This document shows, piece after piece, positions 1 to 56,249 of a stretch of DNA of 56,249 bases. A program made the translations under genes and the position numbers. Each line of letters opens with the position of its first letter. Position 1 is the stretch's first letter. The stretch comes from a virus (Duplodnaviria; Caudoviricetes): the IMG/VR virus record IMGVR_UViG_3300031857_000228, positions 1 to 56,249 of that record. One strand, given 5' to 3'. A model generated the notes under the pieces. The model saw only the letters and a program-made list of their open reading frames with translations. It did no database searches and was not told where the DNA came from.

Positions 1-690
1 GCGGCCGACAACATCTTCATCTCCCTCAACAAGAACTCTGGCGCGTTCGCTTCGTGGAACGCCGCGCTTCCGTTCACGACGGGCTCGTTCTTCGGGTACT
101 GGCGCGCGTGGACGATCAGCGCGGGTGTCGGCTCGGTGGATTTGTACGAGTGTACCGAGGGCATCTGGGTGGTGTTCCGCACCTCGACGGGCGCGGCCAC
201 CTACCAGTGCGGCGCGGGCGCGCTCATCGACCCCGAGAGCACCGACGCGCTGGACGCCGAGAGCGACGGTCGCCTCTACGGGGTGTGGACGACGGGCAGC
301 GGCGGCACGGCCGACACGAACCTCCAGCAAGGCGGGGCGAACCGCACCGCGTTCAACCACGCCGTCGCACCGAACGCGGCTCACTGCGGTGTGTTCGTCC
401 CTGGCACGGGCACGCTGTTGACGGGCTACCGCAACCTGTTCTACGGCCTCGCCATTCCGAGCACGACCTACTTCCGCACGCGGTCTGGACGCTACGGGCG
501 TGCGGGCAGCATCCCGGTCAACTCGTCGGCAGCGGCGCCCTCGGACAACGTGTTGGGGTCCTTGCGCGGAATCGCGTACTGCTCCAACGCCACGCTCGGC
601 CAGCGGCAGGTCGATGGGGCCAACACGGTCGGCTACATCATCTCCGGGCAGGCCACGGTCGCGGGCTCGTCGTTCATCCTTCTGCACTGA
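1..690 (+). CDS. Virion structural/tail-associated protein, 5'-truncated by the window edge
   Basis: Frame 1 is open from base 1 (AADNIFISLNKNSG...) to TGA at 688-690. G/T/A/S/N-rich, beta-type composition; lies upstream of the lysis genes. Confidence 0.55.
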   Translation, partial: AADNIFISLNKNSGAFASWNAALPFTTGSFFGYWRAWTISAGVGSVDLYECTEGIWVVFRTSTGAATYQCGAGALIDPESTDALDAESDGRLYGVWTTGSGGTADTNLQQGGANRTAFNHAVAPNAAHCGVFVPGTGTLLTGYRNLFYGLAIPSTTYFRTRSGRYGRAGSIPVNSSAAAPSDNVLGSLRGIAYCSNATLGQRQVDGANTVGYIISGQATVAGSSFILLH

Positions 691-700
691 CGGAGACATC

Positions 701-910
701 ATGCAGGAACTCGCGAACTGGCTCCTCGACGTGCAGGCGGAAGGGTACACCATCGTGGAGGTGCGGGTTTCCTCCCCGTGGTCGGACTATCTCGTCGCGC
801 AGGGGATGTTCCCGGCCGGCGACGTGCAGCCCGCGTTGCCGGGGGAAGAGAACCTCGTGGTCGTCGCGACCTCGACGGGCGAGTACCTCGACGCCGTGCT
901 GTGTGCTTGA
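701..910 (+). CDS. Hypothetical protein (69 aa)
   Basis: GGAG RBS at 692-695 and ATG at 701 (MQELANWLLDVQ...); tightly packed with its neighbours. Confidence 0.65.
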   Translation: MQELANWLLDVQAEGYTIVEVRVSSPWSDYLVAQGMFPAGDVQPALPGEENLVVVATSTGEYLDAVLCA

Positions 911-912
911 GC

Positions 913-1140
913 ATGGCCCCCAACCACTTCGACACCCTGAGCCCGCTGGAGAAGGCCCTCGTGGAGACGCTCCAGGCGACGCACCGTGATGTCATCAAGG
1001 AACTTCGCATCTTCCGGTGGCACTTCATCGCGGTGGTGGTCTTCCTCATCGGACTCGTGGCATTGTCGAAGGGGATCGACCCCGGCGCTGCGGCCCGCGT
1101 CGTGCCGATCGTGACGGCCGGCGTTCCGAGTGGACCCTAA
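913..1140 (+). CDS. Small single-TM membrane protein (holin/antiholin candidate)
   Basis: MAPNHF...; hydrophobic stretch WHFIAVVVFLIGLVAL; lies in the lysis neighbourhood. Confidence 0.55.
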   Translation: MAPNHFDTLSPLEKALVETLQATHRDVIKELRIFRWHFIAVVVFLIGLVALSKGIDPGAAARVVPIVTAGVPSGP

Positions 1141-1282
1141 TCGCTGCGTCTTCCACGCCGATGAGGTTGGCGCACTCCTGGGCAACGGGTGGGTACGCCA
1201 TCCGAACGGTGAGATCTGCGCGAGCCAAGAAATAAGCTTTCAACTCGGTTCCGGTTTCCGGTTCCACTATGGTGAGAAGACG

Positions 1283-1813
1283 ATGGAGCCTGTCATGCAG
1301 CCCGAACCCGCCGCTCCCGAGGCCGTCCCTTCCGAGGTGGCCCTCCCCGAGGCGCCCGCTGATGTCGAGCTTCCGGCCACCCCCGAGGCCGTTGCCGCCA
1401 CGACGGAGGCGCCGGACGCGAGCGCGGCTGTCGCAACCGCGGCCGATGCTGCTGCGAAGATCGGAGGGGACTACGCCGCGATCCTCGCCGTGATCCTCGC
1501 TGCAATCGCTGTCCTCGGCGGGAAGAAGGCATGGGACTACTACAGCGAGCGCAGCCAGCAGCGGCACGCGCTCGCCGTCAAGGAGCTGGAGTTGAAGGCG
1601 CAGGCGCAGGGGCTCAACGGCGCGCAGCCGCCGCCCTGTCAGGCCGCGACTCTGAAGCTGGAGGCCGAGATCACCGACCTCAAGGGCCGGCTCGGCGCGG
1701 TCGAGAAGAAGACCACCTCCATGTCCCCCGACTTCGACGCGGAAGACATGGAGCGGCAGCTCAAGCGGCTCCAGAAGACCGTGAAGGCGATGCAGGAAGG
1801 GACGAACGGATGA
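1283..1813 (+). CDS. Membrane-anchored coiled-coil protein with acidic Pro/Ala-rich N-terminus
   Basis: ATG at 1283 (MEPVMQPEP...); TM AAILAVILAAIAVLGG followed by a heptad-like region; ATGA overlap with the next gene. Confidence 0.65.
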   Translation: MEPVMQPEPAAPEAVPSEVALPEAPADVELPATPEAVAATTEAPDASAAVATAADAAAKIGGDYAAILAVILAAIAVLGGKKAWDYYSERSQQRHALAVKELELKAQAQGLNGAQPPPCQAATLKLEAEITDLKGRLGAVEKKTTSMSPDFDAEDMERQLKRLQKTVKAMQEGTNG

Positions 1814-2280
1814 CCCCCGGAGCCGACACGAGCGCGCCCGAAGAAGCGGAGGCTCCGCGCGAGCCTTCGATCCCCGAGGCGAGCACCGAGGCCTCGGAGC
1901 GGCTTGAAACGCTGGTCGCCCCGGCCCCCTTCGTCGAGCGGAAGTACCCGAGCCTGTACGACCAGACGAACACCACGATCCTCGCCATCGTTCTCGGCAT
2001 CGGGATTGTCGGGGGCGTCCAGTTCGCCATCTACCGCATCTATACGCTGGCGAGGAACGAGCACGAGCTGCTGACGCGCTTCGTCGTGTCGCTCGTGGCG
2101 CTCGTGGTCGGAGCCTATATCGCGGACCTCCTCATCGCGGGCCCGGACACCTCGTTGCTGTCGGACGACGAGCACACGATCATCCTTGGGTTCATCAAGG
2201 ACATCTGCCTCATGGTGTTCGCGTTCTACTTCGGAACGAAGGCGAGCGCCTCTCCTCCCTCCTCTGGAGCGTCCGAATGA
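1810..2280 (+). CDS. Putative 3-TM holin
   Basis: Three hydrophobic segments ending in MVFAFYFGTK, an FYFG motif typical of 3-TM holins. ATGA-coupled directly to the endolysin. Confidence 0.6.
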   Translation: MTPGADTSAPEEAEAPREPSIPEASTEASERLETLVAPAPFVERKYPSLYDQTNTTILAIVLGIGIVGGVQFAIYRIYTLARNEHELLTRFVVSLVALVVGAYIADLLIAGPDTSLLSDDEHTIILGFIKDICLMVFAFYFGTKASASPPSSGASE

Positions 2281-3080
2281 GCGCCCCCGTCGCCCTCGTC
2301 CCGGTGGACCTCTCCATCGCCTCCTCGTACCAGAAGAGCGGGGGAACGGGCGGGCCTCGCGCCACGCTCACGCCGCTCGCCAAGCTGGGCAAGGCCGGGG
2401 TCGCAGCGCCGGAGATGGCGCCTGCTCTCAAGGCGCTCTCCGACGCCGTGGCGGCGCGAGGCGGCGACTTCCGGGTCACCGAGTGCCACCGTGACGTGGC
2501 CGTGCAGCAGGCGGCCCGCGCGAAGTACGACCTGTGGGTTCGGGCGGGCAAGCCGGCGCCGGGCACGGCCGCCTTCGACGCCAAGACCATGAAGGCCGCC
2601 TTCGTCGCCGCTCCGGGCAGGAGCGGGCACAACGCCGGACGCAGCATCGACGTCCACCTGTCGGAGCTGAGGTTCCCCGGTGTGCCTGCGAACAAGCAGC
2701 TCGACGTGCTGTGGGAGTGCGCGCTGCCGCTGGGCTGGAAGCCGATCATCCGCGAGGCCGACGAAGGGGCCAAGGAAGCGTGGCACTTCGACTTTCCCGG
2801 CGAGCTGAAGGGCGTCATGGACCGCCTCGGCTACGAGCAGTGGGCGCTTTGCGGCGCTATCCTGGTCGGCCACGGCGACCTTGTGAGCTACGCGGCGGTC
2901 CTTCAGGCGCTTCTGTCGCGCGCCGGGTACGACATCGGGAAGATCGACGGACTCGCCGGCGCGAAGACGCACCAAGCGCTGGCGCTGGCGCTCGGTGTCG
3001 ATATTGCGCGTGTCCCCGGCATCCTTGCGAACCAGGACACGCAGATTTACGCTAAGCTGCACGCACTCCCGGCGAAGTGA
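2277..3080 (+). CDS. Endolysin: M15-type Zn peptidase plus C-terminal peptidoglycan-binding domain
   Basis: SGHNAGRSIDV (SxHxxGxxxD) and EAWHFD (ExxH) motifs; C-terminal GYDIGKIDGLAGAKTHQAL resembles PG_binding_1. Confidence 0.85.
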   Translation: MSAPVALVPVDLSIASSYQKSGGTGGPRATLTPLAKLGKAGVAAPEMAPALKALSDAVAARGGDFRVTECHRDVAVQQAARAKYDLWVRAGKPAPGTAAFDAKTMKAAFVAAPGRSGHNAGRSIDVHLSELRFPGVPANKQLDVLWECALPLGWKPIIREADEGAKEAWHFDFPGELKGVMDRLGYEQWALCGAILVGHGDLVSYAAVLQALLSRAGYDIGKIDGLAGAKTHQALALALGVDIARVPGILANQDTQIYAKLHALPAK

Positions 3081-4561
3081 TGACGACAGGCCAGACGCTC
3101 TACCCTGTTCCGCGAGGCTCTCCCGGCGTTGCGCTGACGGGGCCGCTCTCCGGGTTCGGAGAGGTACAGACGGCGTCTCCGTCTCCGACCGGACAGGTCG
3201 CCTTCGTCTACGGACTGAACCCGCTGCTGCTGACCTCGTACACCTACGGCGCGGGGGCGTCGGTGACGGCGGTCAACGGTGAGGCCACGCTGGCGAGCGG
3301 TACGGCGGCTGACGGCTACGCGCGGCTCGTCAGCAAGAAAGTGGCAAAGTACCGCGCCGGGCAGGCCACGCTGGCCCGCTGGACGGCGCGCTTCTCGGCG
3401 GGCTCGGCGGGCAACCGGCAGATGGCGGGCCTCTACAACATCGAGGCGGGCTACCAGTTCGGCTACAACGGCACCTCGTTCGGCATCCTCTACACGGAGG
3501 CCGCGACCGTCGAAGTGCAGACGCTGACGATCACGACGAAGGCGAGCACCGCGACGAACGTGACGGTGACGCTCGACGCGGGTACGCCGGTCGTCGTGCC
3601 GGTGACGAACGGCGCGAACACCAGCGTCACGGCGGCTGAGATCGCAGCGGCCGACTACTCGCAGGCGGCCGGCGGATGGGACGCCATCGCCATCGCGAAT
3701 GTCGTCTACTTCACCCGCCGCCTGCCGGGCCCGGCGGGGGCATCCACCTTCGCGCCGGGGACGAGTGGCGCCGTGGGCGCGTTCGCCATCCTGACGACCG
3801 GTGTGGTGGCGACCGAGCAGCTCATCGCCCAGAGCACCTGGAACGGGACGCCGCTCACGTTCGACCCGACGAAGGGGAACGTCTACGGCGTGCAGTTCCA
3901 GTACCTCGGGTACGGGGACGCCTTCTTCTACATCGAGGACGGCTCCACCGGGCGGCTGGTTCTGGTACATACGGTGCGGAACGCCGGGACGCGGACCAGC
4001 ACGAACCTGCGAAACCCGAACCTTTACCTCACCTGGGAGAGCCGGAACACGGGCACCGGCATCTCAAAGACGATGCACGGAGCCAGCGGCGGCGCGTTCG
4101 TAGAGGGCGCCGTGACGTTCCTCGGCGCGCAGTTCGCGTCGACCGCGTCGAAGAGCATCGGTGCCGGCGTCGAGACGCCCGTGCTGACGCTGCGGGCCAG
4201 CACTGTCCACCAGAACCGAGTCTCCACGGCGCAGCTTCAGATCGACCGGTTCTCCGTCGCGTGCGACGGTACGAAGAACGTGGACTTCAAGGTCTATAAG
4301 AACGGCACGCTGACGGCACCGCAGTTCGCGCGGGTCAACGGCAACCTCAGCGCCGCGGACTACGACTCTGCTGCGACGGCCTTCGTCATCGGCACGGGAG
4401 CGCAGGTCTATGCCTTCTCGGTGCAGAAGACCGGAAACGCCACCGAGTCGGTGACGGATCTCTCGCTGTTCATGCAGGCGGGCGATGAGATCACGATCAC
4501 GGCGTACAGCGCCAACGCCAGCGACATCTCCGCGTCGATCACCTGGATAGAGGACATCTGA
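3077..4561 (+). CDS. Virion structural protein (tail/fibre-associated, beta-rich)
   Basis: 494 aa, T/A/G-rich, with strong GC3 coding signal; FQYLGYG segment of the type seen in phage virion proteins. Confidence 0.55.
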   Translation: MMTTGQTLYPVPRGSPGVALTGPLSGFGEVQTASPSPTGQVAFVYGLNPLLLTSYTYGAGASVTAVNGEATLASGTAADGYARLVSKKVAKYRAGQATLARWTARFSAGSAGNRQMAGLYNIEAGYQFGYNGTSFGILYTEAATVEVQTLTITTKASTATNVTVTLDAGTPVVVPVTNGANTSVTAAEIAAADYSQAAGGWDAIAIANVVYFTRRLPGPAGASTFAPGTSGAVGAFAILTTGVVATEQLIAQSTWNGTPLTFDPTKGNVYGVQFQYLGYGDAFFYIEDGSTGRLVLVHTVRNAGTRTSTNLRNPNLYLTWESRNTGTGISKTMHGASGGAFVEGAVTFLGAQFASTASKSIGAGVETPVLTLRASTVHQNRVSTAQLQIDRFSVACDGTKNVDFKVYKNGTLTAPQFARVNGNLSAADYDSAATAFVIGTGAQVYAFSVQKTGNATESVTDLSLFMQAGDEITITAYSANASDISASITWIEDI

Positions 4562-4562
4562 C

Positions 4563-4934
4563 ATGGATCCCGTCACCGCCGTCGTCATCGCCGTCGTCGC
4601 CGCGCTCGCCGCGGGCTTTGGGGCTGGGTGGGGCTTGAAGCCCGATGACGCCTCGAAGGCGCTTCAGGCCCAGGCCGGCGCCATCGAGGCGCTTCAGGAA
4701 GGGCAGGCCGAGCTTCTCGCGGAAATCAACCAGCCCATCGTCATCGACGCCGAGCTGAAGGCGACGCTCGCCGAGGTCCCCGTGCAGTGCCGCAAGGACA
4801 TGGGCGGCGACCCGACCTCGGTGCAGTGCCAGTGGGCGACCTGCCTTCAGTTCGGGCAGTCGAGCGCGCAGCGGCCCGAATGCCGGGCTGTCGAGCAGCT
4901 CATGGTGGACAATCTCAAGGGATGCAAGGAGTAG
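4563..4934 (+). CDS. Membrane-anchored Cys-containing protein (inner-spanin-like candidate)
   Basis: N-terminal TM, short coiled coil and five C-terminal Cys; GAGG RBS upstream. No lipobox seen. Confidence 0.45.
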   Translation: MDPVTAVVIAVVAALAAGFGAGWGLKPDDASKALQAQAGAIEALQEGQAELLAEINQPIVIDAELKATLAEVPVQCRKDMGGDPTSVQCQWATCLQFGQSSAQRPECRAVEQLMVDNLKGCKE

Positions 4935-4936
4935 CC

Positions 4937-5062
4937 ATGCCGCTCAAGTCTGACGCGCAGCGTCGCTACCTCTACGCGGTGGCGCCCGAGGTAGCGAAGA
5001 AGCTCGCGGAGAAGACGCCGAAGGGCGCGAAGCTCCCCGAACACGTCAGCCCGAAGAAGTAG
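4937..5062 (+). CDS. Small basic phage protein (MPLKSDAQRRYLYA...)
   Basis: AGGAG RBS and ATG at 4937; resembles the recurrent phage MPxKSxAQRR peptide family. Confidence 0.65.
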   Translation: MPLKSDAQRRYLYAVAPEVAKKLAEKTPKGAKLPEHVSPKK

Positions 5063-5324
5063 TCGTCGCAAAGGCGGGTGTGCCGCTGCCGAGCCACGCG
5101 CAGAAGGTGTTGAACTCGTGCCACTCGACTGCGGTCTCGTAGTCCATGCCCTCGTGCGCGACGGCCTGTGCGATGACGGCATCTCGGTCATACACCAAGA
5201 AGTGCTCGCCGCCCCGCTCTGCGATGGCGATGACGGCAGGATCGTAGACTTCCGCAGGCTCGATCCGTAGAACGGCGACCTCGTTCTCCTCGGCGAACCG
5301 GTCGATAGTCTTGTTCCGCCCCAT
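5046..5324 (-). CDS. Conserved hypothetical phage protein
   Basis: ATG at 5324 (MGRNKT...); LVYDRD...GMDYETAVEWHEFN...AWLGSGTP pattern common in phages; follows the XRE gene. Confidence 0.7.
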   Translation of the reverse strand: MGRNKTIDRFAEENEVAVLRIEPAEVYDPAVIAIAERGGEHFLVYDRDAVIAQAVAHEGMDYETAVEWHEFNTFCAWLGSGTPAFATTTSSG

Positions 5325-5325
5325 G

Positions 5326-5634
5326 TCACGCATCCTTCGTGCGCACGCCGATGCGCGCGTCCTCGGCGAGGTTGACCAGCAGGGCAACCCACTCCGCCGG
5401 CGTCTCGGGCTCGGGGGCATTGGTGTTCGGGGCGCTCGCGAAGGCTAAGGCGAACCCGCGCACATGGCGCAGGGTCGGCATCCGCACGCCGTTGATGACG
5501 CGCGACACCTCGGGCTGCGTGAGGCCCCCGCGGCGGGCCAGCTCGGCGAAGCTCCAGTGGCGGGCCTTGCGATGGGTCTCGACGAACTTGAGGAACGGAT
5601 CGGTCTGCGGATTGATGACGGGCTCAGGCGCCAT
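5326..5634 (-). CDS. XRE/Cro-CI-family HTH transcriptional regulator
   Basis: AGGAGG RBS and ATG at 5634; WSFAELARRGGLTQPEVSRVINGVRMP is a classic HTH_3 signature. Divergent from the replication genes. Confidence 0.85.
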   Translation of the reverse strand: MAPEPVINPQTDPFLKFVETHRKARHWSFAELARRGGLTQPEVSRVINGVRMPTLRHVRGFALAFASAPNTNAPEPETPAEWVALLVNLAEDARIGVRTKDA

Positions 5635-5666
5635 GAGAACCTCCTGGCGCACGAGCGCCTCGACAG

Positions 5667-5730
5667 AGACTATCGGAGAGATACCATCTCGTCAAGTACC
5701 CTTGACGCTGCGGTATCGCTCCGCTATACC
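5667..5730. promoter_or_regulatory. Back-to-back divergent sigma70-type promoters with operator-like sites
   Basis: Minus strand TTGACG(5695-5690)-17-TAGTCT(5672-5667); plus strand TTGACG(5702-5707)-17-TATACC(5725-5730). Both read CTTGACG-N4-GGTAT. Confidence 0.75.
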
Positions 5731-5753
5731 CTGAGCGCCAACAGGAGACCCTC

Positions 5754-7676
5754 ATGTGGGACCAGCCCCACTACCTCTACAAGCTGCACGACGCGCAGCA
5801 CGCCGCCTATGCTCTCGCGCTGGAGCAGCACATCCCTGGCGTTCTCGCGTGGGCCGTGCGTGGCCGCAAGAAGTACCGCCTCTCGAAGAGCGAGTGGCCG
5901 ACGGACGGAGAGCCGTCGCACATCGACATCTACGCCCCGGTCCACGCGGCGTTCGTCGTCGAACACTTCCTCAGCGGCTGGGGCGTTCAGGGCTGGACGA
6001 CACGCGCCCACGGCGACGCGGACTGTATCGGCCCGTGGCCGCAGGACGCCGGGGCCCTGGACCGCATGGCCGGAATCGGAGAGGCCCTCCTCAACGCGCA
6101 GGTCGCGCGCGGCGAGCTGAAGCCGCATGTCGCCCAGATGGCGACGCCCTACCAGAAGCGCAGCGCGGCATGGACGGATTCCCGGCCTTGGACGATGAAC
6201 ATCTGGCCATGCGGCAGCGGCAAGACCGTCGGCGCTCTGATTGACTCACTCACACGAACGGGCACCGTCCTCGTAATCTGTCCGGCCAAGGCGCGCCATG
6301 TCTGGTGGACACAAACTCAGCAGTACACGAATCTTCTGCCTTGGCGGCTGCTTCCTGACAGCGAGCGTCGCAAGTCCGACATGACTTGGGACCAGTATGT
6401 CGAGCATTGTGCGACGACGGGACAGCGCCGCTTCGTCGTGGTGGGGGCCGAGAGCCTCAACGACAACATCGAGTTCATCAAGCGGCTCGAACCGTCGGTC
6501 CTCATCCTCGACGAGCTGCATATCCACGGGCAGTCGAAACGCTGGAAGGCCGTGCAGCAGTCCGATGGCTCGACGAGCTTCCACCGCCGGCAGACCGCCA
6601 GCGGCGACCGGGATGCGTGGTCCGTCGCCATCATGGATGTGAGCCGCCTGCCGAGCCTCAAGCTCCGCGTGGGCCTCACCGCCACCCCGCTCGACGACGG
6701 GCGCCCGCGGCGCCTCTGGTCGCAGCTCGACCTGCTCACGCCGGGCGGGTTCGCGCACAGCTACCGGCGCTTCGCAGAGCGGTACTGCGACGCGGTGTCG
6801 AACCCCTACGGCGGCATGGACGACAAGGGCAGCAGCAACATCGACGAGCTGCGCGCCCGCTGCTCCTTCTTCACGCACGAGGTGCCGTACACCGAGAGCC
6901 ACGCCAGCCTGCCGCCGACGCGCATCCAGGTCGTCTACCTGCCCGTCACGGCGCAGGAGAAGGCCGAGCGCTACGACGACGCACAAACCTTCGATCAAGC
7001 CATCAAACAGCTTGCACGGCAGGCCCGCGGAGAATATGAAGATGTGCCGGCGCGAGAACGCCTCATCGAGGCGCGTCTTGCGGAGGCGTGTTCGCGGAAG
7101 CGTGGCTATGTCGTCGCGGAGGCCCTTGAGGGGCTGAAGGGCGGCGGCAAGGTCATCGTGTTCACGGCGCGCCGCCGGGAAGCCGAGCGCTGGGGAGAGG
7201 CGATCCGAAAGGCCGTCTCCTCCGGCGACGAGGCGAAGAACGCGACGGTCTGGGTTGGGCACGGCGGCGTAAGCGAGTCCGAGCGCAACGACATGATCGA
7301 CGGGTTCCGAAACAGCACGGGTCCCTGCTGCCTCGTCGGCACGGGTCAGGCGTTCGGGATTGCGGTCGATGGCATGCAGACAGCAGACCTCGCCATCTTC
7401 GCCATGCTCCCCTGGAAGCCCGGCGACTTCCTTCAGTGGCGTGGCCGGTTCGACCGTCATGGCGGGCGGGCTACGCTGCTGAAGGTCGTCGTCGCGTCGG
7501 CGACCTACGACGAGCGCGTCGTCGAGATCCTGACCGACAAGTTCGGCCCCATCGAGCAGTTCCTCGCGGCGGACGAGCTGGACGGCATGGGCGAGAAGCT
7601 GCTCGGGATGGAGGACCGCGGGGCCCTCATGGACGATGTCGTCTCGAAGCTGTTCGTCGTGGACGAGGAAGAATAG
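5754..7676 (+). CDS. SNF2-like superfamily 2 helicase
   Basis: Motifs GSGKT (I), ILDELH (II), LTATP (III) and QWRGRFDR (VI); AGGAG RBS. Confidence 0.85.
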   Translation: MWDQPHYLYKLHDAQHAAYALALEQHIPGVLAWAVRGRKKYRLSKSEWPTDGEPSHIDIYAPVHAAFVVEHFLSGWGVQGWTTRAHGDADCIGPWPQDAGALDRMAGIGEALLNAQVARGELKPHVAQMATPYQKRSAAWTDSRPWTMNIWPCGSGKTVGALIDSLTRTGTVLVICPAKARHVWWTQTQQYTNLLPWRLLPDSERRKSDMTWDQYVEHCATTGQRRFVVVGAESLNDNIEFIKRLEPSVLILDELHIHGQSKRWKAVQQSDGSTSFHRRQTASGDRDAWSVAIMDVSRLPSLKLRVGLTATPLDDGRPRRLWSQLDLLTPGGFAHSYRRFAERYCDAVSNPYGGMDDKGSSNIDELRARCSFFTHEVPYTESHASLPPTRIQVVYLPVTAQEKAERYDDAQTFDQAIKQLARQARGEYEDVPARERLIEARLAEACSRKRGYVVAEALEGLKGGGKVIVFTARRREAERWGEAIRKAVSSGDEAKNATVWVGHGGVSESERNDMIDGFRNSTGPCCLVGTGQAFGIAVDGMQTADLAIFAMLPWKPGDFLQWRGRFDRHGGRATLLKVVVASATYDERVVEILTDKFGPIEQFLAADELDGMGEKLLGMEDRGALMDDVVSKLFVVDEEE

Positions 7677-7723
7677 TGCGCCTGTCGGTGGCGCGTCCGT
7701 ACCTATGGGTATAGAGGAGCGCC

Positions 7724-8710
7724 ATGACCAAGATGCTCATCGACGCCGGCAAGTCGAGCCGTGGCTGGAGCCGCGTCGGCAACTTCGCGAAGTGCCCCCA
7801 GCTCTTCGCCTACCTCTACCGCGGCGAGCGCCTCGCGGACGACAACGGCGTCGCGCCCGACATCGCGCCCCCGGCGGAGGCGCTGGCGAAGGGGTCCATC
7901 GGCCACACGCTCCAGGCCCACCTCCACGCGCTGTGGGGTGCGGCCCAGCCGCAGGGCGTCGTCGTGGACGAGACGATGCACCACGACCCATCCGTGTTCA
8001 TGGAGCCTGAGGACGCCGCGAAGGCGTGGTGCGACAAGTACGGCAGCCACAACCTGCTACCCCAGATGATCAAGGTCTTCCACGCCTACCTCGCGCGGTT
8101 CCCTGAGCCCCCCGGAGATGTCATCGCGGTCGAGGCCCCGGTCACGGCGGTCCTCGGCAAGCTGCGCGAGGAGTGGGGTCTGTGGGTCGGCGAGGAGGTG
8201 GGCGGCGAGTGGCGGAGCCTAGATGGTGCAGTCATCGAGGTGACGCCGCTTCATGCCCCTGACCACAAAGAGCACGGGCGTCCCATCACGCTCACTCGCC
8301 GCTTTGACCTCGTAACGCGCGATAAGTCAGGACGCTACTACATTTGGGACCACAAACATCAGGCTTCGGTGAACGCGAAGAGCAGCGCCGCGGCCTACGC
8401 CATCGACGGCGGCTTCGCCGCGTTCCGCATCATGGGCCGGCAGCTCTACGGCGAGTCGTTCGGCGGGCTGACGCTGAACCTCATCAGCTCGACGCAGCCG
8501 GGCATGGTCGCACGCGAGCAGGTCCCGGCGACGCCGCACCGTGACGCACACTTCGCGAAGTGGCTATGGTGGGCGGAGCATCAGATCGCCCAGCTCGACC
8601 TGACGGTCGATCCCTGGGAGTGGCCCAAAGCCCAGAACGAACTGTCCTGCTACGGGCGCTACGGCCCCTGCGCAGGGCTCGACCTTTGCTCCCTCGGCCC
8701 TCGGGCGTGA
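7724..8710 (+). CDS. Cas4/RecB-like PD-(D/E)XK exonuclease
   Basis: N-terminal KCPQ and GSIGH; RFDLV...IWDHK core; C-terminal CY...PC...LC cluster. Confidence 0.8.
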   Translation: MTKMLIDAGKSSRGWSRVGNFAKCPQLFAYLYRGERLADDNGVAPDIAPPAEALAKGSIGHTLQAHLHALWGAAQPQGVVVDETMHHDPSVFMEPEDAAKAWCDKYGSHNLLPQMIKVFHAYLARFPEPPGDVIAVEAPVTAVLGKLREEWGLWVGEEVGGEWRSLDGAVIEVTPLHAPDHKEHGRPITLTRRFDLVTRDKSGRYYIWDHKHQASVNAKSSAAAYAIDGGFAAFRIMGRQLYGESFGGLTLNLISSTQPGMVAREQVPATPHRDAHFAKWLWWAEHQIAQLDLTVDPWEWPKAQNELSCYGRYGPCAGLDLCSLGPRA

Positions 8711-8774
8711 GGGGGCGGCCCTCGCGCGTCGCGGTCCGCGCACGGGGGTCGAACCAGGACCGGAGTACCACCAT

Positions 8775-9785
8775 ATGTCCGACAATCCGACCGTCATGGT
8801 GACGGTCTATGGCAAACCCAAGAAGAAGAAGACGAGCGATGTCCTCGCCGCGTTCCCGACTGCCTTGTGCATCGGGGTGCCGAGCGCCATCACGCTCGTC
8901 GCGCAGAACGAGCTGGGCTTCACCCCGGCGGTCCACCCCGAGCCCCCGCAGACGCTGCCCGAGCTGGTCGCGCTGCTCGACTACGTCAGCCGCACCGGCA
9001 TGGCGAAGCAGTACGGAGCCATCGTCATCGACGACGCCAGCCACATCTGCGACCGCAGCATGATGGCCTGGAACGAGGAGGCGCCGGCGGGGAAGAGCGG
9101 CAAGAAGGACAAGTTCTACGCCTTCCAGCAGCTCAACAAGTACCTGCTCATGCTGTCGGGCCTCTCCCGCCACATGGGTGTCCACCTCGCGTTCACCTTC
9201 CACGAGCGTATGCCCGGCACGAACGCCGACGGGTTCTTCTGCCCCGGCGGCCCGAACGTGCCGAGCCGCAATCAGGTGGAGACGCTCCCCAGCTGGTGCG
9301 ACATCAACGTGCGCGCGATGGTCGACTCGACCTACCCGGATCCCTGGTTTCCGGGCGTCTACTTCTGCGACCCCACGAACCCCGAGTGGGTGACGGGCGA
9401 CCGGACGGGCGTGTGCTGGGCGAAGACGCCGGGCAACCTCCGCGAGATCCTCCGGGCTTCGGCTGGCGGATACGCGCTCGCGCGCGTGCCGGGGCTGGAG
9501 TGGCAGGACGATCTGGCGGACGAGCTGGCCGCGCTCATCGTCGAGACGGGAGACATCAACGGCTCGCTGAAGAAAGTTTCCCAGTCGAATCCTCTGTTCT
9601 CGTCGGGTACGCCGCAGATTCATCTTCGGTGGGCTTGCCAGGACGGTATCGCTCGCGCTACGTTCCAGAAGCGCAAGGCGAGGAACCTCTTCGACCTCGC
9701 GTCCAAGGAAGAGCCGAAGAAGGGGAACGGCGTGCCTGTGCCTGTCCCCTCCGGTAGCTCGTCCTCGGCGACCACGAACAACTGA
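8775..9785 (+). CDS. Sak4/AAA_24-like ATPase (recombinase-associated)
   Basis: VYGKPKKKKTS (variant Walker A), IVIDD (Walker B), FTFHE and WCD; sits between the nuclease and an SSB-like gene. Confidence 0.7.
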   Translation: MSDNPTVMVTVYGKPKKKKTSDVLAAFPTALCIGVPSAITLVAQNELGFTPAVHPEPPQTLPELVALLDYVSRTGMAKQYGAIVIDDASHICDRSMMAWNEEAPAGKSGKKDKFYAFQQLNKYLLMLSGLSRHMGVHLAFTFHERMPGTNADGFFCPGGPNVPSRNQVETLPSWCDINVRAMVDSTYPDPWFPGVYFCDPTNPEWVTGDRTGVCWAKTPGNLREILRASAGGYALARVPGLEWQDDLADELAALIVETGDINGSLKKVSQSNPLFSSGTPQIHLRWACQDGIARATFQKRKARNLFDLASKEEPKKGNGVPVPVPSGSSSSATTNN

Positions 9786-9814
9786 CCATCACCACCAGTA
9801 CGACGGAGTTCATC

Positions 9815-10432
9815 ATGTCTTTCGCGATCAACGGCGCCCACTTCAAGGGCGTGTCCACCCTCGGCTCCTCTCAGCCCGAGGCCGGCTACTACGAGGTCGC
9901 CGGCCTCCAGGTCGAGCAGAAGGCCGGCGACAAGGCGGACGCCCGCCGCTTCCACGTCGAGTTCTCGAACGGCTTCAAGATGTTCGAGTTCGTCCACCTC
10001 CCGGTCGAGGGCCTCCCCGAGAAGAGCTTCAAGGGCCGCATCGCCGCGCTCAAGACCATCCTCGCCTCGTTCGGCTTCTCCAACGAGGAGATCGAGAACA
10101 ACGAGATCAGCGATGCGTGGTTCGTGACGACTACCAACGGCGGCCGCAAGGCGTTCGTCGAGTTCGTCCCCGGCCAGCAGGGCGTGCAGGGCTCCTACGC
10201 CCGCATCAACAAGTTCCTCACCAAGGAGCAGTACGAGAAGGCCAAGGCGTCGGGTGTCGTGCCGTCCGCGCGCGTCGAAGGCGGCGCGTCTCGCGCCTCC
10301 GCCCCGCCGGCCGTCGGCGCCATCCCCGCGGCGCCCTCCGCCGCCGTCGGCGCGCCGGTCCAGCCTGTGGCCCCGGCTCCCGCCGGCGGCCTGCGCCTCC
10401 CGCCGCCCCCCGCGGTGAGCGTCGCGCGCTAA
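9815..10432 (+). CDS. Putative single-stranded DNA-binding protein (DUF669-like)
   Basis: PEAGYY N-terminus, predicted beta core ending YARINKF, disordered tail; typical position after a Sak4-like gene. Confidence 0.55.
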   Translation: MSFAINGAHFKGVSTLGSSQPEAGYYEVAGLQVEQKAGDKADARRFHVEFSNGFKMFEFVHLPVEGLPEKSFKGRIAALKTILASFGFSNEEIENNEISDAWFVTTTNGGRKAFVEFVPGQQGVQGSYARINKFLTKEQYEKAKASGVVPSARVEGGASRASAPPAVGAIPAAPSAAVGAPVQPVAPAPAGGLRLPPPPAVSVAR

Positions 10433-10515
10433 GGCGGAGCGGAGCCCGCGCCGTGGGACCGAGGCGCGAATCGGCTCGCTGAATCGGGACGAGGTGGCGT
10501 ATCCACTTGCAGCAT

Positions 10516-10564
10516 CGCCCTGTCAAGTCTTGTACTTGGCAGGGCGTTCGCGCTTTGATATAGT
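10516..10564 (+). promoter_or_regulatory. Sigma70-type promoter overlapping a 13-bp inverted repeat
   Basis: TTGGCA(10536-10541)-17-TATAGT(10559-10564); IR cgccctgtcaagt/acttggcagggcg. Confidence 0.6.
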
Positions 10565-10585
10565 CGGCGTGACGAGAGGTATACG

Positions 10586-11398
10586 ATGGCCGCCGACTAC
10601 TACAGTACCAAGGACGCTCTGCGCCGCGAGGGCCAGAACGAGGCCGGAGCGCGGTTCCGCGAGATGGCCGGTGGCGCTGGCCCGGGCACCCCGTCGTACG
10701 CAGAGTCGCGTGAACCCATCGTGGACGCCACGGTGACGCCGGCTCCGGCGAAGTCGTTGAAGGCGGGCTTCTACCAAGGCGTCGGCGGGTACGAGTACAT
10801 CGTGGGTCCGCAGGGCGAGGTCACCATCGCCAACTCGCCCAACGCCCGAGGCATCGGGACCGTCGTGGATGTGGACAGCCCCTTCTACGACTTCATCGCC
10901 ACGGAGCTGGCTGGCAAGCAGGACAAGGTGTCGAGCATCCCCGCGCCTGTCGCCCAGCGGCTGGCGCAGGCGAAGGCGCCCAAGAAGGCCGGCCCCAAGG
11001 CGACGGTCACTCCCGGTGGCGTCGAGGGCATGGAGATCGAGCCGCCCATGACCCAGCCGGCGCCCGCGCCCAAGGTGGCCCCCCAGACCGCCGCTCCGCA
11101 GGCAACCGCGGCTTCCCCGCCCCCGGCGCGGCGCGATCCTGCGTCTGAGTTCGGGACCCGTGCGAACATCCGGGCAACGGTCGGCGGCGCCGTGGAAAAC
11201 TTCCTCGCCGATGAAGAGCGCCGGATGGCGTTCTCGCAGCGCACCGCGAGCGCGCGGGCGGACGCCGTAGCGGCGCTCGTGAAGAATGGCATGGATGCGT
11301 CGGACGCCCGACGGTTCGTCAACACCGCTATTGAGCGGGAAGGCGAGAAGGCGCTTCCGATGCTGGAAGCGCTGGGCGGAGCGCGGTTCACCAAGTAG
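10586..11398 (+). CDS. Hypothetical protein with DYYxxKDxLRR N-terminal motif
   Basis: GAGG RBS; 270 aa with a Pro/Ala linker. Confidence 0.7.
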   Translation: MAADYYSTKDALRREGQNEAGARFREMAGGAGPGTPSYAESREPIVDATVTPAPAKSLKAGFYQGVGGYEYIVGPQGEVTIANSPNARGIGTVVDVDSPFYDFIATELAGKQDKVSSIPAPVAQRLAQAKAPKKAGPKATVTPGGVEGMEIEPPMTQPAPAPKVAPQTAAPQATAASPPPARRDPASEFGTRANIRATVGGAVENFLADEERRMAFSQRTASARADAVAALVKNGMDASDARRFVNTAIEREGEKALPMLEALGGARFTK

Positions 11399-11476
11399 CT
11401 GACGCTACGCGACCTCGCGGGCGGCTTCTTTGAAGCGCACCGCGCGTCGACAACAGCCAGAAACACAGGAAGTAGT

Positions 11477-11899
11477 GTGGCCGCACCGACCGAGTACTAC
11501 GCGCTCAAGGACGCCGCGAAGCAGAAGGCACGCACGGCGGATGCGTGTCCGCGTGCGACGCAGGACGTGGGGCTGAACCTGAAGAACCGGCAGCGCGCCA
11601 TCGAGACGGCGATGTACGGCCCCGCCAATCCCGAACAGCCGGGCGGCTACTTCGAGAAGATCGCAGCGGAGTGGGGCGTCCCCGTCGAGCAGGCACTGAC
11701 GATGCGCTGCGGCAACTGCCGCGTGTTCGTCGTCTCGCCCGAGATGCAGGCGTGCATCCAGACGGGGATGGAGTCGGACGGCGGGGACGAGTACGACGTG
11801 ATGGTCGCCTCGGAGCTGGGCTACTGCGAGATGTTCGACTTCAAGTGCGCCGCCAGCCGCACCTGCCGCGCGTGGGTGACCGGCGGCCCGCAACGATAA
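11477..11899 (+). CDS. Cys-rich protein with HiPIP-like Cys spacing
   Basis: AGGA RBS and GTG start; CGNC...GYC-x12-CRAW pattern. Confidence 0.7.
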   Translation: MAAPTEYYALKDAAKQKARTADACPRATQDVGLNLKNRQRAIETAMYGPANPEQPGGYFEKIAAEWGVPVEQALTMRCGNCRVFVVSPEMQACIQTGMESDGGDEYDVMVASELGYCEMFDFKCAASRTCRAWVTGGPQR

Positions 11900-11923
11900 G
11901 TATGGTTGCGCCAGGAGTGTGCG

Positions 11924-12439
11924 ATGGCGGATTACGCTGAGATGAAGGAGAAGCTCCGCCGCGAAGGCATGGCGGAGCAGAAGGCCAAGCTCAACTCTAC
12001 TGCGGGCACGCCCGCGCAGACCTCGATGCGCTACGGCTCAATGACGAACGAGCAAGAGCAGATCGCAGAGCGCCCGTGGTTCCAGATCGGCGAGTACGAC
12101 ACCAAGCTCGCGCCGGAGAAAGAGTCAGAGTTCCGCGCGTGGGCCGTCAAGCGCGGCATCGACCGCGACCTCGAAGACTACGACCTGCGCGGGGCGTGGG
12201 CGGCGAACGAAGTGCCGGACGCCGGGCACGGCACCGACCGATACAAGAAGCCGAACCATCCGACGTTCAGCGTCGAGTCCATCTACGCCAAGGACCGGGG
12301 TGCCGGGCGATGGGAAGACAACCGCTTCGTGGTAGGTCCGGCCAACCTCAAGTACCGCGACATCGGCGCACTTGTGGACTACTTCGACAAGTACGAACCG
12401 GGCGTGAAGTTGGACTGGTCGGAGCTTGTTCCCGAGTAG
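11924..12439 (+). CDS. Conserved phage protein (DYDLRG...KKPNHPTFS..S.Y type)
   Basis: AGGAG RBS and ATG at 11924 (MADYAEMKEK...); motif recurrent in phage proteins, function unknown. Confidence 0.7.
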   Translation: MADYAEMKEKLRREGMAEQKAKLNSTAGTPAQTSMRYGSMTNEQEQIAERPWFQIGEYDTKLAPEKESEFRAWAVKRGIDRDLEDYDLRGAWAANEVPDAGHGTDRYKKPNHPTFSVESIYAKDRGAGRWEDNRFVVGPANLKYRDIGALVDYFDKYEPGVKLDWSELVPE

Positions 12440-12446
12440 TCTTGCG

Positions 12447-12477
12447 TTGACGCTGCGGTAGAGATACATCTACCGCA
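12447..12477 (+). promoter_or_regulatory. Operator/promoter element upstream of the MTase
   Basis: TTGACGCTGCGGTA plus a 9-bp IR tgcggtaga-gataca-tctaccgca that runs into the ATG; no SD sequence. Confidence 0.6.
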
Positions 12478-12914
12478 TGAACACCGACCTCATGTTCTCG
12501 TCGGCCACCGACCAGTGGGCCACGCCGCAGGCGTTCTTCGCTGAGTGGGACGCGGTCTTCAACTTCGAGCTGGATGTCTGCGCCGACGCCTCGAACGCGA
12601 AGTGCTGGCGGTTCTTCAGCGAGGCCGACAACGGCCTCTACCAGGACTGGGCGCCGAACCGCTGCTGGATGAACCCACCCTACGGACGCGAGATCCGTCG
12701 ATGGGTCCAGAAGGCGTACAACGAGAGCCTCCGCGGCGCGACGGTCGTGTGCCTCCTGCCGGCCCGGACCGACACGGCGTGGTGGCATGACTACATCCTG
12801 CCGCACGCGATGGTGACCTTCGTCCGGGGGCGCATCAAGTTCGGCGACTCGAAGAACGGTGCGCCGTTCCCGAGCGCGGTCGCCGTGTTCTATCCGCGGG
12901 CCTCGCAGCGATGA
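12477..12914 (+). CDS. Phage Dam-like N6-adenine DNA methyltransferase
   Basis: DQWATPQ, LDVCA, WMNPPY, LLPARTDT and RGRIKF motifs. Confidence 0.9.
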   Translation: MNTDLMFSSATDQWATPQAFFAEWDAVFNFELDVCADASNAKCWRFFSEADNGLYQDWAPNRCWMNPPYGREIRRWVQKAYNESLRGATVVCLLPARTDTAWWHDYILPHAMVTFVRGRIKFGDSKNGAPFPSAVAVFYPRASQR

Positions 12915-15745
12915 CCTACGATCCCCGGAAGTGTGGCGCACGCTGCGACGAGTGTCCGCTCGGCCCCTCGGGCAAGTTCCGCGAGGGCTACTGGCAGCCC
13001 GTGCCGCCGGAGCGCCACACCGGCGCGACCATCCTCGCGGTGGCGGAGATGCCGCACGCCGAAGACGCCAACAACGGCCGTCCGTTGTCGGGCCGCTCCG
13101 GGCAGGAATGGAACGCCGCGCTGCTGGCGCTCGGCAAGCGCCGCACGGACATCGACCTCACGCACGTCGTCGCCTGCTCCGCCGGCACGCAGCCGAACGC
13201 ATGGGAGAAGCTCAACAAGGCGCTCGACAAGGAGAACCGGCGTCTTCTTGCGCAGGGGCTCCCCGTCCTCCCCGACCCTATCATGTGCTGTCGGCCACGT
13301 CTACTGGCCGAGACGAACAACTACGAGAACATCCTTTCTCTCGGCAGAGTCGCCGCCAACTCGCTGACGGGAAAGGCGCAGTCCATCTTCTCGCTGCGGG
13401 GCGGCCCGGTGTGGGTCGACGAGAACTACGGCGCGCTTCTGGAGACGCCGCTCGCCGGCGACGCCGTGCCGGACGGCGCGGTCCGCAAGGTGTTCCCGAT
13501 GTTCCACCCCGGCTTCGTGCAGAAGGCTCCGGGGTGGCGGCACGTCCTGCACGCCGACCTCGGGAAGGCCCTCCGCTGGTTCTCTGGGGCGCTTCGGTGG
13601 ACCGAGCCGACCCGAACCTTCAACCCGTCGCCGGACGAGCTGGAAGCGTTCCTGGCGCGCCCTGCGCCCTTCTGGGCCTACGACTTGGAGACGGACGGCA
13701 TCGAGTCGCTCGTGTGCAAGGTGCGCTCCATCGCCATCGCGCACCCCGACCTCAACGCCGAGGGGCGCGCCATGCGCCCCGGCCAGGAGGAGGCCGTCCG
13801 CTGCGCGGTGATGGGCCTCAACATCCTGAGCGGCGACGGCTTCACCCGGTACTACGATCCCGCCGACGAGGCCCGCGTCCTCGACATCCTCCGGCGCTTC
13901 TTCCTCGACACGAGCAGGGTCAAGGTGGGCCACAACGCCGGCTACTACGACCGACAGGTCGTCGAGCAGTGGCTCGGCGTGACCCCGATGCCGATCATCG
14001 ACACGCTCTTCGCGGCAAGGTTCAGGGCGCCCGAGCTGCCAAAGGGGCTGAAGACGGTGGGCTCGGTCCTCACCGACGTCGACCGCTGGGAGACGACCGA
14101 GAAGGGCGAGAGCCTCGCGTTCGGGAATGTCGACGACTGGGACCGCCTCGCCTACAACTGCACCGACTCGTCGGTGAACGCGCGCATCGTCGTGCCGTTG
14201 ATGGACGCCGCAGAAGAGGTCGGCGCGTTCCGCGACCTGCCCGAGGCGCTGCGGCCCGTCGGCTGGGAGAACCGGCGCTGGGACCTGCACGAACTCGACC
14301 ACGCGACGCAGGATATGTGCGTCAACCTCCACAAGATCGGCGTGTACGTCGACCAGGAAGCACGCTTCAAGATGGAGGTGGAGACGCGGGCCTCGGTCGC
14401 GAAGCGCGAGAAGAACCTCTCCGAGCTGGCGCGTGCCGTCGGCGTCAGTCGGCTCGACCTCAAGAGCGCCGGCGCCAACGACGAGAGCGACGACACCGAG
14501 GGCGTGAAGCCGGGCAGCGCCGACCAGATCCGCGACCTGCTCTACGAGGAGTGGAAGCTCGGCATCCCGCCGAACATGGAGGCGCGCGACTTCTACACCA
14601 TGTCGGGGATGCCGGGCACCGGGGACAAGGTGCTCCGCGGCCACCTCGCCGGCGGCCGGCTGACGAAGGAGCAGGAGGCGTTCATCCGCGAGCTGCGGCT
14701 GTACCGCCGGGAGAAGAACAAGATCCTCGGCACCGTGCTGCTACCGCTGAACCTCGCGGCGCACGACCCGAAGAAGGGCGTCATCTGGCACGCCGACGGG
14801 CGCGTGCGCTCCACCTGGAACGCCCACGTCACGGCACCGGGGCGGCTGTCTTCCTCTGGTCCGAACCTTCAGAACATCGGCTCACGGAAGGGACAGGGCA
14901 AGCTGAAGACGCTCTTCGCAGCGCAGCCGGGCCACCTCTTCGTCGGCGCCGACCTCGACCAAGCGCATCTCCGCATCACGGCGAACTACTGGCGCATCCC
15001 GCTCCTGCTGGAGTGCTTCAGCGAGGGGAAGGATCCGCACAACACGCTCGCGTATCAGGTGTTCGGCGACAAGTTCAAGAACGCGGACGGCTGGGGCCCC
15101 GACGGCTTTAGCGTCTACAAGAAGCCGGGCGGCGGCATGGCGAAGGCGATGCGCGATGTCATGAAGACTTTTAGATATGCCAGTATTTACTGGGCAGATC
15201 CGATGACCGTGTGGCAAGTGCTCACGTCAACCGAGTCGGACGGCGGCGAGATGCCGTACCTCAACATGACCTCGAAAGAGGTCCGCCACTTCCACGAGAC
15301 ATGGCTCAAGAACGAGCCGGAGTGGATGGCCGCATGGGAGGTGATGCTCTCGATGTATCGGCACCAGGGCTACATGGAAGAGCCCGTGCTGGGACGGCGC
15401 TCGGGTGGCCTCTCCGACGGCAAGAAGAACGAGGTCGTGAACTTCCCCATCCTGGCCGCCGAGGCGTCGCTGATGCGGCTTGCGGAGCAGGCGCTCATCG
15501 CTGCCTACCCGTGGAACCTCGACGCGCGGACGGGCCTCATCCACCAGTGCCACGACTCCGTCGCGGTAGAGATCGAAGCTCCGCCGGGGCTGGAGAAGTG
15601 GAAGCCCGCGAAGGGGGAGGCGCTCCCCGCCGAGCTGGAGCGCCATCGGAAGCGCGTCGAGGAGTGCATGACGGTGCGCGTTCCTGGCTGGGAAGTGCCG
15701 CTCACCGCCGAGGCGAGCGTCGGCCGAAACCTCAAGGAGGCTTGA
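12911..15745 (+). CDS. polA: Family A DNA polymerase with N-terminal UDG-like domain and 3'-5' exonuclease
   Basis: UDG-like CxxCPL, AEMP, GRPLSG, THVVAC and FHPG; exonuclease YDLETDG, GHNAGYYD and YNCTD; polymerase GRLSSSGPNLQNI, ADLDQAHLR, RxxxKTFRYASIY and HDS. Confidence 0.92.
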   Translation: MTYDPRKCGARCDECPLGPSGKFREGYWQPVPPERHTGATILAVAEMPHAEDANNGRPLSGRSGQEWNAALLALGKRRTDIDLTHVVACSAGTQPNAWEKLNKALDKENRRLLAQGLPVLPDPIMCCRPRLLAETNNYENILSLGRVAANSLTGKAQSIFSLRGGPVWVDENYGALLETPLAGDAVPDGAVRKVFPMFHPGFVQKAPGWRHVLHADLGKALRWFSGALRWTEPTRTFNPSPDELEAFLARPAPFWAYDLETDGIESLVCKVRSIAIAHPDLNAEGRAMRPGQEEAVRCAVMGLNILSGDGFTRYYDPADEARVLDILRRFFLDTSRVKVGHNAGYYDRQVVEQWLGVTPMPIIDTLFAARFRAPELPKGLKTVGSVLTDVDRWETTEKGESLAFGNVDDWDRLAYNCTDSSVNARIVVPLMDAAEEVGAFRDLPEALRPVGWENRRWDLHELDHATQDMCVNLHKIGVYVDQEARFKMEVETRASVAKREKNLSELARAVGVSRLDLKSAGANDESDDTEGVKPGSADQIRDLLYEEWKLGIPPNMEARDFYTMSGMPGTGDKVLRGHLAGGRLTKEQEAFIRELRLYRREKNKILGTVLLPLNLAAHDPKKGVIWHADGRVRSTWNAHVTAPGRLSSSGPNLQNIGSRKGQGKLKTLFAAQPGHLFVGADLDQAHLRITANYWRIPLLLECFSEGKDPHNTLAYQVFGDKFKNADGWGPDGFSVYKKPGGGMAKAMRDVMKTFRYASIYWADPMTVWQVLTSTESDGGEMPYLNMTSKEVRHFHETWLKNEPEWMAAWEVMLSMYRHQGYMEEPVLGRRSGGLSDGKKNEVVNFPILAAEASLMRLAEQALIAAYPWNLDARTGLIHQCHDSVAVEIEAPPGLEKWKPAKGEALPAELERHRKRVEECMTVRVPGWEVPLTAEASVGRNLKEA

Positions 15746-15770
15746 CGCTCCGGTAAGGTACGGTTAGAGT
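15742..15770 (+). promoter_or_regulatory. Sigma70-type promoter with operator, overlapping the polA stop codon
   Basis: TTGACG(15742-15747)-17-TAGAGT(15765-15770); contains TGACGCTCCGGTA. Confidence 0.65.
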
Positions 15771-15799
15771 GGTCCTGAGTGAAACACCTCGGGAGTCTC

Positions 15800-16042
15800 A
15801 TGGACGACGGACTGAAGCAGCTCGCCGCGCGTGACGCGGTCAACCACCCGGACCACTACGGCGGGGAGAACAACCCCTACGAGTGCATCAAGGTGATTGA
15901 AGCGTGGGACCTTGGGTTCAACCTTGGCAACGCGCTGAAGTACATCTCGCGCGCCGGGAAGAAGGACGCGGCCAAGGCCGTCGAAGATCTCCGCAAGGCC
16001 AAGCAGTACCTCGACTTTGAGATTGCCAGGAGGAGCCGATGA
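15800..16042 (+). CDS. DUF3310 (SaV / T7 gp1.7-like) protein
   Basis: DAVNHPDHY...ECIKVI...GFNLGNALKYISRAGKK...EDLRKA; GGGAG RBS before ATG 15800 (alternative GTG at 15779). Confidence 0.85.
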   Translation: MDDGLKQLAARDAVNHPDHYGGENNPYECIKVIEAWDLGFNLGNALKYISRAGKKDAAKAVEDLRKAKQYLDFEIARRSR

Positions 16043-16368
16043 ACGACGAACAGGACCGCCTTGCCTACGCCCTCGCGACCCTGCGCCGCGCCGCCGAACA
16101 CGGCTACCCGTGGTCGATCTACCCCGCCGAGGCTCTCGCCCTCGTCGCGGAGGTGGAGCGCCTGCGCGCCGTCGTCGCGGACCAGCAGATGCTACTGGAC
16201 GAGCATCGGATGGACAACCAGCACGCCTACGAGGAGGGCGGACACGCGGAGCGCGCCGCCGTGGTGGCGTGGCTGCGCGACCTCGGGGATCAGGTTCCGG
16301 TCGCGCGCGACCAATGGATCGCTGACTGCATCGAGCGCGGCGAGCACCGCCGCAAGGAGGAAGAATGA
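16039..16368 (+). CDS. Hypothetical phage protein
   Basis: AGGAG RBS; ATGA overlaps on both sides; ERAAVVAWLR...IERGEH. Confidence 0.7.
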   Translation: MNDEQDRLAYALATLRRAAEHGYPWSIYPAEALALVAEVERLRAVVADQQMLLDEHRMDNQHAYEEGGHAERAAVVAWLRDLGDQVPVARDQWIADCIERGEHRRKEEE

Positions 16369-16805
16369 CCCCCGCCGACCTCGACCTCGCCCGCCGCGCC
16401 GTCGCGTGCAAGGGGTGGAAGTGGCTTCCCGGGATGCGCGCCGTGGGCCAGTACCCCGGCTATCCCGTGCGCGTCCATGCGTTCGGGGAGAATGTCCGCG
16501 ACACCGACGATATGGAGGAGCCGGAGCCGTGGGGCTGGCAGCAGCCCGCGCCCTACGGCGACCATGTCTATCCGGGGCCGTACCTCCCCGACCTCACCGA
16601 CCCCGCCACGCTGGGATGCCTGCTGGCGCTGGTGCGGGAGGCGTGGGGGAGCAACCAGTGCTTTGTGCGCTGCGACCCGTCGTGGTTCGTGCTCTGCCGG
16701 ACCCCGCCTGCGCAGGCGGCGAAGATTGGCCACGGATGGAGCGGCCCATTCACGGGCGCCACCGAAGCCGAGGCCCTCGTCGCCGCGCTGGAGGCCGCGC
16801 CGTGA
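16365..16805 (+). CDS. Hypothetical phage protein
   Basis: AGGAGG RBS; PDLTDPATLGCLLALVREAW...EAEALVAALEA. Confidence 0.7.
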   Translation: MTPADLDLARRAVACKGWKWLPGMRAVGQYPGYPVRVHAFGENVRDTDDMEEPEPWGWQQPAPYGDHVYPGPYLPDLTDPATLGCLLALVREAWGSNQCFVRCDPSWFVLCRTPPAQAAKIGHGWSGPFTGATEAEALVAALEAAP

Positions 16806-17020
16806 GCCGTGCTACGAGAACTGCTACCATCGTTCCACACTCGGTGAACATCGAGTGTGCGAACTGCCGCACTCCGATCTACGAGAGCGTCATCGCGGCG
16901 GACAACAACATCCCGTGGGGTCGTGTCGTGAACTGCGAGAACTGCGGCCACCCCGTGCGCGTCCCGCCCTCCCCCTTCGCCGGACTATCGTTCGGCGCGC
17001 CCTCGCTTCGAGGCAAGTAG
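16802..17020 (+). CDS. Zinc-ribbon protein
   Basis: GTGA overlap and GGAGG RBS; CANC...CENC. Confidence 0.65.
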   Translation: MSRATRTATIVPHSVNIECANCRTPIYESVIAADNNIPWGRVVNCENCGHPVRVPPSPFAGLSFGAPSLRGK

Positions 17021-17022
17021 CC

Positions 17023-17427
17023 ATGTCCGTCTTCTTCGCTCATGCCAAAGCCACGCCGAACGAGGTCATCGACGACTGGGCCGCGCGCGTCTCGGCGCGC
17101 TGGCAGGCTGCGGTCACGGCGGGCCGGGACGACTACCTGACGCGCAGCCGCGCCCTCGGCGGCTGGCAGACCTGGGTGCGCGATGTTCCCGTCGCAGAGA
17201 CATGGGACGGCTCTCCGCTGTTCCAGGTCATCGTCGTCCCCGTCGCACACCTCGATATGCCGACGGTCGGAAGTGCGACCGAGGTGCTTCTCCGTGGGTT
17301 CATCGCTGCCGGCAAGCCCGCGTATGCGTGGAACCACGAGACGGACGAGGTGGCGGAGATCGTCGATGTCGCAGGAACGAACAGCGACAGTTGGCAAGAC
17401 ACGGGAATGTTGATCTTCAACACTTGA
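17023..17427 (+). CDS. Hypothetical protein, possible NDT/TIR-like Rossmannoid fold
   Basis: ATG at 17023 (MSVFFAH...); IVVP...VGSAT...AAGKPAYAW resembles the nucleoside deoxyribosyltransferase layout. ORF is well supported; fold is tentative. Confidence 0.5.
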   Translation: MSVFFAHAKATPNEVIDDWAARVSARWQAAVTAGRDDYLTRSRALGGWQTWVRDVPVAETWDGSPLFQVIVVPVAHLDMPTVGSATEVLLRGFIAAGKPAYAWNHETDEVAEIVDVAGTNSDSWQDTGMLIFNT

Positions 17428-17502
17428 CGGTGCGGTACGGATACACTAAATGGAAGGCGTGGGTCGGGGTCGTCTCGATTCACACCTCCCCGGAGCTGTA
17501 CC

Positions 17503-19311
17503 GTGACCAAGAAAGCCTCCTCCACGCGCCCGTTCGTCGAGCGCATCATCACCAACCTCAAGACGCCGGACGGCAAGCCCAAGACGGTGGAGATGGGGCC
17601 GAAGACCCTCATCGTCGGACCGAACGGCAGCGGCAAGAGCGCCGTCCAGCAGAGCCTCCAGCTCGCCCTCATCGGCAGCGCCGACGACCTCGTCGGCCGG
17701 GACGGGGTCAAGGACAACGGCCTGCTGATGAGCATGGTGAGCGCCGAGCGTCTCTCCATCCACGCGCACACGAGCACGGGTGCCGACTACGTCTTCACGG
17801 CGAAGGACGGCGGTCGCCCGACGCATGACAGCGGCGGCGAGGCCCGGCTCCCGCTCCAGGAGGTCCGCGAAGTGCTGGAGGGCTCCCCGGCCACGGCGCG
17901 CAAGGCGTTCCTTGCGTGGGCCGCGACCGACGTCACGTCGGGCGACATCGAGGAGATGGTCCCCGCGGTCTACGCGGCGAAGTTCTCCGACATCAATCGG
18001 TCGGTGGGCCGTGGCAAGAACCCGGTCGACGCCCTTCTCGCCACCTTGGAGTACGTTGGCAAGCGCCAGCGGGACGCGACCAAGGAAGCGAGCGGCGCCG
18101 AGGCGCTGCTCACCTCGCTCACCAGTGACCTCGACGCCTGCCCGACCGAGGAGGACATCAACGGCGCGAAGTGGGTGACCGATATGCTCGGGCGCCGCGT
18201 GTCCGCCGTCCGTGAGGCGCAGCGTCGGGAGGAGGCGCTCCTCCTCAAGGCGCGCGACCTCGGCGAGAAGGCGAGGGCGGCCCGGCCCGCGGCTCCCGCG
18301 CCGAACACCTTCGAGCAGAAGTTCTACTCGTCGATGGCATACGCGGCGAGCTTCGCCGTCGAGCGTGGCGTTGAGAGCTGCCCGCTCTGCTCCAGCGCAG
18401 TGGGCAAGGCGCACATCGAGATGTGCGGTCAGTTCTACCAGCAGCAGGCTCAGGCGATGGCGATGCCGACGCCCCCGAGCGTCGATCCCGCCGCGATTCA
18501 GGCGCAGCTCTCTGAGATCATGGGCGAGCTGGAGTCGCTCAAGGAGATGGTGTCGCTCGACCTCAAGGCCCTCGAAGTCGAGGCGCAGAACGCGCAGGAG
18601 GAGTACCTCCGGCTCCGCAACCTCGCCGACCGCTGGGCCAACCTCAAGAAGGCGCGCGACACGGCGTCCGAGATGGCCGTCGAGAGCGAGACCTACAAGG
18701 GCATGAAGAAGGAGCTGGAGGGCATCGTCGCCGATCTGCTCAAGCGGGTGGCCGACACCTTCGTCGCCGCGGTGCAGGCGCACCTCCCCGCCGACTGGAA
18801 GTTCGGGATGCAGCTGACCGACGGGGACAAGGAGGTCTTCCGGCTGGGCCTCTACACCGGCAAGAAGCTCCGCGCCGCGCTCTCAGGTGCGGAGTGGGCG
18901 ACGGTGTCGTGCGCCATCGCGATGGCGATCAGCGCGGGCGCGCCGTCCGGCCAGCCGATTCTCGTAATGCCAGAGGACCGTGGCTGGGACGCGGCCACGC
19001 TCTCCGGGGTCCTCGCGGCCTGGAGCCAGTTCTCCGGGCAGGTCGTCATCGGCACGACGACGAAGCCGAAGAAGGTGCCGTCGAGCTGGACCGTCATCGA
19101 CCTCGGCAAGGCCGAAACCGAGGCCGTCGGGGCCCCGGTGGCCGAAACCCCCGAGGTCGTGCCCGCCCCGACGACGAAGCTCTTCGTGCCGAGCCCGTCG
19201 ATGCGCGCCATGCTCCAGGCGCTCGGCTACTCGGACGGGCAGATCCTCGCGCTCGACCGCGAGAAGGCCGCCCACATTATCGCCAACGGCGTCGCCGCGG
19301 AGGTGAAGTGA
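17503..19311 (+). CDS. Rad50/SbcC-like SMC-type ABC ATPase
   Basis: GPNGSGKS Walker A, coiled coils with a central CPLC hook, LSGAE signature and ILVMPED Walker B-like segment. Confidence 0.8.
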   Translation: MTKKASSTRPFVERIITNLKTPDGKPKTVEMGPKTLIVGPNGSGKSAVQQSLQLALIGSADDLVGRDGVKDNGLLMSMVSAERLSIHAHTSTGADYVFTAKDGGRPTHDSGGEARLPLQEVREVLEGSPATARKAFLAWAATDVTSGDIEEMVPAVYAAKFSDINRSVGRGKNPVDALLATLEYVGKRQRDATKEASGAEALLTSLTSDLDACPTEEDINGAKWVTDMLGRRVSAVREAQRREEALLLKARDLGEKARAARPAAPAPNTFEQKFYSSMAYAASFAVERGVESCPLCSSAVGKAHIEMCGQFYQQQAQAMAMPTPPSVDPAAIQAQLSEIMGELESLKEMVSLDLKALEVEAQNAQEEYLRLRNLADRWANLKKARDTASEMAVESETYKGMKKELEGIVADLLKRVADTFVAAVQAHLPADWKFGMQLTDGDKEVFRLGLYTGKKLRAALSGAEWATVSCAIAMAISAGAPSGQPILVMPEDRGWDAATLSGVLAAWSQFSGQVVIGTTTKPKKVPSSWTVIDLGKAETEAVGAPVAETPEVVPAPTTKLFVPSPSMRAMLQALGYSDGQILALDREKAAHIIANGVAAEVK

Positions 19312-19595
19312 TGCGCGCCCCGTGGACGCAGGACGACGTCGCGCAGTGTGAGGACGACTCCGCTCTCCTCGTCGAGCAGATCCGCGAGACGCTCGGCGAC
19401 AACGAGTACTTCGACTGGCTGGAGAACGGGAACGCGCACACCTTCTCCCCGGATACCGCGAAGGCAATCCTCTTGACGCTGCGCGCTGCGCGCGAGGAGC
19501 GCATCGCGGAGGCCCAGATCGCGCTTCGTCGGCTCGACAAGATGCTGACGGAGATGCAGGGAGAGATCCTCTACCACCTCGGCGAAGAGGAGTAG
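19311..19595 (+). CDS. Hypothetical protein
   Basis: TGATG coupling and GGAGG RBS; MRAPWTQDD... Confidence 0.65.
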   Translation: MRAPWTQDDVAQCEDDSALLVEQIRETLGDNEYFDWLENGNAHTFSPDTAKAILLTLRAAREERIAEAQIALRRLDKMLTEMQGEILYHLGEEE

Positions 19596-19598
19596 GCG

Positions 19599-20336
19599 AT
19601 GACAACCGCAGGGAAGTCTTGGTCCTTCGAGAAGATCGCGTCGGTTCAGGCGGCCCTGCGGTCGCGCCCCCTCTCCGCTGTCGCGGCGGAGATGGGGTGC
19701 TCGCCGGCGAACCTGCGCCGGCGGCTGGCCGTCGCGGACGACTCCTCCGGCAAGCAGGTCTACGAGCTTCGGCTCGCCGGGATGGAGTTCCGCGACATCG
19801 CCGTCGAGCTGGGCCTCCCGGTCGAACCCGCGACGGCGCGCCGGCTCTATATGCGCCTCGTGCGCTACTGCGAGCGGGCGGGCGTCGAGTACCCCCAGCC
19901 GCCAAAGCCGGCGACCAGCCCGCGCTCCTGGTTCAAGGAGTCGGACCTTCGCCGCATCGTCGCGCTGCTCGAAGAACGCGCAGCCCGGCTTGAGGCCACC
20001 GATAACTGGTGCATCTCGTTTACGCTATCCCTTTCTCTGAGAGAAGTGAAGACGGGAATCGCGGAGCTTCGACGCCGAGGAATCATCGCTTCTGGCATCG
20101 TGCCGACGACGGCCGGCGTCGAAGAAGCCACGCTCCGCCAGAACTCCGCGACCGCGATGGACCGCGTGCTGTGTGCGATCGTCGAGGCGCGGAAGCGCAA
20201 CGAGGATGAATCGCTCGCCACTCTGTGCGATAAGCTTCCCTTCAGCAGATCTACCATCAACCTGTCCATCGTCCGGCTTCGCGACGACGGCTACCTCTTG
20301 CGGCGCGGCCATCTCGCGCTTCGGAACGCACGATGA
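19599..20336 (+). CDS. Multi-HTH DNA-binding protein
   Basis: Several HTH-like segments: LSAVAAEMGCSPANLRRRL, FRDIAVELG and LATLCDKLPFSRSTINLSIVRL. Confidence 0.65.
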   Translation: MTTAGKSWSFEKIASVQAALRSRPLSAVAAEMGCSPANLRRRLAVADDSSGKQVYELRLAGMEFRDIAVELGLPVEPATARRLYMRLVRYCERAGVEYPQPPKPATSPRSWFKESDLRRIVALLEERAARLEATDNWCISFTLSLSLREVKTGIAELRRRGIIASGIVPTTAGVEEATLRQNSATAMDRVLCAIVEARKRNEDESLATLCDKLPFSRSTINLSIVRLRDDGYLLRRGHLALRNAR

Positions 20337-22480
20337 ACGACGAAGAACTCACCGAGCCCTCGGCCGCCGAAGAGAAGCCCGACACCGTGTCGAGCGGTCT
20401 CGACCTGCTGCGGGTCCTCCAGAACCAGCTCGCCTCGACGGAGAAGTCGAACCACCTCGCCGCATGGGGCGCCATCCAGCGGGCCGAGGCCCTCTCGGAC
20501 ATCGCGGATGCCTGGGTGGCTGACGAAGCCCAGGTGTCGAGTATGCTGGCCGTCATCGAGATGACCCCCGGACAGGTCACGCGGACGCGCGCGCTTCGCG
20601 CTGCGTTGAAGCGGCTCGTCGTCGAAAAGCGGCGCGCCTCGCTCGACCGTGTTATCGGTGTCGTGCAAGACAACACGCTCATCTCTCTCAGCACTGCGCT
20701 GGGGGCAGGTGCGCCGCCGCCTGCCTTGGTGGAGCCGGGACACCTCGACTCGTTCCGGGTGCCGCGCGGGTACATGATTGACCCGACCGGCGTCTTCAAG
20801 ATGTCCGTGCAGGCCGACGGCACGAGCAGCAGTCAGCGTGTGGCGACGGCGCCCATCTTCATCGTGGGCCGGACGCACGACGTTCTGCTCGGCACGGCGA
20901 AGCGCATCATCGTGTGGCGCACGCCGGCGGGCTGGACGATGCGCGCGGTGGACCGCGGGGTCGTGCTCAACAGCCAGAAGCTCATCGGGCTGGCGGACAT
21001 TGAGGTGCCGGTCACCTCGAACACCGCGGGCGCGCTCGTCGAGTGGCTCGCCGAGTTCGAGGCGGAGAATATGCACCGGTTCAACGCCTCTCAGGCGGCC
21101 AGCCGGATGGGCTGGATCCAGCAGGGCGCGGTGCGCGGGTTCCTCTTGCCCGAGGTCTTCTACACCATGTCGTCCGGGCTGGAGGACGTCGGCGTCGAGC
21201 TGACCCCGCCGCTCGGGATGGAGAGCGTCCTGGAGGGCTGGAAGCCCGCCGGATCGTGGGAGGAGTGGATTGAGGCGATGGAGCTGATGAAGCCCTTCAC
21301 CCCGATGTGGCTTGCGCTCTACGCTTCGGCTGCGGCTCCGTTCCTGGAGATCTTCGGGGCTCCGTCCTTCGTCGTGGACTTCAACGGCGAGACGTCGAGC
21401 GGCAAGACGACGGCGCTCCGGGTCGGCGCCTCGGTGTGGGGCCGCCCGTCGGACAACACGCCGACGGCGATGTACTCGTGGGACTCCACGAAGGTCTTCA
21501 TCGAGCGGCTGTGCGGGCTCCTCTGCAACCTGCCCGTCATCCTCGACGAGACGAAGCGCGCCAAGGATCCCAAGATCGTGCGGGATGTCGTCTACGACTT
21601 CGCCAACGGACAGGGCCGCGGACGCGGAGCCCCCGACGGAACGCGCCAGACGGCGTCCTGGCGCACGATCATGCTCACCTCGGGTGAGTCCGCGGCCACC
21701 TCGTTCTCGCAGGATGGCGGCACCCGTGCGCGCGTCCTGTCGCTGATGGGCAAACCGATGGGCACCGACATGGCAGTCGGCGGTCCGGCCGCCGAGGAGC
21801 TGACGTCCCTCATCGCGCACAACTACGGGCACCTCGGCCGGAAGGTCGTGGCGTACATCATCAGCGTCGCGGACCAGCACGACGAGCTGCGGCGCGTGTG
21901 GAAGGAGACGAAGGACCAGTACGCGGCGTTCGCGCGGACCGCGGTGTCTCGCCGGCACGCCGGCAACCTCGCCACGCTCCACGTCGTCTCGACGATCATC
22001 CATCACCTCGGCGTGCCGATGCCCTCCGACGACCCGATGGCGTTCGCGCTCGAAGCGCTGCATCGGCTGGAGGTCGAGCGCGACCGGCCGCACGCTGCGT
22101 TCATCGAGACGGTGTCGTGGTGCAGCGCGAACCAGAACCGCTTCTGGGGCCGGCACGAGTCGCGTGGCGACTCGCTCGCCATCCCGGCGCGTGGCTGGGC
22201 CGGCGCGTGGGAGAACAGCGACGACTGGAAGCACATCTCCATCCTGCCGTCGGTGCTTCGCGAGGTCGTCGAGGCGCAGGGGTTCCAGGTCGACGAGATC
22301 GTGGACCGGTGGACGGAGCGTGGCTGGATCATCTCGACGGAGCGTGTCGGCGCCGCGGAGGGCAAGGTCTCCCGCAGCCGGACGACCGTGTCGCGCATCA
22401 ACGGGGCGCCGATGCGGGTCTACCAGATCTCCCGTGCTGCTGTGGAGAACCATGTCCTCGACGCTACCATCGAGATCTAA
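20333..22480 (+). CDS. DUF927/Cch-like replicative helicase with no primase domain
   Basis: SRMGW, GETSSGKTT, PVILDE, YDFANGQGRGR, W..IMLTSGE and NYGHLG are characteristic DUF927 motifs. Confidence 0.85.
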   Translation: MNDEELTEPSAAEEKPDTVSSGLDLLRVLQNQLASTEKSNHLAAWGAIQRAEALSDIADAWVADEAQVSSMLAVIEMTPGQVTRTRALRAALKRLVVEKRRASLDRVIGVVQDNTLISLSTALGAGAPPPALVEPGHLDSFRVPRGYMIDPTGVFKMSVQADGTSSSQRVATAPIFIVGRTHDVLLGTAKRIIVWRTPAGWTMRAVDRGVVLNSQKLIGLADIEVPVTSNTAGALVEWLAEFEAENMHRFNASQAASRMGWIQQGAVRGFLLPEVFYTMSSGLEDVGVELTPPLGMESVLEGWKPAGSWEEWIEAMELMKPFTPMWLALYASAAAPFLEIFGAPSFVVDFNGETSSGKTTALRVGASVWGRPSDNTPTAMYSWDSTKVFIERLCGLLCNLPVILDETKRAKDPKIVRDVVYDFANGQGRGRGAPDGTRQTASWRTIMLTSGESAATSFSQDGGTRARVLSLMGKPMGTDMAVGGPAAEELTSLIAHNYGHLGRKVVAYIISVADQHDELRRVWKETKDQYAAFARTAVSRRHAGNLATLHVVSTIIHHLGVPMPSDDPMAFALEALHRLEVERDRPHAAFIETVSWCSANQNRFWGRHESRGDSLAIPARGWAGAWENSDDWKHISILPSVLREVVEAQGFQVDEIVDRWTERGWIISTERVGAAEGKVSRSRTTVSRINGAPMRVYQISRAAVENHVLDATIEI

Positions 22481-22958
22481 GCTCCCGCCGAACGCCGAGG
22501 TCACCGGCATCGGCAAGCGGTCCGCCGACTTGGCGCTCTTCTGGTCGCGCTCTCCACGCGACGCCTTGGCGACGCTCTCGGGGCTCGTCCTGTTGCGCCG
22601 CCCCGTGACAGTGCGGCTCGTCGATGAGGCGGTTGCGCTCCTCCAGGCCTTCGACTCCGAGGGGGCCCGGCGGCTCGCCGACCGGCTTGAGAGCCGGACG
22701 CTGGACCGGACGGACGAGGCGCCGCCCTGGTACATCGTGGCGCTGCCCGAGCGGGTCGTCCGTCGACAGAGCGGCAAGCGCTACCCGTGCGCCTACCTCA
22801 TCGAGCCGACGACGAAGCTCCAGTGCCACAACGAGGGGCAGTTCGTCGTGCCGGGGGCACGCGGCACGTTCTGCGCGCTCCACGCCCACCGGACGGTCAG
22901 TCGCATCGAGCGCAAGGTCCGCCGGACGGCCCGCCGGAGAGGCACACCGCAGACTTGA
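22452..22958 (+). CDS. Hypothetical protein with C-terminal C..C..CxxH Zn-binding motif
   Basis: GGAG RBS and ATG at 22452; YPC...LQC...FCALH. Confidence 0.6.
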   Translation: MSSTLPSRSKLPPNAEVTGIGKRSADLALFWSRSPRDALATLSGLVLLRRPVTVRLVDEAVALLQAFDSEGARRLADRLESRTLDRTDEAPPWYIVALPERVVRRQSGKRYPCAYLIEPTTKLQCHNEGQFVVPGARGTFCALHAHRTVSRIERKVRRTARRRGTPQT

Positions 22959-22990
22959 CGCTGCGGTTATGATGGGTGAGGGAGATTCAC

Positions 22991-23566
22991 ATGACTGAAT
23001 CCGACTCCACTCGCGTCGTCGTGTCGAAGCTGCCGGGCCTGGACACCGGCCTCGCGCCATCCTTCTCCCCGCCGGCCCCGATGGCGCGCTCCACGCGCGT
23101 CGAGGCCGCCGCGGAGGCGGAGGTCGTCGAGATGCTGGCGGAGCAGACGCGCTTCGCCGGCGACCCGGAGTCGCGCGCCGTGGCGGTCCAGCTTCTGAAC
23201 GCCGGCTACACCGTCCGCGAGGTCTCCCGCCGGCTGCGCCTCCGGCCGCACATCGTGTGGGCCTGGGCGGAGGAGCCGGCCATCAAGGGGGCCATCGAGC
23301 GCGGGCGCGAGCTGCGCCGCCGGAGCCTCGGGCAGGAGCTGGAGGACGCCGCGAACGAGGCCATCGGCACGCTCGTCGTGCTGATGCAGGACGAGGCGAC
23401 GACCCCGAAGGACCGGCTCAAGGCGGCCGAGCTGATCCTCGATCGATGCGGCCTCGTCGAGGTCGCGACGAAGTCGTCGGCAACCCAGGAGACCGCCATC
23501 AAGGTCGACATCGACTTCGACGAGCGGCTCGCGCGTATCGTCGCTGCGAACCGCTCGTCCGGGTGA
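22991..23566 (+). CDS. Terminase small subunit-like HTH protein
   Basis: GGAG RBS; HTH TVREVSRRLRLRPHIVWAW followed by AIGTLVVLM...RLKAAELILDRCG, a pattern typical of TerS-like proteins. Confidence 0.55.
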   Translation: MTESDSTRVVVSKLPGLDTGLAPSFSPPAPMARSTRVEAAAEAEVVEMLAEQTRFAGDPESRAVAVQLLNAGYTVREVSRRLRLRPHIVWAWAEEPAIKGAIERGRELRRRSLGQELEDAANEAIGTLVVLMQDEATTPKDRLKAAELILDRCGLVEVATKSSATQETAIKVDIDFDERLARIVAANRSSG

Positions 23567-23568
23567 GC

Positions 23569-24000
23569 CTACCCGTAGTGGACGTCGAAGCCGTTGTCGA
23601 TCGCGTAGGCGAACAGCTGCATCAACCGCTGCTGGGCAGAGGACAGGCGCTCCTCGGAGAGGCCGAGGTCGACGACCCGGCATCCCTGCGGTCCGACGGA
23701 GACGGACGCCGGCGTCGCGGCCGCCGCAGTCTGGCCCGTCGCCAGCGTGCGCATGGCTCCCCGAATGAGGCCCGGCAGCTCGGCGTGGCGGATGCGGCCG
23801 CCGAGCGCGCCGTCGTGGTCATCGAGGCCGAGCATGGCGAGCTGGAGCGCGGCGTGGCCGTTGGCGAGGTTCACCTCGGGCGCGGAGGACACCTCGTCGT
23901 AGCCCTGGCAGTACGGGTCGCAGCGCTTCCCCTCGGCCTCGCAGTACGAGCACGGCACGCGCGTCGTCGGGGCATCGGGACACCAGAACGTGACGCTCAT
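23569..24000 (-). CDS. Hypothetical protein with Zn finger
   Basis: TGATG coupling to the MTase; CSYC...CDPYCQG. Confidence 0.7.
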   Translation of the reverse strand: MSVTFWCPDAPTTRVPCSYCEAEGKRCDPYCQGYDEVSSAPEVNLANGHAALQLAMLGLDDHDGALGGRIRHAELPGLIRGAMRTLATGQTAAAATPASVSVGPQGCRVVDLGLSEERLSSAQQRLMQLFAYAIDNGFDVHYG

Positions 24001-24857
24001 CAGCACATCTCCGCGGCATCGGCGAGCCGCTTCCGCGCGAGCGCGGCGTATTCGGGGTTGAGGTCGATGTAGATGCTGCTCCGCTTGTGTTTCCTGGACA
24101 CGAGCGCGGTCGTTCCCGCGCCGCCGAAGGGGTCGAGCACGATGTCGCCGGGCCTCGACCCGGCAAGGATGCAGGGCTCAATCAGACCGGGAGGGAACGT
24201 AGCGAAGTGCGCCTCCCTGAACGGAGCGGACGCGACGGTCCAGACAGACCGGCGGTTGCGCGTCTCCCACACGACATCAGCGGCGGCGAGCAGGCCGGCT
24301 TTCGTACGATGCTCTTCCGTGGTGCCGTCCTCGTACGCCTTCGTGTACTTGTGACTGCGGTTGCCTGTCGTGCGGCCACTGGCCGGTTCCTTCAGCGCCT
24401 TCGAGTCGAAGTAGTACCGCTCCGACTTCGTCAACAGGAAGAGGTACTCGTGCGCCTTCGTGCATCGATCGCGCACGCTCTCCGGCATCGGGTTCGGCTT
24501 GTGCCAGATGATGTCCTGCCGGAGATGCCAGCCGTCGGCCTGAAGCGCAAACGCGACGCGCCACGGGACGCCGAGCAACGACTTCCCCTCGCCGTAGCTG
24601 TCTCCGAGATTCAGCCAGAGCGTGCCGTCGTCTCGCAGCACGCGACGAACCTCGCGGAACACCTCGACCAGCGCGGCCACGAAGGCGTCGAGGGTTGCTT
24701 CCTTCCCGATCTGCCCCGACATTCCGTAGTCCCGCAGCCTGAAGTAGGGCGGCGAAGTGACGACGCACTGCACGGAGCTTTCGGAGAGCCGCTGCAACTG
24801 CTCGCGCGCATCGCCCTCCAACATCAGGGTCATCGCTTCGTCGATGGACATCATCAT
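24000..24857 (-). CDS. Beta-class N4-cytosine/N6-adenine DNA methyltransferase
   Basis: VTSPPY, WLNLGDSY, IIWHKPNPMPES, HFATFP and VLDPFGGAGTT motifs. Confidence 0.93.
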   Translation of the reverse strand: MMMSIDEAMTLMLEGDAREQLQRLSESSVQCVVTSPPYFRLRDYGMSGQIGKEATLDAFVAALVEVFREVRRVLRDDGTLWLNLGDSYGEGKSLLGVPWRVAFALQADGWHLRQDIIWHKPNPMPESVRDRCTKAHEYLFLLTKSERYYFDSKALKEPASGRTTGNRSHKYTKAYEDGTTEEHRTKAGLLAAADVVWETRNRRSVWTVASAPFREAHFATFPPGLIEPCILAGSRPGDIVLDPFGGAGTTALVSRKHKRSSIYIDLNPEYAALARKRLADAAEMC

Positions 24858-25057
24858 GCTGCACCCCCGCTGAACACCGCTTCTCCCAGCAACGTCTTTC
24901 GCATCTGCACCCATCCCTTGAAGTTCCCGATCCGTGAAGGATGCCGATGCGGCGTCGCGACGTGCTTCCGCGCCGCCCGCGCGACGGCCGCGCGTTCGGA
25001 TGGGGTGAGGCGGATGGTGAAGATGGCGGTCCGCTCGTCAGGAACACGGCGCCGCAT
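24854..25057 (-). CDS. Small ribbon-helix-helix-like DNA-binding protein
   Basis: FTIRLTPSERAAVARAA; ATGA overlap with the MTase. Confidence 0.5.
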   Translation of the reverse strand: MRRRVPDERTAIFTIRLTPSERAAVARAARKHVATPHRHPSRIGNFKGWVQMRKTLLGEAVFSGGAA

Positions 25058-25059
25058 CG

Positions 25060-25500
25060 TCAGACCACGTCCATGTGAGGCGAGTCATCGACGAGCGCCC
25101 AGTCGAAGGACTGCCAGTTGCGCGCCGCGGGGTCGTGGAGCGCCGTGGAGAGCCAGCCGACCGCGAGGTCGAGGGACTCGCCGGCCGCGACCATATCGCC
25201 GCTCTGCGCGCGTTCCTCGCACAGCTCGGCGCGGTTCATCTCGCCGATGGGGACGCAGACGTCCACGACCGCGGAGACGCGGATCCAGGCCGTCTCCCGC
25301 CGGGCGCGGCGCGAAACGCAGCGGACACCGTCCACGGCATCCGCCATCGCCCGCAGCGTGGCCGCGAGGGCGGCCTCCTCGGTCGGCCCCGACCTGGACA
25401 CGGTGAGCCCGTGCCCGAAGCTCGGCATCGCGAGCGTGGCGACGGCGCGCGTGTCCGTCGTCGTGATCTTGAGGTTCGTCATGTGCGGGGTGCGGGACAT
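25060..25500 (-). CDS. Hypothetical protein
   Basis: GGAGG RBS; 146 aa within a packed operon. Confidence 0.65.
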   Translation of the reverse strand: MSRTPHMTNLKITTTDTRAVATLAMPSFGHGLTVSRSGPTEEAALAATLRAMADAVDGVRCVSRRARRETAWIRVSAVVDVCVPIGEMNRAELCEERAQSGDMVAAGESLDLAVGWLSTALHDPAARNWQSFDWALVDDSPHMDVV

Positions 25501-25616
25501 CAGTCCTCCCAGTGGCTGCTGCTTGCGCGCGGCCCGATGAACAACAGCACGGCGAGGAATAGGTAGGTCGCCCCCAGAATGGCGGGGCAGGCGAGACCGA
25601 GGAGCGCCTCACCCAC
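25500..25616 (-). CDS. 38-aa single-TM protein (absent from the ORF track)
   Basis: GAGGTG RBS and GTG at 25616: MGEALLGLACPAILGATYLFLAVLLFIGPRASSSHWED; TGATG coupling to the next gene. Confidence 0.6.
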   Translation of the reverse strand: MGEALLGLACPAILGATYLFLAVLLFIGPRASSSHWED

Positions 25617-25869
25617 GGTTCACCTCGGCGAGCTGCTCGGGGACGATGCGCGGGCCGCGCTCGCGCTGGATGGCGAAGAGCTGCGCCATCACGAGCTGGC
25701 GCTCGGAGTAGAACAGCTTGTCCGCCATCTCCATCGCGCCCTGCAAGGCGCCGATGAAGTCGTTGCGGTCGTCGGTCGTGCGGGCGACCCGGAGGTAGGC
25801 GTAGGCCTTCTCCAGCGTCGAGCCGGTGCGGGTGCGAATGGCGGGGCGATACTTGGACACGGTTGACAT
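25609..25869 (-). CDS. Hypothetical protein
   Basis: GGAG RBS; MSTVSKYRP... Confidence 0.7.
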   Translation of the reverse strand: MSTVSKYRPAIRTRTGSTLEKAYAYLRVARTTDDRNDFIGALQGAMEMADKLFYSERQLVMAQLFAIQRERGPRIVPEQLAEVNRG

Positions 25870-25912
25870 GGTCGAGTCTCCACGTTAGGTTCGGGGACGA
25901 AGGGGGCCTCTG

Positions 25913-26242
25913 CTAAAGGGGCCGGGAAGCCTGGACGATAAGCTCGGCGAGCGTATCGACGTGCGTCTGGGCCTCTTCGATCGGGAAGCTGCGGGCGACG
26001 GGGGAGAGGCGGGGGCCCCTCGCGAACGTGGTGACCCGCGTGCGGTGGACCTCGTACTCAATCACGAGCACGGCGTCGAACTTCCCGGCCGGGAAGAAGA
26101 GGATCTGCCCGCAGTCGCGGGCGTTCCCGTCGTGAGCGACCTGGAGGTTGACCTCTTCGGCCACGCCGGCGAGGGTGATGACGATGCGTTCAAACGGGGC
26201 GATGAACATTGCGGTCTCCTGTGACTGGCTGCGGATATGCAT
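25913..26242 (-). CDS. Hypothetical protein with two candidate starts
   Basis: CAGGAGAC precedes both ATG 26242 and ATG 26209. Confidence 0.65.
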   Translation of the reverse strand: MHIRSQSQETAMFIAPFERIVITLAGVAEEVNLQVAHDGNARDCGQILFFPAGKFDAVLVIEYEVHRTRVTTFARGPRLSPVARSFPIEEAQTHVDTLAELIVQASRPL

Positions 26243-26267
26243 GGTTGTCTCCTGAAGGATCGATGGT

Positions 26268-26328
26268 CGAAGAAGCACCTGCCGCCCCGGAGGAGTCAGC
26301 ACACGCCCGAGGGACAGGCGCTTCTTCG
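26268..26328 (-). ncRNA. Intergenic RNA hairpin (processing site or antisense-type element)
   Basis: 14-bp outer stem plus an extension. The mismatches are G-U pairs on the minus strand, with one bulged C. 16-nt loop GCGUGUGCUGACUCCU. Confidence 0.45.
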
Positions 26329-26350
26329 GCCCTCGACGAGGGCGTGACTA

Positions 26351-26731
26351 TCAGTCGAGGATGCCGTAGAAGAGCCAGCTCACGGGCCGGCGCGGCGAGC
26401 CCGCGGCCTCCCATTGGCTCCGCCCGGCGGCGCTCAGCGCCCAGACCTGCCGCGACCGGCGGAGGATGGGGCCGCCCCGCTGGTACTCGGCGCGTTCGAC
26501 GACGCCGTAGTGCTCGCCGGCGCGGATGAGGCGCCCGCGGGCGTCGAGCCGGTCGCGCCGGCTCACCCGAATGAATCGCCGAGCGGTCGCTTCGCGGCAG
26601 TCGGTGCAGCCGGGGCACCCGCCCCGGCCGCCACCGCAGTCCTTCTCGGCGTCCTCGTCGGCGTAGTGCTTCCGATAGTAGGCGTCGCAGGGCGCGTCGC
26701 ACCGGCAGGCGGGCGCCGAGCACCGGCTCAC
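26351..26731 (-). CDS. Cys-rich hypothetical protein
   Basis: GTGA overlap; CSAPACRCDAPC...CGGGRGGCPGCTDC. Confidence 0.6.
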   Translation of the reverse strand: MSRCSAPACRCDAPCDAYYRKHYADEDAEKDCGGGRGGCPGCTDCREATARRFIRVSRRDRLDARGRLIRAGEHYGVVERAEYQRGGPILRRSRQVWALSAAGRSQWEAAGSPRRPVSWLFYGILD

Positions 26732-26943
26732 GAGCGCACCGTGCGGGCGAGGACGTCGGAGAAGGCGAGCAGAGAGGCGCTGTAGAGGCGCGCCGCTTCG
26801 GCGAGCCCCTCGGCCGCGCCGGCCGCCTCGTCGTCGCCCGCAGCGCGGGACTGGGCCGCCGCGCGGCGCGCGTCGAAGGCGATGCTGTTTGCCTGCGAGG
26901 CGGCGCGGGCCAGGGTATGGGGGTGGAGGGTCGTGCGGGGCAT
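26728..26943 (-). CDS. Hypothetical Ala-rich protein
   Basis: GGAGTCAGCT-ATG leader; MPRTTLHPH... Confidence 0.65.
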   Translation of the reverse strand: MPRTTLHPHTLARAASQANSIAFDARRAAAQSRAAGDDEAAGAAEGLAEAARLYSASLLAFSDVLARTVRS

Positions 26944-27080
26944 AGCTGACTCCAGAGGGAGAGGGTGAATCCAGCGGAGCGCTGGCCGGCGTAGCCCCCG
27001 AGGGGGCCACGCGGGGCAGGGCTCCCCGAGAGCGGGGAGTGCGGGGCACCTGTCGGCCGTGCCCCCCTGCGCCGCGCCGC

Positions 27081-28526
27081 CTACGCTTCGGCGGCGCGCT
27101 TCACGAGCACCGGGAGGAGCGCCCCGGCGGCGCGCTCGACGCGCCAGCGCTGCGCCTCGTCGAGGAGGCCCTCGTGGGCGGCCCGCGTGACGGCGTTGAA
27201 GGCGTCCGCGAGGGTGTCGCCGGGCTCGGCGTCGAAGCCGCGGAGGAGCGCCTCGACGAGGGTGTCGCGCGCCACGTCGGCGTCCAGCTCGCCGCCCTTC
27301 ACGAGCGCCTTGAGCGCCTCGCGCGGGTCGACGTGCTTCTTCCCGCCGATGGCGACGGCGGACACCGGGGTGTCTCGGAGCACGCCCCACGAGTCGAGGA
27401 AGAACCGGGCGGCGTCGCCCGACTGCTCGACGAGGCCGCGCACGTCGCTCGCGATGCGGGCGAGGCCCACGCCGGTGAGATCGGTCGTGCGGCTCCCCTT
27501 GTGGACCCGGCGGAACGCCGTGTCGCCGAAGTCGACGGTCGTGCAGTTGATGCAGATGATCCGGGTGAAGCTGTTCCCGCCGATGTGGGCTCCGCCGCCC
27601 GCGTCGTTGGAGCGCCCGACGATCCCGGACTCGAACACGTCGCCGACGCTCGGGCGGAACGACTGCGGCGCGTGCCACGTCGCGCGGATCGTGACGTCCG
27701 TCGTCTCGCCGTTGTAGGCCACGGCGCCGCGGGGGTCCGGCAGGCCGAGCCCGTCGAGCGCCTCGACGTAGGTGCCGAGGACGCGGTCGCCGTCCATCGG
27801 CATATAGCTCGGGCTCACCGCGGCGAAGGCCTGCCAGTTGCCGCCGATGGTGCGCAGGCGGAGGCGCACCTCGCGGCTGTCGTCCTCGGGGTAGAACTCC
27901 GCGAGACGCTTGAGCTGGGCGTTCATCACCTCGGCCCGGTCGGCGGGGTCGAGGAGCGCGAGGAAGCTCCACGCGGAGGGGAACGCCTTCGGGAAGCGCT
28001 GCACGAGGCCCTTGAGGGCGAGGGGCTCCAGCGCGATGGGCGCCTTGCCCCGCGTCAGCGTGCCGTCGGGCAGCAGCCGCAGCTGCCGCGCGTCGCCGAG
28101 CTGGACGTCGCGCCGGCGCTCGGCGCGGATCTGATCGATGACCGCGCCGGCGGCGTCCCGGAACGCCGGGAGGTCGGCGTGGCGGCGGGCGAGGCTGCCG
28201 AACTTCGCGCGCCCCTCGGGCAGCATCTCGGTGCCGGCGGCGAACCAGGGGGGCGGCGCGGCGAAGCCGCGGGTGCCGAGGAAGGCCTCGGCGGCGCCGA
28301 TGCGGGCGGCGGCCGCCGCGTCGACGTCCACGCCGGGGCGGAGCGCCGGGGCGACGGGGGCCGCGACGACGGGCGCCGGGGCCGAGGCGGCCGGGGTGAC
28401 GGGCACGAGGCGCCCCGCGAAGCCGGCCGCCGCGTAGGCGGCCATCATCTCGAAGGCGAGGCCCTCGGTGACGCTGCCGTCGGGGCGGGTCCAGCGGGCG
28501 AAGGCGGGGGCGGTATTGTCGGTCAT
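27081..28526 (-). CDS. DUF932-like protein
   Basis: AAVSPSYMPMD, GDVFESGI..RSNDAG and RIICINC...HKG resemble DUF932; has its own promoter. Confidence 0.7.
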   Translation of the reverse strand: MTDNTAPAFARWTRPDGSVTEGLAFEMMAAYAAAGFAGRLVPVTPAASAPAPVVAAPVAPALRPGVDVDAAAAARIGAAEAFLGTRGFAAPPPWFAAGTEMLPEGRAKFGSLARRHADLPAFRDAAGAVIDQIRAERRRDVQLGDARQLRLLPDGTLTRGKAPIALEPLALKGLVQRFPKAFPSAWSFLALLDPADRAEVMNAQLKRLAEFYPEDDSREVRLRLRTIGGNWQAFAAVSPSYMPMDGDRVLGTYVEALDGLGLPDPRGAVAYNGETTDVTIRATWHAPQSFRPSVGDVFESGIVGRSNDAGGGAHIGGNSFTRIICINCTTVDFGDTAFRRVHKGSRTTDLTGVGLARIASDVRGLVEQSGDAARFFLDSWGVLRDTPVSAVAIGGKKHVDPREALKALVKGGELDADVARDTLVEALLRGFDAEPGDTLADAFNAVTRAAHEGLLDEAQRWRVERAAGALLPVLVKRAAEA

Positions 28527-28571
28527 GGCTGACTCCTGAGGGTGAACCGGCGCGGGGGCCGCCGGTGAGGG

Positions 28572-28600
28572 AAGTTACCGTGGCGGTAGGGGGGCGTCAA
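28572..28600 (-). promoter_or_regulatory. Sigma70-type promoter with a perfect operator in the spacer
   Basis: TTGACG-17-TAACTT on the minus strand; TACCGTGGCGGTA at 28576-28588. Confidence 0.75.
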
Positions 28601-28661
28601 GATCTTTCTGTTGGCTGCCGGGCAGCCGGGATCGGACCGGCCGCCGGGGCAGCAGAGCGCG

Positions 28662-28940
28662 CTACCTGCCGAGGAGGGCCTCGGGCTCGTCGCGCAGGGG
28701 CTCCGCGTGGCTCGGGGGCTCGTCGCGCTTGGTGAGCAGCCACACGGCGTCCTCGCGGGCGTCATGGTTGGCGCCCAGCTCTTCGGCCGGGCCGGCGAAG
28801 GGGTAGACGCCCACCCGGTGCAGCTCGTCGCCGTCGCGGAGCCACAGAGTGTAGGCGCCCGCGTCACCGTCGCGCCGGTAGTCGAGGAGGATCGGCAGCC
28901 CGTCGGGGGTCTCGCCGAGGTTGTAGCGGTACACGATCAT
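28662..28940 (-). CDS. Hypothetical protein
   Basis: GGAGCTGACC-ATG leader; MIVYRYNLGE... Confidence 0.7.
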   Translation of the reverse strand: MIVYRYNLGETPDGLPILLDYRRDGDAGAYTLWLRDGDELHRVGVYPFAGPAEELGANHDAREDAVWLLTKRDEPPSHAEPLRDEPEALLGR

Positions 28941-28942
28941 GG

Positions 28943-29101
28943 TCAGCTCCGGGGGGAGCGCCGGACGGGGAGCCCGGCGTAGGTTGCGACGGCGACACCG
29001 ACGCCGACGAGGTCGGCGGCGAACACGCCCACGAGGTAGGCGGAGTAGGTGGCGAGCAGGCCGACGGCGATGCCGATGGCGACGGCGAGACGGGGGCTCA
29101 C
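28943..29101 (-). CDS. 52-aa hydrophobic membrane protein (absent from the ORF track)
   Basis: GTGA overlap: MSPRLAVAIGIAVGLLATYSAYLVGVFAADLVGVGVAVATYAGLPVRRSPRS. Confidence 0.6.
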   Translation of the reverse strand: MSPRLAVAIGIAVGLLATYSAYLVGVFAADLVGVGVAVATYAGLPVRRSPRS

Positions 29102-29349
29102 GAGCGCACCCCGGCGCGCAGGGTGGCGAGATCCGCCTCGGCGGAACGCAGGCGCTCCGCGAGGGCGAGCAGGGCCGCGGCGGCCACCGCGGCGTCGACA
29201 TGGTGGTACTCCGACCAGATGTGGCGGAGGTCCCGAAGCACACAGGCGAGGTCGCCGCCGTCGTCCTCGAAGGCGGGGAAGGTGCGGAACCCGTCGGGCC
29301 CGTGGGCCCGCGCGGCGCGGCTGAGGGCGTTGTAGTCGAAGGGGGGCAT
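29098..29349 (-). CDS. Hypothetical protein
   Basis: GGAGTCCTGACC-ATG leader; MPPFDYNAL... Confidence 0.7.
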   Translation of the reverse strand: MPPFDYNALSRAARAHGPDGFRTFPAFEDDGGDLACVLRDLRHIWSEYHHVDAAVAAAALLALAERLRSAEADLATLRAGVRS

Positions 29350-29351
29350 GG

Positions 29352-29645
29352 TCAGGACTCCAGGGTGGTGGTGGCGGCGGAGGCGGCGGCGTCTACCGCG
29401 GCGAAGGCCGCGCGGGCGGCGGCGAGGGCGGCGGCGGCGTCGGTAAAGGCCGTGTGCGTGGACGTGCGCGACGCGGCGGCGGCGGCATACGCGGCGGCGG
29501 CGTCGTGCGCCGCGTCGAGGGCGGCGTCGAGGGCGGTGGCGGCGGCGGCGCGGTCGCCGTCCGCCAGCGCGGCGTAGGTAGCGGACGCCGCCGCGAGGGC
29601 GGCGGCGGCGGCCCGGTGGGCGCGGGCAGCGGGGGTGGAGAGCAT
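29352..29645 (-). CDS. Extremely Ala-rich helical protein
   Basis: Identical GGAGTCCTGACC-ATG leader; roughly half the residues are Ala. Confidence 0.6.
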   Translation of the reverse strand: MLSTPAARAHRAAAAALAAASATYAALADGDRAAAATALDAALDAAHDAAAAYAAAAASRTSTHTAFTDAAAALAAARAAFAAVDAAASAATTTLES

Positions 29646-29676
29646 GGTCAGGACTCCGGGGTGTCGGGGGTCGGGG

Positions 29677-29988
29677 TTAGAGGACCGAAGGGAGGGCCAG
29701 CTCGGGGGCCGGCGCGTAGCAGGACCGGGGAGCGACGAAGCGGCCCGAGGCCCCGCGGGGCGCGCGGAGGATCGTCGCCTCGTCGGCCACCGGCGGCAGG
29801 GGAACGAGGCCGGGGCGAACCCGGGCCACCGTCACGCGGAGGATCGGCGGCGCGGCGGCGGGCGCCACCTCGGCCACCTCGGCCACCTCGGCGGGCGCCA
29901 GCTCCTCGACCGGGAGGAGGGCGCCGATCGCGAGGGCGATCGGGAGGAGGATGAGCGGCAGGACGGCGAGGAGGGCGCAGGCGAGCAC
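29677..29988 (-). CDS. Putative membrane-anchored/secreted protein, first gene of the early operon
   Basis: GAGG RBS and GTG start; hydrophobic N-terminus; AEV triplet repeat. Confidence 0.5.
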   Translation of the reverse strand: MLACALLAVLPLILLPIALAIGALLPVEELAPAEVAEVAEVAPAAAPPILRVTVARVRPGLVPLPPVADEATILRAPRGASGRFVAPRSCYAPAPELALPSVL

Positions 29989-30012
29989 AGGGGGCCTCGG
30001 GGTGACGCAGGC

Positions 30013-30052
30013 AGGTTATGGTGGCCGGTGGAACCCGTCAACCGGTACGGTA
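30013..30052 (-). promoter_or_regulatory. Early leftward promoter with adjacent operator
   Basis: TTGACG(30041-30036)-17-TAACCT(30018-30013); AACCGGTACGGTA at 30040-30052. Confidence 0.75.
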
Positions 30053-30635
30053 TATGTTTCGACCGTGCCGCCTCGTGGAAGTAGGCGTAGAACCTGCGGC
30101 ATCTCGAGATTGGAGAAAGTTTCCGCCGCGGTAGAGTCGGCGAAAGTCGGCGTTACAACGATGGTAACGGAATCGGGCAGGTTGGAGGCCGGGAATCGGC
30201 GGCGTTACGCGTTACGCACGCCGCGGAGAGGGGGCCTATAGGAGCTATACGGAGAGATACACGATCAGGAATACGAGTAGAGGCTACACGTAGAGCCCCT
30301 ATACGGAGAGAGTGAGATCTCGATCTGTTGTGGGGTGTTGCAAGTCGCCGTGATTGTTGGGGGAACGAGTTACGGAGAAGAGCGATCATGGCTCATTCCG
30401 TGTAACACGGCGTTCAACCTGGGTTATTCGCAAGTCGGGGTTGACTCGTCAAGAGACGAAATCTACGGACGGTAGATCCGCATGGCGACGGTCGCGGCGA
30501 CGATAGAATGGTAAAGCGCCGGTCGAACGCCGATATACATGGATGATATACGGCCTGCTATCGAAAGTAGATATGCAACCGGTCGCGACGGCACGGGTCA
30601 ACGCAAACCGCGAGGTGCGTTTGACGCCTCCGGCT

Positions 30636-30671
30636 CGACTTGTTACGAGACGAACGTCTCGTAACAAGTCG
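30636..30671. repeat. Perfect 17-bp inverted repeat with a 2-nt spacer
   Basis: CGACTTGTTACGAGACG-AA-CGTCTCGTAACAAGTCG. Confidence 0.95.
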
Positions 30672-30810
30672 GCCCTCCGGCCGTGAGATTGTCGGCGTTG
30701 AACCGTGACGGGTCCGCCGGGCAGCTCCGCCGGCCCGCCGGTCCGCCGGGAGGGGGACGCGCCGCCGGTCCGGCCCGCCGGCAAGGGTGAATCGCAATAG
30801 AGCCGGCGTT

Positions 30811-30838
30811 GAAACTGCGTAGTCTTCTACGCAGTTTC
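30811..30838. repeat. Perfect 12-bp inverted repeat
   Basis: GAAACTGCGTAG-TCTT-CTACGCAGTTTC. Confidence 0.9.
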
Positions 30839-30909
30839 GACGGCGGCCCGCCCCGCGAGGGCCCCGGCCACCGGCGCCGCGCCGGATAGTCGCCGGCAGG
30901 ATCGCCGGA

Positions 30910-31240
30910 AAGGCTACTGGGAAGCCCGCCAGCGCGAAAGCGGGGGGCCGGCAGGGGTGGAGTAGCCCCCCGGCCCCGGAGCGGCTCTAATCGCGTCCCA
31001 GTGGCCTTCCCGCGCGTCGCCCCGCCGGGCGCCGGACCGCCGGCCGGACGGGGCGCCGGCCGCCGGCCGCCGGGGTGCCGGAGCTTCGGGGCGCCGGGTG
31101 CCAGGGAGTCAGGGCTCCGGGGCGCCGGGGCGCCGGACCGTCGGGAACCGCAATAGGAAGCCCGCCACGGGCAAAGCGGGGGCGCGGCAGGGGGTAGGCA
31201 TAGGGGCGCGCCCCGAACGGCTCTAATCGCTTCCCAGTGC
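30910..31240 (+). repeat. Two imperfect direct copies of a ~90-100 bp structured element
   Basis: Copies at 30910-31008 and 31150-31240 share GGAAGCCCGCCA...AAAGCGGGG...GGCAGGGG...CGGCTCTAATCGCnTCCCAGTG. Confidence 0.8.
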
Positions 31241-31253
31241 CCCTAAACGCGAA

Positions 31254-31283
31254 CGGCCCCCGATCCGGTTGGATCGGGGGCCG
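31254..31283 (-). terminator. Probable terminator hairpin downstream of the 31307-32206 gene
   Basis: Perfect 13-bp stem CGGCCCCCGATCC/GGATCGGGGGCCG, followed on the minus strand by TTCGCGTTT. Confidence 0.5.
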
Positions 31284-31306
31284 CGGGGAGCGGGGAGCGG
31301 GGAGCG

Positions 31307-32206
31307 CTACGCTTCGGGGATCATCTCAGAGACCGCATCGGCGGCCGCGGCCAGGAACGCGGCCGGGCCGCTCGCGATCCGGCGCCGCTTCGCGCCGATC
31401 GCACCGTGAAGCTTGACGTAGCGACCCGGCCGGGCCGCGTTGCGCGCCGCACCGTTGCACGCGACACACGCGACGCAGGGGATCGGGGCTTCGGGACGAT
31501 CCGCTTCACAGTGCGACGCGCCTACTTCGGCGAACGCGCGATCGTCCGCCGGGCTTTCGCTTGCGGCGAATACGCGCCATCCCTTCGAGCGGGCCCGCAG
31601 GTAGTCCGCGGGCGACGATACCGAAGCCATGAAATAGCACGACCATTCGACGGGAAGCGTGCGCCACGCCGCGGTGTAGCCCGTGTGTCCGCGCGCTTCG
31701 GCGAGGAGCGCGGCCCAAACTTCGAGCGGCGCGGCCGCGGGATCGCCCTCCATACCCGCCCGGATCCGGGCCCCCGCAAACGTACCAGGAACCCAGCCGA
31801 TCCGGCCGGCTTCCATCTCGCGACGGGCCGCACGCCATGCGGCGGACAACCGCGCCTTGTTCACGTAGCAGTCGCCCTTGCCGCCGCGCGGGATCGAACG
31901 GTGCCCGCAGTCGTCCGGGCACACGGCGCCGTCGGCGCCGGCCTTCCAGGCTTCGATCGGCGGACGATCCTGCCGCATGATCGACACCTGGACCATATCC
32001 CCGGTCTTACCGTTCTCGCTCGGCGCGTTGATCCGATGCGCCACAAGCATAATCGGCGTCGCGTCAAGCGTAGACGCGCCGGACCAAAGCACGATCGTGT
32101 CGTGAAGCTTCGGGGCGCGTGTTGCTTTGCGGACGGCGCGCCATGCGACGCGCCACGGGGCGATCGTGCGGGAACGGGCTTCGGGCTTGCGGACGAGTGC
32201 GGGCAC
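31307..32206 (-). CDS. Cys-rich conserved phage protein (gp88-like, radical-SAM-related candidate)
   Basis: GGAGTCAGCC-GTG start; NGKTGDM, CPDDC...CY, RAGMEGDP, TGYT, MASV, GWR, CxxCxxC and LHG motifs. Confidence 0.65.
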   Translation of the reverse strand: MPALVRKPEARSRTIAPWRVAWRAVRKATRAPKLHDTIVLWSGASTLDATPIMLVAHRINAPSENGKTGDMVQVSIMRQDRPPIEAWKAGADGAVCPDDCGHRSIPRGGKGDCYVNKARLSAAWRAARREMEAGRIGWVPGTFAGARIRAGMEGDPAAAPLEVWAALLAEARGHTGYTAAWRTLPVEWSCYFMASVSSPADYLRARSKGWRVFAASESPADDRAFAEVGASHCEADRPEAPIPCVACVACNGAARNAARPGRYVKLHGAIGAKRRRIASGPAAFLAAAADAVSEMIPEA

Positions 32207-32293
32207 GGCTGACTCCGAGGACCGGGGGAAGTGAACCGGTCCCGATCCACCTATACCGGGGCGGTTCAGCGCGCAAACAGAACCCTTCGATCT

Positions 32294-32317
32294 GCCGATC
32301 CGCCGATCCGCCGATCC
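32294..32317. repeat. (GCCGATCC)x3 tandem repeat
   Basis: Read directly; one substitution away from the 8-mer array at 32522. Confidence 0.85.
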
Positions 32318-32521
32318 GCCCGGAAAGCAATAGTCAATCATTCCGGGTAGTTAGCGCGATGTGCTCAATATTTGATATTGACGTGTCAATAGCGGTAGAA
32401 CGCACTGGGAGCGCATTAGAGCGCGATCGGCTTCGGGGGTAGGCCCCACTATGGCCGAAGGGCCGATCGTCGACTGGAGCGCTAAACTAACACTTTCGCA
32501 CTCGCGACGCTTCGAGCCGGT

Positions 32522-32617
32522 CCGGTCCGCCGGTCCGCCGGTCCGCCGGTCCGCCGGTCCGCCGGTCCGCCGGTCCGCCGGTCCGCCGGTCCGCCGGTCC
32601 GCCGGTCCGCCGGTCCG
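32522..32617. repeat. (CCGGTCCG)x12 perfect tandem repeat
   Basis: Twelve exact 8-bp units counted; non-coding. Confidence 0.95.
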
Positions 32618-32903
32618 GCCGGAGCTTCGGCGCCGGCGCTCGTGTCCGGCCGGAGCTGCAGGCCGGCGCTCCGGCGCTCGTGTCCGCCCGAACCGCCGGC
32701 GCGCCGGACCGCCCCGCCCCCGGCACCGGACCCCCCGGCGCCGCCGACCCGCCGCCGGCACCGCCGCGCCGCACCAACGACGAAGCGAGCGACGACGCCG
32801 AAACTATTGATGACAATCCATAAGGCACCAACCCGCCGTAGAGTCAATGGGGACCCCAAAGCGAAGAGCGTTCCCCGGACGCGAGCATATTTCTGAATCG
32901 CTA

Positions 32904-32948
32904 TACCGCTGCGGTACGCTTGTCATCCCACCACAGCGGTGCTACGCT
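32904..32948 (+). promoter_or_regulatory. Perfect operator plus promoter for a probably leaderless transcript
   Basis: TACCGCTGCGGTA (32904-32916); TTGTCA(32920-32925)-17-TACGCT(32943-32948); ATG 6 nt later with no SD. Confidence 0.7.
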
Positions 32949-32954
32949 GCGCCG

Positions 32955-33836
32955 ATGATTCGAGACCTCCCCCTCCCGCTCCGCCTCCGCAACGCCCTGG
33001 CGAAGGCCGGCTTCAACGACGAGCAGCAGCTCAAGGACTGGCTCAGCGGCACGCCGATGCCCGGCCTCGACGACGGCGTCATCCCAGGCGTCGGACCCAC
33101 CGGCATGAAGGCCCTCCGAGACTGGGCGGACGCGGCTAACGCCGCGCCCACCCTGTCTCGCAGCGCTCCGCGTGTCGAGCTGGATGCGTCGTCGCGATGG
33201 AATCCGCCCGCTCTGCCGGCGTTCGACAAGGAAATCCAGCGCCGCAGCGAGGAGTTCCGCGCGCGGGGCGGCTCTGTCGTCGTCGGCGACGGGCGCGGGC
33301 TACTGGCGCTTCGGCTCGAAGTCGACATTCAAGACAGACTCCGGGCGATGATCCCTGTTATCAAGGGGCTGGCGCATGTCAAGGAGCTGGGCGTCGAAGT
33401 TTCGGCAGAAACGGTGGGCCGAATGGCGCTGATCCGGGGCCTCGACGCCCTGGAACGCGCCCACCGCGGCCAGAATCGGCCCGAAACCGCCGAGAAAGAG
33501 GCGAAATCGGCCGATCCGAGCCCCGAAGACGCCGTTCCGACGCCCGATCCCGACGCGGAAGTCCACGAAACGCCGCCGGGCTGGTCGAAATGCGGCCCGA
33601 CGGACAAGATTCCGGTCCCCGAAGCGGTCCTGCACGACTACTACACCCAGAACGGGTGGTCCCGGTACTGGGGAATGGTCGATGGGACGCCGATCTACTT
33701 CTACTGGAGCCCCGAGAAGCGGCTCCAAGACCTCGATCCGTTCCCCGGAAGCGACAAGAGCGGCCGAAAGGTCGCCATTCAAGGCACTCCCTGGGGTCCG
33801 GGCCACGTCGTGCCCGTCAAGTGGGCCAATGCGTAG
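32955..33836 (+). CDS. Protein with N-terminal RNA polymerase alpha-CTD-like domain and a possible RHH segment
   Basis: IRDLPLPLRLRNALAKAG...IPGVGPTGMKAL matches the alpha-CTD pattern; central LRLEVDIQDRL...ETVGRMALIRGL. Confidence 0.6.
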   Translation: MIRDLPLPLRLRNALAKAGFNDEQQLKDWLSGTPMPGLDDGVIPGVGPTGMKALRDWADAANAAPTLSRSAPRVELDASSRWNPPALPAFDKEIQRRSEEFRARGGSVVVGDGRGLLALRLEVDIQDRLRAMIPVIKGLAHVKELGVEVSAETVGRMALIRGLDALERAHRGQNRPETAEKEAKSADPSPEDAVPTPDPDAEVHETPPGWSKCGPTDKIPVPEAVLHDYYTQNGWSRYWGMVDGTPIYFYWSPEKRLQDLDPFPGSDKSGRKVAIQGTPWGPGHVVPVKWANA

Positions 33837-33891
33837 CCCGTCAGGGCCGGGAGACGCGCGTTCAGCCCGCTCCCGGCCCCTTGAGCGCCGC

Positions 33892-34422
33892 TTAGGCGAC
33901 GCGGATGCCCTCGACGATGAGCAGAGCGGCGTTGTTGCCGCCCGCCCGGACCGTCACGGCGCGGAGCGTCGCGCCCGCGGCCACGGTGGTGAACGCATCG
34001 TCGAGCGTCGAGGCGTACGCGGTGCCCGTGTCCGTCGCGTTGTTCATGCCGTTGGTGATGGCGTTGCCAGTCGTGCCGTTGTGCAGCGTGATGCTGTTGC
34101 CGGCGTTGCCCGCGCCACCCGTCTTGATGTAGCTGACGCCGGTGACGAGGAACTTGTACGGCACGCTGGTGAAGTCCGCGTTGCCGCCCGCAGCGTCAGC
34201 GACCGCGAGGACGAGGCGCACCGGAGCGCCGACCTCGGCGGCCACCAGAGCGCGACTCGCAGCAGGAGCGACCGCAGCCCCGACCGTGGTGTTCGCGATC
34301 TTCGACCCATCGACGATGCTCGAAGCGAGCTTCGCCGCCGTCACCGCGTTCGCGGCGAGGTGCTCCGTGATGACCTCGCCGTACCGAATGAACTTCCGAG
34401 TGATCCAACCATATGCAGCCAT
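33892..34422 (-). CDS. Probable virion decoration/fibre protein
   Basis: GGAGG RBS and ATG at 34422; LAANAVTAAKLA fibre-type repeat; A/T/G/N-rich. Confidence 0.6.
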   Translation of the reverse strand: MAAYGWITRKFIRYGEVITEHLAANAVTAAKLASSIVDGSKIANTTVGAAVAPAASRALVAAEVGAPVRLVLAVADAAGGNADFTSVPYKFLVTGVSYIKTGGAGNAGNSITLHNGTTGNAITNGMNNATDTGTAYASTLDDAFTTVAAGATLRAVTVRAGGNNAALLIVEGIRVA

Positions 34423-34451
34423 GACCACCTCCAAGAAACCAGCGGCGCCCC

Positions 34452-34480
34452 TTGCGCACGCTTCATGGCAGCAGTAGTAT
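34452..34480 (+). promoter_or_regulatory. Sigma70-type promoter
   Basis: TTGCGC-17-TAGTAT upstream of 34499. Confidence 0.5.
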
Positions 34481-34498
34481 AGCATCCAAGAGGCGAAT

Positions 34499-34885
34499 AT
34501 GCACGGACCGGCGACGATTCTCATCCTGGCGAAGAAGAAGGCCGGCGGCGGGGGCTACTTCGACCCGATGGCCAACGCCGAGATGGCGATGGGCCCGATG
34601 GAGTACGAGGAAGGCGAGGGCGAGGGCGAGAAGCTCGACCTCGGCAAGATGGACTTCCGCGAGGCGGCGGCCAAGCTCCGCGAGATCGCCGGCCAGCTGG
34701 AGAAGTCGTCCGTGATGCACGGCGAGCAGGCCGCGGCGCTCAAGGCCATCGTCGCCGGTGCCGAGGGTGGCGAGGAAGAGGAGGACGAGGAGGACGAGCC
34801 GACCGGTGAGGAGCCGATGCCCGAGCCTCCGAAGGCCAAGAAGCCGATGCCGGCGTTCCTCAAGCCCAAGCCGATGAAGTACTGA
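34499..34885 (+). CDS. Acidic low-complexity hypothetical protein
   Basis: GAGG RBS; E/G/M/P-rich. Confidence 0.7.
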   Translation: MHGPATILILAKKKAGGGGYFDPMANAEMAMGPMEYEEGEGEGEKLDLGKMDFREAAAKLREIAGQLEKSSVMHGEQAAALKAIVAGAEGGEEEEDEEDEPTGEEPMPEPPKAKKPMPAFLKPKPMKY

Positions 34886-34886
34886 C

Positions 34887-35531
34887 ATGGCTGAAGAGAA
34901 GGCCGGCGAAGAGCCGCCGATCTCCGCGGCGAAGCGCCAAGCGATGGCCGCCGACCGCGTCATGCGGGAGGTGCAGGACTTCCGCGCGGACGACACGGTG
35001 AAAGGCGAAGAGGCAAACCTCGACCGCGCCATGAAGCTGCACGTCGAGCCGAACGAGGGCCTCATCCGCAAGCACGCGGATATGACGGGCATCGACCCAA
35101 AGCTGCTCATGGCCATCATCGCCGTGGAGCAGCGCGGAAACCCGACCCCCGGCAAGTACATGTCGTCGGACGCGGGCGCCGCGGGGATCGCCCAACTCAT
35201 GCCGCTCGTCCAGAAGACGTATGGGGTCAACCCGAGCGACATCGAGGACTCCATTCGCGGCGCCGCCGAGTATCTGCGCGACATGGAGAAGAAGTTCGGC
35301 AGCGACTACCCAGTCCTGGGCGCCGCCTACCACAGCGGCGAGACGAACCTCCGCAGGCACAGCCAGCAGCCGTCTCCGTTTGGGCCGCGGACGCGCGAGT
35401 ACGCGGCGCTGATGAGCATCATGCAGGAGAAGCTCAACCGCGGCGAAGCGGCCGCCAGCTTTCTCGCCAACACCAATCCAACCGAGAAGCTCCGCCAGGA
35501 TCTGCAAGCGGCCGCGAAGGAGAAGAAATGA
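34887..35531 (+). CDS. Soluble lytic transglycosylase (SLT domain)
   Basis: AIIAVE (catalytic Glu), GAAGIAQLMP, GAAEYL and AAYHSG motifs. Confidence 0.88.
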   Translation: MAEEKAGEEPPISAAKRQAMAADRVMREVQDFRADDTVKGEEANLDRAMKLHVEPNEGLIRKHADMTGIDPKLLMAIIAVEQRGNPTPGKYMSSDAGAAGIAQLMPLVQKTYGVNPSDIEDSIRGAAEYLRDMEKKFGSDYPVLGAAYHSGETNLRRHSQQPSPFGPRTREYAALMSIMQEKLNRGEAAASFLANTNPTEKLRQDLQAAAKEKK

Positions 35532-35683
35532 GCGACTACTACGACATCCTGAGCCGCCTCAAGAAGAACACCATCGACGCGCAGAAGGAGATGAACGGCG
35601 TTCCCGACAAGAAGAAGCCGGACCTCTCCAAGCTCGTGCAGAAGCCCGTCGTGAAGGTCGGCGTCCGCATCGGCAATCGGTAG
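35528..35683 (+). CDS. 51-aa basic protein (absent from the ORF track)
   Basis: ATGA overlap and AGGAG RBS: MSDYYDILSRLKKNTIDAQKEMNGVPDKKKPDLSKLVQKPVVKVGVRIGNR. Confidence 0.7.
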   Translation: MSDYYDILSRLKKNTIDAQKEMNGVPDKKKPDLSKLVQKPVVKVGVRIGNR

Positions 35684-35883
35684 TCCCGACTACACTTCGT
35701 AGCCGCGGCTCGACGCCTCGGGGGCCCCGCCCTCGGGGCGTTCTGCGTTTCGTGGCCCCTGAACTGCGAACCGCCGGGAGAGTCGCCCCTCCCGGCGGCC
35801 GCATTGACCCTAACACCCCGGAACCAGCCGTATGCTTACGCACCACAGGCCCATGACGACCTTAGCAAAGTCGCTTCGGTCTG

Positions 35884-36768
35884 TCAACGCTTCGGGCTGT
35901 AGAAAGCGCTCTCGTCGGACTGCGCCATGCGCCGCATGGAGTCCATGATCTCCTTGTAGGAGCGGTTGTCCGTCTGCGCCGTTCCCCCGGCCCGGTTCGG
36001 CCCGAGGTTCATCAGGTTCATCGCCTCGGGCACGGGCTCCGGGGCGGGCGGAGGCGCCGCGCCGTACTTGGCGCGGACCATCGTCACGGCGTCTTCGGGA
36101 TCGACACCGCCGGTGCAGAGGACGCAGAAGGCGTAGAACGCCTCGTCGTTGTCGTAGATGTCCGACGCCTCGGACTTCATCCAGTCCTCGACCTCGGTCA
36201 CCGCCTGCTCGACCTGCCGCTCTTCGGCGGCCTTGGCCTCGTACTCGAACTGCTCCAGCCGCTGGCGCAGCTCGTCGCGCTCGCGCTCGGCCGTACCGTA
36301 CTTGCCCGTCCACTCGTCCGCAGCCTTGCGGACCGACTGCTCGTACTCGTCGCGGAGCGTCTGGAGCGCCGCGTCGTGCGCCGCACGAAGCTGGTCGATC
36401 TCCTTCTGCTTCTCCGCCATCGGGTCGGCGTCGCCCGACAGCCAGCGCTGGATGCGCTGCTCGTCGTCGCGAATCTTCGCCTCGCGGCGCTCCAGGTCAC
36501 GACGCCGAGACGCCGTGTCCTGGAACGCCTTGGTGAAGCCGCGCTCGAAGTTCCGGTACTTCGACTCGAAGCCGCGAACGAGGGTGTTGCGGAGCCCGTC
36601 GTCGCCGATGCGCCCGAACCAGTCGGACTTCGTCAGCGCGTCCAGCTCTCCGTTCCAGTCGAAGACCGACGGCGCGTCCTCGGTGAACGAGGCTTCCGCT
36701 TCGCCCCCTTCGGCCGCTTCGGTCTCCTCGTTCAGGGTCTCAGTCTCTTCGTTCTCGGCTTCGAGCAT
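35884..36768 (-). CDS. Capsid scaffolding protein
   Basis: Acidic N-terminus, long coiled coil, FTKAFQ segment, Pro linker and C-terminal helix; lies downstream of the portal. Confidence 0.7.
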   Translation of the reverse strand: MLEAENEETETLNEETEAAEGGEAEASFTEDAPSVFDWNGELDALTKSDWFGRIGDDGLRNTLVRGFESKYRNFERGFTKAFQDTASRRRDLERREAKIRDDEQRIQRWLSGDADPMAEKQKEIDQLRAAHDAALQTLRDEYEQSVRKAADEWTGKYGTAERERDELRQRLEQFEYEAKAAEERQVEQAVTEVEDWMKSEASDIYDNDEAFYAFCVLCTGGVDPEDAVTMVRAKYGAAPPPAPEPVPEAMNLMNLGPNRAGGTAQTDNRSYKEIMDSMRRMAQSDESAFYSPKR

Positions 36769-36780
36769 CAGTCCTCCGGT

Positions 36781-37281
36781 CTACTTCTTCATCGGCCCAG
36801 GCGTGGGCTCCATCGGGGGAGGCCCGGCCGCGGGGGCCTTCATGCCCTCCGAAGCCATCGCCTTCCGAGCCATCGTGTCCTCGCCGGCGCCGATGTTCTT
36901 CTCCAGCTGCATGCGGAGATTCATGTCCTTCTCCAGCATCATCGCCAGCTCGGCGGGGCTCTTGCCGGCGAGCTTCGGCATCATCTGCGCGGCGTCGTAG
37001 AGCGCCTGGGCCTTCTCGGCCGAGACGCCGAGGGTGTCCGCGAGGACGGCCATCTCGTCGCCCATCTCGCCACCCATCTTGCCGCCCGGAGCGGGGGCCT
37101 TCGCGCCCATCTCGCCGCCCGGAGCGCCCATCTCGCCGCCCTTCGCGGCGCCCTCGATCGCGCCACCCGCAGGAGGCGGGCCGCCACCAGCGTCGAGGAT
37201 CGCCTGGATCTCATCCGCCAGCGGCTTGATGTCGCGGCTGGGCACGATCCCGCCCGCAGGCATCTTGTTCATGTCGGCCAT
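36781..37281 (-). CDS. Met/Gly/Pro-rich hypothetical protein of the head module
   Basis: AGGAG RBS; GGEMG repeats. Confidence 0.7.
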   Translation of the reverse strand: MADMNKMPAGGIVPSRDIKPLADEIQAILDAGGGPPPAGGAIEGAAKGGEMGAPGGEMGAKAPAPGGKMGGEMGDEMAVLADTLGVSAEKAQALYDAAQMMPKLAGKSPAELAMMLEKDMNLRMQLEKNIGAGEDTMARKAMASEGMKAPAAGPPPMEPTPGPMKK

Positions 37282-37343
37282 TGGAATCTCCTAACATGGT
37301 TTGAGTAAACCGGGAAGGTAGAGAAAGAGCGCGACCCGGTTCG

Positions 37344-37574
37344 CTACTCTTCGTCCGGCGATTCGTCCTCGAAGCCGGGGCCCGCAGGCACCAGCTCGAA
37401 CGCGACACGGTGCGACCCGGCGATGAGGATGAGCTTGTTCGGCACGCGCCGCCGCTCTCCCGTCACTCGGTCTTCGAGAACCGAGATGTCCTGCACGTCG
37501 AGCACGCCGGCGACGCGGATGTCGCGCTGCCGCGCCGCGGCCCGACGCTTCGCCTCCGCCAAGTCCGGCTTCAC
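37344..37574 (-). CDS. Hypothetical protein
   Basis: GTGA overlap with the upstream gene. Confidence 0.6.
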   Translation of the reverse strand: MKPDLAEAKRRAAARQRDIRVAGVLDVQDISVLEDRVTGERRRVPNKLILIAGSHRVAFELVPAGPGFEDESPDEE

Positions 37575-38020
37575 GGCGACACTACGGGCTTCGACATGAT
37601 CTTCGTCGCGCGGCCCGCCTTCTCGGCCTCGCCTTCCACGGTGCGCTGGCGCAGCTCGGTCTCGGTGACCCCGTTGCGCTTCTTCGTCTCGTAGGAGCGC
37701 TGGCGGATGGCGTCGATGCGCGCCTGCTTCTGCGACTTCGACTCGCCCTCCAGCTCGATGCGGTGGCCGGGGAAGCGCTGCTGGATGACCGACACGGCGC
37801 GGTCGTAGTCTTCCTTCGTCTCGGCCTTGCCCAGCACGCCCATGTCAACAGCCGTGAAGCTGCCATAGCCATGCCCGCGAACCGAGGGCCCCTGCCCGTG
37901 GCTCCAGTCGATCTTGGTCGCACCACCGCAGAGCGCGCACGCGGGGAGGTGCCCCACGACAACGAACTCGTCGCTGAAGATTGTATCACAGTCGAAGCAG
38001 CGAATGTCGTGAATCGGCAT
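37571..38020 (-). CDS. FmdB-like zinc-ribbon protein
   Basis: MPIHDIRCFDC...CALCGG; commonly located after the portal. Confidence 0.75.
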   Translation of the reverse strand: MPIHDIRCFDCDTIFSDEFVVVGHLPACALCGGATKIDWSHGQGPSVRGHGYGSFTAVDMGVLGKAETKEDYDRAVSVIQQRFPGHRIELEGESKSQKQARIDAIRQRSYETKKRNGVTETELRQRTVEGEAEKAGRATKIMSKPVVSP

Positions 38021-38028
38021 CTTTTTTC

Positions 38029-39759
38029 CTACGCGACGGGGATGGGAGTGGGGCCCATAGCTTCCATGACATCGGAGGGGGCGTTCTGCGTCGCCGCCTC
38101 CACCGTCTCGGTGGCGGGCACCTCTGTGGGGACCGCGCCGGGCGGCAGCGGAGGACCGCCGGGGGCCGCGCCGGGAGCGCCGCCCATCGCGCCCATCATC
38201 TGCGCCATCATCATCTGCTGCGCGGCCTGCTCCTGGGCCTCCATCTCCTCGCGGGGGATGAGCAGCTTCGTGGAGAGGCCGACGCCGGTGACCAGCTCTT
38301 CCAGCAGGGCGCGCTTGTTGACGTTCGGATCCTGCGCGAGGATCGGGAACATCTTGAGCAGCGTCTCGGAGAGCACCGAGGGGTTCTGGCGGATGGGGTT
38401 GTAGGACACCATCGAGAAGTTCACGTCGACATCGCGAATGTCGCCGAGGCTCACCTCGCTCCAGCCCTCGTGGCCGCTGACCTGGACGAGCTTCGGCTCC
38501 TTCATGTACTTCTTCGACAGGTAGAAGCACTTCTCGGCGACATCCTCCAGCGCGCCGTTGATGTGCCCCTCGCGCGTCGCGAGACGAGTCCGCATCTGGG
38601 CGTCGATGATCGCCATCTCCGTCGCGGTGCGCGCACCGGCGACCTGACCGCGGGCCGCCTCGGCAAGCGCCGAGATGAACGCCGCGTCGCCCTCCTGACG
38701 CGCGATGAAGTTCTCGACGCCGACCGGCACCTGGGGCATCGGCATCTCGTAGAACAGCGTGGAGAGGGTGCGAAGCCCCTCGGCGTTCGTCGGGCTGATG
38801 GGGACGAACGAGCCCGTCGCCGCCTCGACGGCCTTGTTGAGGTCTTCCTCGGTGATCAGCTCGCTGTTGAACAGGATGCGCGGGATCATCAGGTAGACGA
38901 TCTGCTTCATGTGCGTGAGCAGGTCGTTGATGGTCTCCTGCTGGTTGAGGACGAGCTGGACCTCGGAGAGGCCGAGACAGTCCACCGCGCTCTGGTTCAG
39001 CGAGAACATGGAGTATGGGACGTAGTCCAGCTCCTGCTCGAACACGACGGCGTCGGCCTGCCGCACATAGTGCGTGACCTTGTTCGCCTCGCGGTCGTAG
39101 TACTCCCACACCGTGACCCACTCGAACGCATCGCGGAGCTGCCCGCTGTCGGTGTTCTTGTAGGTGTCGCTGATCCACTTCGGGTAGCGGTCCGGCGTGA
39201 TGTCGTCCATCTTCGCCGACCGGTACGCGCCGCTCTGCACCCGCCGCTTGAACTCGGTGTAGGGGATGACCGCCGCCTCCAGCCAGTAGCGAATGTCGTC
39301 CGGGTCACGGACGGTCTGGTCGAAGAACACCGCGCCGGGCTCCAGCACGCGCACCAGCGGCCGGTCCTCGACGGCGTTCCAGCCCGTCTTGAAGATGCCG
39401 CGCTTGCAGAGGACGGCGTCGATGAGCGCCGTCGCAGCGCGGCGCCGCATCTTGTTCGCGTCGAAGACGTATTCCATCAGCCCGTTCACCAGGGGGATGA
39501 CCTCCTGGCTCTCGCGGTTGCGGGGATTCGCCGCGACCTTCGGGTTCGGGCCGAGCAGCGCGCTCACCGCCGTGTCGGCGATGGCGTAGATCATGTTCTT
39601 CGAGCAGAGGAACGACGGAATGGCCCCGTCGCTCAGGTTCGTGTCGTTGCGCGAGATGTAGAAATCGCCGCGGTAGTACCGACGCGCCTTGTCGAAGTTC
39701 TTCTTCTCGACCCGCTCGTAGTAGCGCCTGTGATTGTCGATGAGCTTGGAAAGGTTCAT
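38029..39759 (-). CDS. Portal protein
   Basis: ~576 aa, ATGA-coupled to TerL; GIFKTGW, ARGQ..GARTATE..I and a Q/P/G-rich tail as in P22/T7-like portals. Confidence 0.85.
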   Translation of the reverse strand: MNLSKLIDNHRRYYERVEKKNFDKARRYYRGDFYISRNDTNLSDGAIPSFLCSKNMIYAIADTAVSALLGPNPKVAANPRNRESQEVIPLVNGLMEYVFDANKMRRRAATALIDAVLCKRGIFKTGWNAVEDRPLVRVLEPGAVFFDQTVRDPDDIRYWLEAAVIPYTEFKRRVQSGAYRSAKMDDITPDRYPKWISDTYKNTDSGQLRDAFEWVTVWEYYDREANKVTHYVRQADAVVFEQELDYVPYSMFSLNQSAVDCLGLSEVQLVLNQQETINDLLTHMKQIVYLMIPRILFNSELITEEDLNKAVEAATGSFVPISPTNAEGLRTLSTLFYEMPMPQVPVGVENFIARQEGDAAFISALAEAARGQVAGARTATEMAIIDAQMRTRLATREGHINGALEDVAEKCFYLSKKYMKEPKLVQVSGHEGWSEVSLGDIRDVDVNFSMVSYNPIRQNPSVLSETLLKMFPILAQDPNVNKRALLEELVTGVGLSTKLLIPREEMEAQEQAAQQMMMAQMMGAMGGAPGAAPGGPPLPPGAVPTEVPATETVEAATQNAPSDVMEAMGPTPIPVA

Positions 39760-41405
39760 GTCCACTCCCGAGCGATGGGCTTGAAGGGGTTCCTCGCCGC
39801 GGCTCGCTCATGATGCTTGAATCGATCAAGGTCGGCAATCGTAACGCGCGACCCGTCCGAAGTCCCGAAATCCTGCACGGGCGTCGGGGCTTCGTCCGCC
39901 GTGAATCGGCGCCGCGACAGAATGTCGGCCGCCATGACGGCCGTGCGCGCGAGGTCGAAGTGGTGCGTCGTGCCGTCGTTGTTCGACGAGCGCTTCGTCC
40001 GGTTGCCGTCGTAGTTCATCAGCTGGTGGAGCAGCGGCTTCGACTTGATGGTCAGCTCGTTGTCGCGGAGCATCCGCACGAGGCGCGCCTCGCCTTCCTG
40101 CACGCGCTTCTCGGTCGCGTACCAGCCGGGATGGTTGCGGTCCGTCCAGAGGAGGTTCTTCGCGCCCTTGTCCTTCAGCATGGCGATGCACGCCGCCGCG
40201 TTGCTCTCGACTGCCAGCAGCGCGTGGTTGTAGAACCGCTGGAGGTTGAGCAGCCGCTCCGCGAAACGACCTGGGTCTTCTCGACCTTCCCACATCGCGA
40301 CCTCGCGGCGCTCGATGGCGTCCCACACCGTCACGGCGCTGTTGTCGCCGACGCTGCCGAAGCCCGCCGGGTCGGCGCAGACGAGGTACGCGCGGCCGCG
40401 CACGGGCCGCTCCAGCAGCGAGGCCCCCTTCGGCATCGGCTCGGGCGGCACGACGGAGGTGAGGAGGCTCTCCTTCAACACGTCGATGGGCATGACGGGC
40501 GCACCACCGCCGAGCCAGCCGTCGTAGGGGTCGCTGGGGTACTTCGAGGTGAACAGACGCTCGTCGTTCGCCATCTCCGTCTGGAGCGAGATGCGCCGAA
40601 ACGCGAGGTTGTACAGGTCCATCCCTGGATGGCGCTTCATGTACTCCAGCTCGGTGTCGGTCGGCCGGAACCCGGTGGGGTCAACCCGGCAGCTCGGGTC
40701 GAGCCACCATTCCAAGAAGACCGGGTGGAAACGACCCTTGCCCTCCAGCGCGTTGTGCCACATGGTCTCGTGGTGGCTGCCCGACGAGCCGGGCGTGGAC
40801 TCCAGGATGACGCGCGCGTTCTGGCGCTTGTTGACCGCGGGGAAGATGTTCGCGGCCGCCTTCCGCTGCCACTGCGCCTCGCCGAACTCCGTGATGAGCA
40901 GTCGGTCGATGGAGCGACCGACCGCGGGAGAGCGCCCGCCCGCCGTCAATACCTTGATACCGCCGCCGTGGGCGAAGTGAATCTGCGTCGTTCCGGGCTT
41001 GCGGCCCGACTCGACGGGGACCTTGACGTCGTCGGGCAGTCGCCCGTAGGCGAACAGGATGCGCTCGAAGATGTCCTCCGCCGTGTCCTGCCGCTCGGCG
41101 ATGAGGACGCCCTTCACGCCTTCCAGGTACATGCAGTCGCGGAGCAGCAGCATGACCGAGGGGGTCGTAATCTTCGCCTGCCGGAACTTGTCGCAGATGA
41201 CCCAGCGATGGTCCGAACACGCCTGCAAGAACTTCATCTGGATGTTCGTCGGCTCCAGATAGCCGATGCTCTCGTCTTCTCGGACGATCTGGCACATCGA
41301 AACGAACGCCCACGGCGTCGAGAAGAGCGCCTGCACCTTTCCCATGTGAAGGCCCGGAATCTGCGCGATCTTCGCGCCGCCGGGTAGACTCGCCGGTGCG
41401 TTCAC
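39756..41405 (-). CDS. terL: Terminase large subunit
   Basis: KFRQAKITT, GRSIDRLLITEF, ILESTP, FLEWW, KYP and nuclease motifs CADPAG...DNS and VESN. Confidence 0.9.
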   Translation of the reverse strand: MNAPASLPGGAKIAQIPGLHMGKVQALFSTPWAFVSMCQIVREDESIGYLEPTNIQMKFLQACSDHRWVICDKFRQAKITTPSVMLLLRDCMYLEGVKGVLIAERQDTAEDIFERILFAYGRLPDDVKVPVESGRKPGTTQIHFAHGGGIKVLTAGGRSPAVGRSIDRLLITEFGEAQWQRKAAANIFPAVNKRQNARVILESTPGSSGSHHETMWHNALEGKGRFHPVFLEWWLDPSCRVDPTGFRPTDTELEYMKRHPGMDLYNLAFRRISLQTEMANDERLFTSKYPSDPYDGWLGGGAPVMPIDVLKESLLTSVVPPEPMPKGASLLERPVRGRAYLVCADPAGFGSVGDNSAVTVWDAIERREVAMWEGREDPGRFAERLLNLQRFYNHALLAVESNAAACIAMLKDKGAKNLLWTDRNHPGWYATEKRVQEGEARLVRMLRDNELTIKSKPLLHQLMNYDGNRTKRSSNNDGTTHHFDLARTAVMAADILSRRRFTADEAPTPVQDFGTSDGSRVTIADLDRFKHHERAAARNPFKPIAREWT

Positions 41406-41455
41406 AGTAAGATGCTCCTGCGACTATACTATAACGGTATGGCGCGGAGGTCTAC
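41401..41455. promoter_or_regulatory. Overlapping divergent promoter region between terL and the small-protein cluster
   Basis: Plus strand TTCACA-18-TATACT; minus strand TAGACC-17-TAGTAT; operator-like TACTATAACGGTA at 41427-41439. Confidence 0.45.
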
Positions 41456-41456
41456 C

Positions 41457-41675
41457 GTGGCCGAGAAATGGATTCGAGACGCCATCAAGAATCCGGGGGC
41501 TCTTCGCGAGAAGATGGGCGCCAAGGAAGGCGAGAACATCTCGAAGGACAAGCTCGCCGCCAAGGAGTCTCAGCTCCGAAAGGAAGGCGAAGGCGACAAG
41601 AAGCTGTCCTCGGCGAAGCGCACGCTGCTGAAGCAGATCGTGCTGGCCCGTACCCTCAGCAAGATGAACAAGTAG
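41457..41675 (+). CDS. Small basic phage protein (KWI..AIK.PGAL type)
   Basis: GGAGG RBS and GTG at 41457. Confidence 0.75.
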   Translation: MAEKWIRDAIKNPGALREKMGAKEGENISKDKLAAKESQLRKEGEGDKKLSSAKRTLLKQIVLARTLSKMNK

Positions 41676-41684
41676 GGAGCGGTC

Positions 41685-41963
41685 ATGGCGAAGAGTGGAG
41701 ATCCGTTCGGGCTGAACGACTTCAGCGAGGACGAGGCCAAGCTGACCGCGAGCTACAACAAGATGCTCGCGGGAGAGCAGCAGCGTGGCGACACGATGAA
41801 GTCGTACCTCTCGCAGCGCGCGGCTCGCCCGCCGACGCAGGCTCCGATGGCTACAGCATCCGTGTCTACCCCGAGTCCAGCGACGACGCCTCGACCCGTT
41901 GCATCTGAACGGCGCGGTGTGCTTCGACAGCTCGTGCAGTCCATGCTGGGAGGTGCAAAGTGA
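41685..41963 (+). CDS. Hypothetical protein
   Basis: GGGAG RBS; GTGA overlap with the next gene. Confidence 0.7.
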   Translation: MAKSGDPFGLNDFSEDEAKLTASYNKMLAGEQQRGDTMKSYLSQRAARPPTQAPMATASVSTPSPATTPRPVASERRGVLRQLVQSMLGGAK

Positions 41964-42091
41964 TCGGCACCGACGTCCAGAACACCACCCGTCCCGACCT
42001 CAAGGCCGCCAAGGCCGCGCCGGCGTCGGCGAAGCGTGAACTGCTGAAGCAGCTCGTCATGAACCGGATGAAGAAGACCTATGGCAGCTGA
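41960..42091 (+). CDS. 43-aa basic protein (absent from the ORF track)
   Basis: GGAGG RBS: MIGTDVQNTTRPDLKAAKAAPASAKRELLKQLVMNRMKKTYGS. Confidence 0.7.
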   Translation: MIGTDVQNTTRPDLKAAKAAPASAKRELLKQLVMNRMKKTYGS

Positions 42092-42470
42092 CGGAAAGTA
42101 CAGCCACATCAGCTTCCGGCCCCCGCAGTCGGTGGCGGCAGCGGCCGTCCGCGGGCTCATGCTGCGCCGCGAGCAGTCGAAGTCCCAGAAGGCGGGCCTC
42201 GACGTGAAGCAGGCTGCGGCGCAGGGCATCGGTTCGGGCGTGCAGCGCGCGGCGAATCTGAAGAACCGCTCCGAGATGGACCCGTCCACCGTGAAGCGGA
42301 TGAAGGCGTACTTCGACCGGCACGCCAGCAACTACCAACTCGATCCCGGCAAGAGCCCCCGCGAGGACAAGGGCTACGTCGCCGGCCTTCTGTGGGGCGG
42401 CGAAGCCGGGAAGTCCTGGTCGAACAAGGTCGTGCGGCAGATGGAGGCCGCCGACAAGCGAGGGAAGTGA
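42081..42470 (+). CDS. Conserved basic phage head-module protein
   Basis: PP..V...A.RGL, GVQRA, TVKRMKAYFDRH and LLWGG.AG..W motifs. Confidence 0.75.
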   Translation: MAADGKYSHISFRPPQSVAAAAVRGLMLRREQSKSQKAGLDVKQAAAQGIGSGVQRAANLKNRSEMDPSTVKRMKAYFDRHASNYQLDPGKSPREDKGYVAGLLWGGEAGKSWSNKVVRQMEAADKRGK

Positions 42471-42892
42471 TGGACCGCCGCGCCGCGTTGAAGCAGGTCT
42501 ACTCCAACCCCGAACTGCGAGAGCGCATCAAGAAGCGCATCCTCGCCGGCGGGAAGGGCGGGCGGCCCGGCCAGTGGTCCGCCCGCAAGGCGCAGATGGT
42601 CGCGCAGGAGTACAAGAAGGCCGGCGGCGGATACCGCAGCGGCCCGTCGAAGACGCAGAAGAGCCTCAAGCGCTGGACGAAGCAGGAGTGGACGACGCCC
42701 TCCGGCAAGCCCAGCGTCCAGGGCTCGAAGGCGACAGGCGAGGTCTACGCCCCAAAGCGCGCCATCGAGAAGCTGCGTTCCAGCGCAGGCGGCATGGCGA
42801 AGCTGGCGGCGGCGACGCGCAAGAAGCGCGAGGCGACTCGCGAGGGCGAGCAGTTCGCACGGCACGGCCTCCACGAAGGCGCGGACCGTTAG
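42470..42892 (+). CDS. DUF5872-like basic protein
   Basis: GGRPGQWSARKAQ...YKKAGGGY...SLKRWTKQEW; TGATG coupling. Confidence 0.75.
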   Translation: MDRRAALKQVYSNPELRERIKKRILAGGKGGRPGQWSARKAQMVAQEYKKAGGGYRSGPSKTQKSLKRWTKQEWTTPSGKPSVQGSKATGEVYAPKRAIEKLRSSAGGMAKLAAATRKKREATREGEQFARHGLHEGADR

Positions 42893-42947
42893 TCCATAGC
42901 CCCTCGCACCCCCGTCTAATAACGCGAAATAAATCTTCTGCAACCCC

Positions 42948-42976
42948 TTGCGCGTAGATACCCATAGCGGTAATCT
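42948..42976 (+). promoter_or_regulatory. Promoter for the capsid operon, followed by a ~140-nt leader
   Basis: TTGCGC-17-TAATCT with an A/T-rich upstream segment; overlapping IR cgtagat/atctacg. Confidence 0.6.
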
Positions 42977-43124
42977 ACGGATGCACCCCTCATCGGTGTT
43001 TCGGGTAGCCCCTCGGGGTCCGTAGCTACGAAGAGCGGGCAGGCGCAGCACGAACTTCAACTGTTCCTTCGACCACGCCGGTCGGAGTCGCGACGCGCGT
43101 CTGCCCCCGGCTATGGAGTTTCCG

Positions 43125-44174
43125 ATGGCGATCTCTACCGAAATCCTCAACACTACCTTCGCGGACCTCCGCGGCCCCCTCGTCAACTCCTTCGTCCGCT
43201 CCAACGAGCTGCTCCAGCAGCTCATGGACAAGGCGCGCATGCCCTCCGAGGGCGGCAGCCTCATCGAGCGGTCCTTCGCCGGCGGCGCTCCCGCCCGCGG
43301 CGTGGGCGTGTTCGTCGGCGACGAGCTGCTCAACATGACCCGCCGTCAGCAGACCAAGCGGTTCCAGGTCGAGCCCCACCGCATCGTGGCCGCGATCAAC
43401 ATCCCCAAGAAGGAGCTGCTCTTCAACAGCGGCAAGCTCGCCGTGATCCGGCTCATCGAGGAGTACCCGCAGACCACCCTTGAGGGTGCGAAGGCCGACC
43501 TCAACGCCTTCCTCCTCACCGGCGTGTCCCGTGGCCTCGTGTTCCAGACCGCCGACCTCGCCGGCTTCCTCAGCCTCAACGGCGAGTTCACCGCCGGCTC
43601 CGGCACGGGCGTGACCAACGGCCTCCTCAAGTTCGCGGCCCCCCCGTCCCAGAACCAGAACGTGCAGAGCGTGGTGAAGTCTACCTCGTACTCGCACTTC
43701 AACCAGTACGGCGCGATCACCGCCTGGGCCACCGACGGCCTCCCCACCCTCCGCAAGACCTACCGCCAGTGCGCCCACTACGCGGGCGGCATGGGCAAGG
43801 GCCCGGACCTCGTGGTCATGGACGACGACACCTACACCAACTTCGAGGACTCCCGCCTCTCCCTCGTCCGCGTGACGCTGGTCGAGGACAAGACCGAGAA
43901 GAGCAACATGCTCGGCCTCGATCTCGGCGTGGCGAAGGTGTACAGCTCCATCGACCTCGACCGCTCGGCCTTCCCGTCCCCGGCGTCCAACGGCGCGACC
44001 TACATCCTCAACACCGACTTCATCGAGATGCCGCTCATGGAGGCCCCGTCCATCACCCCGTTCACCGAGCGCGTCGGTGACCAGGACGTCGTGACCGCGA
44101 TCTTCTCGATGCAGGGCAACCTCATCTGCACGAAGACCCCGGCCCAGGGCTGCGTTTCCGGCGGCGCCCTCTAA
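43125..44174 (+). CDS. Major capsid protein
   Basis: ~349 aa with very strong C3 codon bias; GGAG RBS before ATG 43125; GGSLIE, PDLVV, YILNT and GNL motifs typical of podoviral HK97-fold MCPs. Confidence 0.85.
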   Translation: MAISTEILNTTFADLRGPLVNSFVRSNELLQQLMDKARMPSEGGSLIERSFAGGAPARGVGVFVGDELLNMTRRQQTKRFQVEPHRIVAAINIPKKELLFNSGKLAVIRLIEEYPQTTLEGAKADLNAFLLTGVSRGLVFQTADLAGFLSLNGEFTAGSGTGVTNGLLKFAAPPSQNQNVQSVVKSTSYSHFNQYGAITAWATDGLPTLRKTYRQCAHYAGGMGKGPDLVVMDDDTYTNFEDSRLSLVRVTLVEDKTEKSNMLGLDLGVAKVYSSIDLDRSAFPSPASNGATYILNTDFIEMPLMEAPSITPFTERVGDQDVVTAIFSMQGNLICTKTPAQGCVSGGAL

Positions 44175-44210
44175 GGCGAAGTCGAACACCCAAACTTCAA
44201 GGAGATTCCC

Positions 44211-44705
44211 ATGTCCTTCGCGAACAATCAGGTCTTCGGCAACGACGTCACCGTCGTCGATTCCACCCAGGTCTATCCCCTCGGCACCGAGCGCCTCGTG
44301 CTCGGTTCCCAGACCGGCAGTAGCATCGGCGACCAGCTCTGGCGCTACGTCAAGAACGACGAAGCCGCCAGCGCCTTCGCCATCGGCAACCCCGTCATCC
44401 AGAAGACGGTCACGGCCAGCGCGGGCACCGCGGTGATCTCGACCGGCGCCTCCATCCCGCGCCTGCGCGTGCTGGGCGTCGCGCAGCACGCCATCGCGGC
44501 CCAGTCCTACGGCTGGGTTCTCGCCCGCGGCCGTGGCACCGTCCTCGCCACCGGCGCGGGCGTGGCCGCCGACAGCGGCTTCGCCACCGACGCGGCGGCC
44601 GGCACGGTCGTCGCCGTCGCGTCCACCGCCGCCACCATCATCGGCGTGACGGACGTCGCCATCGGCGCCGGTGCCACGGGCACTGCGTACATCGACTGCC
44701 GCTGA
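44211..44705 (+). CDS. Capsid decoration/cement protein
   Basis: Follows the MCP; AAGGAG RBS; WRYVK, GVAQHAIAAQSYGWV and IIGV; A/G/T/V-rich. Confidence 0.65.
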   Translation: MSFANNQVFGNDVTVVDSTQVYPLGTERLVLGSQTGSSIGDQLWRYVKNDEAASAFAIGNPVIQKTVTASAGTAVISTGASIPRLRVLGVAQHAIAAQSYGWVLARGRGTVLATGAGVAADSGFATDAAAGTVVAVASTAATIIGVTDVAIGAGATGTAYIDCR

Positions 44706-44744
44706 TTCGGTAGCGACCGCGCGTCGCCGGGATAGGAGGCGGGC

Positions 44745-46232
44745 ATGGACACATCTCTCGGCGCGCTCCGCGCCCGCCTCTTCAGCTTCCGCGCGTGGGA
44801 CTCTTCGGGGACCACTCTCGATAACCGGGTCAGGGAGGCGATGAACGCCGCTCTGGACCGGATCTCGGGAGATGTCCCCGAAGCAGTCGTGCCCGACGAC
44901 GAGCATGTCGTTCTCCTGCCGGACGTCGTAGGGACAGACGCCAGCGTTCAGGCGCGCCTCTCTCCGACGTCCGACTCGCGGGTGCTCCAGTTCGTGACGC
45001 CCGCAGGGCTCCCGCTCACGACGGGAGCGCCGTGGCTGCCGGGTGTGTCCGGTATCCTCGACGGGCTCATGCACTTCGAGATCATCGACCAGAACGGACA
45101 GGTGCATCGTCGCCAGTCCCGCGAGTTCTGGACGCAGACGGTCATGGGGTCGCCGGCCTACTTCGTCAGCATCGACCGTCCGTGGGATCCGGCGACCGCG
45201 CCGGGTGTCGTGCTCGACTTCCGTATGCACCAGCCCGAGTTCTTCATCTCGGACGACGTCACGCGCATGCTGGAGCCGGCGCGCATCTTCGACGAGACGC
45301 GACAGCAGATCTGGGCCATCGACACGGGGGGCGCGTACCGCCAAGACCTCGTCGACTACCGCGGCGATGACAAGGGTCGCCCCTTCCGCCTCTGGCGCGG
45401 CCGCCACTTCCAGCTTCCGGCCCCGACGAAGGCCCCCACGATCTCCTCGGACGACAAGTACCCGTGGCTCGGCCCGGAGTGGGAAGGCACCTTCACCTTC
45501 ATCTACACCTACGTCTGGGGTCGCAAGGACGCGGAGTGGCAGTCCGCGCCCGGCGGTATCCGCGACCCGCAGTGGGAGAGCGCGCCTTCGCCGCCCAGCG
45601 CGGTGTTCAACCAGAGCACCGCACCGGGCGAGGGCATCACGATCACCGCGACGAACATCGACGCGATGATGGACTTCGGTACGGCCGGAACGCTTCGCTA
45701 CAGCCACAGCGGGATGCGCATCCGCGTCTACGTCGCGCGCACGGCGGTTCTCTCCGCGACGCCTTACGGGGCCGGATTCGACCGCGTCGAGACGGACGGC
45801 AAGTACTATCTCCTCGGCGAGATGGACCCGACCACGGGCACGTTCCTCTGGCGCGGCGACGCGATCCCCGACTACCAGCGGCAGCTCAAGCACAGCACGG
45901 GCTACTACGCCTACAGCGTCTACCCGCACCAGGACCAGCGCTACGAGCTGGACGTCCGCGTGCAGCGGCTCCCGAAGAAGCTCATCAACGACCAGGACAC
46001 CGTGCCGATTCAGCGGGACGCGGTCTTGGCGTACCTGGAGCTGTCTCTGCACTACATGTGCCTGATGGACGGCGCCGACCAGACCGGCGCGAACCAGCAC
46101 ATCATGCGGTACAACGAGCTGTGCCGGCACTTCCGAAAGCGGTACGCCAATCCTGGCGGAGTCGTGGAGCCGCTGGGCATCACCGGGTATCAGGTCCGGT
46201 ATCGGTACGGGCGCTACCGCGACACGACCTGA
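44745..46232 (+). CDS. Head-tail adaptor/tail tubular-type protein with a large insertion
   Basis: N-terminal LGALRAR...NAALDRI and C-terminal VYPH.D..Y...L..D.D.VPI adaptor-like framing. Confidence 0.55.
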   Translation: MDTSLGALRARLFSFRAWDSSGTTLDNRVREAMNAALDRISGDVPEAVVPDDEHVVLLPDVVGTDASVQARLSPTSDSRVLQFVTPAGLPLTTGAPWLPGVSGILDGLMHFEIIDQNGQVHRRQSREFWTQTVMGSPAYFVSIDRPWDPATAPGVVLDFRMHQPEFFISDDVTRMLEPARIFDETRQQIWAIDTGGAYRQDLVDYRGDDKGRPFRLWRGRHFQLPAPTKAPTISSDDKYPWLGPEWEGTFTFIYTYVWGRKDAEWQSAPGGIRDPQWESAPSPPSAVFNQSTAPGEGITITATNIDAMMDFGTAGTLRYSHSGMRIRVYVARTAVLSATPYGAGFDRVETDGKYYLLGEMDPTTGTFLWRGDAIPDYQRQLKHSTGYYAYSVYPHQDQRYELDVRVQRLPKKLINDQDTVPIQRDAVLAYLELSLHYMCLMDGADQTGANQHIMRYNELCRHFRKRYANPGGVVEPLGITGYQVRYRYGRYRDTT

Positions 46233-46276
46233 TTCCGCGTGTTATACCTACTCGGCAACCCGAGGAGAATCTCATC

Positions 46277-46717
46277 ATGCCGCAGAGTCATTCCTTTCCG
46301 CGCCCCGACCTGGGCGACATCTTCGTCCGTCGCAACCTCAACGGCAACGAGGAGGAGGCGATGATCCTGTCCGTGCAGTACAGCACGAAGGCGGGCGGCC
46401 TCTGGCAGGCGACGATGAACACCAAGAACGGCATCGAGTTCGTGACCGGCGACGCCGAGCACCGGAACGTCCACGACTGGCGCCCCAAGGGCTGGATCTT
46501 CGACGACGTGAACGGCAACTGGTACGCGCCGGCCGAGAAGGCGAAGCTCGACGCGGACCGCGCCAAGGCGGAGGCCGAGAAGGCCACCAAGGTGGCGGCG
46601 GTCGCCGAGAAGGACGAGTACTTCGTCGCGGACGCCGCCGAGGCTCCGAACGCGATCAAGAAGCGTGGTCTGCCGAAGGTCGGGGCGATCCCGACGCTTC
46701 CGACCCCGCAGGTGTAG
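46277..46717 (+). CDS. Hypothetical protein
   Basis: GAGGAG RBS and ATG at 46277 (MPQSHSFPRP...). Confidence 0.75.
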   Translation: MPQSHSFPRPDLGDIFVRRNLNGNEEEAMILSVQYSTKAGGLWQATMNTKNGIEFVTGDAEHRNVHDWRPKGWIFDDVNGNWYAPAEKAKLDADRAKAEAEKATKVAAVAEKDEYFVADAAEAPNAIKKRGLPKVGAIPTLPTPQV

Positions 46718-46720
46718 CGC

Positions 46721-48829
46721 ATGGCGGGCCCCGACAACCAGCAGACCAAGCAGTTCATCATCCCGTTCGGCGAGGCTACGGCCAACTACACGCCGAACGA
46801 GCTGGCCTCGAAGATCATCAACTTCGAGGCCACGGTGGAGGCGACGCTCGCGACGGTCCGGGGCCCGACCCTGTACGAACCTCCGAGGACGGGGCAGGGC
46901 GCTACGGTGTTCGGGGAGATGCACGGCATCTTCCACGCCAACCTCATGGGGGGTACGTCCGACACGCTGCTGGTCCGTGCGGGTCAGTATCTGTACCGGC
47001 ACGCCGGCTGGCAGCGTGGATGGCAGCTTCTGTACTCGGGGCTCACGTCGGACACGCGCCCGAACTACCCCGACCAGTTCCTCGTTCTGAACGACAAGAT
47101 CATCTGGACGAACGGCATCGACTACCCGCTCATCATCGACGGGCACGGATCGACGCATCCGCTCGGCATCTCGCAGATTCCGAGCGCGCCGTCGGTCTAC
47201 GGGCCGCAGTCGGTTCCGGGGAAGAGTTCGTTCTACCCGAACGCGGGCGGCTACTCGTGGTGCGGCGAAATCGGTACGCCGGGCGATGTGCTGAGCGGCG
47301 TGCAAGGCGCGCTGCTCGACGGTGCGTGGTTCTACTACGTCCAGCTCGAAGACATCTACGGCAACCTCTCCGCGCCTTCGCCGCCGTCGAACGCCGCCAT
47401 CGTGAAGACCCAGCAGGCGAACCCGCTCGCACCCGCCACGGGGCTCACAGTCACGGGTTCTGCCGCTACGCTCGCGGACTCTGGCACGCAGACGGGCGCT
47501 GAGATCGACGACCTGACGCGACAGTTCATGGTGCGCCTCACGGGGCAGGGGCCCAGCCATACGGTCGCGGTGAACCTCTACCGCACGCCGGACACGGTGC
47601 GTGGCAGCACGAAGCCTCGACTGCTCGCCCGCCTGTCCGGGCGGGAGCGCATGGTCTTCGGCGACCGTTCTGCGGACAACCACCTCGGCGCAGAGATGGA
47701 GCCGACGGTCGCCATGACCGTGTTTCGCACGATGTGCGCGCACCGCGGCTGCCTCATCATCGCGAACACGCCGTCCGACCCTGGCATCGTTCGCCGCAGC
47801 GCTCCGGGCTTTCCCGGCACGCTGCCGAAGGACGAGTACGTCTACCCGGACACGGGTGGCGCCGAGGTCACGGCCGTCGCCTCGCACGCGGGCTACTTGC
47901 TCGCGTTCACCGAGACGGCGGTCTACGACATCAGCGACTTCGCGGCTCCCGCGCTCCTCGCGCAGGGCATCGGCTGCGTCGCGCCGCGCAGCATCAAGGC
48001 GCTCGCGGACGGCCGCCTCGTGTGGCTCGCGCGAGACGGGTTCTACTCGATGGACCCTGGCCGGCGCATCGCGCGCGTCAGCAACCCCATCCACGCGACG
48101 CTTCGCTCGGACCTCAACACGACGCGGTTCCGCAAGGCCGTCGCGGCGCTCGATCCGCGCAGCCTGGAGTACCGGTGCGCGATTCCGCCCGCGGGGGAGA
48201 CGCGGAACACCCGTGTGATGGTCTTCGACGGCTCGTACTGGCGCCAGATCGAACTCGGCATCTCCATCGCCGACATCTGCCAGACCGACGACTATCGTCA
48301 GTACCTGCTGTTCGCAGGGCGCCGTCCGGCGACCCTCGCGGACCCCCAGCAGCACGCAGTCTTTGTGATGGACCGCGAGACGTCGAACTTCGAGCCGCCG
48401 GCGCGGACCGCCGTGTACCGCAGCGGGTGGATCTACGCGGACGCGACCGGCATGACGCCGGTCCACATTCGTTCGCTCTACCTCGGCATGATCGACGCCT
48501 TCGACGGCACCTTCACCATCCGGTTCTACCGGAACGGCTCCTGGAAGCCTGTCGTCGAGATGACGGACGTTCTCGCCATCGGTGTCGATGACGAGAGCGG
48601 GGTCGTCACCGACATCGCCGGCGCGGCGGTCGTCGGAACGGCAAAGGCGCACGACCCGCGCTTGTTCTGGCGCATGGTTCCTGTCGGGCTGGAGAACGCC
48701 TACGGCTGGGCCTTCGAGATTGAAGTCACCTACCCCACGCGCCTGGAGCTGGCCGCGTTCGCGTTCGACCAGAGCGCGGCCAGCGCGGGCAACCTTCGCG
48801 GCCGCGTGCCGCTCCGGGCGGACCGATGA
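46721..48829 (+). CDS. Tail nozzle/stabilisation protein (P22 gp10 / T7 gp12-like)
   Basis: 702 aa, beta-propeller-like; GIGCVAPRSI...VWLARDGFY segment. Confidence 0.65.
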   Translation: MAGPDNQQTKQFIIPFGEATANYTPNELASKIINFEATVEATLATVRGPTLYEPPRTGQGATVFGEMHGIFHANLMGGTSDTLLVRAGQYLYRHAGWQRGWQLLYSGLTSDTRPNYPDQFLVLNDKIIWTNGIDYPLIIDGHGSTHPLGISQIPSAPSVYGPQSVPGKSSFYPNAGGYSWCGEIGTPGDVLSGVQGALLDGAWFYYVQLEDIYGNLSAPSPPSNAAIVKTQQANPLAPATGLTVTGSAATLADSGTQTGAEIDDLTRQFMVRLTGQGPSHTVAVNLYRTPDTVRGSTKPRLLARLSGRERMVFGDRSADNHLGAEMEPTVAMTVFRTMCAHRGCLIIANTPSDPGIVRRSAPGFPGTLPKDEYVYPDTGGAEVTAVASHAGYLLAFTETAVYDISDFAAPALLAQGIGCVAPRSIKALADGRLVWLARDGFYSMDPGRRIARVSNPIHATLRSDLNTTRFRKAVAALDPRSLEYRCAIPPAGETRNTRVMVFDGSYWRQIELGISIADICQTDDYRQYLLFAGRRPATLADPQQHAVFVMDRETSNFEPPARTAVYRSGWIYADATGMTPVHIRSLYLGMIDAFDGTFTIRFYRNGSWKPVVEMTDVLAIGVDDESGVVTDIAGAAVVGTAKAHDPRLFWRMVPVGLENAYGWAFEIEVTYPTRLELAAFAFDQSAASAGNLRGRVPLRADR

Positions 48830-50535
48830 GCTACCTCTTCCCCAAGCGCGTGCTCCGCGCCGGCGACGTGCTGGACCCGACGGAGCTGACCGAAGACATC
48901 GCCCCTGCGGCGGAGCGGGTGAGCGGGCGGCTCAACGCGCACAACATCAGCGAGACCATCGCGGCGAGCGTCGGGGTCGACGAAGAGGCGTTCTACAAGG
49001 TCGGTGTCTACGACCCGCTCCCCGGCGCCAACGGCGTGGCCGCGGGGTTCCCGTGGCTCGCCTACACGGCGGGAAGTCATGTGGTGCCGGACGGCGGCGG
49101 CGTTGTGACTTCACAGTCGTCCGCGGTCCAGAACAACTTCGAGTGGCAGACGCTGGACAACGCCACCTACGGAACGGTGCGCGTGACGGTCAACACCGGC
49201 ACGTCGGTTCTCTGGGTCAACGCCTACGCCCAGTATCTCTGGTACGGGTTCGACAGGACTATCGGGGTGTACGGCGCCACGTCGTGGTGGTCGTCCATAC
49301 CGACAGCAACGAGCAGCCCCGGCCAGCACAAGAACGGCGCGATGACCCGCCCTTGTGGGCTTCAGTTCGCGATTCGGGTGGATGGAAACATCATCCCCGA
49401 AACCATCACCGGTGTCGACGACACGACCTATCGGGCTTCGATTCCGATCAAGGCGGGGCGGCAGCGCGCGGACACCATTCTCATCGCGCCGGGACCGGCA
49501 GACGCGCGCGGCGAGCAGATCTGCTCTCTCGGGCCGCCTTGCCTTCCCATCCGGGTCGGCGCATGCGTACCCGTCTCTCCCGGTGATCATATCATCGAAC
49601 TGGTGGTTCGTCGAGTACCTTTCGTCTTGTCGAACGCGCGAGGCGACACCGTCGGCGGCACGGTCCAGTATGGCGGGTACGACAACATCTATGTGTTCGC
49701 GCGCCAGCTGAACGTGATTGAGCTGAAGGCGCACCCGGTAGATAGCTCGGTCTCGGTGGATGTCACCGCGCCCAGCTTCGACGAGGAAGAGACGCTCTCG
49801 AACGCTTCGCTCTACACGAACCGCGTTCAGCCGGTCGTCGCGGCCTACAACGATGTCCAGCCGGGAAGCCTCCAGCGCGGCGCGCTGATGAACCGGCATC
49901 TGCCGAGCGCGCTGCTGCGCGCCGCGACGACGGAGCGCAGCTACGGTTCGGGGCCGGTCTTCAACAACTGGTTCCCGGACACAGAGCTTCTCAACACAGT
50001 CACGACGACCGCATACGCCGGCGTTCCTGGCGTGGGGTGGAAGCTGATCGACAACTCCGGGGTCGACCCGATCAGCATCACGAACTTCGACGCGCGCGAC
50101 CAGTGCCGGGTACTCGTGCTGGTGAACTTGCAGGTCCGCAACATCGCCGGCGGCAGCAGGGCTGCTCCGGTCGGCAACACGGAGATTCGCGCTTCCAACA
50201 TCGCGGAGTTCGCGCTGTTCAAGATCATGTGGCAGCTCACTTCCGCGTCTGCGACCGACTGGACCGGGGTCAACGAGAGCATCGGCATGGTCAACAACTT
50301 CGTGTGGTGGCCGAAGACCGCGCCCTCGTCCAGCGCCGACCCCTTCGGGGAGCCGGGCGACCCCGCCTATGGGCTGGAGCACGTCGAGATCCAGCTCATG
50401 GCGCTGCTCGACTTCAACGGGTTCTCGCTGACTCGAACCATCAACATCGGCGTGTTCGGCGGCGTCGCCAACGACGGCTGCACCTATCAGGTGGGCCGCG
50501 GGAACATCATCGCGCTCTCGCTTCGCACGCCGTAG
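48826..50535 (+). CDS. Virion structural protein
   Basis: 569 aa, beta-rich, ATGA overlap within the tail operon. Confidence 0.6.
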   Translation: MSYLFPKRVLRAGDVLDPTELTEDIAPAAERVSGRLNAHNISETIAASVGVDEEAFYKVGVYDPLPGANGVAAGFPWLAYTAGSHVVPDGGGVVTSQSSAVQNNFEWQTLDNATYGTVRVTVNTGTSVLWVNAYAQYLWYGFDRTIGVYGATSWWSSIPTATSSPGQHKNGAMTRPCGLQFAIRVDGNIIPETITGVDDTTYRASIPIKAGRQRADTILIAPGPADARGEQICSLGPPCLPIRVGACVPVSPGDHIIELVVRRVPFVLSNARGDTVGGTVQYGGYDNIYVFARQLNVIELKAHPVDSSVSVDVTAPSFDEEETLSNASLYTNRVQPVVAAYNDVQPGSLQRGALMNRHLPSALLRAATTERSYGSGPVFNNWFPDTELLNTVTTTAYAGVPGVGWKLIDNSGVDPISITNFDARDQCRVLVLVNLQVRNIAGGSRAAPVGNTEIRASNIAEFALFKIMWQLTSASATDWTGVNESIGMVNNFVWWPKTAPSSSADPFGEPGDPAYGLEHVEIQLMALLDFNGFSLTRTINIGVFGGVANDGCTYQVGRGNIIALSLRTP

Positions 50536-50543
50536 GAGGACGC

Positions 50544-51350
50544 ATGGCGACCATCACTCCGACCACGACCTACCCCAACGGTGCGGCCCTCAGCGTCGCC
50601 GGGCACAACGGCAACATCTACTCCACGACCGCGGGGCAGGGCATCCTCTCCGAGCCCAACGGGGGCCTTGTCGTCGCCAACCTGGACGCCGCGTTCGAGG
50701 TGCAGGACGAGCACGTCATGCCCGAGGAGGCCGTGTTCGCCCGGATGAACGGCACGACGATTCCGATGGACGTCTACAACAACGCCTTCGGGCAGCGCGA
50801 GGACGACGAAGATCCAAACTACGTCGCGGTCGGGGGCCTCTGCGAACGTGTGTATGTGCCTTACGACGTTGCGTTCGGCGTCTGGCAGTGGGCGTTCTAC
50901 ATGGCGCCGTGGCGTCCGTTCATCTACCGGCTCGACAACGAGACCGCGGCTATCCCCGACATGGCGCTCCGCGTCTACATCGACGGGGTGGAGCAGCCCG
51001 CGTTTCGTCGGTACATGCCAGTCACCGCCGAAACCGACGCGCTCTTGTTCACGAGCGCAGCCGGTTCTGTCGCCGGCCCGAATCACGAGCAGGTCACCCC
51101 GCTTTGGTTCGACATCTCCAAGCTCGCGACGAACGTGTCGAAGGGCTTCCACGAGCTGACCGTGAAGCTCTGGCTCCCCCGCGTCGTGTTCGACCTCGGC
51201 GAAGAGGAAGAGATGAACCTCGACGCGCCGCTAAGCGTGTTCGCCGCGCTCATCGACGGCTCGACGGCCACGTCTGATGTGGTGAACGCGAGTCTCCACA
51301 CCCGCGTGACGTTCGGCACTCGAAACGTCCGCTTCGTGGCGTTCAAGTAA
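50544..51350 (+). CDS. Virion structural protein
   Basis: AGGAGG RBS and ATG at 50544 (MATITPTTTY...). Confidence 0.65.
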   Translation: MATITPTTTYPNGAALSVAGHNGNIYSTTAGQGILSEPNGGLVVANLDAAFEVQDEHVMPEEAVFARMNGTTIPMDVYNNAFGQREDDEDPNYVAVGGLCERVYVPYDVAFGVWQWAFYMAPWRPFIYRLDNETAAIPDMALRVYIDGVEQPAFRRYMPVTAETDALLFTSAAGSVAGPNHEQVTPLWFDISKLATNVSKGFHELTVKLWLPRVVFDLGEEEEMNLDAPLSVFAALIDGSTATSDVVNASLHTRVTFGTRNVRFVAFK

Positions 51351-51398
51351 CCCGTCGACTGGCGAGGCGCAACAGGATATACTCGCGTTGAGGTTCTG

Positions 51399-52043
51399 AT
51401 GCCCCCACTCGTAACCGGCGGTCTCGTAGGAAAAGCTGCGTTGGCTGGGCTCGAAGCGGTGGGCGGCCCCTTGCTGGCCGAAGCCGGCAAGGCGATTGCG
51501 TCTGCCGTAGACCCGGCGGCGCGCGGATACCAGCGGCAGATCAAGCGCGACATCTCGGCGCTTGAGAGGGGCAAGTTGGGCCTCTCGGAAGCCGAGAAGC
51601 GCTCCATGCTCGCAGGCACGCAGCGGGCGCTTCAGGCGCAGACGGCGGGCCTTGAGGCCAACCTTCGGCGGTCTGCGGCTGCGCAGGGCGGCTTCGGGCG
51701 CTCCGGGGCGCAGCAGCAGGCGCTCGGAACGCTCGCCGCGGGGCAGCGCGAAGCGATGGCCGGCGCCGCTGGAAAGGTCGACGCGCTCTCCCAGGAGGTC
51801 GCGCAGCGCCGGTTCGCGGATGTGATGAACCGCCTCTACCAGCAGCGCGATGAGGCCCGGCAGACGGGCGCGACGCTCGCGGCGGGCGCCGGTGGGGGGC
51901 TGCTCAAGGGCATGGCCGCCTACAATGAGCTGAAAGAGAAAGAGATGGAAAAGCTCATGGGCGAGGTCGAAGCGGACGCGAAGCTGAGAGAAGCCAAGGC
52001 CGCGCAGGGCATGCTCCCCGGCGCCGGCGTGGCCGTAAAGTAG
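51399..52043 (+). CDS. Putative ejection (internal virion) protein
   Basis: G/A/Q-rich helical protein with GGFGRSGAQQ; possible promoter TCGACT-17-TATACT (51355-51383). Confidence 0.6.
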   Translation: MPPLVTGGLVGKAALAGLEAVGGPLLAEAGKAIASAVDPAARGYQRQIKRDISALERGKLGLSEAEKRSMLAGTQRALQAQTAGLEANLRRSAAAQGGFGRSGAQQQALGTLAAGQREAMAGAAGKVDALSQEVAQRRFADVMNRLYQQRDEARQTGATLAAGAGGGLLKGMAAYNELKEKEMEKLMGEVEADAKLREAKAAQGMLPGAGVAVK

Positions 52044-52052
52044 GGAGGAACG

Positions 52053-54923
52053 ATGGCGACCGAAGAATATGTGAATCCTCTCTACGCCTCGTTCCTCGCC
52101 GCCTACGACATCGGCGACGACACGGCGGCTTCCGTCGACCCGGATCTGTTCAAGCAGTACGTCGCGCTTCGCAAGACGGCGCAAGACTACGCCAAGAGCA
52201 TGAATGTCGGACTGCTTCGCCGCGAATCAGACATGCTGAAGGGCGCGCTCGCTGCGGTCAAGGAGTCGCAGAACTACCACGCGGAGCTGGAAGGCATCAA
52301 GAGCAAGGACCGTCAGACGACGACGAAGGCGCTCGTGGACCGTGCGAACAACATCGACACCAACTACACCCGGCTCGCGGGTCAGATGTCGAAGTTCAAC
52401 TCGCAGCTGTTCCTGGACGCGCGGAGCAAGTTCGAGAACTCCAACGGGGATGCAGGCGTCGCGTGGGACACGCTGTTCAACACGCTGAACGCCAAGGGTG
52501 TCCGTGCTGTCGGGAGTGACCCGGAGTCCGTCGGTCTTGCCACCCAGATGGTGAAGATGACGATGAACGCCGGGGACCTCATGTCGGTCACGCCGGAACA
52601 GGTGCGAGACGCCATCGCGCAGAGCGGAAGTCCCGAGCTGGCCGCGCAGGCAGCCCGCTTCGTTCAGGAGGCCCAGCAGAAGAACACCGAGGTCGTCACG
52701 ACGCTCAAGTCGCTCGACGACGCGCGCACGGAGCTTCGCAAGATCTCTGCCTCGGGCGACCTCCGCGACTACACGGAAGAGGAAGCCGAGCGGGCACAGC
52801 GCATCTCGGCTCAGGCCGAGGAGATCATCAAGAACAGCTTCGGCGGGACGCCTGCTGAGCTGAGCCAGCGACTGGAAGATCTGCGCGCCCGCGACACCGA
52901 GTACCAGGGGCTTCTCAAGGACGCGCGGGATGCGTTCGACCTCGCCGTCCAGCCGGGGCAGGAGGGGCTCCGCACGCGCATGGGCCGCATCATCGCGAAC
53001 CCCGACTTCGTCGCCTGGGCGAAGGACAACGGGTTCAAGCGCCTCGGCGAGGCGATGATCGACCAGAACGGCGAGGTCATCTACCGCTCGGGCCTCGACG
53101 ATGCTCAGGCGATGGCCCGCTACGTCTACCAGCTCCGGCACCCGAACCAGCACGGTCCGCTGTTCGGGCGCCGCGGCTCGACGAACGAACTCGTCCGCGT
53201 GACGGCGACGGACCCGGAAGCCCGGCAGAAGATCCTGGAGCAGAACAAGCTCGCCGACGGCCGGTACGCCGTGGATGCGTCGGGCACGCTGCTCTCTCCG
53301 ACGGATTACGAGCAAAGTCGGCGAGAGCGCGGGTTTGCTCCACAAGGGTACGAGTACGCCGGCACGGGCGACGGAGCGCAGTACATCAAGACGCCGGAAG
53401 GTGAGGTGTACTCCGTCTCCACCGAGGGCTATACGAAGGTCGGGACGCCGCCCGCTGGTCTGGTGTTCAAGCCGGCGATTGTCTACGGCGAGAACGACAC
53501 GCCACTGCGCTACATGACGGGGCAGGACTTCGCCGAAGACAACGTAGCCGTTGGATTCCCCGACGCGGACGAAGCGGTGGCGATTACGAAGCGCGACACG
53601 ACGCGCCTTGTGAGCGCCGACGAGATCCAGGGCCTTGGCGAGGTGTCGTTCGTCGGGTTCCGCGACCGGCTCCACGCCAGCCACGCGGAGAAGTATGGTA
53701 CGGGAGCCGTCAGCATCAACGGCGGCCAGAACATCTTCACGCGCGGCGTGACGATCGAGGTGCTGGACGAAGACCGGCCTGATCTCGCGGCCGGCGCGGC
53801 GCGTATGCTGCCCGGCGAGACGAAGCGCCTCGCGTTGGAGTCCTACGCGAAGAAGAAAGAAGAGGGTCTGGAGTACCAGAGACTCACGCCCGAAGAGCTG
53901 CGGAACCTTCCGCCGGTCGAGCGCCCGCCCCCTCCGCCGACGCCCGAGGTCGTCCCGACTGCGTGGGACCGCAACGCCGCAGAGGCGGAGGATCCGCTGG
54001 TCCGCGCGGCGGCGCTGGAGAACGTGGACCTCGGTGGAGTCGCGGGTGTCAGCGCTGCGCTGCGCGCGGGCGAAGCGCCTTCCGCAGCAGTTCCGGCGGC
54101 TGAGCCGGAGAAGGGCGTGGCGTGGGACGATGCTGGGTACAAGTTCTCCGTCGACCCGAAGGCCAAGACGATCACGGTCGTCGGGGCCCCCGAGGGCGTG
54201 TCCTTGGAGGGGAAGAAGACGGAGTTCACCTTCGAGGAAGCAGAGCGGCTCGGCATGGGCCCCAAGCTTCAGTCCACGCCGCCCGCCGGCGCAGCTCCGG
54301 CGGCTCCTACGGCTCCGGCGGCTCCTACGGCTCCGGCGGCTCCTACGGCTTCTACGGGCCCGGTGAGCGTGACGCGGGCGCCGGAGCCGAGGCCCGCACC
54401 CTACACGATGGGGGAGTTCGCGGGTAGTCGCACGGTGGAGTACGACAGCCAGAAGAAGCCCGGCATCTTCGAGCGCATGGCCGCAGAGCGCGCCGCCCGG
54501 CGCGCGGAGAGGGTGCGCGCGGCCGCACCGCAGGTCGAGGACGTGGACGAGGACATCCGCACGGCGGCGCCGCCGTCCGGTACGAAACTGCCCTCGACGC
54601 GCAGCCGTAAGGAAGCCACGAAGCGGCAAGCTGAGATGGCGGCGGCCGTTGAGGGCGCGGAAACCGGGGTTCCTGAGGGCCGCCCCGCGTCGGCCGGTAG
54701 TGTCGCGGAGACGCGCCTCGCGAGCATGTACAGCACGGTGCGGCCGGATGCAGCGCGGTACGAAGCGGATCAGGACGCGCGTGTGAGGGAAGCGAGGATG
54801 AAGGCAGAAGAGGCCTCCACGAAGGCGAAGAGCGGCGCTCCTCTAAGCAACTTTCGCGTCGTCCAGAAGGCCGGAGTCCCGGCAAATCTGCTCAACGGAA
54901 CCACGACCACGGGGAACGCCTGA
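52053..54923 (+). CDS. Large putative ejection/internal virion protein
   Basis: 956 aa with helical N-half and P/A-rich C-terminus; GGAGG RBS. Confidence 0.6.
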   Translation: MATEEYVNPLYASFLAAYDIGDDTAASVDPDLFKQYVALRKTAQDYAKSMNVGLLRRESDMLKGALAAVKESQNYHAELEGIKSKDRQTTTKALVDRANNIDTNYTRLAGQMSKFNSQLFLDARSKFENSNGDAGVAWDTLFNTLNAKGVRAVGSDPESVGLATQMVKMTMNAGDLMSVTPEQVRDAIAQSGSPELAAQAARFVQEAQQKNTEVVTTLKSLDDARTELRKISASGDLRDYTEEEAERAQRISAQAEEIIKNSFGGTPAELSQRLEDLRARDTEYQGLLKDARDAFDLAVQPGQEGLRTRMGRIIANPDFVAWAKDNGFKRLGEAMIDQNGEVIYRSGLDDAQAMARYVYQLRHPNQHGPLFGRRGSTNELVRVTATDPEARQKILEQNKLADGRYAVDASGTLLSPTDYEQSRRERGFAPQGYEYAGTGDGAQYIKTPEGEVYSVSTEGYTKVGTPPAGLVFKPAIVYGENDTPLRYMTGQDFAEDNVAVGFPDADEAVAITKRDTTRLVSADEIQGLGEVSFVGFRDRLHASHAEKYGTGAVSINGGQNIFTRGVTIEVLDEDRPDLAAGAARMLPGETKRLALESYAKKKEEGLEYQRLTPEELRNLPPVERPPPPPTPEVVPTAWDRNAAEAEDPLVRAAALENVDLGGVAGVSAALRAGEAPSAAVPAAEPEKGVAWDDAGYKFSVDPKAKTITVVGAPEGVSLEGKKTEFTFEEAERLGMGPKLQSTPPAGAAPAAPTAPAAPTAPAAPTASTGPVSVTRAPEPRPAPYTMGEFAGSRTVEYDSQKKPGIFERMAAERAARRAERVRAAAPQVEDVDEDIRTAAPPSGTKLPSTRSRKEATKRQAEMAAAVEGAETGVPEGRPASAGSVAETRLASMYSTVRPDAARYEADQDARVREARMKAEEASTKAKSGAPLSNFRVVQKAGVPANLLNGTTTTGNA
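54294..54347 (+). repeat. In-frame 18-bp tandem repeat x3 (APAAPT)
   Basis: GCTCCGGCGGCTCCTACG x3. Confidence 0.9.
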
Positions 54924-55642
54924 TGCCAAGAGGTGGATCTACAGAATCTACGGCTGCGCCGGCCCCCGCCGCTGCCGCCACTGTGCCGACTCCGAGCAAA
55001 GCCGCCGCACCGGCTCCGAGCAAAGCCGCGAGCAAGCCCGCGCGCCGGCCGGCTCCGCCCAAGGTAGCGGAGCCCGTCGGCCCGTCGTTGGGCGAGCTGC
55101 TGGAGGCGTCTCGCGTAGGCCGTGAGAAGCCCTACATCGAAGCCCTCGGCCGCGTCGAGGCGCTGCGCCGGGAAGGGCAGATCGGTGCGGTTACCCGACC
55201 CGCGCCGCCCGTCGAGTTCGCGCGGAAGCCCAACGTCACGACCACGTACCCGTCGATGCAGCCGATGACGATCTCCAGCGGGTCGAAGCCGACGCCGATG
55301 GGCGCAGCCTCCAGCCAGCGGCCCGCGATGGTCGTGCGGCCGACGCAGGCGCCTACGCCACTCACGGCCGGAGAGCTTCAGACGCAGTCTCCGCGCCAGC
55401 TGGCGCAGCGTGCGATGCAGACCGGAGCAGAGTTCACCAAGGCAATCGGAGCGTATGAGCAGCAGAGGGCCGTGACGCAGGCCACCGTGCGGAGCCCCGA
55501 TGTCGCAAAGTCGGCGTTCCCTGGTCTCGCCGCAGAGCAGCGGAAGCGCCTGGAAGCAGTGCTGAACCTCGCGGCTCAGATGCGTGAATATGGATTCACG
55601 GGAACCAACGAAGAGCTGATAGGGAAGTTCGCGCCGAAGTAG
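54923..55642 (+). CDS. Pro/Ala-rich hypothetical virion protein
   Basis: TGATG coupling to the previous gene. Confidence 0.6.
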   Translation: MPRGGSTESTAAPAPAAAATVPTPSKAAAPAPSKAASKPARRPAPPKVAEPVGPSLGELLEASRVGREKPYIEALGRVEALRREGQIGAVTRPAPPVEFARKPNVTTTYPSMQPMTISSGSKPTPMGAASSQRPAMVVRPTQAPTPLTAGELQTQSPRQLAQRAMQTGAEFTKAIGAYEQQRAVTQATVRSPDVAKSAFPGLAAEQRKRLEAVLNLAAQMREYGFTGTNEELIGKFAPK

Positions 55643-55738
55643 CCGCCTCGACAGCACAGCCCTGCAACCGCCTCGTCAACATGATACGATGCGGGACGGC
55701 GCTCGTGTGTCTGGTTAGAGCGCCGTCTCGGAGCGAAT

Positions 55739-56249
55739 ATGGCGGACTCGCGCGAAAGGGACGAAGCGCTCAAGGAACTCGCGGCTGTGCGGCAGCAGCG
55801 CCGCGCCGAGGCCGAGCGCCTGCGCCAGATTGAGCAGGCCGAACGCGAAGCGACCTCGGCTTCTCTGGCTCGTCGTGCCCCGTCCGCCCCGACGGCGTCT
55901 AAGGCCGCACGGCCCCCTGCCCCGAAGGTAACTGCTCAGGCGGCTCCGATCAAGCCGGTCGTTGTCGAAACTCCGAAGTTCGAGCTGCCGCCCGACATCA
56001 AGCGCGAGGTCGATTACCGCCAGTTCTACGACGCTATGGAGGGGCCGACATTCGACTCCGCGCTGCGCGGGTTCAAGCTCGCGACGGGGCGGGACGCCGC
56101 GGAGTTCCGGCGTGTCGCCGAAGCGCAGGGCGTCGATCTCAACAGCATCTACGAGGCGCGGCGCAAGGGGCGCACCTTCGACGAGATCGCGCGAGCGAAC
56201 CGCGACCGTGGCGTCATCGGCTTCATGCCCGTCGCCGAGCGCGAAGCGG
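55739..56249 (+). CDS. Protein truncated at the window end (probable large internal virion protein)
   Basis: GGAG RBS and ATG at 55739 (MADSRERDEALKE...); open to the end of the window; possible promoter CTGCAA-17-TACGAT (55662-55690). Confidence 0.65.
   Translation, partial: MADSRERDEALKELAAVRQQRRAEAERLRQIEQAEREATSASLARRAPSAPTASKAARPPAPKVTAQAAPIKPVVVETPKFELPPDIKREVDYRQFYDAMEGPTFDSALRGFKLATGRDAAEFRRVAEAQGVDLNSIYEARRKGRTFDEIARANRDRGVIGFMPVAEREA

Follow-up and report, generated by a model that had tools for sequence, protein, structure and literature searches.

Glu710, which excludes ribonucleotides, and Gln849, which reads the minor groove, are usually regarded as fixed in the active site of Pol I (Klenow numbering), and it is this same pocket that is mutated when polymerases are engineered for RNA or XNA synthesis. 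What, then, is to be made of a phage gene in which both residues have been exchanged? The gene lies in the window analysed here, a stretch of 56,249 nucleotides (positions 1 to 56,249 of IMG/VR record IMGVR_UViG_3300031857_000228) from an uncultured high-GC phage. An earlier note, written from the sequence of the window, had described the product as a family A polymerase with a rewired active site, which might incorporate rNTPs, prime de novo or be adapted to a non-canonical base.

A three-domain polymerase

The sole PolA found in this phage is the 944-aa product of the ORF at 12911-15745 on the plus strand, and joins a UDG-like domain to a 3'-5' exonuclease and a family A DNA polymerase. Its ATG overlaps the stop codon (ATGA) of the gene immediately upstream, which encodes a Dam-type N6-adenine DNA methyltransferase (12477..12914, plus strand; Pfam PF05869, E 2e-31); the window codes for two DNA methyltransferases. 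In Pfam, the 944-aa protein matches DNA_pol_A (PF00476) with 103.8 bits against a cut-off of 34.3 and UDG with 27.6 bits against one of 24.3, and its match to DNA_pol_A_exo1, at 19.9 bits, lies below the cut-off of 23.6. Among the PHROG families it is assigned to phrog_17, DNA polymerase (E 6.7e-61). The AlphaFold2 model of the protein (pLDDT 92.2, pTM 0.90) has the Klenow chain 8oo6_A as its top Foldseek match (E 1.2e-27, TMt 0.81), and alignment and model both place the palm domain at the C-terminal end. There is one PolA copy per genome in all five genomes compared, namely the window and four relatives that are 94-100% complete, and for polymerases of other families the comparison covered the ORFs of the window, by Pfam and PHROG profiles. 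On balance, the gene product is probably the phage's own replicative DNA polymerase.

The N-terminal domain (12911..13615, plus strand; approximately aa 1-235) resembles family-4 UDGs, with a phmmer match to the T. thermophilus enzyme 1ui0 at E 1.5e-8. Its motif A is degenerate, reading AEMPH versus GEGPG in T. thermophilus UDG, and Leu59 replaces a Phe; the Glu of motif A and the His-Pro of motif B are retained, the residues compared being those taken to be catalytic. The candidate Fe-S cysteines are C12 and C15 (105 of the 105 rows with an N-terminus), C89 and C127 (114/114 each) and C126 (113/114), and H199 is found in 90 of the 114 close rows. The proofreading exonuclease domain that follows (13659..14230, plus strand) carries D258-x-E260 as Exo I, N342...D347 as Exo II and Y415...D419 as Exo III. 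Residues D258, E260, D347, Y415 and D419 are each present in 114/114 close homologues and are invariant in the more diverse 81-row alignment A1, and all three exonuclease motifs are intact.

Active-site residues

The polymerase motifs, all on the plus strand, were placed against E. coli Pol I, translated from NC_000913 and aligned by MAFFT, and with the outgroups by MAFFT L-INS-i over the C-terminal 440 aa, since hmmalign did not bring motifs B, 6 and C of these distant sequences into register with the family profile. The TGR motif (14837..14845) reads P643-G644-R645, such that the Arg (R668) is kept and the Thr (T666) replaced. Motif A (14951..14974, aa 681-688) reads DLDQAHLR, with the catalytic D681 kept and H686 (codon CAT, nt 14966-14968) at the position of the steric-gate Glu710; in phmmer comparisons with Klenow chains, ADLDQAHLRI pairs with ADYSQIELRI without gaps. 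Motif B, the O-helix, reads RDVMKTFRYASIYW (15152..15193, aa 748-761) and keeps R748, K752 and Y760, with Y756 at the Phe762 position. Motif 6, on helix Q, reads NFPILAAEAS (15440..15469, aa 844-853), which retains N844 and has L848 where Pol I has Gln849 and, one helical turn further on, a new Glu, E851, where Pol I has Ala852. Motif C (15551..15559, aa 881-883) reads HDS, keeping H881 and the catalytic D882, with S883 in place of Glu883. In other words, D705, R754, K758, Y766, N845, H881 and D882 of E. coli Pol I have identical counterparts (D681, R748, K752, Y760, N844, H881 and D882), and E710, F762, R841, Q849, A852 and E883 correspond to H686, Y756, N840, L848, E851 and S883. The model has L848 and E851 on one continuous helix (aa 839-865) and H686 at the start of another (685-693).

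The four motifs that the earlier note had quoted thus all fall within the ORF, its quoted end at 15560 being one base beyond the last codon of HDS, and alignment to E. coli Pol I gives the substitutions E710->H, Q849->L, F762->Y and E883->S. Its remark that the enzyme looks active agrees with the retention of the catalytic Asp residues and of Arg, Lys and Tyr in motif B. Its list of changed positions was right for the gate His and for the Leu at 849, both of which belong to the linked block described below, and missed the TGR-motif Thr and the Glu at the Ala852 position.

How much of this is peculiar to the protein at hand? Among 114 close rows, i.e. the query and its homologues at 54-93% identity after 7 of 121 proteins with lengths outside 850-1000 aa were dropped, H686, E851 and D681 are found in 114/114 and L848, S883 and D882 in 113/114. 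Since these residues are near-invariant, H686 and the residues linked to it are, on the evidence of the alignment, neither a chance event nor a sequencing error, and the His at 710 and Leu at 849 do mark a conserved clade, which the earlier note had named as the test of its reading. Another 114/114 residue is A685, which replaces the gate's neighbour Ile709, a position with an influence on the fidelity of Taq and Klenow and on their use of rNTPs. D681, K752, Y760, D882 and R645 are invariant also in the 81 diverse relatives of alignment A1. Not every departure from Pol I is equally telling, though. The earlier note had counted HDS as part of the rewiring of this enzyme, but the same HDS occurs in Bacillus phage JL (SPO1-type), with HDA in N4 gp39 and HDY in Rctr197k, and because these lack the motif C Glu, that residue is no requirement in the wider family. 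Tyr at 762 is the T7 state. Judging from such comparisons, the loss of E883 and the Tyr at 762 are ordinary, and the unusual part lies elsewhere.

A block of four residues

The changes that set this group apart are inherited together. Namely, in Klenow terms, the TGR Thr has become Pro, Val or Ile, E710 has become His, Q849 Leu or Ile, and A852 Glu. We compared 151 rows, the query and its best 150 representatives at 50% clustering, of which 34 lacked one of three columns; among the 117 complete ones, 70 carry the whole block, 47 carry none of it, and mixed forms number zero. The 70 His-type proteins have His, Leu (65) or Ile (5), and Glu, and the 47 Glu-type ones have Glu, Gln (46) or Ser (1), and a residue other than Glu. 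A scan of all 944 columns finds zero overlap between the two types in exactly four: 643, 686, 848 and 851. In column 643, the His-type has V in 48, P in 14 and I in 5 cases, and the Glu-type T in 30, S in 14 and A in 1. The outgroups have T or S in the TGR motif and E at the gate. By comparison, Glu883 is missing from motif C of the Glu-type sisters as well (A in 27 and S in 15 of the 47).

FastTree, run on 115 rows without columns 686, 848, 851 and 755, gives a tree with one change from Glu-type to His-type (support 92). A quick IQ-TREE tree of 66 rows (32 of the 70 His-type proteins and 30 of the 47 Glu-type ones, picked so that each subclade was represented, and 4 outgroups), from which columns 643, 686, 848 and 851 had been removed before inference, likewise gives the His-type as one clade (32/32, SH-aLRT 94) nested in a Glu-type grade. 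On these trees, the block arose once, as a derived state within the Glu/Gln-type grade. At the gate codon, going from Glu to His takes two nucleotide substitutions. Note, however, that with four changes on one branch the linkage could reflect shared history and not physical coupling; it is only the retention of the block over divergence to about 35% identity that argues for constraint. In the relatives P0002, P0011 and P0026, an intein sits within motif B, between A757 and residue 758, and relatives also carry an Exo II intein.

Helicase, primase and host

The polymerase is followed, 4.6 kb downstream, by a gene for a Cch-like DUF927 helicase with a C-terminal Cch HTH domain (20333..22480, plus strand; Pfam DUF927, E 2.9e-42, and HTH_56), present as one copy in 5/5 genomes and the only candidate for a replicative helicase or 'primase' in the window. 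Its PHROG label (phrog_8841, 'DNA primase/helicase') was rejected as a sign of a primase: Pfam gives only DUF927 and HTH_56, the N-terminal 199 aa have no Pfam match better than E 0.19, no primase catalytic domain was found in the protein, and searches for a recognisable primase (Prim-Pol, Toprim_2, DnaG zinc-ribbon) were negative in all five genomes.

In a phage collection, a DNA-level search gave no match and a protein search gave at most 28% identity in the polymerase domain; therefore, no cultured phage in that collection has this subfamily. A scan of species genomes, for which the tighter alignment A2 was used as A1 was too diverse, returned 3 loci, two of which are contigs of one Myxococcaceae MAG. 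A Marinobacter locus (L034) was discarded, as it holds an ordinary Pol I with ADYSQIELR and the pattern had matched a spurious reverse frame. Among 301 genomes of the order to which the MAG belongs, a prophage search found the gene in that MAG only. This offers a weak hint as to the host, with no sign of a prophage.

What the altered pocket may do

We consider it the likelier case, with fair confidence, that the pocket represents compensated repacking and not loss of function, and that the enzyme is a proofreading, primer-dependent dNTP replicase in which a His still acts as the gate. The polar cluster of Thr666, Glu710 and Gln849, which lies under the terminal base pair of the primer and the sugar of the incoming nucleotide, was swapped once as a block, with Thr666 going to Pro, Val or Ile, Glu710 to His and Gln849 to Leu or Ile, and with Ala852 giving way to a Glu. 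The imidazole of H686 would fill the space under C2' and keep rNTPs out, and E851 would replace the carboxylate of Glu710, pointing toward R645 (the Arg668 equivalent), Y760 or the His itself; in particular, we infer a contact joining H686, E851 and R645. The enzyme would stay a primer-dependent dNTP polymerase. A precedent for His in such a role is the strictly dNTP-selective pol III alpha, whose presumptive steric gate is a His according to PMC8485763. One direct contact would necessarily be lost, i.e. the minor-groove hydrogen bond from Gln849 to the template base, so that checking of the last base pair on the minor-groove side would probably be weaker and the enzyme would lean more on its intact exonuclease. 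What is more, since Gln849 and Arg841 (N840 here) are both template-contact residues, the pocket may select differently.

This last point leads to a possible, if rather doubtful, alternative, in which the four-residue switch alters substrate selection, relaxing the sugar check (toward rNMPs or 2'-modified nucleotides), the minor-groove check or both relative to the Glu/Gln-type enzymes. The Pol I passage of PMC10520511, which covers the residues equivalent to Q849, R668, E710 and D882, names E710 and Q849 among the conserved residues of substrate binding and catalysis and reports lowered fidelity upon mutation of E710 and N845. Moreover, Leu cannot form the hydrogen bond of Gln849, R841 has become Asn and Ile709 has become A685, and the block is strictly conserved and therefore under selection. 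Yet His, to go by H760 of pol III alpha, is bulky enough for a gate, the gate-assisting Y756 and Y760 are retained, the proofreading domain is intact, no RNase H-like, nucleotide-modification or RNR genes were found in the phages examined (RNR in 0/5 genomes), and the genomes (25 related viral loci) come out of ordinary metagenomes as normal assemblies. Only tentatively, then, would one call the His/Leu/Glu/(Pro, Val) pocket a natural alternative solution to nucleotide selection, with changed sugar or minor-groove checking. If it were one, measurable incorporation of rNMPs or 2'-modified nucleotides, or extension past template bases altered in the minor groove, would be examples of what to expect, and a large clade of uncultured phages would have replicase properties previously reached only by directed evolution. 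It is unlikely, by contrast, that the enzyme acts as its own primase, perhaps aided by a small partner protein, as does the CCPol-MP of SCCmec beside its Cch/Cch2 helicase. Such an ability would account for the missing primase, with matches to Prim-Pol (AEP), Toprim_2 and DnaG zinc-ribbon in 0/5 genomes and the Cch-like helicase as sole candidate, and PMC10061031 and PMC7581432 describe DUF927-type helicases without a primase domain, some of them adjoining Pol-MP pairs. However, many phages borrow the host's DnaG, and no MP-like partner was identified here. The earlier note's tie between His and de novo priming does not survive the comparison either: CCPol-MP, the one priming family A enzyme that has been characterised, keeps Glu710 and Phe762 (PMC7581432) and lacks most of the exonuclease that is complete here (also PMC10201439), and His is therefore no signature of priming.

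The earlier note further suggested that the enzyme may be adapted to a non-canonical base. Parallels would be DpoZ, which handles 2-aminoadenine, and SPO1/SP15-type enzymes, which handle modified thymine, and the two encoded methyltransferases might lend the idea some colour. We regard it as very unlikely: methylases act after replication, genes of the thymidylate-synthase/hydroxymethylase (ThyA) family, PurA/PurZ and TGT/DpdA number 0/5 across the genomes, the Phe that marks DpoZ at the Tyr766 position is absent (Y760 being kept), and this lineage has a degenerate UDG motif A. In addition, the positions that changed look onto the sugar and minor groove and not onto the major-groove edge, the site of most phage base modifications. 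Lastly, one could see in the changes at E710, Q849 and E883, residues usually called invariant, a polymerase domain that is dead or decaying, but this is extremely improbable. The two Asp residues that bind the metals are still in place, as are R748, K752 and Y760. All 114 close rows and all 70 His-type clusters (50% identity) have an open frame with strong conservation, each of the five genomes has a single PolA, and inteins persist in the catalytic motifs. N4 gp39, an experimentally characterised polymerase, also lacks E883.

Significance

Whichever of these holds, Glu710 and Gln849, together with two neighbours, have been replaced in a clade that is natural, abundant and diverse, and the new set has stayed unchanged however deeply its members have diverged; of the top 150 representative clusters (50% identity) in the search, 70, with the query included, are of the His-type. 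In the literature searched, no paper describing the four-residue block was found, nor was any description of a His at this gate position in family A, be it natural or engineered, though one might appear among the motif logos (Figure 3) of PMC10201439 or in supplementary material to the two UDG-PolA papers. The two sister types, told apart by a defined block of four residues, provide a ready comparison for sugar and minor-groove checking, and the His-type clade may supply new polymerase scaffolds. Finally, metagenome screens that rely on "invariant" motifs in viral PolA would misjudge this clade.

Comparison with known systems

The nearest relatives outside the clade are the Glu/Gln-type sisters (P0148, P0149, P0155), which have the same three-domain architecture, are 33-40% identical over the full length, and share with the query the Asn at the R841 position, the Tyr at 762 and an HDA or HDS motif C. 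They differ in having Thr or Ser in the TGR motif, in keeping Glu710 and Gln849, and in having Gly or Ala at position 852. The closest named record is the 982-aa PolA of Virus Rctr197k (KX853510), which matches the UDG-like region of P0001 through its N-terminal part. It is very distant (BLASTP 23.5% identity over about 1000 columns, E 3.9e-33), and while its motif C, HDY, is without Glu like that of the query, it has T, E, Q and A at the four block positions, unlike the query.

The N4-like UDG-PolAs, cluster #17 of Czernecki et al. 2023, with N4 gp39 as type, are described in PMC10201439 as phage replicases of 800-900 aa with a family-4 UDG-like domain, an exonuclease and PolA. The query has the N-terminal UDG-like domain, but departs from the cluster in sequence and at motif B position B3 (762), where the same paper gives Phe and the query has Tyr756. 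A loss of the UDG catalytic residues is another mark of the cluster, against which the query shows a degenerate motif A beside a retained Glu and His-Pro. N4 gp39 likewise lacks the Glu of motif C, keeps Glu710 and Gln849, unlike the query, and aligns with P0001 over 200 aa only (31.5% identity, E 2.6e-15), being the longest branch in the tree. When 41 window proteins were compared by tblastn with N4 positions 15000-45000, the polymerase was the only match.

The SPO1-like and SP15-like UDG-PolAs (SPO1, Bacillus phage JL, YerA41, phiLo) are also fusions of UDG, exonuclease and PolA, as described in PMC13697223. JL, at 21% identity, shares HDS at motif C with the query and, unlike it, keeps T, E and Q. 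According to PMC13697223, UDG catalytic residues are conserved in this group, UDG-coupled uracil excision was demonstrated for the SP15-like YerA41 and phiLo, several of the phages have modified T, and the SP15-like enzymes carry two large inserts plus a C-terminal domain of 80 aa. Genomes of the group are marked by T-modification genes or by a module of Pol X and ligase. In SPO1, moreover, a dUMP hydroxymethylase gene lies beside the polymerase gene. The query, in contrast, has a degenerate UDG motif A and no C-terminal domain past the palm, and a thymidylate-synthase-family gene is present in 0/5 genomes of its group. As for DpoZ, the query keeps Y760 and has no Phe at B4 (Klenow Y766), and PF00709 is found in 0/5 genomes; CCPol-MP is marked by a truncated exonuclease, a small OB-fold partner and an adjacent self-loading helicase, of which the query has the DUF927 helicase, 4.6 kb downstream, and, in place of the first, a complete exonuclease.

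[quoted passage not shown] The E. coli Pol I Klenow and Bst large fragments have the same fold (TMt about 0.8), the catalytic Asp pair, the R, K and Y of motif B, R668 and N845; Klenow has no UDG domain, and its T666, E710, Q849, R841 and E883 are all changed in the query. Within family A as a whole, then, this polymerase keeps the catalytic Asp residues, the TGR Arg and, in motif B, the Arg, Lys and Tyr, and has parted with the steric-gate Glu, the minor-groove Gln and the motif C Glu.

A linked block in the polymerase active site

The polymerase gene (12911-15745, plus strand) encodes a 944-aa protein, and the four motifs quoted in the earlier note all lie in this ORF at the positions given there. 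In Pfam, DNA_pol_A matches aa 532-942 (103.8 bits) and UDG matches aa 38-207 (27.6 bits); the exonuclease match stays below threshold. Exo I (D258/E260), Exo II (N342/D347) and Exo III (Y415/D419) are all complete. An AlphaFold2 model built with 81 relatives as input is confident (pLDDT 92.2, pTM 0.90), its top structural matches being Klenow and the Bst large fragment (TMt about 0.8).

Residue equivalences rest on two alignments, one made by phmmer against Klenow without gaps and the other by MAFFT with E. coli Pol I included. Klenow D705 (here D681), R754 (R748), K758 (K752), Y766 (Y760), N845 (N844), H881 (H881) and D882 (D882) are kept, and the changed positions are E710 (H686), F762 (Y756), R841 (N840), Q849 (L848), A852 (E851) and E883 (S883). 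Tyr at position 762 is the state of T7 polymerase, and Asn at the R841 position is common to the entire subfamily. Motif C, read as HDS, is not a special change either, its Glu being absent elsewhere too: the polymerase of Bacillus phage JL (SPO1-type) has the same HDS, N4 gp39 has HDA, Rctr197k has HDY, and the sister polymerases that keep Glu710 have HDA or HDS. The codons of His686 (CAT, 14966-14968) and Tyr756 (TAT, 15176-15178) end in A or T; third positions across the gene are 91% G+C.

What distinguishes this polymerase is a linked block at residues 643, 686, 848 and 851. An exhaustive HMMER search gave 465 proteins at E <= 1e-30, and the query was aligned with the best 150 representatives (50% clusters), making 151 rows, 34 of which, owing to truncation or inteins, have no residue in at least one of columns 686, 848 and 851. 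The 117 complete rows split cleanly in two: 70 are His-type, combining His with Leu (65) or Ile (5) and with Glu, and 47 are Glu-type, combining Glu with Gln (46) or Ser (1) and a non-acidic residue. When every column was scanned, exactly four showed zero overlap between the types, the fourth being column 643, the Thr of the TGR motif (His-type V 48, P 14, I 5; Glu-type T 30, S 14, A 1); columns 802, 805, 699, 713 and 755 are weaker partners.

Two insertions were seen among the relatives. In P0002, P0011 and P0026 (loci L007, L022, L029 and L031), an intein of roughly 310 aa with an HNH_3 endonuclease domain interrupts motif B directly after the equivalent of window Ala757 (aa 757/758, nt about 15181); it begins with Cys and ends in His-Asn followed by Cys. 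In P0006 (loci L033, L036 and L037), a second, intein-like insertion of about 370 aa, beginning with Cys and ending in Lys-Asn followed by Cys, splits Exo II directly after the Asn of GHN (equivalent to window aa 342/343).

Origin of the block

Both trees were built with the trait columns taken out. With FastTree (115 rows), a single change explains the block (support 92). For IQ-TREE, 66 rows were used: 32 of the His-type and 30 of the Glu-type, hand-picked so that every subclade is represented, plus four outgroups. His710 and Leu849 do mark a conserved clade, the check that the earlier note had proposed. In the IQ-TREE tree, every His-type row falls in one clade (SH-aLRT 94, from a quick search without bootstraps in which N4 and Rctr197k are long branches), nested among Glu-type rows. 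The outgroups read T/S at 643 and E at 686. On these trees the block is therefore derived; it arose a single time and was retained through divergence to about 35% identity. Glu to His alone takes two nucleotide changes, and no intermediate between the types was seen among the query and its best 150 representatives. A literature search of article text found no paper naming His at the E710 position.

Possible function of the altered pocket

In a review of Bst polymerase (PMC10520511), the equivalents of Q849, R668, E710 and D882 are described as close together and interacting electrostatically, with R668 and Q849 hydrogen-bonding the terminal base pair. In our model, H686 begins the helix following the motif A strand, and a single long helix carries both L848 and E851, whose spacing of three residues puts them on the same face. 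The conserved Arg would have lost its surrounding polar cluster (Thr, Glu, Gln) in exchange for a hydrophobic pair and His, and the carboxylate would now come from helix Q instead of the motif A side. A His can act as a steric gate, the presumptive example being H760 of pol III alpha (PMC8485763).

Adaptation to a non-canonical base, as the earlier note proposed, finds no counterpart in gene content: in the five genomes surveyed (the window plus four relatives with a completeness of 94-100%), genes of the thymidylate-synthase/hydroxymethylase family, PurA/PurZ and TGT/DpdA are all absent, as is ribonucleotide reductase. PolA and a DUF927 helicase are present in all five, one copy each. As for de novo priming, Prim-Pol (AEP), Toprim_2 and DnaG zinc-ribbon domains are each absent from all five genomes, which recalls the SCCmec CCPol-MP primase; however, the polymerase of that system, as described in PMC7581432 and PMC10061031, retains Glu710 and Phe762 and is without most of the exonuclease. 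The sole primase candidate is the Cch-like DUF927 helicase (20333-22480), whose label "primase/helicase" is a PHROG name only; Pfam finds just DUF927 and a Cch HTH domain, and no domain in the N-terminal 199 aa.

Genome setting and hosts

The record (56,249 bp, 80% estimated completeness, G+C 65-78%) carries portal, large terminase, major head protein and SLT lysin genes, and a replication block of SNF2 helicase, PD-(D/E)XK nuclease, Sak4-like annealing protein, Dam methylase, polymerase, DUF3310 protein, SbcC-like ATPase and DUF927 helicase; the polymerase start overlaps the Dam stop codon. No SSB was recognised across the window. The Sak4-like gene is followed by two ORFs without a family match (9815-10432 and 10586-11398; region 8775-11398), at a place equivalent to that of the SSB gene in N4. 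Positions 28500-32800 show G+C up to 77.6%, strong GC skew and few well-coded ORFs. G+C-rich tandem repeats are numerous there, among them CCGGTCCG x12.5 (32522-32622, 98% matches) and CGCCGGGG x14.8 (31023-31136).

The clade spans different hosts, since G+C is 63-68% in close relatives (81-93% identity) and 51-56% in those at 57-59% identity, and the Tara marine data contribute some of its members. The sole host hint, a weak one, is a Myxococcaceae MAG with the gene on two contigs (L032, L033), which represent two different phage relatives whose polymerases share 83% and 92% identity with that of the window; one of the two contigs, at 70 kb, is as large as a complete phage genome. The gene occurs in none of 300 other genomes of the order.

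Relation to known UDG-PolA fusions

The enzyme is a UDG-PolA fusion, a kind of protein known from two papers (Czernecki et al. 2023, PMC10201439; Missoury et al. 2026, PMC13697223). In its UDG-like domain (12911-13615), motif A is degenerate (AEMPH versus GEGPG in T. thermophilus UDG) and Leu59 stands where that enzyme has Phe; His-Pro of motif B is retained and four or five cysteines are strictly conserved. Because the motif A consensus of the wider subfamily is still GEAPG, the domain may be outlasting its glycosylase activity in this lineage. Within the polymerase domain, identity to the query is at most 28% for any record of the phage collection. The polymerase falls in none of the groups of those papers (N4-like, SPO1-like and SP15-like); by BLASTP, its identity is 31.5% over 200 aa to N4 gp39, 23.5% to the Rctr197k polymerase and 21% to that of JL.
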